A stretch of 64,000 nucleotides of DNA from Bugula neritina (lineage: Eukaryota; Animalia; Bryozoa). The position numbers were made by a program, and so were the translations under genes. The stretch spans positions 24,506,628-24,570,627 of the forward strand of contig OZ037767.1 in assembly GCA_964035545.1 (NCBI GenBank), given 5' to 3'. Shown here piece by piece: positions 1-64,000 of the stretch. The stretch's first letter is position 1; every line of letters starts with the position of its first letter. The notes below the pieces were generated by a model, which saw only the letters and a program-made list of their open reading frames with translations, was not told where the DNA came from and made no database searches.

Positions 1-181
1 GATTATAAAAATCTCTAAGTCAAACTGAGTTCTTACTACGGTATTTCACTAACCTATCTCCAGCTCAATTGACTCAGTGAGTCGGAGCTGAGCGATGCAA
101 TCTAGTTTCATATTAAGATATAGTTAACTCACCCCACGATCTGTTGTCGTAAGACATACTGAATTTGTGAAATGGTTTGAA

Positions 182-3100
182 CTACTGCTTAGAAACACGT
201 CTACTCTTGACTGCATCAGCGTATGAAAAGATCGAGCAACGTGGTTGGGGTGCGTGATTAAGACTTTGTGCACCCGGCGGATGAATTTTGTTTCTATTTC
301 CGCCGATACAAAAGTTGATATTTCCGTAGTGTTGACAACTCCCACCTTTGCTCGATACTTTTCTCGTACGGTTTTCCCCTAGACTTTCATGCGTGCCGCT
401 TTTAATGCAGTCACATACGAAGTCTTTCAAATATGCGGGGGGTTGCCTCGTACGCTGTCCCCTTTCTAGGGGGGGTGACACGCTCACCGGTTCATTAGCA
501 GGGGCCTCTAATGGCGTCTCTACTTCACCGTTAGCGGTCACTTCTTCTTGTTCTCCGGATAGAGCCCCTCCCTCCGTGGGGGTTTGCACTTCCGGAACCG
601 GCTCGGTTTCCGGAAGTGGTGGAATCAGACTTGGCGGTGGCGGACACGCTTCTGTTGGCAAAAGCGGTCGCTCATCTCTCACCAATCTTTTCTCTCGCGG
701 TATGACCACTTCATATTCAGGTCCATGCCACCGTCGCCCGCGCGTTGTTGTCTGCCTCCTGGGCTCTAACAACGGGGGGGCTTCTCCCACTGCGTCGGGG
801 CTAGCCCAATACGGCTTCAAGCGGGACTCATTCTGGATAGACACCTGTCCTGAGCGCTCAATCTTGTACGTATGGTTGGGCATAGCCTCGACGATCACGT
901 AGGGTCCCACGAACTTAGGCTGTAACTTAGCCGCCTGTCCGCGACGCCTACGGTAATTGACCATCCACACCTTATCCCCTGTTTGGTAGAGGGGTGGTTC
1001 CTCGGAATCTTCGTGTCGCACCTTCCACTGCTGTTCACGCAGTATATCGTGTGCGGCCTTCCTCCGTTCCACTAGTTCACTGGCATACTCGTGAATCGAG
1101 TTGTCTAGCTCTGGAACATGGTAGGTGAGATGGTCAGGTACCCGGGTCTCTCTCCCGAGCATCAAGAGGTTTGGGGTCTCACCAGTACTGGTGTGTGGGG
1201 TGCTACGGTACGCACGCATGACCTGCGGCAACACCGTGTCCCATTCCTCTTGACTGCGTCCAAGGAGGAGACTCCGGAGCGCATCACCTAGCATCCGGTT
1301 GTTGCGCTCCACCACCCCGTTACCTTGCGGGTGATACGGGGTGGTCCTGCTCTGATTTACTCCCCAGAGGCGGCAAAGGTCGCTCATCAGTTGAGACTGG
1401 AATTGAGCGCCTTGATCAGAGTGTATCTGCTCGGGGAGACCGAAATAACAGAATACGTGTTGGTCTAGTACCCTGGCCACTGTCGGGGCTGACGCATCTG
1501 GGATAGCCAGAGCATCCGCCCACCTAGTAAAGTGGTCGGTTAATACTAATATCCAACTATTGCCTCTGGGGGTCAGGGGCATGGGTCCGACCAGGTCAAC
1601 AGCTACCATTTGCCACGGCCTGCCAGCATATAGCCTCCGCCGTCCCGCTTCACCAGGGAGACGGCCATGCTTACTGGTCTGGCAGATCTCACACTGTTTG
1701 ACTCTGAGTCGGACGTCCCGCTCCATGCGTGGCCAATACCACCGGAGTCGTAATTTGGATATCACTCTCTTGACCCCTGCGTGGGCCTGTTTGTGAGTAT
1801 CCCAAATCAACTCACGGCGGATGGCAGTGGGGCAGACTACCCTCTTCCTCTCCGGATGTCTGCCGCTGGCGGCTAGAGAGATGGTTAGTAAACCATCCTG
1901 CCCGATTCGCAGCGAGTCCCAACGCTGACAGTATAGCCGGAACTCGGCGCATCCCTGTCGTATGCGTTCCTCGCTGGGTCGTCGCCCTTCCCTTTTGGCC
2001 CGATATATGTCTGCCACGACTCCAGGCAGCTCTTCTTGGAGCTTCTTCAGCTCTCGGACATTATCGGCCAGTACAGGGTTGGCGCGGAGGTTTTGTACAA
2101 CCTCCGGGGACTCGTCAACCTCCTGTCTGAGTTGACCCTGGTCCCAGTCAAACGGTGCTCCGTGGTGAGCCAGCGTCTCCAACTCGCATCGCGGGGGACC
2201 TCCATCCCTCCTCTCGATGTTGAGACACTGTTTGCAACCTCCATCAGGTCGGCGACTGAACCCATCCGCATTGCTGTGTCTCTTGCCCGGTCGATGTTCG
2301 ATCCGGTATGAGAATTCAGCTAGGATTTCGAGCCACCGGGCGACCTGACTAGAGGGCTCTGCTCTCTTGCACAACCAGATCAGCGAGGCATGATCCGTAC
2401 GCAGCCGGAACTTCCTGCCATATAGGTATGGTCTGAAGTGCTTCACTGACTTGATTACTGCCAGCAGCTCCTTGCGGGTAGTGCAGTAATTTCGTTCAGT
2501 GGGTGAGAGAGACTTGCTGTAGTAGGCTACTACTACTTCTCGGCCTTCCTGCACTTGAGACAGCACAGCGCCAACATTTTGGTCACTGGCGTCAGTGTCG
2601 AGGATGTACTCCAGAGTGGGGTCTAGGTAGGCCAAGATGGGCGCCGTTAGCAGGCAGCCCTTGAGGCGGTCGAACGCTCCTTGTTCGACTGGGGTCCACT
2701 GCCACGTCACTCCCTTTGCGGTGAGCCGGTTTAACGGCTGTGCTATGCCCGCAAAGTCTGGTATGTATTGTCTGTAATACCCTACCAGCCCCAAGAAAGC
2801 CCGGAGTCCGGTCAAGTCTTGGGGGGTGACCCAGTCTTCTATTGCCCGTACCTTCTCGGGATCCGTTGCCACGCCGTTTCGACCGACAACGTGCCCCAGG
2901 TACTTAACCTCTGGCTGCAATAGAGCGCACTTGGAAGGTTTGAGCTTAAGACCGGCACCTCGCAGTCTCTCAAAGACCTCCTGCAGACGACTGACATGTG
3001 TCTCGAAGTCTGGGGAGATCACGATGACATCGTCGAGGTAGATCAGCAGTGTCTTCCAATGGAGCCCGCTGAGGACTTGCTCCATCAACCTCTGGAAGGT

Positions 3101-4813
3101 GGCTGGGGCGGAGGTTAACCCGAAAGGCAACACCTTCCACTTCCACAAACCGTCCCGTGTGATAAACGCCGCTTTCTCCTGGGCGTCGGGACTCAGAGGA
3201 ACTTGCCAATAGCCACTCAGCAAGTCTAACGTACTGAAGTACTTGCTGCCGGCTAGGGCGTCCAATGACTCGTCAATACGAGGTAGAGGGTAGGCGTCCT
3301 GTATGGTTATGCTATTGAGTTTGCGGTAATCCACACAGAACCGCCAACTGCTGTCTTTCTTCCGGACCAGTACGACCGGCGAGCTCCACGCACTATGGGC
3401 GGGCTCTATCAGTCCCCGGTCCAGAAGATCCCGTACTTGTCGGCTAACCTCCTTCTCTTTCTCCGGCCCCAGCCTACGTGTGGGTTGCCGGACAGGGACT
3501 GTCCCTGCAGTCAGCGGTATTTCGTGTCTGACAACTCCAGTCAGCCCCATGTCATGATCTCCGCTGCTGAACACATCACCGTAGTCGCGTAGTAACTTCG
3601 CCATAGCTTGGCGTTCTTTGTTACTCGCGCAGCCGCCACAGGCTGTGTCATACAACTCCCGGAGATGTGCTGAGACTGTCCCTCGCCCTTGAGTAGGGCA
3701 CCGAGGGAATGCCTCCGTCGCATCACCGAGTGACGGGCCTACGTCCTCCTCCTGAACAGAGTGAAAACGGCCCAGCATAGACCCAGCCGGAAGCTTGACA
3801 GACTCGGTAAAGGGGTTGACGCACTGCACTAAGATCTCCCCTTGCTCAGTCAGCTGATTCAGACTGCTGGCAAGTTGGATCTTTTCGTGCGCGCCTTCAA
3901 CTACCCCGAGTCCAGAGATCCGGCTATTGTTCACCCTGCAGTGAATGGTAGCCCGGGAGCGGCCTGGTATGGTACGGTTGCGTACCACCTGCACACCTCC
4001 CACTAAAGGGCGGCCGAATTTGTCGACGCAGGCGAGTTCTCGCCCGGACATCATCATCGCAGATTTACTAAAATCGATGTGACATCCGTGCCGTTTTAGG
4101 AATGGCATCCCGAGGATGGCGTCCTCCTTGAGCTGACTGACGATGAACGTCTCTTGGATCGTTTGATCACGGACTCGTCCCGTCAGCTCAATTATACCAT
4201 AGAAGGGAAGGCACGACCCGTCAGCTAGGGTGCCATACTCCCCCTCGTATGGTTCCATCTCGCCCCTGACCCTAGCACTGAGGGTGTCGAAGAGTTGGCG
4301 GCTTAAGAGGTTCGTGGTACAGCCCGAATCAATGAGGAAAGTAACAGCTTTGCCTTCCAGTTTACCGGGCAAGAAATAGCTGTTCCCATGGGGCTGCACC
4401 TGAACTCTCTCTTCAGGCCTTACTCTCGCAGGGAGTACCTCCCTCGCTTTGGGTTGCGAAGGAGGTCTCTTGGGATGGTGGTAAGTGGGCCTCGGGGGTG
4501 CCGAGGCTAGATTTCCGGCTACCTTTGTTGGCTCCCATCCAGATTCTTGGGCTGGTAGCCCTTCGAATCGATTGTGGAGGGGCATGGAAAAGGTAGCGGC
4601 GGGGCGGAGCCCCTTGCTGGTCTGTTGTGGCTGTTGCCACTGTCGGTTGCCAGTACGCGGTGCCCGTCTGGGTGACCTGCGTTTCTTCTTCCCTGGAGGT
4701 TTCATCGTCGGCCCGCAGGAGGTGGGAACATCTGCGGGCCGCGGTAGTTTAACCCCGGAGTTAGGAAGGGACAGTACCTGCGGAAATGTCCTTGATTTCC
4801 GCATTCCCAGCAA
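182..4813 (-). CDS. pol: Pol polyprotein (protease, RT, RNase H, integrase), probably expressed as a Gag-Pol fusion by -1 frameshift
   Basis: Protease FLIDSGC; RT WRFCVDYRKLN, LPFGL, YLDD; RNase H LDTDAS, KELLAV, TDH; integrase HHCC finger (H-x3-H...CEIC), AVDLVGP, HSDQG, VVERNN, and KFVGPY (GPY/F). The first residues of the listed ORF probably lie upstream of the frameshift site. Confidence 0.96.
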   Translation of the reverse strand: MLGMRKSRTFPQVLSLPNSGVKLPRPADVPTSCGPTMKPPGKKKRRSPRRAPRTGNRQWQQPQQTSKGLRPAATFSMPLHNRFEGLPAQESGWEPTKVAGNLASAPPRPTYHHPKRPPSQPKAREVLPARVRPEERVQVQPHGNSYFLPGKLEGKAVTFLIDSGCTTNLLSRQLFDTLSARVRGEMEPYEGEYGTLADGSCLPFYGIIELTGRVRDQTIQETFIVSQLKEDAILGMPFLKRHGCHIDFSKSAMMMSGRELACVDKFGRPLVGGVQVVRNRTIPGRSRATIHCRVNNSRISGLGVVEGAHEKIQLASSLNQLTEQGEILVQCVNPFTESVKLPAGSMLGRFHSVQEEDVGPSLGDATEAFPRCPTQGRGTVSAHLRELYDTACGGCASNKERQAMAKLLRDYGDVFSSGDHDMGLTGVVRHEIPLTAGTVPVRQPTRRLGPEKEKEVSRQVRDLLDRGLIEPAHSAWSSPVVLVRKKDSSWRFCVDYRKLNSITIQDAYPLPRIDESLDALAGSKYFSTLDLLSGYWQVPLSPDAQEKAAFITRDGLWKWKVLPFGLTSAPATFQRLMEQVLSGLHWKTLLIYLDDVIVISPDFETHVSRLQEVFERLRGAGLKLKPSKCALLQPEVKYLGHVVGRNGVATDPEKVRAIEDWVTPQDLTGLRAFLGLVGYYRQYIPDFAGIAQPLNRLTAKGVTWQWTPVEQGAFDRLKGCLLTAPILAYLDPTLEYILDTDASDQNVGAVLSQVQEGREVVVAYYSKSLSPTERNYCTTRKELLAVIKSVKHFRPYLYGRKFRLRTDHASLIWLCKRAEPSSQVARWLEILAEFSYRIEHRPGKRHSNADGFSRRPDGGCKQCLNIERRDGGPPRCELETLAHHGAPFDWDQGQLRQEVDESPEVVQNLRANPVLADNVRELKKLQEELPGVVADIYRAKREGRRPSEERIRQGCAEFRLYCQRWDSLRIGQDGLLTISLAASGRHPERKRVVCPTAIRRELIWDTHKQAHAGVKRVISKLRLRWYWPRMERDVRLRVKQCEICQTSKHGRLPGEAGRRRLYAGRPWQMVAVDLVGPMPLTPRGNSWILVLTDHFTRWADALAIPDASAPTVARVLDQHVFCYFGLPEQIHSDQGAQFQSQLMSDLCRLWGVNQSRTTPYHPQGNGVVERNNRMLGDALRSLLLGRSQEEWDTVLPQVMRAYRSTPHTSTGETPNLLMLGRETRVPDHLTYHVPELDNSIHEYASELVERRKAAHDILREQQWKVRHEDSEEPPLYQTGDKVWMVNYRRRRGQAAKLQPKFVGPYVIVEAMPNHTYKIERSGQVSIQNESRLKPYWASPDAVGEAPPLLEPRRQTTTRGRRWHGPEYEVVIPREKRLVRDERPLLPTEACPPPPSLIPPLPETEPVPEVQTPTEGGALSGEQEEVTANGEVETPLEAPANEPVSVSPPLERGQRTRQPPAYLKDFVCDCIKSGTHESLGENRTRKVSSKGGSCQHYGNINFCIGGNRNKIHPPGAQSLNHAPQPRCSIFSYADAVKSRRVSKQ

Positions 4814-5655
4814 AAACTGACCGTTTCCCCCTGTGGCGGCGCCGGTGGCCGTACGGGCTCAGCGGCGGTACCTACTGGGGTTTGGGGTGTCAGTGTTGCT
4901 ATCAGTTTGGCCAGCATGTCTGTCAGTTGAGTGACTTTCGATGCTGTCGCTAACTGAGCCATGGCAGCCGTGGCGGAGGTTTCCTCCTCTCGTCCTGCTG
5001 CCGTGTCCGTGCGGTCTACCTCCACTTGGCGGGAGCTCCCGCGACTTTTATGCATTTGACTTGCTAGGAGGTAAGCTTCCCCCTCAGTCAGAGCATCTTC
5101 AACGGTGGTGACTCCCCTAGCTAGAAATTGGTGGTGGAGACCCAAATCGTCGACAGATGCTGTGAAAGCGTCGAGGGTATAATTCTCGCGGTTGACTGGG
5201 GGCAAGTCGTTGTATGCGATCTGTGCCAGCTTCATGACCGTGGCGGCATGCTCCCGCAGCGGGGTGCGGGGATCACGCCGCAACCTCTGCAGTCGGGCCC
5301 TGGCATCTGTAGCAGAGAGGCCGAAGCGGGTCCGCAGAGAAGCAAAGATATTATCGATGTCTACGCCCAGCCCATAAGGCTTGGCTTTGTCCATCAATGC
5401 CATTCTAAGCTTTAGCAGGGCCACCCTAAGGGGCCACTGGGCGACGTCCATTACGTCGCTAAACTCTTGGATGAATTGTTCCACCTCCTCTTCGCCCGTG
5501 AAGGTGGGCGCCTTTAACCGGTAGCAGTCTTCAGTTAGTTCTCGCGGAACCCTTCGCTCTTCTACTACATGGTTAACAGGCATTGTCTCTACAGCATTGT
5601 CTCTACGCTCACCTTCTACTGCCGGTGGTTGCGTTCCAGCATTTTCAGTCTCCAT
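4702..5655 (-). CDS. gag: Gag protein with CCHC zinc knuckle
   Basis: 317-aa ORF starting just after the PBS; CWECGNQGHFRRYC matches CX2CX4HX4C; overlaps pol, which is in the -1 frame. Confidence 0.93.
   Translation of the reverse strand: METENAGTQPPAVEGERRDNAVETMPVNHVVEERRVPRELTEDCYRLKAPTFTGEEEVEQFIQEFSDVMDVAQWPLRVALLKLRMALMDKAKPYGLGVDIDNIFASLRTRFGLSATDARARLQRLRRDPRTPLREHAATVMKLAQIAYNDLPPVNRENYTLDAFTASVDDLGLHHQFLARGVTTVEDALTEGEAYLLASQMHKSRGSSRQVEVDRTDTAAGREEETSATAAMAQLATASKVTQLTDMLAKLIATLTPQTPVGTAAEPVRPPAPPQGETVSFCWECGNQGHFRRYCPFLTPGLNYRGPQMFPPPAGRR
4709..4753 (-). promoter_or_regulatory. -1 ribosomal frameshift signal: G_UUA_AAC heptamer plus 10-bp stem-loop
   Basis: Minus strand reads GGG TTA AAC in the gag frame (4753-4747), a 5-nt spacer, then CGGCCCGCAG, a 13-nt loop and CTGCGGGCCG. 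Confidence 0.8.
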
Positions 5656-5667
5656 CTTGGATGCACT

Positions 5668-5685
5668 ATCCCACCGCTGCCACCA
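5668..5685 (-). other. Primer binding site complementary to a tRNA-Leu 3' end
   Basis: Minus strand TGGTGGCAGCGGTGGGAT begins 1 nt after the LTR terminal CA; the plus strand ATCCCACCGCTGCCACCA resembles a tRNA-Leu 3' end with CCA. Confidence 0.85.
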
Positions 5686-5686
5686 C

Positions 5687-5995
5687 TGTTATGTTTTTCA
5701 GAATTAGGGTTGATATGCAATCCAGAGAGTCTAATTACTTGTTATAGAACTGCACCAGGATAAGTCGAGTGAACGAGTATATATTTTAAACACACTAACA
5801 CATTACAAAAACGATACAAATACATTTGACAATTTACACATCTAGACTATTCAGCACTCTAACTTCGACTGACTAACAGCGGGAAAACTATTACTGCTGC
5901 TAACTAATCCGAAGCCGCTAATTGGCTATTAATTGTTCCGGGTCAATTACACGACCCTGTATACTGTGCTGCTGGTAGCTCCACAAGCCACCACA
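5687..5995 (-). repeat. 5' LTR, about 309 bp
   Basis: TG...CA termini on the minus strand (TGTGG...TAACA), bounded by the PBS on one side and the TA microsatellite on the other. The outer boundary cannot be confirmed without the partner LTR. Confidence 0.75.
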
Positions 5996-6255
<260 letters not shown>

Positions 6256-9200
6256 CGCCAAATATTTACTACAAATTTCAAAAATAGCATAACTTAAGTA
6301 GTATTACCGTGCCTATTTGCATCCAATTTACTAGTCTTACATTTATAGCAACTGTAACGTATTTTGTGTAGAATGGTTATTGCAAGCATTATTCAATTCA
6401 TATTCACATTGTAATCACAGCGAAGCTTCAACTTTATAGCTTTGTATTTACGTGCATGATTGAGTTTTAATTTTTTTAAAAATTTTATGTGCATAAAAAC
6501 TGTGTTTAAAAACTTTACCAATAAACAAAACTAAAAAAATGTACACATAAAATAGAAAAAAAATAAAATCACAAAAGTGACAAAATTTTTCCTCTATAAC
6601 TTATATAAACTCGCTGTACCAATCTCGGCATAATGGCGCCCATATGATTCCGTAAGATTACCTAATGTCAACACTCCTAATATATACCACTCTGATATCG
6701 ACCATCTCTGTAGAATGCTAACACAATGGATTGTGTTGAGGTTAGTGAACGCTAGCCCAGGATCCTGGACTGCGGGCGCCACCAAACGAGCGCCCTAACT
6801 CGGAGTCCTAACTTCACTCCTACAGAGTGACAGGAGCTGGAGTTATCTCGCAGCCACGTCAATAACCTCAAAATAATATCTTTTTCAGTTCAGTGAGCCA
6901 AATAACCCGTATCTACCAACCCCGACACCCTGCGCGGCTCGGCCATAATGGCCTTGCAAATAGTTATGCTGTCACAGTCATACTCCTAATGATACTGATA
7001 GTGATAGTCATACTCAATCAGTGAGTCATGGTGCACAGTGTCAGCTTGAGCTTTAGTGTCAATGATCAATGTCAAATATGTATCCATCAAATTCAATATG
7101 AATATGTTATACTTATAGTTATTGTAATTGTTAGTTATAAATTGAATTATTATAATAATAATTATTAATATACTTTATTATTTATACTTATACTTATAGG
7201 AGTATCCTGTAGGTGTATCACTATCAGTGATCACTATGACTATCACAGTATCAGTATGAGTATAATTTTCATCTTGGATTCTGCCTAGGGTCAGAGCTAG
7301 TGCTACCTTGATTTTGCTCTTACTTTTGGCTTTAGTTTTACTTTTAGTTTTACACTTATAGTTTTACTTTTACTTTTAGCCTTTCATGGTTTAGGTTTAT
7401 CACCCGTTAATACTCATACTATTTTAGTATTAGTAATCACTAATGGTAATAACTATAATTAATACTAATAGTAATAGTAAGTCTGTAATGTCAATGATTG
7501 CGCAATGGCCATGCTAAGCATTGTACTTTTAACTAATAAAGTTAAACTCAATTTAGTAAATTAAAGCCTAACAAACAAATTAAAAGCATCAAACTTGAGG
7601 TTAAAACCAATAGACAATAGTAACCCGAAAGTTCCCTAGGCCTATGACTTATTGACTATGAGTATGGACATTCCAGTGGCTATGCCTATCGGTTATTGCT
7701 ATTAGAAATTTAGTATTACTCATTACTGATAGTAATACTATTACACTTACAGTATTAGTAATTTATAACAGTATAAGTAATAGAAATAATTAATTATTAT
7801 GTTACCTAATCCTATGTTTTGATTTATGTTAGAGTCTTGGACAAATTTAAAATCATCTTCCTAAATTTGTTATTGTTGCTTGTAGTTGTTAGCTAATGAA
7901 AATTTAAAATATCAACTATTATAATTATTTGATTATGGTAATGGTATACACTACAGGTATAACTATTGCTGGTACTAAATGAGTATCATTATTACCTCTA
8001 GTTAGTATATAAAGTTATTATATAAGTTATTATGTGTGATAATTTTGTGGGTTTGGAAAATTAACTGAAGAACATAACTCCTTGTAGTGAGGGATTTATT
8101 GTAGTATCAAAAAGTGTAATAGTTCTTATGATGTGTCCTCTTCGAGCTCCAGTGGAAGACTGCTCTACACTGGCAAGCTCACCCCCTTATTTACTCTTAG
8201 AAATCGGCGCCCCCTCCCCCCCTCTTAAAGTTCAGACGCCTGACTTCTAGAATATTCCATCCATCTCGATCCGAGTCTATGCATCCCGAAATCCAAAACC
8301 ACTGAACTCTGGCTGAGATCGGATTTACATGATAAAAAGTAACACCAATATATTATAACAAACAAAGACAACTTTAAAAAAGTAATCTCAAAATTCATTA
8401 CAAATGTATCGTTTAAGTAATAATATAAGTGTATGTATGAGTGCAACCATGAGTATATTATAATTATTGATAATATCATTATTACTAATAATATTACTAT
8501 TGCTTTCAGTTTTAGTGTAATATTTATTGTTACTATAGAATTATTGTTAAAATATTGATACATAATTATATTTATTATATGAATGTTTTTTCAAAACAGA
8601 AGTTGTAGATTAATTTTGATTATTTTTTGTTGTTGTCTATGTTGTTTCTGTATTGGAGCTAAGTTTATTTTTTGATGGCCAACATTAAATGAATATCAAT
8701 ATGTGGTTTGATATGTAAGTTTTCTTTGTATAGTTTTTGATAGTCAAAATGAAAACTCACTATCAGTATGTTGAATGAAACAATTAAAAAAAACAGTAAA
8801 TTTAAACTAAAATTAGAATTGGTCAGATCTATAAGAACTTTATTGCACATATAATTGAAACTTCAATTAAGCATCATCTACTAATTTGAACTTAACTTTG
8901 TCCAATCTTGAGCCTCTATCAATAAGCTCTTGTTGGGGTAATTTATGCAAGTGCAGCTTTATTACTTGTCTGTTTAATACTTCTGGCAAAACTCTAATAG
9001 CAATAGGCCTCTTTTTGTTCTGATTTAATATTGGCCTGTCATATTTACAGAGATGGTATAGTAAAGTCAACATGATCAATTTCAAGTTCAGGGTAAGTTT
9101 ACCTTCCTGTGATTTTTTGATAAATGTAGTTAATCATCGCAAGTTTGTAATTATGTAGTTGAACTTGAGCTCTTCTGGCTTAAATTTACATACCTTCCTA

Positions 9201-10682
9201 ATAGCTTGAGTAAAAACATAAGTTTCTTCTATGAAAGCCATGGATGTTGTTTTGTGTCAGCAAGGGGCCGCGCCCTGAAACAGCTGCTGTACACAGGTTG
9301 TGTTGTCCTGTGCAGAGAGCTGGTCTTGCATCAGAAACTACACGTTATTAAAGTTCTCTATTAAATTATTTGCTCTGATTAGTTGATTCAAGGTCATCAG
9401 ATTGAAACATTATCCTGATGGTTTCTTTCCATCTACATCCAAGTTTCTCATTACCCAGAGTTGAATTCTACAGGCTTTTTCATTATGTCATTCTTTTCTT
9501 TCATCAGTCCTATTTTTTCTTCTCGTGCAACACAACCAAGCATATGACCATCTTTATATTGCAATGGATCTCGAGAGTTGTCATCACAATGTTCTGGAAA
9601 GTTCTAGTAACTATTTGCATTATTATTATAACAAACTCCTGGTGTATTTTTCTGAATGCTTTAAATATTGTAATTATAGTTATGCTCTTAGTTGTTCATC
9701 TCTGGTTATATTATGTAAACCGATCTTTGACCGAGAGTCGGCAGAGTCGCAGTGCCAAAGTTCTGAACATGGCAATTATCGGCCATGTTGGGCTCCAACA
9801 TCTCCGACAGTGCCGATCATTGGCTGAAGATGGTGGAAGTTTCTGGAACAAACCTTTTGTGCACTATATAAAGAGGCGAGCTCCAAGTTGTAATTCAGTC
9901 TACAGCTGGAGCTTATAGAGGAAGGATATACTTATACCACAATACATACTATGTTATTAGCTACCATGCAACTTTTCTTATCTCTCACCATGCAAGGAGT
10001 TATGTTCTCTGATTAGTTTATTCTGAACCTACAATTCTACTACAAAATAAACATGAATTATGTTTTTTAAATTTGTTTGTCACCAAAAGCTAACCAAATT
10101 TTACTATTTAGACTTGTAATCCTTATTGTAACTACCATTCCCTCATGTTTTACAGCCATTTCTGCTGCTTTGTCTATTTAGTGTTGCCTTTTATTTGCAT
10201 TATTTAGGGTTTTTGGGTGGTAATGTCTTAAGTATGACTTATCAGCATGTGTAGTAATTTTTGTCACATCACCTTTTTTTCTAACCTCACGGAAGATAGA
10301 TATATATGTAGTACTTTAAAGAATAACTGAGTTGACTTGAAATTTTAAAATTTGAATTTTCAAGCCAGTTTAGTGGTAGAGCTGTGTGTTGTAGCAGCTA
10401 AGAAATATCATGCAATAAAATTGAGCAATAATTACTATTATCTTTCTGAAGCCACCGTCTTCAGAACCTGCTGAAAACTAAATCAGGAAACTATTGGCAA
10501 GCCATCGGAAATCTTAAATCAATTCAATACATATTTGCACAAAATTTATTAAAAAAAATATTCGAGGATGCAACCCCCAAACAGTCTGTAGATAATAGCT
10601 ACGGTATTTATAAATATTTCAATACTGCTTAGATAAAGTGTGTCAGGGATTCTTTAACAGGATTGATTTTAAACTGTTGTAG

Positions 10683-13600
10683 AGTAAAATTTCACCAGGC
10701 CTGCTGATCAAAGTTGGGATATGTGCCTTTATTCTAGCACTTCTTGCTTATGGGGTATCAAAGGGCTTTCATCAAAAGTTAGTTTTAATATTTATCATTG
10801 ACATTTGTATAAGCAAATCTACCATTCTAATTGTTTTAGTCATGTCAAACAGTAAATTTTTTATTAATGTTTGAAAAGAAGATTTGCAAATTCACATTGA
10901 ATGCCAAATTATGCTGTTTTGTATTTTTTTCTGTATGTTGTTTTCTGTACAGTTTTTCAAGTTGCCTTGTAAAAAAGATTATATTGATATGTATTTTAAA
11001 TAGGTTTCGGCTGAATAATGATTAACTTATGTTCAGTATTAACTTGATAGGCTTTTCTGTCTCATAGACATTATTTTAGAATTTAAACCAATATTTTGCT
11101 GCTACATTTTTCAGTTTCCTACTAAATAAGTTTGACGGGAGCACAAACGCACAAATATTAGAGAAAACACTTACGGCTTCTCAAATAATTGAAGAAGTTA
11201 GGCGTTCAAATTATACCAGAATCAAGTCTGGAAGGCTTTTGGCATTTGCTCACACCAAGGTAGAATTTTGGACATTTCTTATTATTGTTTGCAGTACTTT
11301 TGAAGATTCATTTTTTTAAATCTATTACGTTCTAATTATTTTATTTATTTTGAGCTTTACCTTTCACAAGTACATCTAGCACAAGGTTTCTCCAATTCTT
11401 AGTTGAATGAAGTAGCCGAGTTGCTTGGTCATCCCCAGAGATATACAATTCCACCAAAATTAGCCACCGAGTTCCTTGGTCATCACCAGAGACATACCAG
11501 TCCACCAAAATTAGCCAGCAACAAACAGAAAAAAGAGGTCTGCCCAGAGTCTTTCCAGAAGAATGCAAAATCTCAAGACATATATTTCCGGCATGGTACG
11601 TGCTTTCTAAGTAGCATCTTGTTTATCTGCATTTCACTGAACTGCCCTTCAAGTTGTGTCAATGTTACAAGTCCAATAAATCCAGTGTTTGTTCAGCTGT
11701 GAACTGCGTTATTCTCTGCCCCCATTTTTGTTGCTTTGAATAAAAAGGAGTTCTATAATAAACTAGGCTGTCTATAGTTTCCAAATCCTATTACTCGACA
11801 GTTGCTCTAACTAGATAAATCATTTGAAGTATTTGTTTTTTGTCTACTGGTATTAAATGTGGAAATATTTTCACTTTACCTGAGCTACCCTAAAATTAGG
11901 CAAAAAAAAACTTGTTTCCAGGGGGATTTAAGCTACAGACCTGTACAGATGTACCTGAGTTCCATACTTTACTCACCCTTGTCTACAATTTTGTACATTA
12001 CGACTCTAAATATTTCCAACATATACCTTCCATATTCCAAGAAGTAAATAAATTCTATCCAAACATTCGTATAATTGCTGCCATCCCAGACACGCTGACT
12101 CTGAATCAAGCTGACTATAAAGACACCACAATCATTAAACTGAAGAAAAGGTAAGTACATAAGATATTGAGCAAGTTGATGTAAACCTTAAAAGACATTA
12201 CTATCATTACAATCAAAAGTAGATAGATGAAATATGCTTTTTAAAGAGTATGATACTGTCAAACTGAAATTTATAACTGCTCATCTATTTAGGTTTACAT
12301 ATTACAATTGTTTAACCCACAGGTATGCCTTGTAAAGTTCAATAGTTTCAAATGTAGGTGAAATAAGATAGGAATTAAATAAAGCCTATGTTCTAAATAA
12401 AATGGAGAGCAAAAAACGTTCTCACTAGAAGCTCAACCCCTGCCCCAAACTAAAATTCATCGGGAAAATTAAACAACTTTTGCTATTGAAATTTTCTGTA
12501 ACTGCATGTAAAGGTAGTTCTGTCATGTTTATTTATTGAATTTTAGCTACACATGTTTTCTATTTCACTCCTGCTTTGAAGCTTTTGTGAGCAAAGAATT
12601 TGCAGGTTAAAAATTATAGACTGGTACTTATAACGATTGTTTTAAAACTTGTTTTTGTGTAAATACACTAATCTAGTCCTTTCTAGATGTGTACGTTTCT
12701 AGATTTTCTGTGATATGCTTTCTTCTATGTTATATAGTGAAGCAGAGTCGACTATATGGAGGAATCTCATAGACAGAGTACAAACTAAGTATGTGTATAT
12801 TGGAAGAAATGTTGTGAAGTTCACATGGTTTGATAGACTAGAGAGATTAGTTAGAGAGATGGGCAATCTAGAAGCTTCTGTGGTGTCTGGTGCATACAGA
12901 ACTCTAGTTTCAGGAGTGGTAAGTACTTTAAGTTTTATTTGTTTTCAAACAAATCATTAGTGACTAGTAGAGTATTTTTTATTGAAATAAAGCGTCAAGC
13001 TTCATTTATTTGATTTTACTCCTTTATTATGTGTTGAAATAGTGTCATATAGAGCTCTGGTATCAGGTGTGGTAGGTACTGTACTTTTTGATAATTTTAT
13101 ATAAACACTATTGATTAACAATTCATCTACTACTATTCCACAGCTTTACACTGCTTACTACATTACTGTTATAAACAATACCTGTCTTGTAATCTATATT
13201 GTATAAATATATACCTTTTTGTATGAATAGCAATGAATGCATAAAGCTGCGATGTATAAAGATACATAGATTAATTATAGCTTGGTTTGTTTATGAGCTG
13301 TTGGAGTTTTACATAGTGCTGGTGGGCATGTTTACTTGTTGTTAAATCTACAGATTTAAACGATGCATAATTAATTTCTTTTTTCTTATCTATATTCGCT
13401 TTTGATCTCTCAAATTGTCTTTATTTTCTTTCAGCTGGATTATATCAAGTAAGGACCATGTTATGTTTATTTAACTTATTATGTATTGTCCCAATTAAAC
13501 TCAAATGTTTTATTTGCTAACATTCTTTAGTTGAAAGGAATGCTAGCAACTACATTACTTAATGCTCTACTCCATTTTCTATATACTATAGAGTGCAATT

Positions 13601-14078
13601 ATGCATGCCTTATAGCCCATAGATAGGATTTGCTGCATCTGCCTATTGATACAAAAACCTTACTACCTGGTTTATGTTCCTGTAGAGACAATTTTTGGTG
13701 GCACCTACTGAAAGTGTAATATAAACATTATATAGAATTATGTATTTAGCAAAACAATACCCAATTTTAGTGGTGGTTTCGCCTGTGGGGAGAATAACTT
13801 CCAAATATAGATTAAAAATATGTGATGCTGCCACCCAAGTGAGTTGGCTATGGTAGAGGCTAATAATTCCCAATACCAAATTTATAGACTTGCTTATGCA
13901 ACACACGTTTAAAGCATGTTTTACACACTTTGACAACATTACAATATTTTTGAGAACATTTACTTAGGTGGTGTTAATGTTTATGGCACTACATAAGTAG
14001 GTGCTATATACAAAACTGCCACCCAAGTTGGATATGATATGATTATGTATATATATAGGCATATATAAATCAATGTGA

Positions 14079-14130
<52 letters not shown>

Positions 14131-16953
14131 ATGTAATGTATACATTACACTATCATTAAGTGCCACCTATATATATATATATGTGTGTATATATTATACA
14201 TCTCACCGTTTCTCACCATAATCCTTGTGGGTGACGGGTTTCTGCATAGTCAACGAAATTATGATTCCTGTCTGATTCTGTCACTGGTGTCCTTGCTATT
14301 TAATTTCCACGATATAATATCAAATCTGATGGTGTCCATCTACCGATGTTTAGGTCTTCCTCTCTTTTGCCTTCAGCACAGATGTTGTTATTTCTCTATG
14401 CGTCCTCTACTTTGTTTCTCCTGCATACATGTTCATGCCATTTTAATCTCTTTCTCATCAACGCCGTCACTGGTTTTACTCTTGCAATGTCTCTGATCTC
14501 ATTCCTTTTGTGTTCTTCCAGGCTGAAATGAGGATGTTGCACAACATCCTCATTTCTGTGGAGCTAGTATAGTTTTCTAGGCTATGTGTGAGCGGCCATA
14601 TCTCATTGCCGTACAGCAACGCAGGTCGAATGCACACTTGGTACATTGACATCTTCAGTCTTGTTGGAACTTTCCTGTTACGCAACACACCAGCTTGTTC
14701 TCTCCACTTGTCCCACGCCTTTCCTATTCTTTTCACCACCTTTGCTTTGCATCATCCTTCTTGGTGGATCAGAGTCCCAAGATACTTATATGGTTTTGGC
14801 TGTGGAAGAAAGTATTCACAATTGCCATAATGTATATGTTTGCCCCATTCGTAGTATACGACCACCCCCATCATTTCTGGTGCCATTAATTTCTCTCACT
14901 ATGCCATTTCTCGTACGCGATTCTCTTTTTTACTACATGCCCATTTAAATCTCCTGCCACCACCATCTCTTTAGTTTCAGGTATATTATTCATCTAGCTG
15001 GTTCCAGAATAGATCGTTCTCCACCGGGTCACAGCCTTACTGTGATGCATATATTGATATAATATTGTATGGTTTTCCTTGTGTTGGTAGCTCAAGTGCC
15101 ACCATCCTGTCTGATGTTCTTTTTACTGTAATTATTCTTTCTTACCATTTGCTGCTTAGGCATATCCCGACCCCGTTTTTTTCCTTCTATCGTAATATAA
15201 CGCGCACCCATCTCCTATGCCCCATGCTTTTCCTCCATGTCCATTTTGTCTCTTGCTAACACAATAGAACTATTTTCCTTCTTACTATCATGTCTGCGAT
15301 TTCACAACTCTTACCAGTCCAAGTGCCAATGTTAAGTGTTGCTACCCTCAGTTTTTGATTCGCCTCGCTTGTTTACTTTTCTCAGCATCGAGAGTGTGGC
15401 TGCTCATCACTGTTAGAGAGTAGCACCCTATCTATCACTGATCGTCTGTTGGCTGTCTGCATGATTGTCTATGAGGCATGGCTATTACAGGCTAAATGCT
15501 CTTCCTGGCACCAAACCCTCTGTCTTTATCTGGGCTTGGGTAGGCTAAAAGGTGCATTGGCTTGTGCAGGTCACATTTCACTGATAACAATCAGCAATTA
15601 AAATTGCAAATTAGTTTTAAGAAATCTACAATTTTTTTGAAAATACTATCCTCTAGAAAAGTAAAGGTTATGAAAACTTGAAACGAATAGATAATGAAAA
15701 AACCAAATAAAACATTCACAGTTAATTGAATTCACCAGCTTATTTTTGCACATTTGATTATGAAAAACCAAAGTCAACTTATTACTGGTGTTTTATAGTT
15801 TACCATGTGTGGGTGTGGGTGTGTGTATATACGCACATGGTAAATTATAAATAGGTTGATTTAGGTTTTTCATAATTAATCGAATGTGCAAAAATAAGCT
15901 GGTGAATTCAATTAACTGTGAATATTTCATTTGGTTTTTCCAATATCTGTTCGTTTCAAGTTTTCATAACCTTTACTTTTCTAGAGGATAGTAGTTTCAA
16001 AAATAATTGTAGATTTTTTAAAACTAATTTGTAATTTTAATTGCTGATTGTTATCAGTGAAAATCTTTCACGTCCCTTAGTGTTTACTGAATAATTGATC
16101 ATCTAGATTTCTGTTTGCCAAAGTAATGTCTAAATTAGCATGTATTCGTTTATACATCTTTATTTATAGTGGAGTAACGGGTGTGAACAGTCTACTCTAT
16201 CTAACTACCAACTGGTATACAGACATGGATATGATATCTCTATGGAAGAGTGTTTACTTTGCCATCATGTTCATGGACCCTTCGTTGCCAGAAAAAGTCT
16301 ATTTCAGGAGGTTTGCCTACATCTTATACAGCTTGCGGTCAAAAATATCATCTTGTTGTCCTTCTTGCCTTTATAAACCCATGCTTGTGTGTTCACAATA
16401 TATTAGTTTATTAGGCTGAAATCAAGTATCACCCACAGTACGATGCTATCATAGTACAGTAAAAAGAAAATTAGTCCGGAGATTATCGTCTCTTCATATA
16501 CAGTTTGTCTAGCTAAGTAGCTCAACACCCAGCTGTTAACAATTACTGTTGGTGACTCATTGTTAGGTGGCTATAAAGGCGGGAGTGTCATCTACCAGTG
16601 CCTTTGCTATCTGGTTTCTTAAGCTGAAGAAATTGGATAAGACTGTAGTTTCCTGCCCTGACGCAATGGCAATTGTGACAGATGAGAGTCAGCAACTTGA
16701 AAGCACCCATCATCAATGGAAAGATTTGGCTTTCCATCTTCAGGTACTTTGCTCCAGCTGATAGAAGGTTGTTAACTTTTTGTATAGGCCTACACCTAGC
16801 TCCATACGTCTTTATATAGTCTAATGCACTCTGTGCTGTGATGCTTGCTTGAAATTTAAGTTATGCATTGGCACTGTTCGAACAACACTATGAAAAGAAC
16901 TTTGTAGATCCTAGTGATCTTGCATTGCGAGATACTGCGTTTATATGTGCGTG

Positions 16954-17004
<51 letters not shown>

Positions 17005-17955
17005 CCATGCTTATTCATACGATCACATTCACCGCTGTGTTTTACAACAATTCTGTCACTACTTTTGAAAATATTTTTTGCTGATGATGGTGTATCTACT
17101 GATGTATTTACTAGTGCTGATTTCAATTACTGTTTGTCTAAATGTCTAATGTCTATGCCAATTTTCAGGAGCCACCAGAAATGTTTACAATTGTAGTTAA
17201 TTGCCTGTTACCACTCACACTTGCTATGATGAAACTTACTCTAGATATATTTATAGTTTTAATAGTTTACACATTTTATTAAGGTTGAAAGGATCAGAAT
17301 GAATTCTAGTTATGTGTTAGAATACGACTGTAAAGACGCAGGCACTACTTGTTCCAGAAAGCAGATTGCACAACCGAGCAAAGCTCTCTCAAAATGCTGC
17401 ATGAAGGAGCTGTCCAATGCTATTAAAGTGGTCATGAGAACATGCAGGGTGTGTTATATGGGCTAATAGTGGCTCTCTAATTGATACCTTTATTTAGTTT
17501 CTTTGTCTTTTTTACTATGTACCAGTGTTAAAGTTTTTAGCAATGCTAGTTGTTTCGAAGTTTGTAAGAACTGGTGAAACACCCTGATGAAAATTTTTCA
17601 AGCTACATATAAATTATCTCCTATCTGTTGAATACTACTGTTGTTGAAATTTAGGAAAATGGCCTGGTGTGCCAGTTGAATGCAGGTACCAACCTGGGAG
17701 CTATCAAATTCAACAGTGTGCTGCCATGGGAGCTGGATGCAGATATTTCAGTACATCACGTTAATCTAACAGCTTTTGATAAGTTAAAACTGAACTTCCT
17801 TGCGAAAGGTGGTTTTAAATGGGTTTGTATTTTAACTTTATTTACATATTATGACAAATTTAAAGAAATAATATATAGGCATACATATATGTGTGTGCGT
17901 GTGTGTATATGCATTGAGCTCTTTTTGGTGGTAACCTATAAAACATTACATATTA

Positions 17956-18013
<58 letters not shown>

Positions 18014-18583
18014 ATGCAAAAGAGAACAATTATTTCACATTTAAGTATGGTAATTTCAGGCTTCTTACCAAGGCTATATAAATGTATTCTCTTCAAATTG
18101 GAAAGTTGACGTGTATCCCCATGTGCTAGTAAACCGGTCCCTGCCAAATCTTTCCAGTACTGTTATTGAGTTTGATGGGGAATACGTGGAGACAGCGCTC
18201 AGCCCAGGGTTATTTGGAAGAAACTCGTGAGTCAATATATTTACTATGTTTATAGAAAAACGGACCTATTAGAGTTTTTTTACAGCAGCTGTCATGTTTT
18301 GAGGGTTCGATATTTTACCAAATTGCAAGTTACCATCTATTGTGTAATGGTAGAGTTGTTTGCATCAAGCTTTATTTTATTTGACTTGTTGATTTTATTC
18401 AGGTATGGTAAGGAAATATATCAGCATGTGCAACATTGGATGATAATAGCTAAGAAAGACGCGTGGGATTTTTACAGCGATCATGCTAAGCAGTTTCCAA
18501 AATGTCAAACCCCTGGCCATCATGCTTGTCTGGACAGGTTTAAGCCAGATGGTAATCTTATTTTCGAAGAGCCAATTCTGTAA
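10683..18583 (+). CDS. Fukutin-related (FKRP-like) LicD-family phosphotransferase, copy 1; type II membrane protein; start codon unresolved
   Basis: Phase-compatible GT-AG exons 10683-10777, 11115-11259, 11403-11595, 11922-12150, 12738-12918, 16170-16310, 16567-16743, 17284-17448, 17655-17822, 18060-18226, 18403-18583. N-terminal hydrophobic anchor LLIKVGICAFILALLAYGV; LicD/NTase motif AGTNLGAIKFNSVLPWELDAD; AATAAA at 18687. Confidence 0.85.
13697..14167. mobile_element. MITE-like element with about 34-bp imperfect terminal inverted repeats
   Basis: Left end GGTGGCACCTACTGAAAGTGTAATATAAACATTA; reverse complement of right end GGTGGCACTTAATGATAGTGTAATGTATACATTA; internal GCCACCCAAGT repeated; no coding capacity. 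Confidence 0.6.
14205..15570 (-). mobile_element. Degenerate, internally deleted RTE-like non-LTR retrotransposon
   Basis: Endonuclease N-terminus LRVATLNIGTWTGKS...LC*QETKW near 15350-15240, with a stop; post-RT segment RIGKAWDKWRE...KVPTRLK...IRPALLYGNEIWPLT...EMRML at 14739-14476; most of the RT is missing. Confidence 0.8.
15576..16062. repeat. Long palindrome (foldback), about 230-bp arms with a short GT-rich spacer
   Basis: TTTCACTGATAACAATCAGCAATTAAAATTG... is mirrored by ...AATTTTAATTGCTGATTGTTATCAGTGAAA; pairing continues inward to TTTACCATGTG / CACATGGTAAA. Confidence 0.9.
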
Positions 18584-19241
18584 AAAATATTCTATCCTTT
18601 CTACACATTGTATTCATTTTGTTCCTTTCTTGCGTCAAATGCATAATGTAATGCCTGCATTGCCTACATATATTTTGCTTCTCTAAAATAAATCCTTATA
18701 ACATCAATCAACAGTCACTTTTATTTATAAATATGTAATTATATCTGCATAGTACCTTCACTATGACTTAGGCTCTGCGATGTTGGTATATTGAATGTAG
18801 CTTAAAACCATGCCAACGATATCTCAAAAAAAGCTGTTGAATCTAGATACCAACTATGTCTAGAGTGTTAATTTTTATACCTACTTATTTATTTACCTTT
18901 AGTATAACTGTATAAGATGGCTACCAAAATATATATTTACTAAAATTTGTACTTTCTGTGATGCTAAAGGTGCTGGAGGGCATTTGAAGACATTAGGTTC
19001 TGCAGCTTTCTTTATACTACAGTTTTTCACGGAAATCTATTAATGTTATATTATTATACTCGAGAGTTGCTTCATTATAATCATTATAGGCCTATAACCA
19101 GCACCGTATAAACAGACAGTTGTCACCTAATCAAATCTGAGGACTGCTTTATTAATCAGCAACTGAACTGAACAAGCTACTTTACTGAAGGGTTGGTACC
19201 AACGAACTAGTAAAGATATTTCTAGTTCATGGTTGGTACTT

Positions 19242-19602
19242 GGTACCAATGAACTAAAACTTCCTAGGGGAGGTGGGTATAGTTCAACAGAAATAACTCA
19301 TCTCTGCAGTTCAATGGTTGGTACATTTGGAATCGTTCTATGAGCAGCCCCGGGGAGGGGGTAGTTAGGTACAGTAGTTTGGAATTCTAGAGCTGGGGGT
19401 TAAAGCCCCAACTTGGAGCTGCCTATAGACGATACGAGTTGGGTTTTAAACGGTCTATTACTATGAATGGGCCAATGAACTGGAAAAAAACCCGGTTACC
19501 ATAGGCGCGTTTCTAATTAAATGGACTATTCCGGGGTGCATAAATGCCTCACTGAGCTGGAAAAGATATTATTGAGTTCGATGGTTTTAGTTCATTGATA
19601 CC
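19242..19602. mobile_element. Putative MITE with 19-bp inverted repeats
   Basis: GGTACCAATGAACTAAAAC at 19242 and GTTTTAGTTCATTGATACC at 19584 are inverted with one mismatch; GAACT...AGTTC sub-repeats occur inside and just left of it. Confidence 0.45.
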
Positions 19603-22354
19603 TCTGTCACCATTCTGAAACGCCGTGTAGGGTAAAAAACGGTTCTTCTAAGCAGCATCCCTAATGAACTCGAAACGTTCAGTGAGCATCCCAAGCAACA
19701 TAAAACAAGCGATTCGCATATAAGTATTACTATATGTCATTCCGGTTTTGCATTTTCAACTCGAATTTTTTTTATTCATATTGACTTTAAGTTCATGTCT
19801 CCTTGTATAGTCATAGTGTGAACATGCCAGTTTGAAAATCATATTGATAGTAAATTTTAAGCACCTTTCAAAATTGTTTATACTTTGATGGTTAACAGCA
19901 CCCACTTGAATTCTAAAACTCAGTAACTTTAAGCAAACTTCACCTGCACATTCAATTTCATGCCAGTCATACTCATACTCACTGACGCTGTGACTGAGTC
20001 ACGAGTGTAGTTTTACATAACTGACCCTTACGCTGCGTCCTTTGTATTCTTTAATCACACTCTGACTCTTTACCATGCACTCATACATGTTGTAATTATA
20101 ATAATCATACTCAGTCTCATGAGTTATTAAATTTAATATTCATATTGGTACTACTAATGTGATTTAATGTTGATACCCATACTGGCAATGATTACTCAGT
20201 CTCATGGTGATGGTGATAATCATAATGATGAAGCGACGATGTTTAACTTTATCATTACGTTGGGGGGGTATTAGTCTTAAATTTAATCTTATACTTATAG
20301 TTATTCTCATATTTTATATTAAATAATTAATTTTGATAGTTGATATTCATACTCGTACTGTAAATGTGAGTGTGATGCTCACTTTTATTGCCATGCTAAT
20401 GTTTGATTAGTTGATTGTTATAGTTATACTTATACTGCTACTACCACTGCCACTACCACTACTACTAATACTATAGGCTGTGGTTTTGTGGTAGATAATG
20501 AAGCTGATAATAGTAATCCTAATAATAATAGTAATAGTAAAAGTTCTATTTGCACTGGTCATAGTGTATCCTGTATGATAATGATTACAACTGCGGTATA
20601 TGATGACTCATCAAATCCAATTATGTAATGGTAATGGTGAGCCATAATAATAATTATCATGTTTATAGTAATACTCTAATAGTAACTCCGTTGATATATT
20701 TAATTTGTGTCTTTTTACTTGCAGGCTCAAGTTGTTTTTGCTTTTAAATTCAATATGGCTATTCAGTATTCACGTTTTTGTATTGTATGATAACTTTCAT
20801 CCTTATTCTATTAAAGCCTATGAAAATCTGCCATATTTTGATCATTTTGAAACTAGACACCCACTGCAAATCTGAATTATACTAATGCTTCAACTTTTTC
20901 TATTAGTTTAAATGTAATGATTAGTATTACAGTTTGACCTGCTCATTCTACTTATTGATTAGTGATTAGTCTTATAAAGTAATATTTGTGGTAAATCGTT
21001 AGCAGATGTATACTTTTATTTTTTATCTATTAGGTATGTAAATCCTATTACCGCAATAATATTACTATTATTATAATGCTAGTAGAAAGTTACTCCATGT
21101 AATGGTAGGCTAATCAATGTCAAAGTTAGTATACACATTTCAAATGCTTGTTTAGGTATGTTCAAGCTATGTTCAACTTTTCTTAAATGATCCTAAAATT
21201 TGCTGTAGTTATTTGCAATCACTTTGAATGTTCCGTGTTATTAATTCAGATTTTGTTGTTCAAATACTAATTGGAAGCATTTTAGTATTTTAGTTAAACC
21301 ACTTCATTGTATTGATACTATCTGCTGGTTCGAGTTTTGAGAAAACATAGTCATTATAAATCGTGTGACGTTTAGTGACATACATAATTGCTATTTAATT
21401 ACATCATTTTGCAAGTTACATGGTCATTCGGTTGGGCATTTTAGGTTTAGGTCTTAGACTTAGTATTTGGATAATTTAAGCCTGTAAGTATTGAGTTTTG
21501 AGACAAATGTCTAGGCAAGTAAACAATAATCAGTTCAAATGCTTTGCACATGAATTGTTATGTGCATTTACACTGTTGTATTAAATTAAAGTTAGTTTTT
21601 GAATCTGTATTAAAAAATTTTAATTATTGTCCTTATTGAGTGCTTCATTATTAACATTTGTTTGAAAAGCCTGTGATATTAAGCTTTAATAAATAACTTG
21701 TCTCTATTTTTCTCAATTTTTTTATTGTAGATGTCCATTGTTTTGCCCAACAGTAAAATTGTGGTGATCATGAAATATAGATTGGTATTAGATTTTTTTA
21801 CTTTTTCATGTATTTTTAGACTATTTGGCACATAGCTAATAAAAATTGAGGCACACTATTTTGTTTGCTCTAATAATTAAACGCACACAGAGAGAATTCC
21901 TAACATCTTTTATATATTTATCAATTTATTCTTTTCAAAAATTTATTGGAAAGTTTTTTTCAAGTATTCATACTTGTAGTGTTTAAATTAAATAAATAGA
22001 TTAAATTTGAGAACTCAGTATCCATTGTCAGTTAAATGTTTATCAACAACTCGTTAAAAACTTTGCCATTTGCTTACTATATTTTTTGCTGGCAACTAGA
22101 TAGTAAAATCACAATGACATTTTAAATGGCATTTTAAATCTTTTTCATCTTATGATTTTTATCATTTTAATGTATTTGTTTAAGTATTAATTCCTAATCT
22201 TTTTTCTATTTTAAAACACAATGCACTTTTCGAAAAGTTTAAATATAGAAAATTTAAAAATAATATTTCAAATCCACATAAAACTTTTTTGTGAATGATA
22301 GGTTATCACAATTTTAAAATAAGGTGTATTATGCATTTTACTTTTGATTTTTAG

Positions 22355-25300
22355 ATGAAATACTATAAAGGCATCTTGTGTACACTTGTAATTGTATTGG
22401 TATTTGGCAGTCTACATTTTTATCATAAGTAAGTATTTTACGCAATATTCATTGCAATCTATTTCAGCCTCAGTTATTCATTTCTGATAATGATATCATT
22501 TATATAAAGCTCTTGGGTTTCCAGTTTAATGTTACTTTCTTGATAATTGGTAGAATAAATAGCATAACCTTTAGGTATTTTTGCACATGTATGTATACTA
22601 TGTAAACATTTAAACACACTCACACAGTAAATGAGATTCCAAAAAGAAACAATTTATAAGCTGAGCAATAACGCCATATGGAAGTTATAGTTTGTGTTGC
22701 ACATACCTCCGACAGCAGGTCTTTACCTTATGGTGTAGAACTTGAAATTATGCTTTAGGTGGCCTTAGCTTTAATACAAGTTTGATATGTCATTGGAGAG
22801 CTTCAGATTTGCTAAATATGATGCTAATATTGATTGTATAAAAAAGTGTGCTACCTGCGCTTTAATTGGTACATTTTCGGCATTTTTTTATTGTCAAATA
22901 TAATTTAAAACAATCAGCATATTATGTAGAATAGAATCTGCAAATATTGAACCTTTTTGATGTACAAAGTGCATGGTAAGAAAAGGCCTTCTATTACAGG
23001 TAACTCCTGTTTTTGTTGGAGCTGCACGGTCTCAATTATCTTGCGCTGTGTTTTTCGAGACCTTCAATTTTGTATTTTTTTAATTTAAAAATACCCTATT
23101 ATAATTAGGATGAATTAAAGTTCTCTATGTAGAAACGGTTGGTAGCACTTCACTGTATTTTTCTGTGTGTGCGTATGTGTTGTATTAGGAAGTCAAACAT
23201 TAACACAAATATAATTAATACAGCTTGAATAGATGAATTTCTAGTTTGAATGGAGAGTCAGTGAGAAAGGACAGCTAATCATACTGTAAAATTTAGTTGA
23301 AACATTTCAATGCACTATTTAAAAATAACTATTTTGTACAACTAGTCATTAGTTTTAATGTATAACAGGGGTGCAACTGTAAGCGCAACTTTACAATATT
23401 CAGCTTTATCCGCACCCTCTTTATGTATTACATTGTGCACTTCAGGAATAAAGCAGAAGATGCAAGTCTGAGGAAAAAGCTAATGGAGGGTCTACTCAGG
23501 GTATCATCCAACATAGTGCAAAGTAACAGATTTTGCACTAGTTCTCAGTCTAAGAACCTCCTCCTAGATTCCTATCAGAATGTAAATGTTTCAGTTATTT
23601 ATTCTTTGTATAACGATATTATAAATTATTTATTAGTGTCTCTTGTATTTTTCTTTTCCAGTGTAAAAGCTTTCAGTGTATCAATGGCTGTATCAGTAAG
23701 TGGCCTACTCCGAGAACACATCAACAACTTTTCAATTGTTTACTTGTTTTAGCTAGGTGACATGCTCAGTCTACTGAGTGCAGACGAAGGCCTAGCCTAT
23801 GCAACGGTTGCTGCAACCTCAAATGCTAAAAAGGATGTATGCCCAGAACAGTACACGGATAAGAAATTCCGTGGCAAATCTTTTCTCTACTGGGACAAAG
23901 GTGGTTAATTTTTTCAGTCACTTGGATTGTTACTTTCACTGAAATTTTGTGCAAGTTTTTTCTTGATAGGTTAATTTGCTAGTTCTGACATTATATGGAT
24001 TCTTATAATGTTCCAAAGTCTGTTGCAGTTATACTGCTCTGTATAATCAAAGGTCATTGTAGTCACATGCGTTATATTGGTAAATGTTGTTTACTGTAGT
24101 AATATTTTTAGGTAAGTCATAAGCACCGTTGATTTCATTTTTGTTAAAAATGTTCAACTTGATGTTAAGAATTACTTTTAATGTTTTGGTTCAAGTGTTT
24201 ATTTTAGTGACATTTTGTACTAGCTGCTTCAATTTGAACATATATGAAGTATGTTTTTGTACAAAACTTTTACCGAAATTAGGCAAAAACTTGTTTTCAG
24301 GGGGATTCAGGCAACAGAACTGTACAGATGTACCTGAGTTCCATACTTTACTCACCCTTGTCTACAATTTTGTACATTACGATTCTAAATATTTTCAACA
24401 TATACCTTCCATATTTCATGAAGTAAATAAACTCTATCCAAACATTCGTATAATTGCTGCCATCCCAGACACGCTGACTCTGAATCAAGCTGACTATAAA
24501 GACACCACAATCATTAAACTGAAGAAAAGGCAAGTGTGTATTGAAATAGTCAGTTGTCTCTCATATCTGAAACAACTAATTATTGCAGTAGCATTCAATG
24601 ACAGTAATTTTAGTTGCAAAGATTTACATATGTTTTATTTACAACTGGTAGACCCTAAAGTAAAATATTGCCAGGTTTGAGGTACATAAAGCTACTCTAT
24701 AGATATTAACAGAGTACATATTGGGTAGTAGGTGTTATGTCCTCTTGTATTTTATTTATTCCTTCTGTACTTTATTATTTTCTATTTTATATAGTAAGGC
24801 AGAGTCGACTATATGGATAGATCTCGTAGACAGAGTACAAACTAAATATGTGTATATTGGAAGAAATGTTGTGAAGTTTACATGGTTTGATAGACTAGAA
24901 AGGTTAGTTAGAGAAATCGGCAATCTAGAAGCTTCCGTGGTGTCTGGTGCATACAGAACTCTAGTTTCAGGAGTGGTAAGTACTTTAAGTTTTATTGTTG
25001 TCAAACAAATTATTAGTGACTAGGAAAATATTTTCTATTGGTATGAAGTGTAAATTAGTGTGTATTCGTTTATACCTCTTTATTTATAGTGGAGTAATGG
25101 ATGTGAACAGTCCACTCTATCTAACTACCAACTGGTATACAGACATGGATATGATATATCTATGGAAGAGTGTTTGGTTTGCCATCATGTTCATGGACCC
25201 TTCGTTGCCAGAAAAAGTGTATTTCGCGAGGTATAGGTTATTTTCTAAATATTGTTTCCTTACTGTTGATAAATATGCTACAATACCATTTGCTGTATCT

Positions 25301-28300
25301 CTTGTAATTTAGTTACCTTATTATGAACATTTCTAGAACATTGTAATTGAAAAGTAGACATATAGTTGCATTGTTATATTGCTGTATAATACATAGCATG
25401 GTTTTGTTTCCTACGGTTTCCACAATAGGGTTGTTGTTTTTGACATCTCGCAAATAGTTTTAAGTTACAGGCTCATTTGTCTAGCTTGAGTTTTAGATTC
25501 ATCTGAAGCCCCTAATGACGGCACACAGTATGTTTGCCGAGTGGTTTTTAAAATTGAAAGATCGCAGGCACACTGTGATGTCGTGTCCTGACGCTATGTC
25601 TTTTTTAACTGGTGAAACTAATCTACCAACTGAGAAGGAACAGTGGCTAGGTGTAGCCTCAGCTCTTCAGGTGAGTGCCTTATGCTAAAGCTGAGGGTGG
25701 AGATTTTTAAATTACTTTCTTTTTTGATATATTTTATTACTGAATATAAATATTCTAATACATATAAATAGAATAGTATTAGAAGATCAGGTGAAACTAT
25801 CGTATTCAAGAGTATCATAAATGGGTTTTTGTTGACTTATAACTATTTGCTACCTGCTTAAATTACTTAAACTATTTGTTATTATTTATTTGTTAGTTGT
25901 TTAAAATGTTTCGGGAAGAGGGATTTGCCATTTTTAATGCTGTTTGGTGTTGCTCATAAATGGTATACAATATTTTATATTTCTACTAAAAGTGTTGCCT
26001 CACAGTCATCTAATTGTATCATGGCAACCGCCAATTCAAAACTTTTAGCCGTACATAAGCTTAATTGTTGGTTCACTGATAGTTGACTGATTTACTGTTG
26101 ATTGACTGACTGTTGACTCACTGACTGTTGATTGACTGAGTCATTTCGCATCTTTCACCTGCTACTGCTTAGAGTTGTTTGATGTATTTAAAGCAGCATG
26201 TTTTCTTCTGTCGTAATAAGTCTGGGCGAAAAGGTACTGTTACTTATATGGTGAATAGGTGATAAATCTTTGTTTTCTTTATGGTAAAAACTCACTTGAT
26301 ATTATAGTCACTATCCCTGTGAGAAACACCTGATAAAAAAGTTTTTCTTGTTAAATCAGGCTAAGAACTTATTCATATGTGGTACAGGAGCAAATATGAC
26401 TAGATGCTCTTCCTAACATCACCAAAGGCCTTTGTCGGTTTGAACCTATGACTTCACATTTACTAAATAAACGCTGTAACCCTAGACCATGGCTGCTCCA
26501 AGTTTTCTTTATAGTACAATGCATATATACACTGATAATCTACTCAAAGGTCATGTAAGATAGAAAACATTATGTTTCCTACTAGTAGGGTTGAGGCTCT
26601 ACTATAATCACCATAAAAATTACTAGACTATACTCTTTTTCATTTTAAACCATCAACAATAAGACTTGTATCAATGCCTCACAAACGTGTTTGAAAAGTG
26701 CGTTGTAATTTTCCTCTTGGTTTTGATATTAATTAATGTATACAAGAAGGATTTGTCAAGTTTTCTGACCATCTCGTTTAGATAGAACACATTCATGTAC
26801 GTGGTACTGTACTGGAGTTCAGTTGTGAGGAAGCAGACACAAGGTGTGGAAATGTTAGAGCCGTAGGTAAAGCATTGTCTACCTGCTGCATCAAAGAGCT
26901 CTCAGATGGTGTGAAGCTAGTGATGAAAAAATGCAGGGTATGTGTTTCGGATGGCGCTGTATGTGGGGTAGTACAGAGTATTTTTCAAGACAATCACTTT
27001 CTCTACCTTGGCAATTTATAATAACTTTACCTGTTCATTGGCATTCAATGGAAACTGTTTAACCCTAATTAGCCTAGAAGACAAAAGTGCTTAAAATGGC
27101 TGGAAATGATGTCATGCTGTAAAGGAGATTTGTTTTATTTGTCTTACTACATCGAGATTGGGCAATACGTTTATGTGCTGAGTTTTACTGCTTTTAAATT
27201 GATTTTTGTTTCAGCCGCCTTTTATGTAAGAAGCCATGAATAGGACAGTAATGACAGTACATAAGCTTACACAGTATTATAGAAATGAACAATTTTACAC
27301 CTGAATAAAGTATGTCAGCTTCGGGTATTACCTCAAGGTGTATCAGCGCAGCTGCATTTCCTGTTTTAAACCTCATGCTGGCAACCATACTTTTTAACAC
27401 AACATGTGAAAATGTAATTGTCACATGTTGGGGTAATTATAATTTGTAATTGGTTGTAATTAATTACATTTTGTCAAGTAGTTGAATGTAATTTGTAATT
27501 GATTTATAAAAATGTAATTGTAATTAATGTCATATCTAATGTATTTGATTTTTACAATTGCTTTATAATTGCATCTCAATTACTTCAAATGTTTAAATTT
27601 GAAAAAATTCATGCTTTTCCTACCATGCCTACTACTGTTAAATAACAAGTTCAGATGTAACATAATGTCACTGTTGGGAACAAAAGAGGTTCACCACTGT
27701 CAAAATTGCCCCTGGTAGTTTGAGCCTAGAAGTGAGATTGTATAACTTCTATTTATCCTTTGTGAGAACAAAAGTAATTGTAATTGTAATTAATTACATT
27801 ACTTTTTAACTGTAATTATAATTGTAATTGAGAAATTTTCATGTAATTGTAATTAATTGCATTCACTAGTAATTAACCCAAGTGACCCTGGTGACAACGA
27901 ATTCTACTGTATTATGCATGTTTATGTTTATTAACAGGAAGGTGGATTTCTTTGCAAACTACAGGCTGGTACACTTCTTGGTGCTGTCAAGTTTAACTCG
28001 GTGCTGCCTTGGGAGCTAGATGCTGACATAATTATACATTGTAACAACTTCACGGCTTTTGGTGCAAAATATAAGTCGTTCTTCAAAAATCAAGGATACA
28101 AATGGGTATCTTATTTCTACATCTAAATTTTTAATCATTAGGATTAGCTTCATAGAAAGTAATTTCTTTAAATATATTTTTACGAGCTAGCAATTTAATC
28201 ATGAATAGGTTTACGAGAAACATTGTTGTTTTATTAGTTAATTACTTTGCCTAATAAAGTAATAAAACCACAATGTTTCTCGTATACTTATTCATAAAGT

Positions 28301-29836
28301 AATTTCTCTATTAGTATTGATGCTATGTCATAACAAAGTTTATAGTTTAGTATGTTCTGTAAGTTACAACCTTTTCCATGCTACCGTCGAGGGGGGGGTC
28401 TAAGCCATATAAGTAATAAAATTTGATATTTCATTAGTTCCACAATTTAAATAGATTACATAATACAAAGAAGCTAATCAAATTTTTATCAAAAATATTC
28501 AGATCCTTATTCTGTGAACAATTTTCTAAACATAGACAAACAATCCTAATATTTTGGTTTTTGTAACTTGGAAGCACAAGCTTTTGTTACCTGACATTTG
28601 GTTGGTATTATGACAATAAAATGTAACTTTATTGTAAGGCTGAATTGTATTTTCATCTAACGATGAGTTTATTTTTCTAACAAGAACTCAGCTTTTCTCA
28701 AGGTTTAAAAACTTGTTTGATTCTTGATTTCAAAATATTTGGCAAGGAGTTTTATTAAAATTACAAATAATTTTGAGCTGATAAAATTTCATCACTGCAT
28801 TGTAGATGCAAATGTAGCATCGGCTACATTTCTCTTGTCTTAGCTGTAAGCTTGAATTTAGAGAGTATAATTTACTTTGATTTGATTTTTGGAAATTATA
28901 TCTTTTAGATAAGGGTTCTTTTTCAACTGCTAGCTCTTTATCTCAATGGCTATGAATGTTGTTATTTTATTAGTGAATGGGTGTTTTGTCTGAGCTCTAT
29001 TTCAAGCATGCGTAGTCACTAAAATTTACTGATGTTTATATGCAGAGGTTGAGTAATGGCCCCCGTTCTTTCAGCCTGTACCCCTCTTCTGATTGGAAAG
29101 TAGAGATCTTCTGTGACGATTTTATGGATGTTGAAGAGTTTATAGCCCAAGGTTTATCTCCAACACTTATAGAGTTTGACGGGGCATATGTTGAGACTGC
29201 TGGAAACCCAGGATTGCATGCCAGAAACAGGTTAAAGAGCTTTTAAATTAAAGTTGCATTTTTTATCACATGACAAAAGAAACTGAGGATAAAGAACTCT
29301 AAGCTTGAGGTTACAGTCCTAAGTTGATGTGTTAAATTATAAACACAGATATTTGCATAGCAATGCTAATATGTTTTATTGAAATTTCAGTTATGGCTTA
29401 CAGTTACTATAGTCTATAGTAATGTTAGTATGAAATTTATAGCGTAGTGTCTTTTTGCTAACATATAATGATTAAAATGACAATAAAATTTAGGCTATAG
29501 TCTTTAAGTATATTATTTTTATGCATTGTTAGCAAAAATTTATGAACTTATTTCAGAATATAAAATGCAGTGAAGTTTAAAATGCATACAAGTTATAGCT
29601 GGACTGAGTTGGTTACTCAGTACGTCATGAGAAGTGCTTTCATATGTTACAGATACGGGCATGAAATCTACCAGCATGTTCAGCATTGGATGGAAACAAA
29701 AGGTAAAAATGATGTAGGCTTTTATGGTTCAGCTGCTAAGACATTTAGCAAGTGCCCCACGCCAGGCCACCATGCTTGTCTGGACCAGTATATTCCTGAT
29801 GGCAATCTCATGTTCAATATGTCAAAGAGAGGGTAA
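22355..29836 (+). CDS. Fukutin-related (FKRP-like) LicD-family phosphotransferase, copy 2, about 591 aa
   Basis: Exons 22355-22428, 23446-23581, 23753-23900, 24301-24529 (GC donor), 24795-24975, 25090-25230, 25497-25670, 26782-26937, 27938-28105, 29046-29230, 29653-29836 total 1776 nt in one open frame. Signal anchor MKYYKGILCTLVIVLVFGSL; motif AGTLLGAVKFNSVLPWELDAD; same intron positions and phases as copy 1. Confidence 0.9.
26300..26499 (-). mobile_element. tRNA-derived SINE, copy 1
   Basis: Minus strand has A-box-like TGGTCTAGGGTT, B-box-like GGTTCAAACC, then GGTGATGTTAGGAAGAGCATCTAG shared with the copies at 33185 and 41281. Confidence 0.65.
27424..27883. repeat. GTAATT-rich non-autonomous repeat, MITE-like
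   Basis: GTAATTGTAATTAATTACATT-type blocks near both ends; imperfect inverted ends TTGGGGTAATTA / TAATTAACCCAA. Confidence 0.45.
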
Positions 29837-31828
29837 CTTCTGAACTGTTGAATGCTCTATTTTTAAATAGGTTATGTGAATGGCAATCTACGTCAAATGC
29901 TCCTACCAGCATGCTATTAATAACTTAAATTTGCAGCAAAAACAACATATAACAAAAAATGATATTATTTATCATAAATATCAAAGTGTTTTATGTTGAG
30001 TATTATTTGTTTGCCATTTTATAATCTCAAGATTACTGATTCTACTTACATGTAAATAAGGGCAGTAAGTTCCTACGCAATAGAGAGACAAAGGTCAATA
30101 AAACTTGAATATATTTTAAGAGATTTTTGAGTCTTTTTGTTGAAGAATAGAATGAACAAATTACTATATTTGCTAGAATCATTAAATCCTAACCTTGCGA
30201 AGAATATAAACAATTTTCTTTGCATTCCCAGCTCATAAAAAAAGTTACCTTTACACTGGTAGTTGTGTGGTACTAAATCTATAGTGTGTGATATGCAGTA
30301 TTTTATTATGTAGTGCCAACTTCATGATAAATTTTTCTATAATTGTTAGTTTTTCTTTGGATACTTATAGGAGTTTTTCCTGATTGAAACCGTCAAACAT
30401 CATTCTTATACTATGTAGTTTGTGTTATCGTATTAGTTGTATTTACTTTTTTTTCATTTACATTCTTGTGTGCCATTTTCTTGTATTGCTGTTATACTTA
30501 TTTCATTCCAAATAATTTTTGACTGGCAATCTCTGTTTTATGTATCTCAATTATATTGTTTTTTGTTTGTTTTATTTTGTTATATCTGGTCAAAATCGAA
30601 AGGCAATAAATGCATATAGCAGAAAAAGAAATATAATTATTAATGACACATCTCTATGGTGCAGTAGCATTGCAGTTAGTCAGGGCGCATAAGCCATGCA
30701 TGGTAGACAGTCAGGAGAAAACTTTACTAGATTGGTTCTTTTCCAACTGTTATATAGTTAAAAGGTTTAATTTTAACTTCAACAATATAGATTTGCTATT
30801 AAATAGCTTTTCAGTTGACCTTTGAAACCAGGCTCCTTCCACAGCACTAATTGAATTCTATTACTCTTATAGAACCTAGTCTGTCTGTAACCTTGACCCA
30901 ATTAATTATTAACTGCAAACAGCAAGCCTTATTTCTTAAATCTATTCTGTTTTCAATTGCTTCAAAATTTGCCGTTTGAAATTCTTTGGCTGACGACAAA
31001 ATATAAAAGCTAAACCAATGGAACTGAACAATGTGCTTAGCAAAGGTGTCTATGAAAATTTCAAAATTAATTAACCAAGGAGTAGAGTCCAAAGTATCTA
31101 AATCAGCGTTTTTATTCTTGTCATAATAATTAGTATGGCATATAGTGTTATAAAGGAAAAGTAAAAAGTTCATGTTGCATTTTTATATTTTTCATTCCAT
31201 TAATAAAGAAACTGATATTAAATGAGATATTGCCTTGCTTATATATTTTTAGGATGTGGCTATGTAAGCAGTTATATTATTATAATATATATATATATAT
31301 ATAGCTTTGAGAAAACATTCAATAATAAAAGCATAACCAGCCATAATTGCAATGTTCCAATACAGTTCATTTATTAAAACTTTTTTGTATATAATCAGCT
31401 TAGTTAAAGAAAAATATCATGTTTATTGAATATCAACAGACCCAAATTTATAGCAATTTGGTGATTAGGTGGTTTTTGAAAACACTTCATAATTACTATA
31501 ATGTTAAATAAACAATTGGCACTTAATTATATTTTAGGTATAACAGTCGACAATGTATGTGAATAATAGGAAACGAGTAGGCTACATGTATAATTTAAAG
31601 TTGTGTCCTCCAAATGTTAATAAAGTAAGATAACCAACTCCAATTGTACGCGACTAAGTCACATGGTTCTCACGTGATTAAACATTGTAGCCCAACTTTG
31701 GAAATTCCGTCTAACGCGAACTGAGTTAGCACTTAGAACTAGTAGACTTTATCTGTCACAATCGAACAATTGGTCAAAATTTGTGTTTTAGAAAATAGGT
31801 GTAAATCTGTGCCAATACTAAGAAAATA

Positions 31829-34800
31829 ATGTCTAGCCACGAGTTTATGAGAAAATTTGATACTTTACACAAAATAAGGTATGGATTCCTAAGCTAGTCT
31901 TTCTTAATTTTAAAAGTGGTAAATTAATTTAAGGCTTAATTTATCACAACTTGGACCTATTTTTAATTTATATCATGTGTAGTTTAGGTAATTTTTTGTC
32001 AACATGACTAAATTGCCATAGATCATAAGTGTGAAGGTTTTTCACATTTTAATAGGTGTTACTTGTACCAGTTCAGTTCGGGTTCCTATGGATTCCGTGT
32101 TCTGATTATACTCGGAGTCTATAGCGGATAGCCATAGACTAAGACTATAGACTAAGAGCAAGACTATGCTCTATTGCAGAGTATATGGAGTATAGTTTTA
32201 GTCTATAAGTATAACTATAATACTAACTCTAAGTATAGCTCTAAGTATAGCATGTCCTATGGAAAAGCCACTGCTAGGCTTCCACTTGTAGTAGTAAAAC
32301 TAAAAGCAAGTTTCAGTTGAATAAGTCCAACATTCTTAAAAGACAACATGGCCTATAAGTATAGCCTATACTCATCAAAATAAAGTGTTCTTTTTAAGAA
32401 CAGCATATTTTCTTCAAAATTGAGCACCGTTTGAATAAAACTTATTCGTCAGTTTTTTGTGATCAGCATGATTCGATCAAAGACGCCCAGAATACTTTTT
32501 GTAATCAAAGTTATAGTTTTGTATTTGTTTAAATAATGTTTGATCTTATGGACACCATGGAAACCCAGAAAGTTGTGCATAAGAAACTGCCAGCTGCAAA
32601 ACTTTCAAATAAAAGGCAAGATATTAATTATTTAATAGATATGATTATGTTTGCATTTTCTAATATAATAATTGAGCAGGCTTAAAACAGACAATTTGGA
32701 GACAGTTTCTAGCCTTCTCAAGCAAGAGATTTCTAACGTGAAGCAGGAAGAGGATAATATGAAGGAGTACAAAGCTGAACTGGACTTGTTACTAGCGGAG
32801 AAGCTTCATCATGTTGAAATTCTCAGACAGATACACTCTGATATTAGCATGGTAAAACCACTAGAATAATACATTTTTAAGGCATATGTCTTTACAGTAT
32901 CTATTGATTACTCCAAACCTTAGCTTGAGTTCTATTGCTTTACCTTGTTCTTCTATTGTTACTCAACTATTGTTTTAGCTGTTGATTATTTGCAGCTAGT
33001 TTCTGTCTTGTAAATAACAATATCTAAATGCCAATAAGTCAATACTGAACTTGTCATCATTTGTTAAAGCTGAGTAGTCAATAATGTCATCAAAGGGTTG
33101 ATGTTCACCTTATTGATTGGCATAATACTGTGTTAGCCATTGTTATTTTCTCTATGTGATAATAATTATTGTTCTTCACTATAACTCATGTGAGTTTATA
33201 GTTACTATCTCTGTAATAACCTCTGATGTAAAGGGCTCATTTTTTTAAAGTAGGCTAAGGACTTTTTATTGAGGCACATGAACAATTGTGACTGGATGTT
33301 CTTCCTAACATCACTGCTGGTGTTTGGACTCAACCACTGACCTCATATTTGCTAGGCCGGCACTCTAACCACTAAACTACAGCTTCTCCCATTGTTGTTC
33401 ACTGTAAATGTAGGCTTCAGATTATTTTTCTAAATAAGCACTGAGGAAATTTTGAGACTTTAAATGCTTAGTTTGAGCATTTGTTGCTATGTATCATAGC
33501 CTGTGGTTTAGATGAAACTACAAAGTGTAATATTTATTCAAAGAGAGCAAAAATTTTTTCTATTTTGAGTTTTTCCTATTTCATAGCTCTGAGTATTTTA
33601 CAGGCAGAAGATGGTTAAATCCTTATATTTTTGACTGCGTAGACATGACTTGTTGTGGCATGTGGTTTCAGATAGAGAATGTGATGAAGCAAGGCAAGCA
33701 GGCATTGCTGGCCGGGGAAAGTAGGACTGTCTCTTTGCACAAAGAATACACACCGTTGAGGAAGGAGCTGAATGACCTGAGAAAAGAGGTTAGCCTAGAT
33801 GCTGTCGCTGAGAGCGAGATAGATGACCTTGACCTATCAAGTATCAAGTACGTTTCTAGCTACTCAAAGCCGTTACTTCATTTAACAATATTCGAGACTT
33901 TATGTTTAAGGCTTTTTTATTGGGTTTTACAACAAACAAATGCATGTTTCAACATGTATGAATAGAATAGCGAACTTGGTTGTTGGCAGGTATTGGGAAT
34001 TTCTTGCAGATCTCATAATCGACGAAGTTCTGGCTTAGTAAACGGGGAAAGAAGCAAATCCAAATCAGGCTCCAAACGCTCGCTGTCTAGTGGGGGAGTT
34101 GGTAAAAAAGGGGCGGAGCATTCCAGTACTCTTCCCCCTATGAAAGTAAGCATATATAACACACGTAAGACCCTTAACATGTATGTGAAACATTGTTTTA
34201 CTCTGAACAAAATTCATTTCATTTCTCCTTCAGTAAAATATCTGCTGTTTGTCTACAGCTTTGCTTACCACTATGCAACACTAATTAAGTTTTATTTTCG
34301 TCTTTGCAGACAATTTATTGAAAAAAATTAATTCATAAAATAGGTGGGTCTAACCTAAGTTCATATTACATTCACTTGAGTCTTTGAAGTATTTCAAAAT
34401 GCTTAGACTCACGGCATACGTAACTTGACTTTGAAATTTAGTTGTCTTTGAAATTAGAACTTACATAATTTAGCTTTCAACATTTAAAGCTACTGTTTAT
34501 ATAATTGTGCCATACATTATGATCATTTAATAATATAATTGACAAAATAAATAATAAAAATGACTCAACAGCAAATAAGCCAATGAAAATATATACTATT
34601 ATGATTTACTGTAAATGCAAATCATAGAACATTTATTTTCTATTATAATTCTAAAACTAATAGGATTTTAATTTAGTGGTCCTCTGACTATATTGCATTA
34701 GTTATTGTCTAATGTCATTTATATTTAAACTGATAACAGCCTTAAAACATGGCTAGAGCTTATACTCAGTTACTACTCACTATTTTCATGTAACAAGATT

Positions 34801-35436
34801 AAATGAAAGTTTCAACTGTTGGCTTTTTGTCAAGTCAAAGTTGCCATAAGTTGTTGATAAACTTAAACTCATGTAGTGATTGGCTTGATCAGATTTGCTG
34901 AAACTTTCGGTTTGAGTCTAGAGATCAGTATACTCGGGAGTAGGTAACTCCAAACTGACGCTTTGAAAATTATGTTTAATAGAAATTAAAAAAACTGGTA
35001 CAAGACTAATTATCATTTATGTTTGGTTCTTGCTGCTGAGTTATTTAAGATAAATTGTGTTGCCATTCTCATGCTGCAGTGTAATCATTTTGTAATACAG
35101 TTTAATTGCTATTAATGTTGTACTGTACTTATGGTAATTGTAGTAAAGTGTTGTAATACATTAGCATTTTTATATTACAGCATTGTTGTCATAAAGTGTT
35201 GTTATGCTGTGTTATAATGTTATTGCCACTGTACTTCCTGTTGTTTAGTTAGTGTTGTTGCTGTATTTTGTGTATTTCTGTAGTTTGTTTTGCTGTTACT
35301 GTAGCTGCAGTACAGTGCTATTGTTGTGTTTTAGCAATGTGCATCTTGTCACCAACATATCCACAGGAATGCCCCCATCTGTCCTCTGTGTAAAGCAAAG
35401 TCTCGCTCTCGGAATCCGAAGAAGGTAAAGAAGTAA
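31829..35436 (+). CDS. ZC4H2: Zinc finger C4H2 domain-containing protein
   Basis: Exons 31829-31878, 32680-32851, 33672-33847, 34010-34145, 35335-35436. Coiled coil with [25 protein letters not shown] and the diagnostic C-terminus [34 protein letters not shown]. Confidence 0.95.
33185..33390 (-). mobile_element. tRNA-derived SINE, copy 2, in ZC4H2 intron 2
   Basis: Minus strand GGGAGAAGCTGTAGTTTAGTGGTTAGAGTGCCGGCCTAG...GTGATGTTAGGAAGAACATCCAG is colinear with the other two copies. Confidence 0.65.
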
Positions 35437-37706
35437 TGGGGGATGGACAATAAGATGGATCAACTCTCTTCCAATGAAAAGAGTGGCAGGTTTGGGCCCT
35501 GGCGCAGTTCGCTGAATTAACTTAACTCAGTTACTCTGTAAATTATGGGGACCTGGTAACTGGGCAGTCAACATACTCAAATCTCACCACAAGTTTGATT
35601 TTTGTTCGTTTATTTGTATTAAATCTCCTTCTCTAGTATAGTTTGTAGTTTTTTTGCCATTTCAATGAAAACATTGGAATGTAAAATTCTGCATTATATT
35701 TATTTTGTAAAGTTTGGCTGTACTGGCAACATTATGTAAATTAAATATTGGTTGTATTTGGCTATAATGTAGTTTTTATTAAACAATGCAATAATATCAT
35801 TCCGATGTGATTTTTGTATTTTAAAGGAGCTCACATATACTATCAGAGCTGGTTTATAATATCTGTGTGTTTCTTCAACTTTGCTGTCACAATTGTGTTT
35901 TATTGTTTCATCAGACGTGAACGGTAATAAACATATGAGTTATTTGTAGCTTATTGTTTATATCTTCATTTAAAAACACTTAGTTTTATATAAATGAATA
36001 GTATTGTATTACAAAGCAACCTTAGTATGTGAACAAGATTCACTATTTTGCTAAATAGATCAAAACTATTGGTAATGTTAGGAAGGGTATCTGGTAACCC
36101 GTAACCCTTTCTGCTCCTTTGCCAAGTGCTTTAGCTATGTTAGTAATACAGTTTCATCCCATAGGAATATATGTATTCTTTAAAAAAGTTACAATTTTGA
36201 ATCTGACAGTGATTGTATTTTTCAGCAAGTGTAAAAATTGTTATATCATGGAGTTGTGGCATCTTGTTGAACTGAATTCAGTAATGCAAGAATATAATTT
36301 AAATGGTCCAATTTAGAGTTGTCTGTTTACACTTTTGCTGAGTCTAATATATTATTGTAAGCATAGATTTTATTTTGCATTCAGTTCAAAACAAACTAGG
36401 ACGAAGTAAATACAGCCAAAACAGTCTTGAAATAAATTGAACTTTCTAGCAATAAGGATGTTTAGTAATATAACATAATTCTTTATAATTAGGACCTTAT
36501 GCTAAGAATAAGCCATCTTGGTTAAATTAGTTAATATATAGACTACACACCAACACAGTGACTAACTTAGACTTGCACCTTAATGCTTGTTTGACAGCAA
36601 GTTTATTGAAAGATCACTAAACTTAAATAAACTAAATTAAACTGAACTTTTAAAATAATTACTGATATAGACATCAATGCTGATGACTAGTTATCATGTG
36701 GGTCAAGGTTATATAATCCATTCAATGTTCCGCTTAATTTCTATAAGCTGGATTATATATTAAGTATGTCTACTACTGAGAATTAGCATCAAGTTGCATA
36801 AAAGAGCTGGAAGAAATATTTGAAGTGAAAATTTCAAATAATATCAGTTCTGTTTTTCACTAAATTGAGGTTGTTGTGAAACCTTAGCCGCATGCAATGT
36901 AGTTGTAAGAGTATCACTGTACAGAGTACAAAAGTATATGATTTGAAGGGCTTTAAAAAAACTTTCATAAACTGCAGCCTGCTTAATAAATCATATTATT
37001 GTCTATATTTACAGTTATTTTAACTTGAGAAGTTGTGTTTAAATGCTGAAATAAAAAACAGTCTTAAACATGATTGTCACTAACAGACTTGAAAAATCTT
37101 TCAGATATTCACTACTTCTTGTATAATTTTGTATTAAACGTTATGTAAAATCATTTAGCTGCCTTTGTTGAAATTTTGCCATATTAAATTAATGATAGTA
37201 AATTGTGCTACATGTCAGCCAATGTATTTGCTGCTGAATATTTTCTTCTTAATAATGTTTTTTATTCAATTTACATTCAAGTCTTATCTTAATTAGATGT
37301 CGCTGAGCATGGCAAGCCGATAGCTCAGCAACATGTACATGGGAAATATTTCAATATTGCTGACTACAACAATTCATCAAGTTGCTGAGCAATATATGTT
37401 AACTGTATAAGGTCAACAAACTGATATATGGTATCTATAATGCCGGTGTCTAATTTAGAAATGGAGTCATTAGCTTTTCCATTTTATATGTAGGAGAATT
37501 ATTTCAATTTTATAAATGAAGAAAAACAGCACAGTTCTTGTTATATATAACCTTAGTGGTTCTATAAGCAACTCCAAATGAGTGCAGTAGTTTGGAGACA
37601 TCAAGTTTGAAGTTGGAGACATAACTCCAAACGTCAGACCCACGCAACTAAAATTATCTTTCACCTCCAACTCGGAGCTGCTTATAGAACCATCCATATA
37701 ACCTAC

Positions 37707-37791
37707 TACCTAGCACAGCTAGCCTGTATACCTAGCACAGCTAGCCTGTGTACCTAGTGCAGCTAGCCTGTGTACCTAGTGCAGCTAGCCT
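37707..37791. repeat. Minisatellite, 22-bp unit, about 4 copies
   Basis: TACCTAGCACAGCTAGCCTGTA and TACCTAGTGCAGCTAGCCTGTG units in tandem. Confidence 0.9.
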
Positions 37792-40700
37792 AGCAGATCA
37801 ATCTCTACAGACTGATGGTATCTTTTGGTGATAAGGGTAAAGGCACCTAATCTGTCATCTTTTATTCAAAGCTCCCTTGTCATTCCGCTATAACTGTGGG
37901 TTAAAAGAACAAGTTCAAAACTCACCTGAAGACCCTTGAAACTATTAACTGCTGTACATTGTGAAAACTTCAACTCCGAACAAGATTATGTGTTAGATTA
38001 GTATTATGTTTTTTTTAATATCAGAATCACACAAAACTTGGTTAAAACTTTGACAATTTTACTCAATTCCAGATAGCTTAACTGTACACTGTTAAATGTG
38101 TAGTGGTTTTATTATATGCTTACATCATATTTAGTGAAAGTATTAATACATTAATTCTGAGTTTTCAATTCTCACATATTCTAGTTTTTTTCTGTTACTA
38201 CATCTGCAATAAAAACTAACTTCAGAATAATTATTTGCCCTAAAAAGGCCCCTAACAACTTTGTTATCATTCCGGTGCTGTTCACTGATTCAATAAGTGC
38301 TGAGGGTTTTATTGACTTTGCTTATACTTTAAGCTGTACCAAACTAGTACTGATGACCTGATTATAGTACGTTAAGCTTCTTAACTAATCAACAAAAACT
38401 GCCAAAACTAAACATAATCATAAAAATAATACCTTGTTTTCGTACGGTAGTACAGCGATAAGGTATTTTGAACAGGCCAATACTACTTAATGATTTCCTA
38501 TACTATTTTATGTGGGCTAGGGTTGCAATATTGGGACTCCATGTTGTCATATAGGATTATAATTACTGTGTGTTACGTGCAAATAAGCGGAGCATATAAC
38601 ATTCTGGCAAACTAATCTGCGCCTCAAAAAGCATTGAAAATAAAATATAGTATATAGTTTACAATTGATAGCATTCTACTTTATTACGACAACCTTTCTA
38701 TTCTCCAATAACTATCTTTTCTGTTAAACTGGACTGATTAAATTAAAAAAACCAAATTGTTTTTATTCAAATGAGAAACAAATTATAATATATGTTGGCC
38801 TCTTGCCTTTGAAGCAAAATTTCAATTAGGCCAAGTCATGGTAATATAGTGTGTAATATGCTAGTTTATACTGTAAAAATATACCAGTATATTACAGAAA
38901 GTTGATGATATTTATATTAGTATTATACATGGTCTGTTGTTGCTCAATATCAGAACTGTGGTAATTTATTGTTTCTTGTATTTTTGTAGCATAAGCGATA
39001 TAGAAAATATAACATAACATGATTATAGTATAACATAAAATAACAACATATTATAACATATCAAATTATTTCTACAGTAGTCTAATAATAGCCTACTGTT
39101 CAGAAGTAGGTGTAACAAGTTGTTGCTATGCCAACTCAACTTATATGAATTACCAAATAATTTTGAGCTAGGTAATTGATAACTTGCATGTAATAATATT
39201 ATTAAATACAGAAAAATACTGTATGCTTCAATATATTATATTATTGTATATGTATAATTATGCTATGACTGTTGTGGTACATGTTTTATTTATATTAGAA
39301 CCATACAGCGTATAATGATGCATAAATTATATAATATTTTTTATGTGGTTGCTATTGTTTTGAAAAGCTGTAAATCTGTCTATTCTCTATTATAAAATGA
39401 ATTAAAAGCTTTATATTGCATGTTAATTAGACCTTCAGGGTAGGAGGGGGAGGGGTTATGTCCCCTCTTTGTCATTTATTCCTTTTCTATTTGCCAATCA
39501 TATTACCGTGAACTGAAGCTAAGAGCAACTAGCTGAATATTTGTCAATGTTTATCTCTTAGTTGTTTAGAAGCAACTTTTCTCTTGTTTGATAGCTATTT
39601 AGTACTTGGACCACTGAATTGGAATACAGTTACAATCTAATTCAGGGATTTACACTATAAACAAAAAAAATTGTACATATACATGTTGAATTGAACTTCC
39701 AACCAACTGATATTATATTCAATTATTTTATTTTCATAGTTATAGCGGTTATATATTGTGCAATTTTATCAATTATTCACTTATTGTTATAAAGTCACAT
39801 TACAGTTTTCACATAACATTTTGCAATATTTACAACATTTTGCAAACAACATTTCTATTGCCAATAATTAATGCAAAACCAAAAAGCCTAGTTAAAAACT
39901 TGTTCTCACATGCATAGCTTTGAGTCGTAGTATTTGGGCAATGTTGATAAGATAAACTATTAAACAACAATAATCTAGATAAACTGCAAAAGGTAAAAGC
40001 AGATACAATAAATCAAGATTTGACGTTAGAGATGATCAAAATGTAGCAAATTTTAATTCATGTGACTCCCACACTAAGTGGAGCCCACGCAATGATAAGA
40101 GGCGAATTCATAAAATGGTAAGTTGAATGACGTAAAGATACAAACCAGTTCAATGGCCGGTTCTGCCAGGGCCAGTCTATTACATCTTGTCATAGACTGA
40201 GACACACAGGCTGGCTCAAACTGGAACAACAACCAAAATAAAGTTGATGATGATAACACCTACAGAAGCCAATATAACAATAACTATGGTGTATTCACTG
40301 TGATATTTATAGGGCAAAAATAAGTTTAAAGAAATAAAACACTTTAATTTAAATAGTTTGCAATTTTGAGCAAAAAGTAAGAAAAAATATATTTATTTCA
40401 TATCTATAATGTTCAAAATTAACTATAAACCTATAAGACTGCTTTAGGCAGTTTCAAATCCGTGATGAAAGCTAAAACTTTTTGAGGCATAGAAGATGCT
40501 ATAATTGTGATATATTAGTTTTTGGATTAAGATTCTATGTTTTGATATCAAAGTTCAATATCTATTTTTACATTTAAATCCACAGCCAATTTTTATCAAA
40601 GATGTATATCTGCTTTAAATCAAGATCCTAAATCACCCACACAATTGCACTCCAAGGCATAAAGTTTGCAAACATTTAGGTATATAGAAGTTTAGTTACA

Positions 40701-41280
40701 AACCACTTACACACTTACACTCTACATAAAAATATACCCAACTTAAAAGCTACTAGGTAACATTAATAGAGGCGAAAGAGCCAATGAGCTAGCAATTGAA
40801 TATTTTTAAAACTTTTTTTTATATTTACAGCAGTTAATTCCAAATGTAGTTATACTGTTTTAGTACCAACTGTTGCATGCACTTCATTTTTGGGTTGAAT
40901 GGCAGGTGTCTACTAATGAAACACTATAAAATATACATGACTTTTAATTTGTATGCATGGGCTAGAATCATTATAAAGGCTCACTAGCTTGTGTAAACTT
41001 TGAATGTGCTCAAAAGCTGAAATGATTTGAAGCACTCATCACTAGCTTGGACATTTCTTTCAGATAAATATTATACAAATTCGCTGGAAGTGCCATGAGT
41101 CATGTTATTATCTGGAAGCTTTATCTCTGTTTTTCAAACAAATCCTAGGAAACAATGATTTCACAGAATATGTTATTTAGGCATGCACTGTAAGGAAAAG
41201 GTTTAAGTCTTAGTTTATCTGCAATCAGCTAGCTCATGGAATCCGCTTAGATTAGTGCATGTATATAGATAGCAGTACTT

Positions 41281-41470
41281 GGGAGCAGTGGTTGTTAGAG
41301 TGCTGGCCTAGTAACTAAATCCAAACACCACGGTGATGTTAGGAAGAGCATCCAGTTATAATTGCTCCTGTGTCACATATAAATAAGTCCTTAGATTGCT
41401 TTAAAAACCTCAGGGGCTGTCGCAAGGATAGTGACTATAAAACTATGTATAAACTTGTGTGAGTTTTATA
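41281..41470 (+). mobile_element. tRNA-derived SINE, copy 3
   Basis: GGGAGCAGTGGTTGTTAGAGTGCTGGCCTAG...GGTGATGTTAGGAAGAGCATCCAG...GGATAGTGACTATA matches copies 1 and 2. Confidence 0.65.
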
Positions 41471-44400
41471 AAGAGTAGTACTTGTTAAAATGAATAATTC
41501 ATGATTGCAAGAAATAATGCTATTATTAAACCCTCTCTTTATACAGCAAATCTTCAGATCAACGCTTCAACTGAGTACACTCTGTCTTACAAAGCCGTTT
41601 AATGCCAGCCATATGCCCAAGCAACTGAAATGTATGACCAACTTAATTTGTGAAACACCTATCAAGTAGGGTGACCAGTGGTCAGTTGCTAAATATAGAA
41701 GTTGTGTAATTTTAGGTACAGGTCAATGTACGCACCTATTATTTCATTTACAGTAAGCTTAAGTAGTTAATAGAAGAAACATGCTATTCAAAACTAAATT
41801 TAGTTTACATGTTGAACTGTGGCAACATTGTCTAATGTGTTGAATAACATTATGTAAGTAGATATATGTACAATGAGTATTATAAGTATTATATATAGAT
41901 TTATTTCTGACATGGTATTTAAAGAGGGCACATTAAATACAGTAAATTTATTATATGAATATTTATAGATAATTTATATACATATAAATCTAACTTCAAA
42001 TACAATCAAAAGTATAATGATAATCAACCTCGATATAGAACACATTGATCAGCATAAATTGTCTATTCGTCTCCATTTGCCAACTATGTTGTTTACGAAT
42101 TGAAATAAATGCATCAGCGCACACAATAAAGCTACAAAAATGAAGTACCTAATTTAGTAGTTGCATATATATAAGACTGAAGCAAAAATAGAAAACAGAT
42201 ATAATATTAAGATTAACTATAAATACTATTATTATAACATGTGTATATTTTGTACAATAATGCTATGAAAACCAACTTGTTGAAAGAATGTATATTATTC
42301 TACCAATAAAAATTTTGATAGCTAGTATAATAATTTATATAATGACTTTGTTTTAATGTAGCAATTTACTTCACCCGTTAATTGTGTATCATGGTGGGGT
42401 TTAATGAATTAGTAAATAGGTAAGTTATGTATCACTCGATTGTGCAAGTTTAACACTCATATATCTTCATTCCTCGTCATCTCTTTATAGAAATTCAAAT
42501 GAAAAGTTACACGCATTTTTTTGAGCAAAGCATTAGTTAGCACATAAAATATTAATATTTAGTCAAATACTAGTTTTGAAACAACTATGCAATGTGTTTT
42601 TGTTGATGAATCAAGACTTCAGTAATGAAAACATTTTTCAGGAAATTTTAGCAACCTTCCATACATGGATATTTGTCTCCCATAAAGGAAGTTGAAGCCT
42701 GGCCATATATAATATGAATACATATAATTGACATGTCAGATTTATTTCACATGCAAACAGGAACATTTAAATTTATTAGTAGTTAAAAAATGTTTTTGCA
42801 TGTTGCAACAGCTCTGTAGTCTATATCAAAACATATCACTTAGAGACTTATATGTTTTACTAAAAATATCTTATTAACATAATTGTGCCAAAACTGCAAT
42901 ACAATGAGTTTGTGCTACCCAAAATTTCGCTAAAATTAGTGATACAAGCAACATTCTTTTAATAAAACTGTGGTACTAAAAATAGAAGACAAGTCAAAGC
43001 TGTAAATATCTTTTGAAGTATGATATATTTACTGCATTATGTGCAAGCAGTTGCTATGAGTGATATCATCTTGTATACAAATGATAGTTTTAGCAGTTCA
43101 ACATTTCCACCGGATATGGCTATCAGATATCCACTAATAGCATGATAATCATTTAGTTGGCCATTATAAATTAAACATTTCAGTAATTATTGAATGAATT
43201 GTTTATTATTTAATTAATTGTTTATTTTTTGTGTAAAAATTTGTAAGCTCAAAAAATACTCAGTTGCTGTTTCAATACTGGGCAGTAAACTTTTGCTATT
43301 AACCAAGAAATATAAATCTCTTATATTAATTAAATCGAATTAAAAGTATAGAAAAGCCTAACAATTTTAGAAAGTCTAAAGATGGTGACTACAATTATGT
43401 TGATTATCACTATAGAGTGATATCAAAACATGTATACATCATTTTGCTAATGCATTCACATACACTACATTTCCATTATCGCATTATGCAATGGATTTTT
43501 TCATTTGGCCAATGGAAATAGTTGCATCGAATGAAATCGTAAGCCACAAATAATCGTAAGGGTATTCATTCGCATAATGCGCAGTCATGGAAACGCAGAG
43601 ATATAAAGCTGCATTTAATCAACACCACCGAAGCCAATCTGCTAAATAGTTGAAGGCTCAGACCGATGCAATAATTGTACAACTTCAATTATTGATCTTT
43701 TCAGAAGATCTGTTGGATTTTCATTTTATAATGTAAAAAGTTTAGCTGAAAACAATTTTATATGCAATTTAAAATATTGCACAGCTTGTCGATGATGTTA
43801 TATACAATACCGCCAATTGTATAGATTGCATTTATTTAATCATTTTAATGTAGCACTTTTCAAAGCAATTCAGCAGATTGAAACTTGGACTTGTGTTTTG
43901 AAGTCTGCTATGTAATATATAATTATAATCATTTTATTGGCAACTTGTAACTAACAATACTGGCAGGCTAGACAAATTTATTATATTTTATATATATTAT
44001 GTCACGTAGCAGACTGCTGGGTGCCGATATTGTAATATATTCTAGACACCTTTATAGTTATTTCACCCATTTTCAAAAACTTTTTTTATCATTTAAATCT
44101 GATTCTGCATTCAAATAATATTTGCAGCCATTGTTTTGAGAATTTGGTTTATTTATTTATTTCTGTTATGATGAAAAATGTTTTTAGTTTACCAATATAT
44201 TATCATCATAGACTATATACCGATATATTATCACCCTATTCTATGTAACTAATTCTCACTTCCTCTCCAAATAATTTTGAAATGGATTGTGCCACTCTGC
44301 AGTAGTGATAAAGGCTAGGTGACATCATCTGTTAGCTATTTGATATACTGCTTGCTGTAGTAATTAGGGCTCATTACTCTGATGAATTATTAATTATTAG

Positions 44401-44719
44401 GAATAATAAGGAGCAATTAATTAGAATGCAACAGCATGAATCTACATAGCATGGTGCCCACATGGCATAAGCTGTTACTTCATACTTTATATCATAACGT
44501 TCCACCACCACTGCTGATCTCACGTATATACCCATACAACTATGCACAGTTCATCTACAAGCCAAACAGTCTTGACCTTTATCTACCAGGAACATATGGT
44601 GACATTTAAGATATGGCAAGATGTTATTATGGTTCCAACAAAACAACAGAAGTGAAACATTGAAGAGGCGATTTTGACCATTCTTGGGAAATGATATTAA
44701 AAGATTAGGGCCATAAAAG

Positions 44720-45060
44720 TGAAGGGTTTGTCCTAAGATTAGTCAGTACAGTTAGTTATCAGATCAGATTACTCCAGTGCGATGAGACACTGCAGATCTA
44801 AACACTTCACTTCATATCTGCTCTAAACGCAGCAATGACTATCCAACTCACTGGCGACAGTCAGTGATTAAAATTCGCAACTCGATCAGGACATGGCGAA
44901 GAAAGGGGAGGAGTCCGTGATTAAATGTGTCCACACACCTACACTAACAGCTGCCAGACCCTTCCTGTGCATTTCCTTACCCTGATCTGCTGGTCAGAAA
45001 CATACTTCTTCTGCAAGAATCACTCAGTTGTGACCCTCAGCCTCTTAGAAAACTCGCAAC
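44720..45060 (+). mobile_element. Possible highly decayed LINE endonuclease fragment (Rex1-like)
   Basis: GC-richer patch with broken peptide remnants MRHC..., IQLTG, RSGHGEERGGV and PDLL in the order expected for an AP-endonuclease domain; many frame breaks. Confidence 0.25.
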
Positions 45061-47157
45061 TACTTCAAATCAAGATGGTGCTTATAGTTCGAGTGAATAT
45101 CTAAAAAATTATTTAAAGTATGGTGTGCACAATTAAAAATAGAAACAATAGTTACAAGATGTTAATCTATATTGGTGAAATTTTTGGAAAAAAAGTTAAA
45201 AGCTGTGCAATCTACACTTTTTGCTGACTCAATGAGATGTTTAAAAAAATAAACATTTAGGCAGCATGTTTATGTTATCTGTGCACCTTATAAAGTAGTT
45301 TTATATGGCTATTATGTGTACACTGGATACTAATTCATACATTTAAGGATAGATTCTAACTGAAAATGAATAGGCCACGACAATTAAATGGTAAGCTACT
45401 AGTTATAAATTTTTTTTTAGCTTTGCTCCCTCAAAATGCTGTTCTTACAGTAGCAACCTAATTTTGACAGTGAGTTTTCATTTTTGTCTTATTGTTGATA
45501 ACAAGCCATGTATAGGCTAATTTGACAACTTTATAACATCACTTGCCTTAGAGAAGGAGCTGATTAGCAAATGTTTACATGAGCCTATCAGTTTCACTTG
45601 ATAAATTAATAGATGCAGCAAAAATGCCAAGTATGCAATAGGTGACGTCTGTGAATGAATATCCGGCCATTATTAGACAGTTTCTACTTATTATATAGTT
45701 GTACTTTCTGACTGTACCAGGAGTTGATTTAGTTGTTAGTGCTATGTGCTGTCGCTTTGTTGATTCACGCTTGAATAATTTATTTTCATGCAACAATATT
45801 ATCAAAGGAAAAAGCACGGTGGGAATTTACACGTTCTAAGTTTCAAGTTGTGTAGGCAGCTTGATAGATATTATATTACAGAAGAATGACGTTGCGATAC
45901 AAATATTCACCACTGTGAAGTCTAGTATGTTGGTTGTACACAGATAATAGATATGTATGTAGATAGTATTGCAATATTGTTTTTATCTACTCTTAACAAT
46001 CATACTGCATAAGAAAACTTCCGGAAGGGTGCATCTTGGTAAACAAAAGGCGAGATAAAAATACCTGTCTAATGCTAATTAGATTACAGAATGTTTGACA
46101 TAGCCAATAAATCTTGCACATTGTAGTCATCATCCTTTCAGTTATTTATCAAGCTCAGTTGCTGCAGCTGAGACTAAAATTAAATGGCATCACCTTACAA
46201 GTAGATATATGAAGATAAAGATGACTGTGACTGATGTCAACATGCCAGTTATTGATCTCTAAAATTATTAATATTGTCAAGACGCAAGTGAAAAGATAGC
46301 AAAGCTCAATCTCCAACTGTAAAAGTTTGATCTGGCACTTTTAGTTTTAAGCAATTACAGTTTATTTTTAGCTAGAGAAATATTAGATACTGCTTGAAAG
46401 CTGATTGCCATCGCCTTAGTTTAGGAAACTAAACAGGCTGCATATTAGCCTTTCATGTGTGCATTTCTCAAATTGCTCACAATGTGGCTTAGTTATGCAT
46501 GGAAATTTAGCAAATTTGAAACTTAAAACTTTCAAGGCTATTGATTAGGCATTTCATAAAGCTGTGTTATATAGTAGATGAGTAGTTGTAGGCCTATATG
46601 CACAATGTTGTAGTTATTATAATCAAACAGTTGACCACTTCTATAGAATAATTAAACATACTTCGATGTATAGAGGTGTGTTATGCCTGAGAGCTTAATC
46701 AGACCTCAATTCCCTTTGGGCAGAATGTTTCATATAATTATGCACAATAAAACTGTACTGCACAGCCATGCATGAAACCAATACTTAGTATTACACAATA
46801 CTTATGTTTTAACCATTTAATATTTATAATAACAATCTGCAGGTAAATTTAGGTTAAATACAACTTCTGGATAAAACCAATTTTTCATACTATTTAATTA
46901 TAACTTAGAATGCATGGAACATATTGTTGGCCAACCGATAATACCAATCGTTTGAAGCAATGCTACTATTTGCCTGGAACTCTCACATAGCTAAAACAAT
47001 ACGTTACTACAGCTTGCCTTGCAAAGTATTGGGGCATCCTAATGACGTGGTGACTTTACAGTTTCAAACAGAAAGTAATTCCAGCACTATTAACTCAGCT
47101 ATCATTATGCTAAAAATATTTCATCGAGATTAAATCATTGTCTATAATGATATGTCA

Positions 47158-47216
47158 ACCAATTGTATGATAGGCTGCCAGTATATAAGCCAGAAACATG
47201 CAGAGATTGTCATTAT
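47158..47216 (+). promoter_or_regulatory. Core promoter of peptide gene A (CCAAT, TATA, Inr-like)
   Basis: CCAAT near 47159, TATATAA at 47182-47188, TCATT about 28 nt downstream; the same arrangement occurs in copy B. Confidence 0.6.
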
Positions 47217-47264
47217 TTGTTTTACCACTTGATTTGATCAACAACAACAAAAATATATTTCATA

Positions 47265-48124
47265 ATGGTATTTAAAAAGCAGCTGTTACTGGTGATGTTT
47301 ATTTATGCAATAATTACTTTATCTTCTGCAAAACCGTAAGTATTAAACTTGACTGAATTAGTTTCATTGAGTATAATATTATTTTGTTTATTATTTACAG
47401 CTATATTGCGCATGTTATTTTAAACACGAACAAATATTGCTCCTTAAAAAATTAGCAAGCAATGACTATAGTAAGATTTTTAATGACTGCATTACATTTG
47501 CGACACTTTTTCATACAAGGAATTACAAGATTCATGCTTTGTATTAATTCACTGATATGTCTTGCAATCTACTATTGCACAGAGCTGCAAGAGACTTGGT
47601 AGATGCAATCTTAGATGAATTGGAAAGAGAAAGGATCACCAGAGTGCTGCTCAGCCGAAGCTACCCACAAGTCGGACCTGGAAGTCTGTTTCAGACCGGT
47701 ACTAAGAAGACCTACAACACTCCTCAGAACCACCCTGACTGGCCGAAGATACCATCAGGTAGAAGGTAAGTGACAGCAACATGGATAAAGCTTTTCCTCC
47801 ACTGAGATTCAAATACAAGACCTCCAGCTTGCAAACAGACGTTTTAACTATTATACCTCAAGAACTACCGGGTCATCTCAACACTACAATATGATATACC
47901 CCTCTCTTTGAAATTGCCTAAACAATTTAGTTGTTTGCTGTTTTACTCAAAATTAATTTAGGAACACTTGCAGTACATAAGTGTTGGTTGAATATAGCAA
48001 CTTTCAAGGCCTAATGGAAGAAGAATCAATGTAGACTCATTGTTGCTTCTAATAAATTTTGTAAGCAACAAATTCAAAGCAACAGTTATATACTCTAGTT
48101 TTGTTATTTTGCAGGCTCGGATAA
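47265..48124 (+). CDS. Secreted prepropeptide A, 87 aa; predicted mature peptide TYNTPQNHPDWPKIPS(GRRL)-amide
   Basis: Exons 47265-47335, 47583-47765, 48115-48124 with GT-AG sites give MVFKKQLLLVMFIYAIITLSSAKPAARDLVDAILDELERERITRVLLSRSYPQVGPGSLFQTGTKKTYNTPQNHPDWPKIPSGRRLG*. Signal peptide, pro-region, KK site, terminal Gly; structure conserved in copy B. Confidence 0.85.
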
Positions 48125-49449
48125 AAACAAGTATTTAATGCGGGACAAGACACAACTAAAACTATCTCCATCCCTAACCTTGGGTTAGATAATCTCAGTG
48201 TCGTCTTCAAAGCTAACAACAGTCTAATCAGCCACTTTCAGTTAAAGTACCATGCATTAGTTTATCACAGTGACCCTTCCTACTCAAACCCCTCATCTAG
48301 TGTGACCGGTCTTTTCCTCTGTCCCAGTTATGCAGTTTTGTAATTTTTGTTTGTGATTGTTTAAATAGTCTTCTATCTCAGATCTTCATGTTGATATTTC
48401 CATTCATAATACTGTTATACTAAGTTAACTTTTTGAGTTTGCGACTGAATCTCTATCCTTACAACTTAGACATGCAATTCTATGAAAATACATTTTTCAA
48501 TTATTTTATATCATAACTATTTATATTTTTTGTGTTTGGTATAATATATTTATTAAATAACGTTATTGTATTACGACATGATGTTATCACTTTTGTGATT
48601 GGGTCACATTCCAGAGGTGCTCAAAGTTTGCTTGAATTTTTGTGAAATATAAGTTTAAAAAGGCCAAAATTTTGATATTGGTGTAAAAACATACCATATC
48701 AAAAATCCTTATCGTAAGCAGTTTTTATTTATCTTTAAATAATTATTCAAACTGTTAGAGGAGCTGAAGATAATCTAAAGATATGAATTTTACAGTATGC
48801 AATGATGATAGAATTAATATAGTTTAAATATAAATAATTAGCATCACGTTCTCCTAGCTATATATAGACAACTTGAAATAGCCAAGTTACTCAGATTGTC
48901 TGAAATTATTATCTGCTTCTTATTAAACTTTTGTTTTATTTAAGAATTTGAAGGAAAGAGTTTATTTTATTGTGTAAAGTGTTTTCATGAATTATGAAAA
49001 TATTTGCTTGTACGTTTTTTCTCTTATAAAAAACCGCTGCATTACAAATGCAAAGCACAGGATATTAGCGAGTTTCTTCATAAGCTGTAGAGCCTCACTA
49101 TCAAACTTTGAACTTACAATTGTTTGTATTTTATCAGCACTGAATATAAAACCTATAATTTGCTCATTCCCATATATTAAACAATCAACTTAGAATTAAG
49201 TAGCTCCAATGTAGTGAGCTACAATAGTTTACTAGAGTTGATATAGGTGTATTAAGGGCTACTATTAGAGTTGTTTATGTTTATATTAGTGATCATGGCT
49301 TTAATTTTAACATTCTAAATGTAAGTGTTCTAGTGTCAGTATACCTTACACCTCACCAGTCTCAAATCAAAGGAAATTCCAGCATTATTAACTCGGCTAC
49401 AATTAGGCCAGGAAAAAGTGCGTAGAATCATTGCCTAATGGTCCTTCAG

Positions 49450-49520
49450 CCAATCAAATGCCTGACCGGTGCACACACTGCAGTATATAAACAAGAATCG
49501 GGCTGGACTGTTGTCATTCA
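49450..49520 (+). promoter_or_regulatory. Core promoter of peptide gene B (CCAAT, TATA, Inr-like)
   Basis: CCAAT at 49450, TATATAAA at 49484-49491, TCATT at about 49514. Confidence 0.6.
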
Positions 49521-49576
49521 TTGCACAGTAGTAAACTACTCAGCACTAGCTACAGTAACCTAGCATACACTTTATA

Positions 49577-50288
49577 ATGGAATTTAAAAGCCAATTACTA
49601 TTACTAGTGATATTTATTTATGGAATAGCCACTCTATCTTCGGCAAACCCGTAAGTATTAAAGCAAATTATATTTTTTCAACAAAAATGTTGCTCATTGT
49701 CAATTATATATGTATGTCAGTATTGCATGCAAAAATGATGGTGTTTACTTTTTAAAAGAGCAAACAATCACTAGCAAGATTCTTTTAACTATAACATTAC
49801 ATTATATGATGTTTTTCTTACAAAGTTGCATATAAATTCCATCATTTCTTTCAATTCCTACTATTTTACAGAATAATCAAAGATGAAATAGATTTAATCT
49901 TAGAAGAACTAGAACTAGAAAAACTTAGCCGTGCAATACTCAACCACAGCTACCAACAATCCGAATCAGGAAACCTGCTCCAGACAGATGTTAAAAGAGT
50001 ATACAATTCCCCTCAGCATCACCCTGACTGGAAAGGGCCACCATCAAATGCAAGGTGGGTGGCAGAAATATGATGGTCAAATTTTATAATTGCTCAGAAC
50101 CTGCAATTGTTTGCTACTTTACTTACAATACATTGATAAATGCATTACAGTAAATAACTTTTGATTGAATATGAAGGCTTTTCAATGTGAGGTGGGGGGC
50201 TCAATACATGTCTGTAATATATTTTCTAAGCCACAGAATCAGAACAATTATTAAACTAACGTTTCTTGATTATTGCAGGGGTCGGTAA
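49577..50288 (+). CDS. Secreted prepropeptide B, 88 aa; predicted mature peptide VYNSPQHHPDWKGPPSNAR-amide
   Basis: Exons 49577-49650, 49872-50054, 50279-50288 give MEFKSQLLLLVIFIYGIATLSSANPIIKDEIDLILEELELEKLSRAILNHSYQQSESGNLLQTDVKRVYNSPQHHPDWKGPPSNARGR*. KR site and G-R terminus; exon 2 is 183 nt in both copies. Not in the ORF track. Confidence 0.85.
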
Positions 50289-52012
50289 ACACAAGTATTT
50301 AAAGTGGGACAAGACACAAGTAAAGCTATCTCCGTCCCTAACCTTGTGCTGGATAATCTCAGTGTGTCTTCAAAGCTAACAACAATCTAGTCAGCCACTT
50401 TCAGTTAAAGTACCATACGTTAGTCTATCACAGTGACCCTTCCTACCCTAACTACATGGCCAGTGTATTCAGGAAAACTATACAGCCTCATATCACATTA
50501 CTAGTGGCTAACCTTGGCTGAATGGCAGAGTGTTTTACCATGTATTTAACTCTCAATTATGTTACTCAGTAATTTATTAGTGAATCTTCTATCTCAGATC
50601 ATTATGTTGATATTTCCATTCATAATATTGTTATACTAAGTTAACTCTTTGAGTTTGCAACTGAATCTCTACCCTTACAACTCTGACATGCAATTCTATG
50701 AGAATACATTATTCAGTTATTTTATATCATGACTATTTATATTTTTTGTGTTTGGTATAATATATTTATTAAATAACATTATTGTATTACAACATGATGT
50801 TATCACTTTTGTGATTGGGTCACATTCCAGAGGTGCTCAAAGTTTGCTTGAATTTTTGTGAAATATAATTTCAAAAAGTTGAACTTCCAGTATTGATATT
50901 AATTTCGTCTAAAAACATAGCGTATTGGAAATCATTATTAGCAGTGTTTATTTATCATAAAATAATTATCTAAGTTGTTAGAATCACTGAAGATAATTCA
51001 AAATCAATATATATATCTTTTTCATATCTCCTTTAATTAAAACCCCTCCATCTTCTTTTGTGTCTTCTAGTAAGGTGAAACGCTTTGTAAATAATATTCT
51101 TGTATGCATAACTCAGCAATCAATAATATCAGTGTTACGACAATGTGGATAAGTCATGATATAATGACCTCAAAGCAAAAAGTGGGCTACTACAGTAAAC
51201 CAACTACTTCTACACTATACACAACACTATTGCATATACTTCCACTGCAATTAACACGCATTCTAAAAAGGTGAAAAAGTATACATGGCTCATACCTTCT
51301 TTCATTCAAAAGTATAGCGAAAAAAATGCTTTATATATTAAGATGTAATATTTAGGTCAAACTTTTTTTATGTGACACCAGGTTCTTTATCAAAAATTGC
51401 TTTCTGTAAGATTATTTACTATCTTTGCATAATATACATAGTGTACTACGAGTATATACAAGATGTGCATAGAAGATTTCCCACAGCTAGTTTATACATA
51501 CATGATTATAACAGATACAATGTTTCAAATATCAAAAAGATGATGGCCAATGATAGGCGGGTGATCCAGCTATACATAATGCATAGCTGAGTGTTAGGCA
51601 ATGGGAGTTGCATAAACCCTAGTGTGCTAATTAAAATTCTTAGGCTGGGAATAAAGCCTGCACCAGAGTTCTCCCAAGAGACAGAGAATACTAGCTGGTA
51701 GTCTAGTTTACTTGTAGTTGATGGAAGTTGACCTTTTAGTGTTACAACCGCCTGCTTCTCCTTCAGATTAGGCAGTGAAGTAAGAGTATAATCTCAAGCC
51801 AGTCAAAAGTAATGTCTGGGAGTTGGGAGTTTTTCTAAGGATTCATTTTTTGATTACTCTAATATTAATAGCGTGTAGAGATGCCAATGTTCCAAAAACT
51901 AGTTAATATTATGTGCAGAGAAACTAACTAGTCTCAGCCTACAGATAGCTCAAGGTTTTAATTTACAGCAGTTATTTCACTTTAAACTTGGAGCTTGCCT
52001 AGCACAGAGAAT

Positions 52013-52161
<149 letters not shown>

Positions 52162-53334
52162 AGAGAGAAAGTGGCTTATTGTGTAACAGTGTTTTCCTAA
52201 ATTACAGGAATATCTTTCTCCATTTGCTTTTCACATTATAATATATAAAATGCATTAAACAAGGTAAAAAGTAGTATTATGTATCAGGTTTTCATTGTAG
52301 AATTTAGTGTAGCAGTTTACTGCCTAAACTAGAATTAATTTTATTAGCCCTAAACTACTAGTTTTATTTATATTCATTATATATTGGAGAAGCAATGGCC
52401 TAGGATTTAGCAACTTCATTTGTGATGAGCTACAATAGCTCACTATGTTTTTTTAGGTGCATGACATACCAGCCACTATTTAAAGTTTAAACTGTTTACA
52501 AAGTTGCTAACAAGTATAACAGTGATCCTGGTGATGTCCATTAATAATTAATTGTTCATGTAGACTTAAATTTTGAGCAGTCAAACTATTTTTCAAAATT
52601 CAATTGTTATAATTCTAGACTCAGAACTTAAAATAAAATATATGAAGTAGTAGTGAAACCCTCCATTAAACCTGGTGTTACTTTTTAGAGCTTCAAATAG
52701 TAGATTTATTAGTTTTCGAAATGGAAACAATGCGATTTTCATAGGAAAGAGTGGGTGTTACACAATGTTATGTACATGGATGCATAGCTACAGACAATAG
52801 TGTTACGAGGAATAATGCATTGGAATGTCACAGGTCAACGAGCATTAATATTTGTATTTTAATAATACTATACTTGTATCATGGTTACCAAGAATAAATT
52901 CCTTATCATTGTTGTCATTTATTGTTTAAAAAGAACCAAATTGGAAAATTTCACCTAAAAACCTTCATGCCAATTAGTTACTATAACCGTTGAGCAAATA
53001 ACTATAATGGAAGTTTGCAAATCAAATGCTTTCATTTTCAAAACAATAACATGACAGCGAGTTTGTATTTTTACGAAACAATGATTTTGAAAAAGAGGCT
53101 GTAGAAATATAGAAAAATAGAAACACACTTGTTATTTATGATCTATGCACAATCTTTGTAAAATACTAATAATAATATAAAAGACTGTTAAAAAGACTAA
53201 CAATAGACATGCATTTAATATCAGATTGAGCAGCTAGAAAAAGTTGATACAAAAATAAGTGAAACTCGTTGCTTTTACCCATTTAAAAATGTTCGCAACA
53301 AAAAACTCTTCGTTTTAACCATCGGTCCACCATT

Positions 53335-56300
53335 TTACAGGATGGTGCAACAGCTGGACTCTTGGGTAAACACTACTGGCGGAGGACAACCAATAACCTG
53401 TAGGGGTGGCTCTTGACACGCCCCATTTAGATAAAGTCTAAAACATCACAAAACATACAAATTATCAAAACCTTTTGGTAAAACTTAGTGTTTAGTATAA
53501 TTGTGACAGAATTATTCTATCGGAATTACCTGATGCCAGACACGAATTGATTTGCCGACACATTATGTGACATGCTGCCTTCATCTAATGGTAGTTTACT
53601 GTAGAGGTTAGTGGGTATAGTCACACTCTCTGCACAGAGAATGTTCTTTTCTGGATAAATATACAAATACATAACATATAATACAGAATATATATATTAC
53701 AGAACATATAATATAATACAGTAAATCTTCTTTGTAAGTTTTGATATCTCTCCTAGTTAGTAAATAAATGCAGTTGTAACAGTCTCATTATGCTGTCATA
53801 TATTCATACATAATAATATATTGTATGATTAGATATGATAATTATCAGCATGCGTTTGGGATGACCATTATATAGATTATAAACAATACACCCTAATACT
53901 ATCTATACTATAGTATTATGCACAATACTAATTTCCAAACATCATACTATGTATCACACACAGTACTCGAACTACCTTCAATTTCTTTGTAGATATATTA
54001 TACTTTGAGATGCAAAACTACAAGCATGTCTGACCACCAAATGAAAAGAAATTTTCACAAATTTTAAATGCAGTCAAGAACTGTATAAAATTACAATCTT
54101 TAGTTCTCGTAAGCATTTGCACCTGAGACAGCTTGGAGACATAAATTAACACAATATTCAGTGCTCAAAACTATCATAGGCGTTCAAATTATTCTAAGGG
54201 AGGTAGGCTAATTTATTTGATTTATGGGTAAAATTAGCCTTCATCACATTTTATTTTAGCTCCGTTTAAAATAAATCTTCATTTAGCTACATACAATACG
54301 GTTTCAGTGTTGCAAATTCCAACACAGTGCAGTGGAAGTCGGTATGATATCAGACGTTAGTAAGTTGCACAATATGCAATAATGCTAAACAAAAACATGT
54401 AAACAACAAATTGTAACGGCTAAATATCTCTTCTATTTTCTGCCTTTCAGTCTGATGACATCATAGCTTTAACTTGTTACTTCACCAGAATTATTGCGAC
54501 AATAAAGTTAATATACATGAAAGCTCTCAGTTGCAGAGGAATCAGTTTCGTAATTATGCAGCAACAGGGCAAAATATGATACACACTATTTGTGAATTCT
54601 TCAGTGACATTGCATCAATGCTAACCATGCAACTAGTACAACACTGTAAGGCAGTAATGATTCTTCTAGAAATATTGAGCAGAGTTGATATGCAGATAAC
54701 TTCGGCTAAAGATGAAAAGGTAGAGAGTGTCATAAAAATATGACATCACCAATAACTTTACATCTTTCATCATTCAACGTAATGTAAAATATCAATAATC
54801 AATATTCAAGTCAAGATCGAGACTAAAGAACTTACGAATTTCATAACATTGATAATAAGCAATGACAGGCAAGTTTTAACCAATAATAACACTTATTGTG
54901 TACATTATGAACACCCAGACAATGAAATCTCAATAATAGGGTATAAATTTCTATAAATAAATTACATACAATAAAAAATTGAGCACAAAAGTTAATTAAG
55001 CAGCTTAACACTGCCATTGCGCAATGCTTCCTGTGAATGAAATTGAGTGCACAATATTGTTCAAATAGAGGAGCACATGGCAATACTTGTGTACTTATAT
55101 AAGAGCTTGCATAATCACAAAAGAGATCATACATACAAATGTAGATGCAAAAGTTTTGCTATATTACATGGATATTTTATAGCATTTACATATGTAATAT
55201 AAACTTATATGAGTACATATTTACTTATAATATTTACTATAGATGTTAAGAAAGAAGAAACTTATTTTAACAAAATACAAAATATTTTAGACACTAAAAC
55301 CTACCAGAGAAAGGAAGAATGGCTTCGTTGTAGTTTACCCATCTGTCCAATCTCATAAGATTATCAACTGGGTTTTCATACTGCAAACACAAGAGATTAC
55401 AAACTAAGCAAATGACTTTTAATTTAGGTTTCAAAGCTACATGTTCCTAAACATAATTTTTTTATGTACTATACAACAGTTTTAAAAGTTTATAACACAT
55501 CTACTTCATACATTTTCATATAACAATTTGCATAAATATAAAAAATAAAATGCAATCATAATAGACCATGGTAACCACGGTTACATTCTAATTGATTTTT
55601 TACAAACCGTTTGTGGTGTGAGTCTGTAAGGAGCAAATGTCCTTGAAAGCAAACACTGAGAGGCTTGTGCTGAGGCACCCTCTTCCAACACATAGTAGAC
55701 TCTGAGAAACATGGCTTTCTTGTTGCCATACATGGAGGAGAATATGCGAGAGGACACCATCTGGTTCAGGTGAGAGTGGACCACCGGGCGGCTGTTCATT
55801 CCTGCAAATGTTGGTAACTTTATAGACACAGATTCATTCAAACACGGCAGAAGGATTATCAATGCTGACAGAAATGAAAGCGATGGTAAAATGTTGTTCT
55901 TAGGACAGGATTTGGTAATCATACCCAAAGGTAAATCACATTAAAACCTCAATTTTATCTTTAATTATATCTAGCTTTTTTTAAATTCATGTAATACAAA
56001 ATAAAGACAATACTGGGCATATATTGATACAGTCCAACTAATTCTGAGCTTGCAAGAAAATTTGAGCTTGCAAGGAAATTATTGAATAATATTCGTATAT
56101 ATTTTTGGAATATGTTGTTTTTACAAAATAATACATTTGTTTAAAATCTTGAATTTTTTGGCAGTCACAAACCCTAACATTTACTTCATCTGTTTGACCT
56201 GTGGAGTATTTTTTGTAAACATGCTAATTAGCAATAATTATAATTTATATAATTTGTGTCCAAAGGGGTGTTTAAACAGAATATAACTGATTGTAAAATG

Positions 56301-59300
56301 ATGAAATTCTTTACCAAGATTACTAATGCATCTATATTTGACATTAGGGCATTAATATGTTAAACTTTTCTGAACGAAAAACGTGATGCTAAACGCAAAG
56401 CATAGGAATATATCAGCATAATGTGACGTGAGAAGGGATTATGGGACTGCTTACGGCAATGGCAAATGTCACACGCACCAAAATCAAACATTAAAAACCA
56501 GCATAGCACTATTTGTTAGTTTACAAAAATAAATTTAGGATCTACACCAAAAAAATCTGATTTAGCACATACTATAGACATGCTGCAGATAAGTTAATTA
56601 TTCTGCTACAATCTACTAGCTGTACATCTTCAAGAAAAACAATGCTAAATTTATGTGTTATTAATTCCCTTGGCAACTGCATACAACAACACTAATGACG
56701 GCAAAGTGGGCTGTCTAGCTAGTCTCATTGATTTGCTGACTGCATCAATTTGACAGAGTTTAGATTGCCAGGGCAGCTACACAGGCTGACTCACGTGGAA
56801 AAGGAGGATCCATCATCACACTAGCCTCCATACTCTGTATGTTAGTCACTCTCTTATCCTGAAATTCACACAATTTATGCTAAAAATCTTGATGTAGTAT
56901 CGCTGACTTAAAGTGCACATGGTGAGATCTAAATATAAACCAAATGTGACCACTTTGTTTTAATCCCTAGATGTTAATAAATAACCACCTACGACAATTC
57001 GTCACGGTTTCTATCTAACTGTCCCACGACATTTGCCATGACGTGGGTGATAGAAAACAACAACATCCAAATCTGTTACTATGAAAACACAAATTATTGA
57101 TGATTGAAGGGAGATAGACTAAGTACCTGCTGGGACTGGACCCACTGGGAAACTTTGTAAAAAGTGTCCGGAAATGAGGCAAATTTGGGTGCTTGCGGAT
57201 TCCCAGGGTTTACCATCATTGTAGGGATGAAATCCTTCCATCCTAAAATGAATGTGTCTGTGTGAAGTGTATAACAGGTGTTTGTATTACCATAACGTTT
57301 TCATAAATTATTCTCTTTTACCAAATTCAAACTAGGTGAACTTTGTTATAACCGTAAAGTAACTGCATGCACGAAAATTTATAGTAAAACATGAATGCAC
57401 CAAAAAAGCAGTACAACTTGTCTCAAGGGTCAAGGGGTCAGCCGTTAAACTGGCCATTAGGAGGCTTGGGAGCTTAGACTATACATCATGGAATATGATA
57501 TTGTACTACACATAGCCTAATCTGTTGCACTAAAGACAGTATATAGGTAAATAACAGTGAGCTAACATAGTATCATACTCTACTACACTATAGCCTAATA
57601 AATCACACTGCATTGCATTCTATTACGTTGTATTACAGAGGTTATATAATGACAACACAATATATGTGTAGTGAAAACAGTGCCCAAGATTCACCCATAA
57701 ATGCTGGTAAAGTATTTTTGCTAAATGACAAACTACTAGTTATTTTTACCTGTTATTATTTTCACTTTGACATTTACCTAAACTAACAGGTTGATTCACC
57801 TAGATATATATTGAGCTCTAAACAGTGTGATATGTGGCTACTAGAGTCATGACTTAATAAATTAATTATAAGTATTATTACACTCTGCTATGGGGATATG
57901 GGAATAGATGAACTATAACAGACACTTGGTGCATATATCTACATATAATTATGTGTGAACAATATTTTACAAACATTGTAAACAACTTTTATAATATTTT
58001 TTCCAGCCTGTTGATTATATAAATTAGCCTTCACTACATATTTCTAGACTCAAGAATTTATAAACATAATGATCACCAAGTAAACTAAAATACGTAGAAA
58101 AAGAGTGTTTTGACCAAATAATTTGTTAAACACTTAGAAAGGCTATTAAATTGAAAAAAACCTCAACTAAAGGTAATTTTTTTGTATAGTGTATCTTCAG
58201 ATTTTACTTGTTATGATATAAAACTTTATTATTTCAAAAAGACAAAGAATTATGAAAAACTATTACTTATTTTATTATTGCATTCTAGCAGCCAAGCGAT
58301 GTATCTACCAGCAAACCAAAGAGGGTGAATCACATAACCTATGATTAGAGAAGAGAAGATAACTTAGGAATTCACACGAATAATTTAACCTTTTGTTCAT
58401 TAAAGGTTGGAGGAGCATTGGAAGCTTTTCCATTTTACAACCAACCATGTATATCACTACTTTTTCATTAGGTATGTGACTGAATTTTCATTCCAGAGAC
58501 AGTTGCATCGAATATAACCGCAACCATAAGTTGCATCCAATCTGCATAATGCTGAGCAATAGAAGCACAGTGTATAGCTCATGTGCATATATCTCAATAA
58601 AACAGCAGTCTGCTATAATTATTGGCTATACATGTAGATTTCTACCCCTCTACAGTTATGGCAATATAACAACAATAATGAGCAGCTGGTATGTAATGAT
58701 TGGTGGACTAATGGAATAAAAAGAACTATACCTATTTTATTTTTATGTTACCCAAAAATCAACTATAGTAACAACACCATTCTAACCGCACCCCTTTAAG
58801 TGTATGTTTCTTTTAATCGAAATTCTGAATTATTTTAGAGTTGGAAATTAAATTAAAGCACCAAGTTAATCCCATTTCTTCTCAGATATTACTCAACATG
58901 CAGCTAAAACTGTTGTGACTACAAAAAAATTATTCTCAGCATTGGTTAGCAACCTGATCTCTATTGCAAAAGAATTTCGGCAACAAAATAACTGTTTGTA
59001 CACTTGCACAGTTGAAAAATTTGTATGCCTTACAAATTAAATTTCAAATTCATTGCATCTGGAAACCATTAAGAGACTGAAAAAGGTCACTATTTTATGT
59101 CAGGGTAGGGTAAAAAATCATGATTTAAAATTTAAAATTGACGATATCAAAATAAATTCAATATAACCAGAATAAACATAGCCTATTTGTAATACATAGT
59201 CAATTATAATATGTAGCTTTATCAAGCAAAAAACAAAGGCTATAGCAAATTTAATATGGCGCGGGTGTGTTTTTCCACTGTGGAATATTGCATAAGTATT

Positions 59301-62300
59301 TGTCATCAAGTACTTGGCTTTATGCCCACGGGACTAGACTATAGCTACCTGGAGAGAAGTAACTAGAATAAATACCAACTGCGGCTCCATTATGCATCGC
59401 AGAAAAATATCACAAAACATCAAGCAAAAATTTGCTTTTCAAAACCAAAGCTTTCAACATTCATAAAGTTTTAAGACTTAATTGACCCACCTATAACTAA
59501 TCAATATTAGCAATGACTTGTTTCAATACCTAACAGAAACAGATAATTAAAAGTCAGAAAAATATTTTGTTGTTTACCACTTTATTTATATAAATACTTA
59601 TATTTCGAATACCACTGTATATATCTTCAGAGTTAATTGACTTTGAAGATAGATACAGTGGTGTCCGAAAGATAAGTTTACTTTGTTTATTAAAGCTAAA
59701 ATGGAGCAGTAAACGAAAACATCCTCTCCTTTATTTATTTTTAATGAAGTATTACTATCCCTCAGGATATATCAAAACGGATAACTCCATTTTATTCCAT
59801 GAATGACTACATTTAGCCTACAAAATTCCTATATTTTTCTAAATTTAAAAATTATTTCAAAGAATTGAAATTACTTTGTTTATAATTTAGTTTGAGCAAA
59901 CTTGGTAATGCACTTAAGCTTTGTAAATTTGTTATGTGATGGTGAGTGTACCCATCTTTTATTATGTTGAAATATTTCATAGAATTTGGGTCAATAACGT
60001 CTACTAATAGTCAAATGTCGGCCATGACGCTCAAGTTATTGAGTGGCTACAAGAGTAGGCATAGAAACTGTGAATCAATAGCATTTCCTGTCGTGTCCCA
60101 CAGAGAAAAGACTATGCCCACCATGTTGAATGTGGCCAGAGTTCTGACATAATTATTGAAGAAATTTAAAGCCACATTGATTACTGGTTGAGATGATTGT
60201 CTCCAATGGCGTATCATTTTACTTCAACATATATAATCAAATGTTATTTTAACATAAATTTCACTTACAATACTGCAAAGTGTTTAATAACTGCCCCATA
60301 AAGGACCGATGAGAACATATGAAGGGCCAGGAGATAAAATAAATTTAATGTCAGTTATGACTTTTGCAAAGTTACAAACCAATTAAATATATAATAATAT
60401 ATTTCAGCTAGAATCAAGTTCTATGAATCAACAATTAGAAACCTAAACCAGAATAAATAGCATGTTAGTAATAAGCTCGTTAAATAATAACCTTTTAAGA
60501 TATTACATCAGAAATGGAGTGTCTAACAGTAACAGAATAAGTAGTTTTCTACTGCATTTGAAAACCGCCCATGATTAGACTTTGTAAGCTTTATCCATTT
60601 AAAGTTAATATTATAATGAAAAACATGAGCAGGAGTTTACTGCCCTTCAGACCAAAGAAAGACGATTCTTAACTGCGCATCATTCACTATAATGTATAAA
60701 AATAACCCAATTTTAAACTACTAAATCTGAACAGTAGATCTTACAGCTTCTAGTAATGCATTTAGGTGAAGAAACTTTTCTGGATCTACTCTCCTTAACA
60801 AGAGAACAGATTTTAAAAGATTTACACTTTGTGCAGAGGTTTGCAATAACAATAATTGTTACAAGAAATAGGTTATCAACATATAAGTACAGCCTCAAAT
60901 GACTTTAAATAGGATCAACTCTATGCAATGCCTGATAGCTTATCACTAATTACACAAAGTTCCTTCAAAGTGTAGAAATTAGAATCAGTGCCTCACCTAT
61001 CTGCTGATTGGTCGATTCTCCTTCAAGATAAAGTATCCTGGTGTAATAGACAAAGCAGGTGGTCACCATCTCACCTTCTGTCCAGTAGAGCGTATCAGGG
61101 TCAAGGTTAGTTATCATAGACATGGAGTCTGTTACTTTCTTTTTAATGCTTTCTACTCTCAATATTTTACCTGCATATAGCATAGACATTATAATGTATC
61201 GCATATAGCATAGACATTATACTGTATAGCATAGCTTATAGTGCACAACACTGTATAGCACAGTTTAAAGACATTATATACTGTAATATATAGTTTATAG
61301 AGCAATATTGGCTAAAATTATATTACAAATCTCGTAATTTTTTCAATATCTCTACAATATTATTTGGTTACTAGCTATGAGGCATCAATTAGTGGCTAAA
61401 GCTGTCAACTTGTAACATTATTTTGCATCACGAGGTTAGACAATGGCCATTATACACCCTGACTACTGCAGCAGGACAGAAAGCTGTGTCATATTTATTA
61501 ACTGGTAGAGTTATAATTTGGTTACTTCCTTTAGAGGAAAATATGTTTAGATCCCACTTTCTTTTTATACTTTGCACAACGTTGGACAAATTATAGTTTT
61601 TAGAAAGGTTTTCAATCTTATTCAGTTATGTGGTCTTAGATAGCAGTTAAGGGCCAGACGGCTAATTTAATTATAGCCTTTATAAATACCTCAGAGATAG
61701 AGGAATATCTTAGAAAATGTTGGTTATTTACTACGGCAAGCATAACAGTCTAATCTTAAATTCAAAAGACCAGCCTTACATTGAGTAGCTTTATTGCTAA
61801 CTAAAATATTTGTATTAAAAAACAATTTTACAGCAAATAGCAAATTGAAACACATTTCACAGTTTTCAAAGCCTACCTGGTAAAGGACTGTTTGCGAGAT
61901 TTTCGTTGAGTTTCTTTAAAGACTGTGATTCATCTAAAAAGCTTGGCATCTCCGGGTTGTACCCCTGGAATCCCATTCCATGCCTGCTGGTCTGAAACAG
62001 TTTCCACACTCAACGTTAAGCAGTTGATTTACAGTAATACTTCGAATAACCTACCCCTCCCCCCCCCCCCCCCGGTTAGAAACTTTGCTCAGCTTATAGT
62101 AACTAAAATGTGAGACATTTTCTATTATAGAAACTATATGTTAAAAATAGACTATAGCTATGCTAAAAATAAACTACAGTGATGAGATGACTATGTTACA
62201 ACTATTTTGCAAGTATAAGTTTGACTGAAGTTCATAGATATGTTTATTTATATTTTAAGGAAATTTATAAGAAGCAATAATCTGCACAGCCTTTGAGATA

Positions 62301-63884
62301 ATAATATATAATATATACATATTCAGCAATATGTTTATAATCTATAGGTAGAGAAGTGCATGGAGATGGCCTTTGAGCCAAAGCAACATATTTTATATAT
62401 CATGTGGAGTAACATATACAATAATGAATAATATTTAATGCTTACAGAAATTGTGATTGACAATGATTTCTTTTTTTCTGGCATATGAGCAAGAGTCTTG
62501 ATTACTTGTGGTTGTTCAGGAATCTGATCATGAACTTTCTTTATCCAACACCTGCAAATTGCATACTATACTCTCAATCATACACACAGCAGATGGTACA
62601 ATTTAGGTTTTAACATTCTCATATAGCCAGCTGTAATCCTGCATGGGTAATCACTACACAACTTAGATTTTAATATATTCCATGAGTCACGTATGAACTT
62701 TCACTTGCGTCGATAATTGTTAAATTTAACTAACCCTAAAACAGCTAACAGTGTTCCACAAATTTTTACTTAGTTACAGAGTATACAATAACAATCGTAT
62801 TAACAAATAGATTTACATGTAAGGTTGCCCCACAGTACTAGTCAAACAATTCATTACAAAATTACATAGACATTTTTACCAGGTGGCGTCATGTAGATCT
62901 AAATTCTTACAATATCTCTACTAGTGTAATAACTGGCATAACACATGCACAAAAGTTTCCTAATTATACAAGCCTTTTATGGCTAATGCAAGATAGCACA
63001 ACTCTGAAAAAATGCTTCATTTAAATTAATTGAATCAGATGAGGTAACTTAAAACTTAGCCGTTTTAAAATGTTAAACAAGAATGTAATGCCAATCTCCT
63101 AAACTCTAAAGTAGTGAACACTAACCCAAAAGTCAAACACAATTGAATATACCTCAAGATGGTAACCCAATCCCTTCCATTGTTCAAAGCAAGCCGGTGA
63201 ACACTTCGTTCTCTGCAAATATTGCCCTTCTGGACAGGCAGTGTTACAGATTCACACGATAGTAGAAGATAACTCCTGTTTACTGAAAGCCAGGAGTTTG
63301 CCTTTTCTATCAATTCTCTGTTGGAATTAAAACATACAATCATGGCAATTAAAATGGCATTAAAATGTGTCTGTGCACCATTGCTGAGTAGACACTTTTT
63401 TACAAGACAAAATTAAACCAGCAAAAATACCTCTGCAAGTTTTATTGCTCAATTTGTAAATCTTGTTACCTATTCTGATCATCATTATAACAACATACTT
63501 TTATTCAAAATTATTGTATATTGTTGCCAATTGAAAATAATAGTTGAATGTGACATAACACTGTTCATTATAACTTCTTATTATCACCATGACCTGACTT
63601 GAACCCAAAAGCCCATGGAGAGAAAAAGAAAAGCAGTGTTTAAACTTGATAAAGAAAAAATATTTCTTTGTTAACTAGCATTATCAAAATTTTTGTTCTT
63701 TAAAATCTATTATGTGATACAAAAACAGATAATCATTTCTTTTAGTATACACAATACAGAGAGACTTTTAGCTTGCTTACGGATACTTGCTGTTAAGTCC
63801 ATCAGGGCAAAAGTCCACATAAGTATATATTGGATGTGATTGAGTGCTGAATGAACCTTGTGCAGCTTGGACTCCAGAAAAAAC
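53335..63884 (-). CDS. Uncharacterised four-repeat protein, at least 445 aa, with C-terminal CaaX (CCTIL); 5' end probably beyond the window
   Basis: Minus-strand GT-AG exons 63884-63781, 63317-63153, 62551-62446, 61991-61877, 61170-60997, 57242-57127, 56858-56795, 55801-55608, 55380-55305, 53650-53530, 53437-53335 total 1338 nt and splice into one open frame ending ...VVFTQESSCCTIL*. Confidence 0.85.
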
Positions 63885-64000
63885 CTGCGATAATTGAAAA
63901 TAAAAGTTGAAAAAAGTTACAATGTAAAATGTTATATCATTGAATGTAAACTTAGAGATTTAAGCAAACTGTTTAACTGTACTTATAATTTTCATCTACT

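Follow-up and report, generated by a model that had tools for sequence, protein, structure and literature searches.

A tandem pair of putative prohormone-type peptide genes with a YNxPQxHPDW core in a Bugula neritina-group bryozoan

Introduction

Two tandem paralogs of a Bugula neritina-group bryozoan encode precursors of ~88 residues each that read as prohormone-type prepropeptides, and we favor, with modest confidence, the interpretation that each gives rise to a neuropeptide or peptide hormone. The pair lies within a 64,000-nucleotide stretch of genomic DNA that was analyzed as a whole (hereafter the window). Both are genuine genes subject to purifying selection, and the pair is probably prohormone-type and lineage-restricted.

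To our knowledge, peptide signaling in bryozoans is almost unknown, and lineage-restricted orphan neuropeptide precursors have been found in every neuropeptidome study. B. neritina is a major fouling organism, and its larval settlement is under nervous control. The sole bryozoan survey, performed on B. neritina, missed families that are seen by antibody staining (Wong et al., 2016; PMC4990251). The orphan precursor pair described here provides two concrete bryozoan candidates that peptidomics, in situ mapping, and receptor de-orphanization could take up. The gain is incremental; orphan peptide genes are fairly common.

Structure of the Gene Pair

Both copies are three-exon genes on the forward strand of the window, to which all coordinates below refer. 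From start codon to stop codon, copy A spans positions 47265–48124 and copy B spans 49577–50288. The coding sequence of copy A exon 1 (47265–47335) comprises 23 codons plus 2 nt, encodes a predicted signal peptide ending in Ser-Ser-Ala, and is followed by a GTAAGT donor at 47336. The 183-nt exon 2 (47583–47765; acceptor CAG/A and donor AAG/GTAAGT, with the slash at the splice junction) contains the pro-region, a KK site (47704–47709), and a peptide that begins at 47710 and carries the core YNTPQNHPDW (47713–47742). The coding part of exon 3 (48115–48124) is 10 nt long including the TAA stop, and completes an Arg codon before Leu-Gly-stop. Copy B repeats this layout, with an exon 1 coding sequence of 24 codons plus 2 nt (49577–49650) whose predicted signal peptide also ends in Ser-Ser-Ala, a 183-nt exon 2 (49872–50054) containing the pro-region, a KR site (49993–49998), and a peptide from 49999 with the core YNSPQHHPDW (50002–50031), and a 10-nt coding part of exon 3 (50279–50288) that completes an Arg codon before Gly-Arg-stop. 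All four introns are of the GT...AG type, with GTAAGT donors in three and GTGGGT in one, and a pyrimidine-rich stretch precedes each AG. GC content is 40–49% in exon 2 versus 25–34% in the introns. Genome-wide, the copy number is two, copies A and B only.

The regions upstream of the two genes contain the promoter words CCAAT, TATATAA, and Inr-like TGTCATT in a common order, with a TATA-to-Inr spacing of 29–31 nt. These words occupy 47159–47214 in copy A (CCAAT at 47159, TATATAA at 47182, TGTCATT at 47208) and 49450–49518 in copy B (CCAAT at 49450, TATATAA at 49484, TGTCATT at 49512), and the copy A promoter block aligns without gaps to its B. neritina ortholog at 92.5% identity. Downstream, the 3′ UTR and flank of copy A (48125–48660, forward strand) contains an ATTAAA at 48552 and that of copy B (50289–50880, forward strand) an ATTAAA at 50768; the two tracts are homogenized with each other at 89–94% identity. 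The initial annotation had described two three-exon genes with a 183-nt exon 2, a 10-nt last coding exon, and CCAAT/TATA/Inr-like promoters. All coordinates were verified, and all three promoter words were found upstream of each copy.

Orthologs in Public Databases

The genes had also been described as hidden. That description is only partly correct and overstated. The ortholog of copy A in B. neritina is annotated, though mis-modeled without a signal peptide, and the direct ortholog of copy B is already present in GenBank and UniProt (KAF6025269.1/A0A7J7JG36, hypothetical protein EB796_016437, B. neritina GCA_010799875.2). The deposited AUGUSTUS model, which used transcriptome hints, gives the copy B ortholog the same three exons, with residues 1–24 identical and the exon 2 protein 92% identical to copy B. 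The ortholog comes from another lineage and differs in its tail, which reads ...KGQSSNTR-Ile-Gly versus ...KGPPSNAR-Gly-Arg in copy B. It was deposited without a name or function, and no paper in the literature collection searched cites it. None of the protein collections searched contained a spliced form derived from an RNA assembly. Our gene models correct the public annotation, since the copy A ortholog had been modeled without its signal peptide.

Conservation and Selection

Both genes are present in the same order in B. neritina assembly GCA_010799875.2, at ~86% DNA identity over 4.8 kb. Exon lengths are identical between the two Bugula genomes, and every splice site is retained. Not a single indel event separates the genomes in 531 exonic nt, versus 43 events in 4017 non-coding nt (5.7 exonic indels expected, P(0) = 0.003). 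Mismatch rates are 7.3% in exons and 10.2% in non-coding sequence, and orthologous pN/pS is 0.25–0.27. The coding part of exon 3 is identical at all 10 nt in the copy A orthologs; in copy B 4 of the 10 nt differ, and the terminal amidation glycine is retained.

Comparison of the paralogs, which have diverged to a dS of ~1, reveals where constraint is strongest. Eight of the ten core positions (YNxPQxHPDW) are invariant between the copies, and dN/dS is ~0.07 for the core decapeptide versus 0.42 for the whole of exon 2, which makes the core the most constrained part between paralogs, as the initial annotation had proposed. Between orthologs the counts are small: pN/pS in copy A is 0.13 for the peptide versus 0.37 for the pro-region, and the pattern is reversed in copy B (1.06 versus 0.07) because of its variable tail. 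Variation within the peptide is confined to the tail after the Trp, and the C-terminal tail, with its predicted amidated end, shows the lowest conservation within the peptide. The conserved core therefore differs from a typical C-terminal amide motif.

Precursor Architecture and Predicted Processing

The two precursors have a common layout consisting of a signal peptide, an acidic pro-region, a KK or KR site, and a 21-residue tail that contains the core YN[ST]PQ[NH]HPDW and ends in Gly or Gly-Arg. The signal peptides, assessed by rule only, combine a Lys-containing n-region with a hydrophobic core of 12 residues (mean Kyte-Doolittle value 2.8–3.0) and Ser-Ser-Ala at −3 to −1, and by this rule they are kept in both paralogs and both Bugula genomes. 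The dibasic site falls at exon 2 codons 41–42 in all four sequences (two paralogs in each of two genomes), as KK in copy A and KR in copy B. A terminal Gly or Gly-Arg is likewise present in all four. The C-terminus of copy A is Gly-Arg-Arg-Leu-Gly-stop in both genomes; that of copy B is Gly-Arg-stop here versus Arg-Ile-Gly-stop in the B. neritina ortholog. The sequence of the single C-terminal peptide after KK or KR that had been proposed for each precursor was confirmed in both copies, and the proposed grammar of signal peptide, pro-region, dibasic site, and terminal Gly or Gly-basic is kept in 4/4 sequences.

Precursor cleavage rules of the kind given by Veenstra (2000), as cited in PMC8557429, offer a framework for the predicted processing. 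The signal peptide would be cut off after Ser-Ser-Ala, a prohormone convertase would cleave after the conserved KK or KR, a carboxypeptidase would trim the basic residues, and the exposed glycine would become a C-terminal amide. Each precursor would thereby yield one peptide of 16–20 residues, with the core YN[ST]PQ[NH]HPDW followed by a variable tail. The copy A peptide is predicted to end in ...KIPS-amide, or in ...GRRL-amide if the RR is left uncut, and the copy B peptide in ...SNAR-amide. We infer secretion, cleavage, amidation, a producing cell type, and signaling from the precursor sequences, and the peptide would most likely act as a neuropeptide or peptide hormone via a putative receptor. 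The copper monooxygenase family comprises the amidating enzyme together with dopamine beta-hydroxylase-like enzymes. A scan of the genome with PF01082 (Cu2_monooxygen) gave 24 exon-level matches to the family as a whole, at several loci. We tentatively suggest, as a possibility we hold at less than even, that these peptides serve as ligands in a peptide-receptor system that is restricted to bryozoans and lacks a counterpart in other spiralians. They would then form a new neuropeptide family, duplicated in tandem, with its recognition core in mid-peptide instead of at the amidated end. Such peptides might act in larval behavior or in settlement of this fouling species.

Searches for Known Families

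Pfam gave no family match for the peptides, with both exon 2 translations and the full-length ortholog as queries. No described relative emerged when 1.84 billion representative proteins were searched exhaustively with a profile, and neither a metagenome scan nor the neuropeptide collections of published papers and their supplements contained a relative. The initial description of the peptides as an unrecognized family withstood each of these searches; a weak motif likeness to PDF/cerebrin leaves it less than fully secured. Eleven B. neritina neuropeptide and hormone precursors, of the same organism group and molecule class as the pair, were found by homology in an earlier survey (Wong et al., 2016; PMC4990251). 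That set contains FDSIG-like, pedal/orcokinin-like, and vasopressin-like precursors, NPF, GPB5, and six insulin-like peptides, and the YN[ST]PQ[NH]HPDW motif is absent from all 11. Because the survey was homology-based, it could not have found an orphan family.

For the deposited full-length ortholog, the ESM Atlas gives a model that lacks a confident fold (pLDDT 0.55, pTM 0.22). The feature clusters closest to the ortholog are those of DH31, PDH, gastrin/CCK, NPFF, and NPF precursors, with scores (0.86–0.90) that fall where chance matches occur, and they are taken as a lead only. Two specific candidate classes do not fit. A proline-rich antimicrobial peptide would be strongly cationic, with at least 25% proline and repeated P-R-P-type motifs; each tail here has 4 Pro in 21 residues (19%) and a net charge of ~+1 to +2, and PRP motifs are absent. 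The toxin or skin-peptide type combines a conserved prepro-part with a hypervariable mature part that outpaces the signal and pro-region along its entire length, whereas here the mature core is the most conserved segment and variation occurs only after the Trp.

Alternative Explanations

Several other explanations were weighed against a neuropeptide or peptide hormone. The genes could be unexpressed open frames that look conserved only because the two genomes are close and share a recent ancestor, and the exonic mismatch rate is indeed only moderately below the non-coding rate. However, the old paralogs have retained frame, the 183-nt exon 2, splice sites, dibasic site, and core, the exons are free of the indels that mark the non-coding parts, pN/pS is well under 1, and the promoter words are conserved, so that we regard this explanation as very improbable. 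A second possibility is that the functional product is the conserved acidic, helical pro-region or an unprocessed small secreted protein, with the dibasic and Gly features incidental. The copy B peptide has a pN/pS of ~1 and its pro-region is nearly invariant between the genomes (one change in 40 codons, pN/pS 0.07), so the pro-region could be the functional part; furthermore, 16 pro-region positions, among them D..D.IL.ELE.E, are the same in each of the four sequences. We nevertheless consider this improbable, since copy A has the reverse pattern (pro-region 0.37 versus peptide 0.13), none of the four sequences has lost the dibasic site, the decapeptide core, or the terminal glycine, and the structural model lacks a confident fold. 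Secreted peptides of a non-neuronal kind, such as a proline-rich antimicrobial-like defense peptide, a pheromone, a settlement cue, or a glandular or epithelial product, would share the same combination of signal peptide, acidic pro-piece, dibasic site, C-terminal peptide, and three exons, which is common to many defense and toxin peptides. The tandem duplication, the fast-evolving copy B tail (pN/pS ~1), and the four prolines in each 21-residue tail are consistent with such a role. Arguing the other way, the peptides are only weakly cationic (~+1 to +2), without PRP-type motifs or amphipathic character, the constraint on the mature core (dN/dS ~0.07) is the opposite of the toxin and skin-peptide pattern, and the two copies have undergone no expansion. 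We therefore view a non-neuronal peptide as unlikely.

The pair could also be a strongly derived PDF/cerebrin-type precursor, either orthologous to the spiralian gene or an old paralog of it. Architecture and size agree with this proposal, and one of the three nearest ESM Atlas feature matches is a PDH precursor cluster (0.90). In phoronids and brachiopods, cerebrins terminate in ...YNLPDF.KI-Gly-basic or ...NLPDL..I-Gly-basic (supplement of PMC8557429), and copy A NHPDWPKI matches without gaps at N, P, D, the aromatic residue, K, and I, with YN.P just upstream. However, when the consensus D-x-[LM]-x-N-L-P-D-[LF]-x-x-I-amide (~17–18 residues, directly after the dibasic site) was tested, the fit was limited to N-H-P-D-W-P-K-I of copy A. 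The nine-residue N-terminal half of PDF/cerebrin is missing, only ~6 residues, including two Pro, precede the motif instead, and copy B lacks the K-I part. Pfam PF06324 (Pigment_DH), an arthropod-based model of 18 positions, has no match at E ≤ 10 in either exon 2 or the full-length ortholog, and a whole-genome scan with Pigment_DH gave no signal at this locus. A cerebrin-like exon of more canonical form (...NLPDFSSI-Gly, bordered by AG and GT) is located at C3:25.418 Mb, on the chromosome that carries the pair and 0.86 Mb from it, and thus the orthologue slot may already be filled. In local alignment to that exon, copy A scored above ~95% of shuffles (p ~0.05), in a comparison made post hoc and across many families, and copy B scored no better than shuffles. 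Together, these observations make a PDF/cerebrin origin distinctly unlikely, and a prohormone-type pair encoding a neuropeptide or peptide hormone remains our preferred explanation.

Comparison with Known Systems

PDF/cerebrin is the closest known type by architecture and short motif, and membership of the Bugula pair in it is not supported by the sequence comparisons. The likeness consists of a small precursor in which a signal peptide and an associated pro-peptide are followed by a dibasic site and then, at the very C-terminus, by one peptide of ~17–20 residues with a Gly plus basic end (supplement of PMC8557429), and, for copy A only, the motif N-x-P-D-aromatic-x-K-I. Precursors of generic prohormones, which are processed by PC1/3 or PC2, carboxypeptidase E, and PAM, resemble the pair in their signal peptide, KK or KR site, and terminal Gly or Gly-Arg, as well as in a non-globular precursor whose mature core is, between the paralogs, the most constrained segment. 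The Bugula precursors differ from these in the position of the conserved part, which is an N-terminal to middle core instead of the predicted amidated C-terminus.

Gene structure and encoded precursors

The tandem paralogs, copies A and B, both lie on the plus strand and each comprise three exons: a coding part of exon 1 (47265-47335 in copy A, 49577-49650 in copy B), a 183-nt exon 2 (47583-47765 and 49872-50054) and a final coding exon of 10 nt (48115-48124 and 50279-50288). All introns of both copies are bounded by GT and AG. The initial annotation had proposed three-exon genes with a 183-nt second exon and a 10-nt last coding exon, and these models agree exactly with our reading of the sequence. 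The promoters it described were likewise recovered: upstream of both copies CCAAT is followed by TATATAA and then by an Inr-like TGTCATT, with order and spacing shared, and transcription is predicted to begin near 47211 and 49515. An ATTAAA (48552 in copy A, 50768 in copy B) lies about 430-480 nt past each stop codon. Across the whole genome the gene family has two copies, A and B only.

Each precursor has a signal peptide that ends in Ser-Ser-Ala, followed by a pro-region of ~42 residues carrying an acidic helix-like block (D..D.IL.ELE.E). A dibasic site (KK in copy A, KR in copy B) then separates the pro-region from a 21-residue tail that contains the core YN[ST]PQ[NH]HPDW and closes with ...KIPS-Gly-Arg-Arg-Leu-Gly in copy A and ...SNAR-Gly-Arg in copy B. 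If intron 2 of copy A were retained, the frame would stop directly after Gly-Arg-Arg, so a ...KIPS-amide product would be independent of that splice; the amidation signal of copy B is present only in the spliced form.

Evolutionary constraint on the gene pair

The window is AT-rich animal DNA with a GC content of about 32%, on a contig (C3) that belongs to a 216-Mb assembly. For 4.8 kb around the gene pair it is collinear with contig VXIV02002479.1 of the draft B. neritina genome (GCA_010799875.2) at 85.7% identity. Synonymous divergence between the two genomes is 0.13-0.20, which points to the genome under study representing a related yet distinct lineage of the B. neritina species group.

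Over exon 2, copies A and B share 62-64% identity in DNA and 48% in protein, with a dS of about 1; the paralogs are old. Despite this divergence they retain the reading frame, exon length, splice sites, dibasic site and core, and the paralog dN/dS is about 0.07 for the core decapeptide versus 0.42 for all of exon 2, both values being based on small counts. Both genes are present in the B. neritina draft, where their exon lengths are unchanged and every splice site is intact. Between the genomes, no indel event falls within 531 exonic nt, where 5.7 would be expected (P=0.003), versus 43 within 4017 non-coding nt, and the ortholog pN/pS for exon 2 of both genes is 0.25-0.27. Together, these patterns provide good evidence that copies A and B are protein-coding genes under purifying selection.

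Constraint is distributed unevenly along the precursors. The copy-B pro-region hardly changes between genomes while the copy-B tail has a pN/pS of about 1, a combination that makes a function conceivable for the pro-region itself. The peptide end of copy A is identical in both genomes, and that of copy B reads ...SNAR-Gly-Arg here versus ...SNTR-Ile-Gly in B. neritina. Four of the 10 nt of copy B exon 3 differ, yet a terminal glycine is retained, a weak hint that amidation counts for more in capping the peptide end than in recognition. Unusually, the invariant section is the N-terminal and middle core, and the tail and putatively amidated end vary.

Probable homogenization of the paralog 3' ends

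From about 70 nt 5' of exon 3 to about 110 nt past the poly(A) signal, copies A and B are 89-94% identical, whereas outside this tract (promoters, introns and exon 2) their identity is just 55-66%. The homogenized tract (48044-48660 in copy A, 50210-50880 in copy B) takes in the end of intron 2, the 3' UTR and ~110 nt past ATTAAA, with the 3' UTR and flank occupying 48125-48660 and 50289-50880. Within it, paralogs of the same genome are as similar as orthologs of different genomes or more so (79-89% all round), and genome-specific substitutions relative to B. neritina are common to both copies. Ortholog identity is 84-85% in the tract versus 87-94% in the introns, and the tract evolves no more slowly. 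A dispersed repeat was ruled out because the genome holds just two copies of the tract. The high 3' identity and the shared genome-specific substitutions argue for gene conversion rather than constraint; patchy conversion between the 3' ends, ongoing after the lineages split, would best explain the tract.

Database status and search for relatives

When 1.84 billion representative proteins were searched exhaustively with HMMER and an exon-2 profile, four proteins were returned: an unspliced genomic ORF (P0001) on metagenome and DNA contigs associated with B. neritina, the deposited protein P0002 (KAF6025269.1 / A0A7J7JG36, 'hypothetical protein EB796_016437 [Bugula neritina]'), and two long repetitive proteins with E values of 1e-5 to 1e-4, which we take to be compositional noise. 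P0002, 88 residues long, is the copy-B ortholog in spliced form, and its model has the three exons of copy B down to the final one of 10 nt. The B. neritina annotation that includes it consists of AUGUSTUS predictions made with a published transcriptome as hints (PMC7576161). In this annotation the copy-A ortholog (L005:3004-3845, L005 being sequence of VXIV02002479.1) is a 109-residue protein whose start ATG lies inside intron 1, so that the signal-peptide exon (L005:2735-2805) is omitted. The conserved 10-nt last exon (L005:3541-3550) is also left out, and the model ends about 300 nt past the conserved stop, a probable mis-annotation. The description of the genes as hidden is thus only partly right, since the copy-B ortholog had been deposited and the copy-A ortholog had been annotated, though probably wrongly and without its signal peptide.

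Queries in the family searches were single exons of copies A and B, with P0002 as the sole full-length query. Pfam gave no match for exon 2 of copy A, exon 2 of copy B or P0002, a word-index protein search with copy-A exon 2 returned nothing, and the same kind of search with a four-sequence alignment found no proteins beyond P0001 and P0002. None of 599 pattern matches in a metagenome scan was confirmed. The motif is missing from a B. neritina neuropeptide survey (PMC4990251) and from supplementary precursor collections for nemerteans, brachiopods and phoronids (PMC8557429) and for molluscs (PMC6425005). Literature searches on bryozoan neuropeptides, on the motif and on the accessions yielded nothing relevant, and none of the papers covered cites KAF6025269.1. 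The initial annotation could not match the core to a neuropeptide, toxin or antimicrobial family, and Pfam, the 1.84 billion proteins, the metagenome scan and the neuropeptide collections likewise offered no described family.

The ESM Atlas model of P0002 is poor (pLDDT 0.55, pTM 0.22), so that, as modeled, the protein is not a folded domain. The Atlas clusters nearest to it in features consist of neuropeptide precursors (DH31, PDH, gastrin/CCK, NPFF, urotensin 2B and NPF), in agreement with neuropeptide-precursor grammar, although at 0.86-0.90 these neighbors are only a lead. Sequence and evolutionary evidence support reading the pair as a peptide family of the prohormone type, probably amidated, to which no relative has been assigned.

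Genomic surroundings

Neighboring ORFs at 38-64 kb of the window gave no Pfam family above cut-off. A 76-residue ORF at 52011-52241 (plus strand) weakly matches Trypan_PARP, an acidic Pro/Glu repeat family (21.8 bits versus a cut-off of 100), and in all likelihood is no more than an acidic repeat of low complexity. At the other end of the window, positions 1-6000 form a block of 54% GC inside an otherwise ~32% GC genome. An uninterrupted minus-strand ORF of 1543 residues (182-4813) encodes aspartyl protease, reverse transcriptase, RNase H, integrase and a Tf2-type SH3 domain and is the pol of a Ty3/gypsy-type LTR retrotransposon. Just upstream of it, also on the minus strand, is a 317-residue ORF with no Pfam match (4702-5655).

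Proposed processing

By analogy with established prohormone processing, the signal peptide would be removed co-translationally and the precursor sorted into the regulated secretory pathway, where a convertase would cut after KK or KR, a carboxypeptidase would trim the product and the exposed Gly would be amidated. The predicted amidated ends are ...KIPS-amide or ...GRRL-amide for copy A and ...SNAR-amide for copy B, with ...NTRI-amide in B. neritina. The copper monooxygenase family includes the amidating enzyme, and its type II N-domain (PF01082) has many exon-level matches, several of which form tandem clusters; the matches lie at 26.63 and 32.01-32.02 Mb of C3, 5.72-5.73 Mb of C4, 5.52-5.54 Mb of C9 and 12.64 Mb of C5. 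Invertebrates usually carry single PHM and DBH-like genes, and the PF01082 loci here outnumber these.

Comparison with PDF/cerebrin precursors

Among known systems, PDF/cerebrin precursors share the layout of copies A and B, with one C-terminal peptide behind a dibasic site that is amidated in PDF/cerebrin and predicted to be so here. Phoronid and brachiopod PDF/cerebrin peptides end in ...YNLPDF.KI-Gly or ...NLPDL..I-Gly (PMC8557429), and NHPDWPKI of copy A fits the cerebrin end without gaps at six of eight positions. The reading of the pair as PDF/cerebrin-type precursors draws on this layout and this fit, but neither copy has anything equivalent to the PDF/cerebrin N-terminal half, and the Pigment_DH model gave no signal on exon 2 of either copy, on P0002 or at the locus of the pair. 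Scanned against the whole genome, Pigment_DH produced two matches that are surrounded by stops and were dismissed as chance.

Also against this reading, a degenerate DNA pattern modeled on the C-terminal end of cerebrin located another open frame on C3 that is far closer to a canonical cerebrin, 0.86 Mb beyond the window (G000:C3:25418048-25418101, where G000 is the whole assembly; L013:1471-1527 on a segment of C3, plus strand). This frame of 19 codons lies between an AG and a GTAAT. It encodes ...LDYLTNLPDFSSI-Gly (...ENLLDYLTNLPDFSSI-Gly) and closely resembles the phoronid/brachiopod PDF/cerebrin C-terminal peptide. A possible last exon of two nucleotides plus stop lies about 80 nt downstream, and a hydrophobic-ORF scan upstream of the exon at 25.418 Mb gave no convincing signal-peptide exon. 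In local alignment to this frame, copy A beats about 95% of shuffles but copy B does no better than shuffles. Given the silence of Pigment_DH, the better frame elsewhere, the weak alignment and the missing N-terminal half, membership of the pair in PDF/cerebrin is not supported and we consider it improbable; by architecture, PDF/cerebrin is the closest known type.
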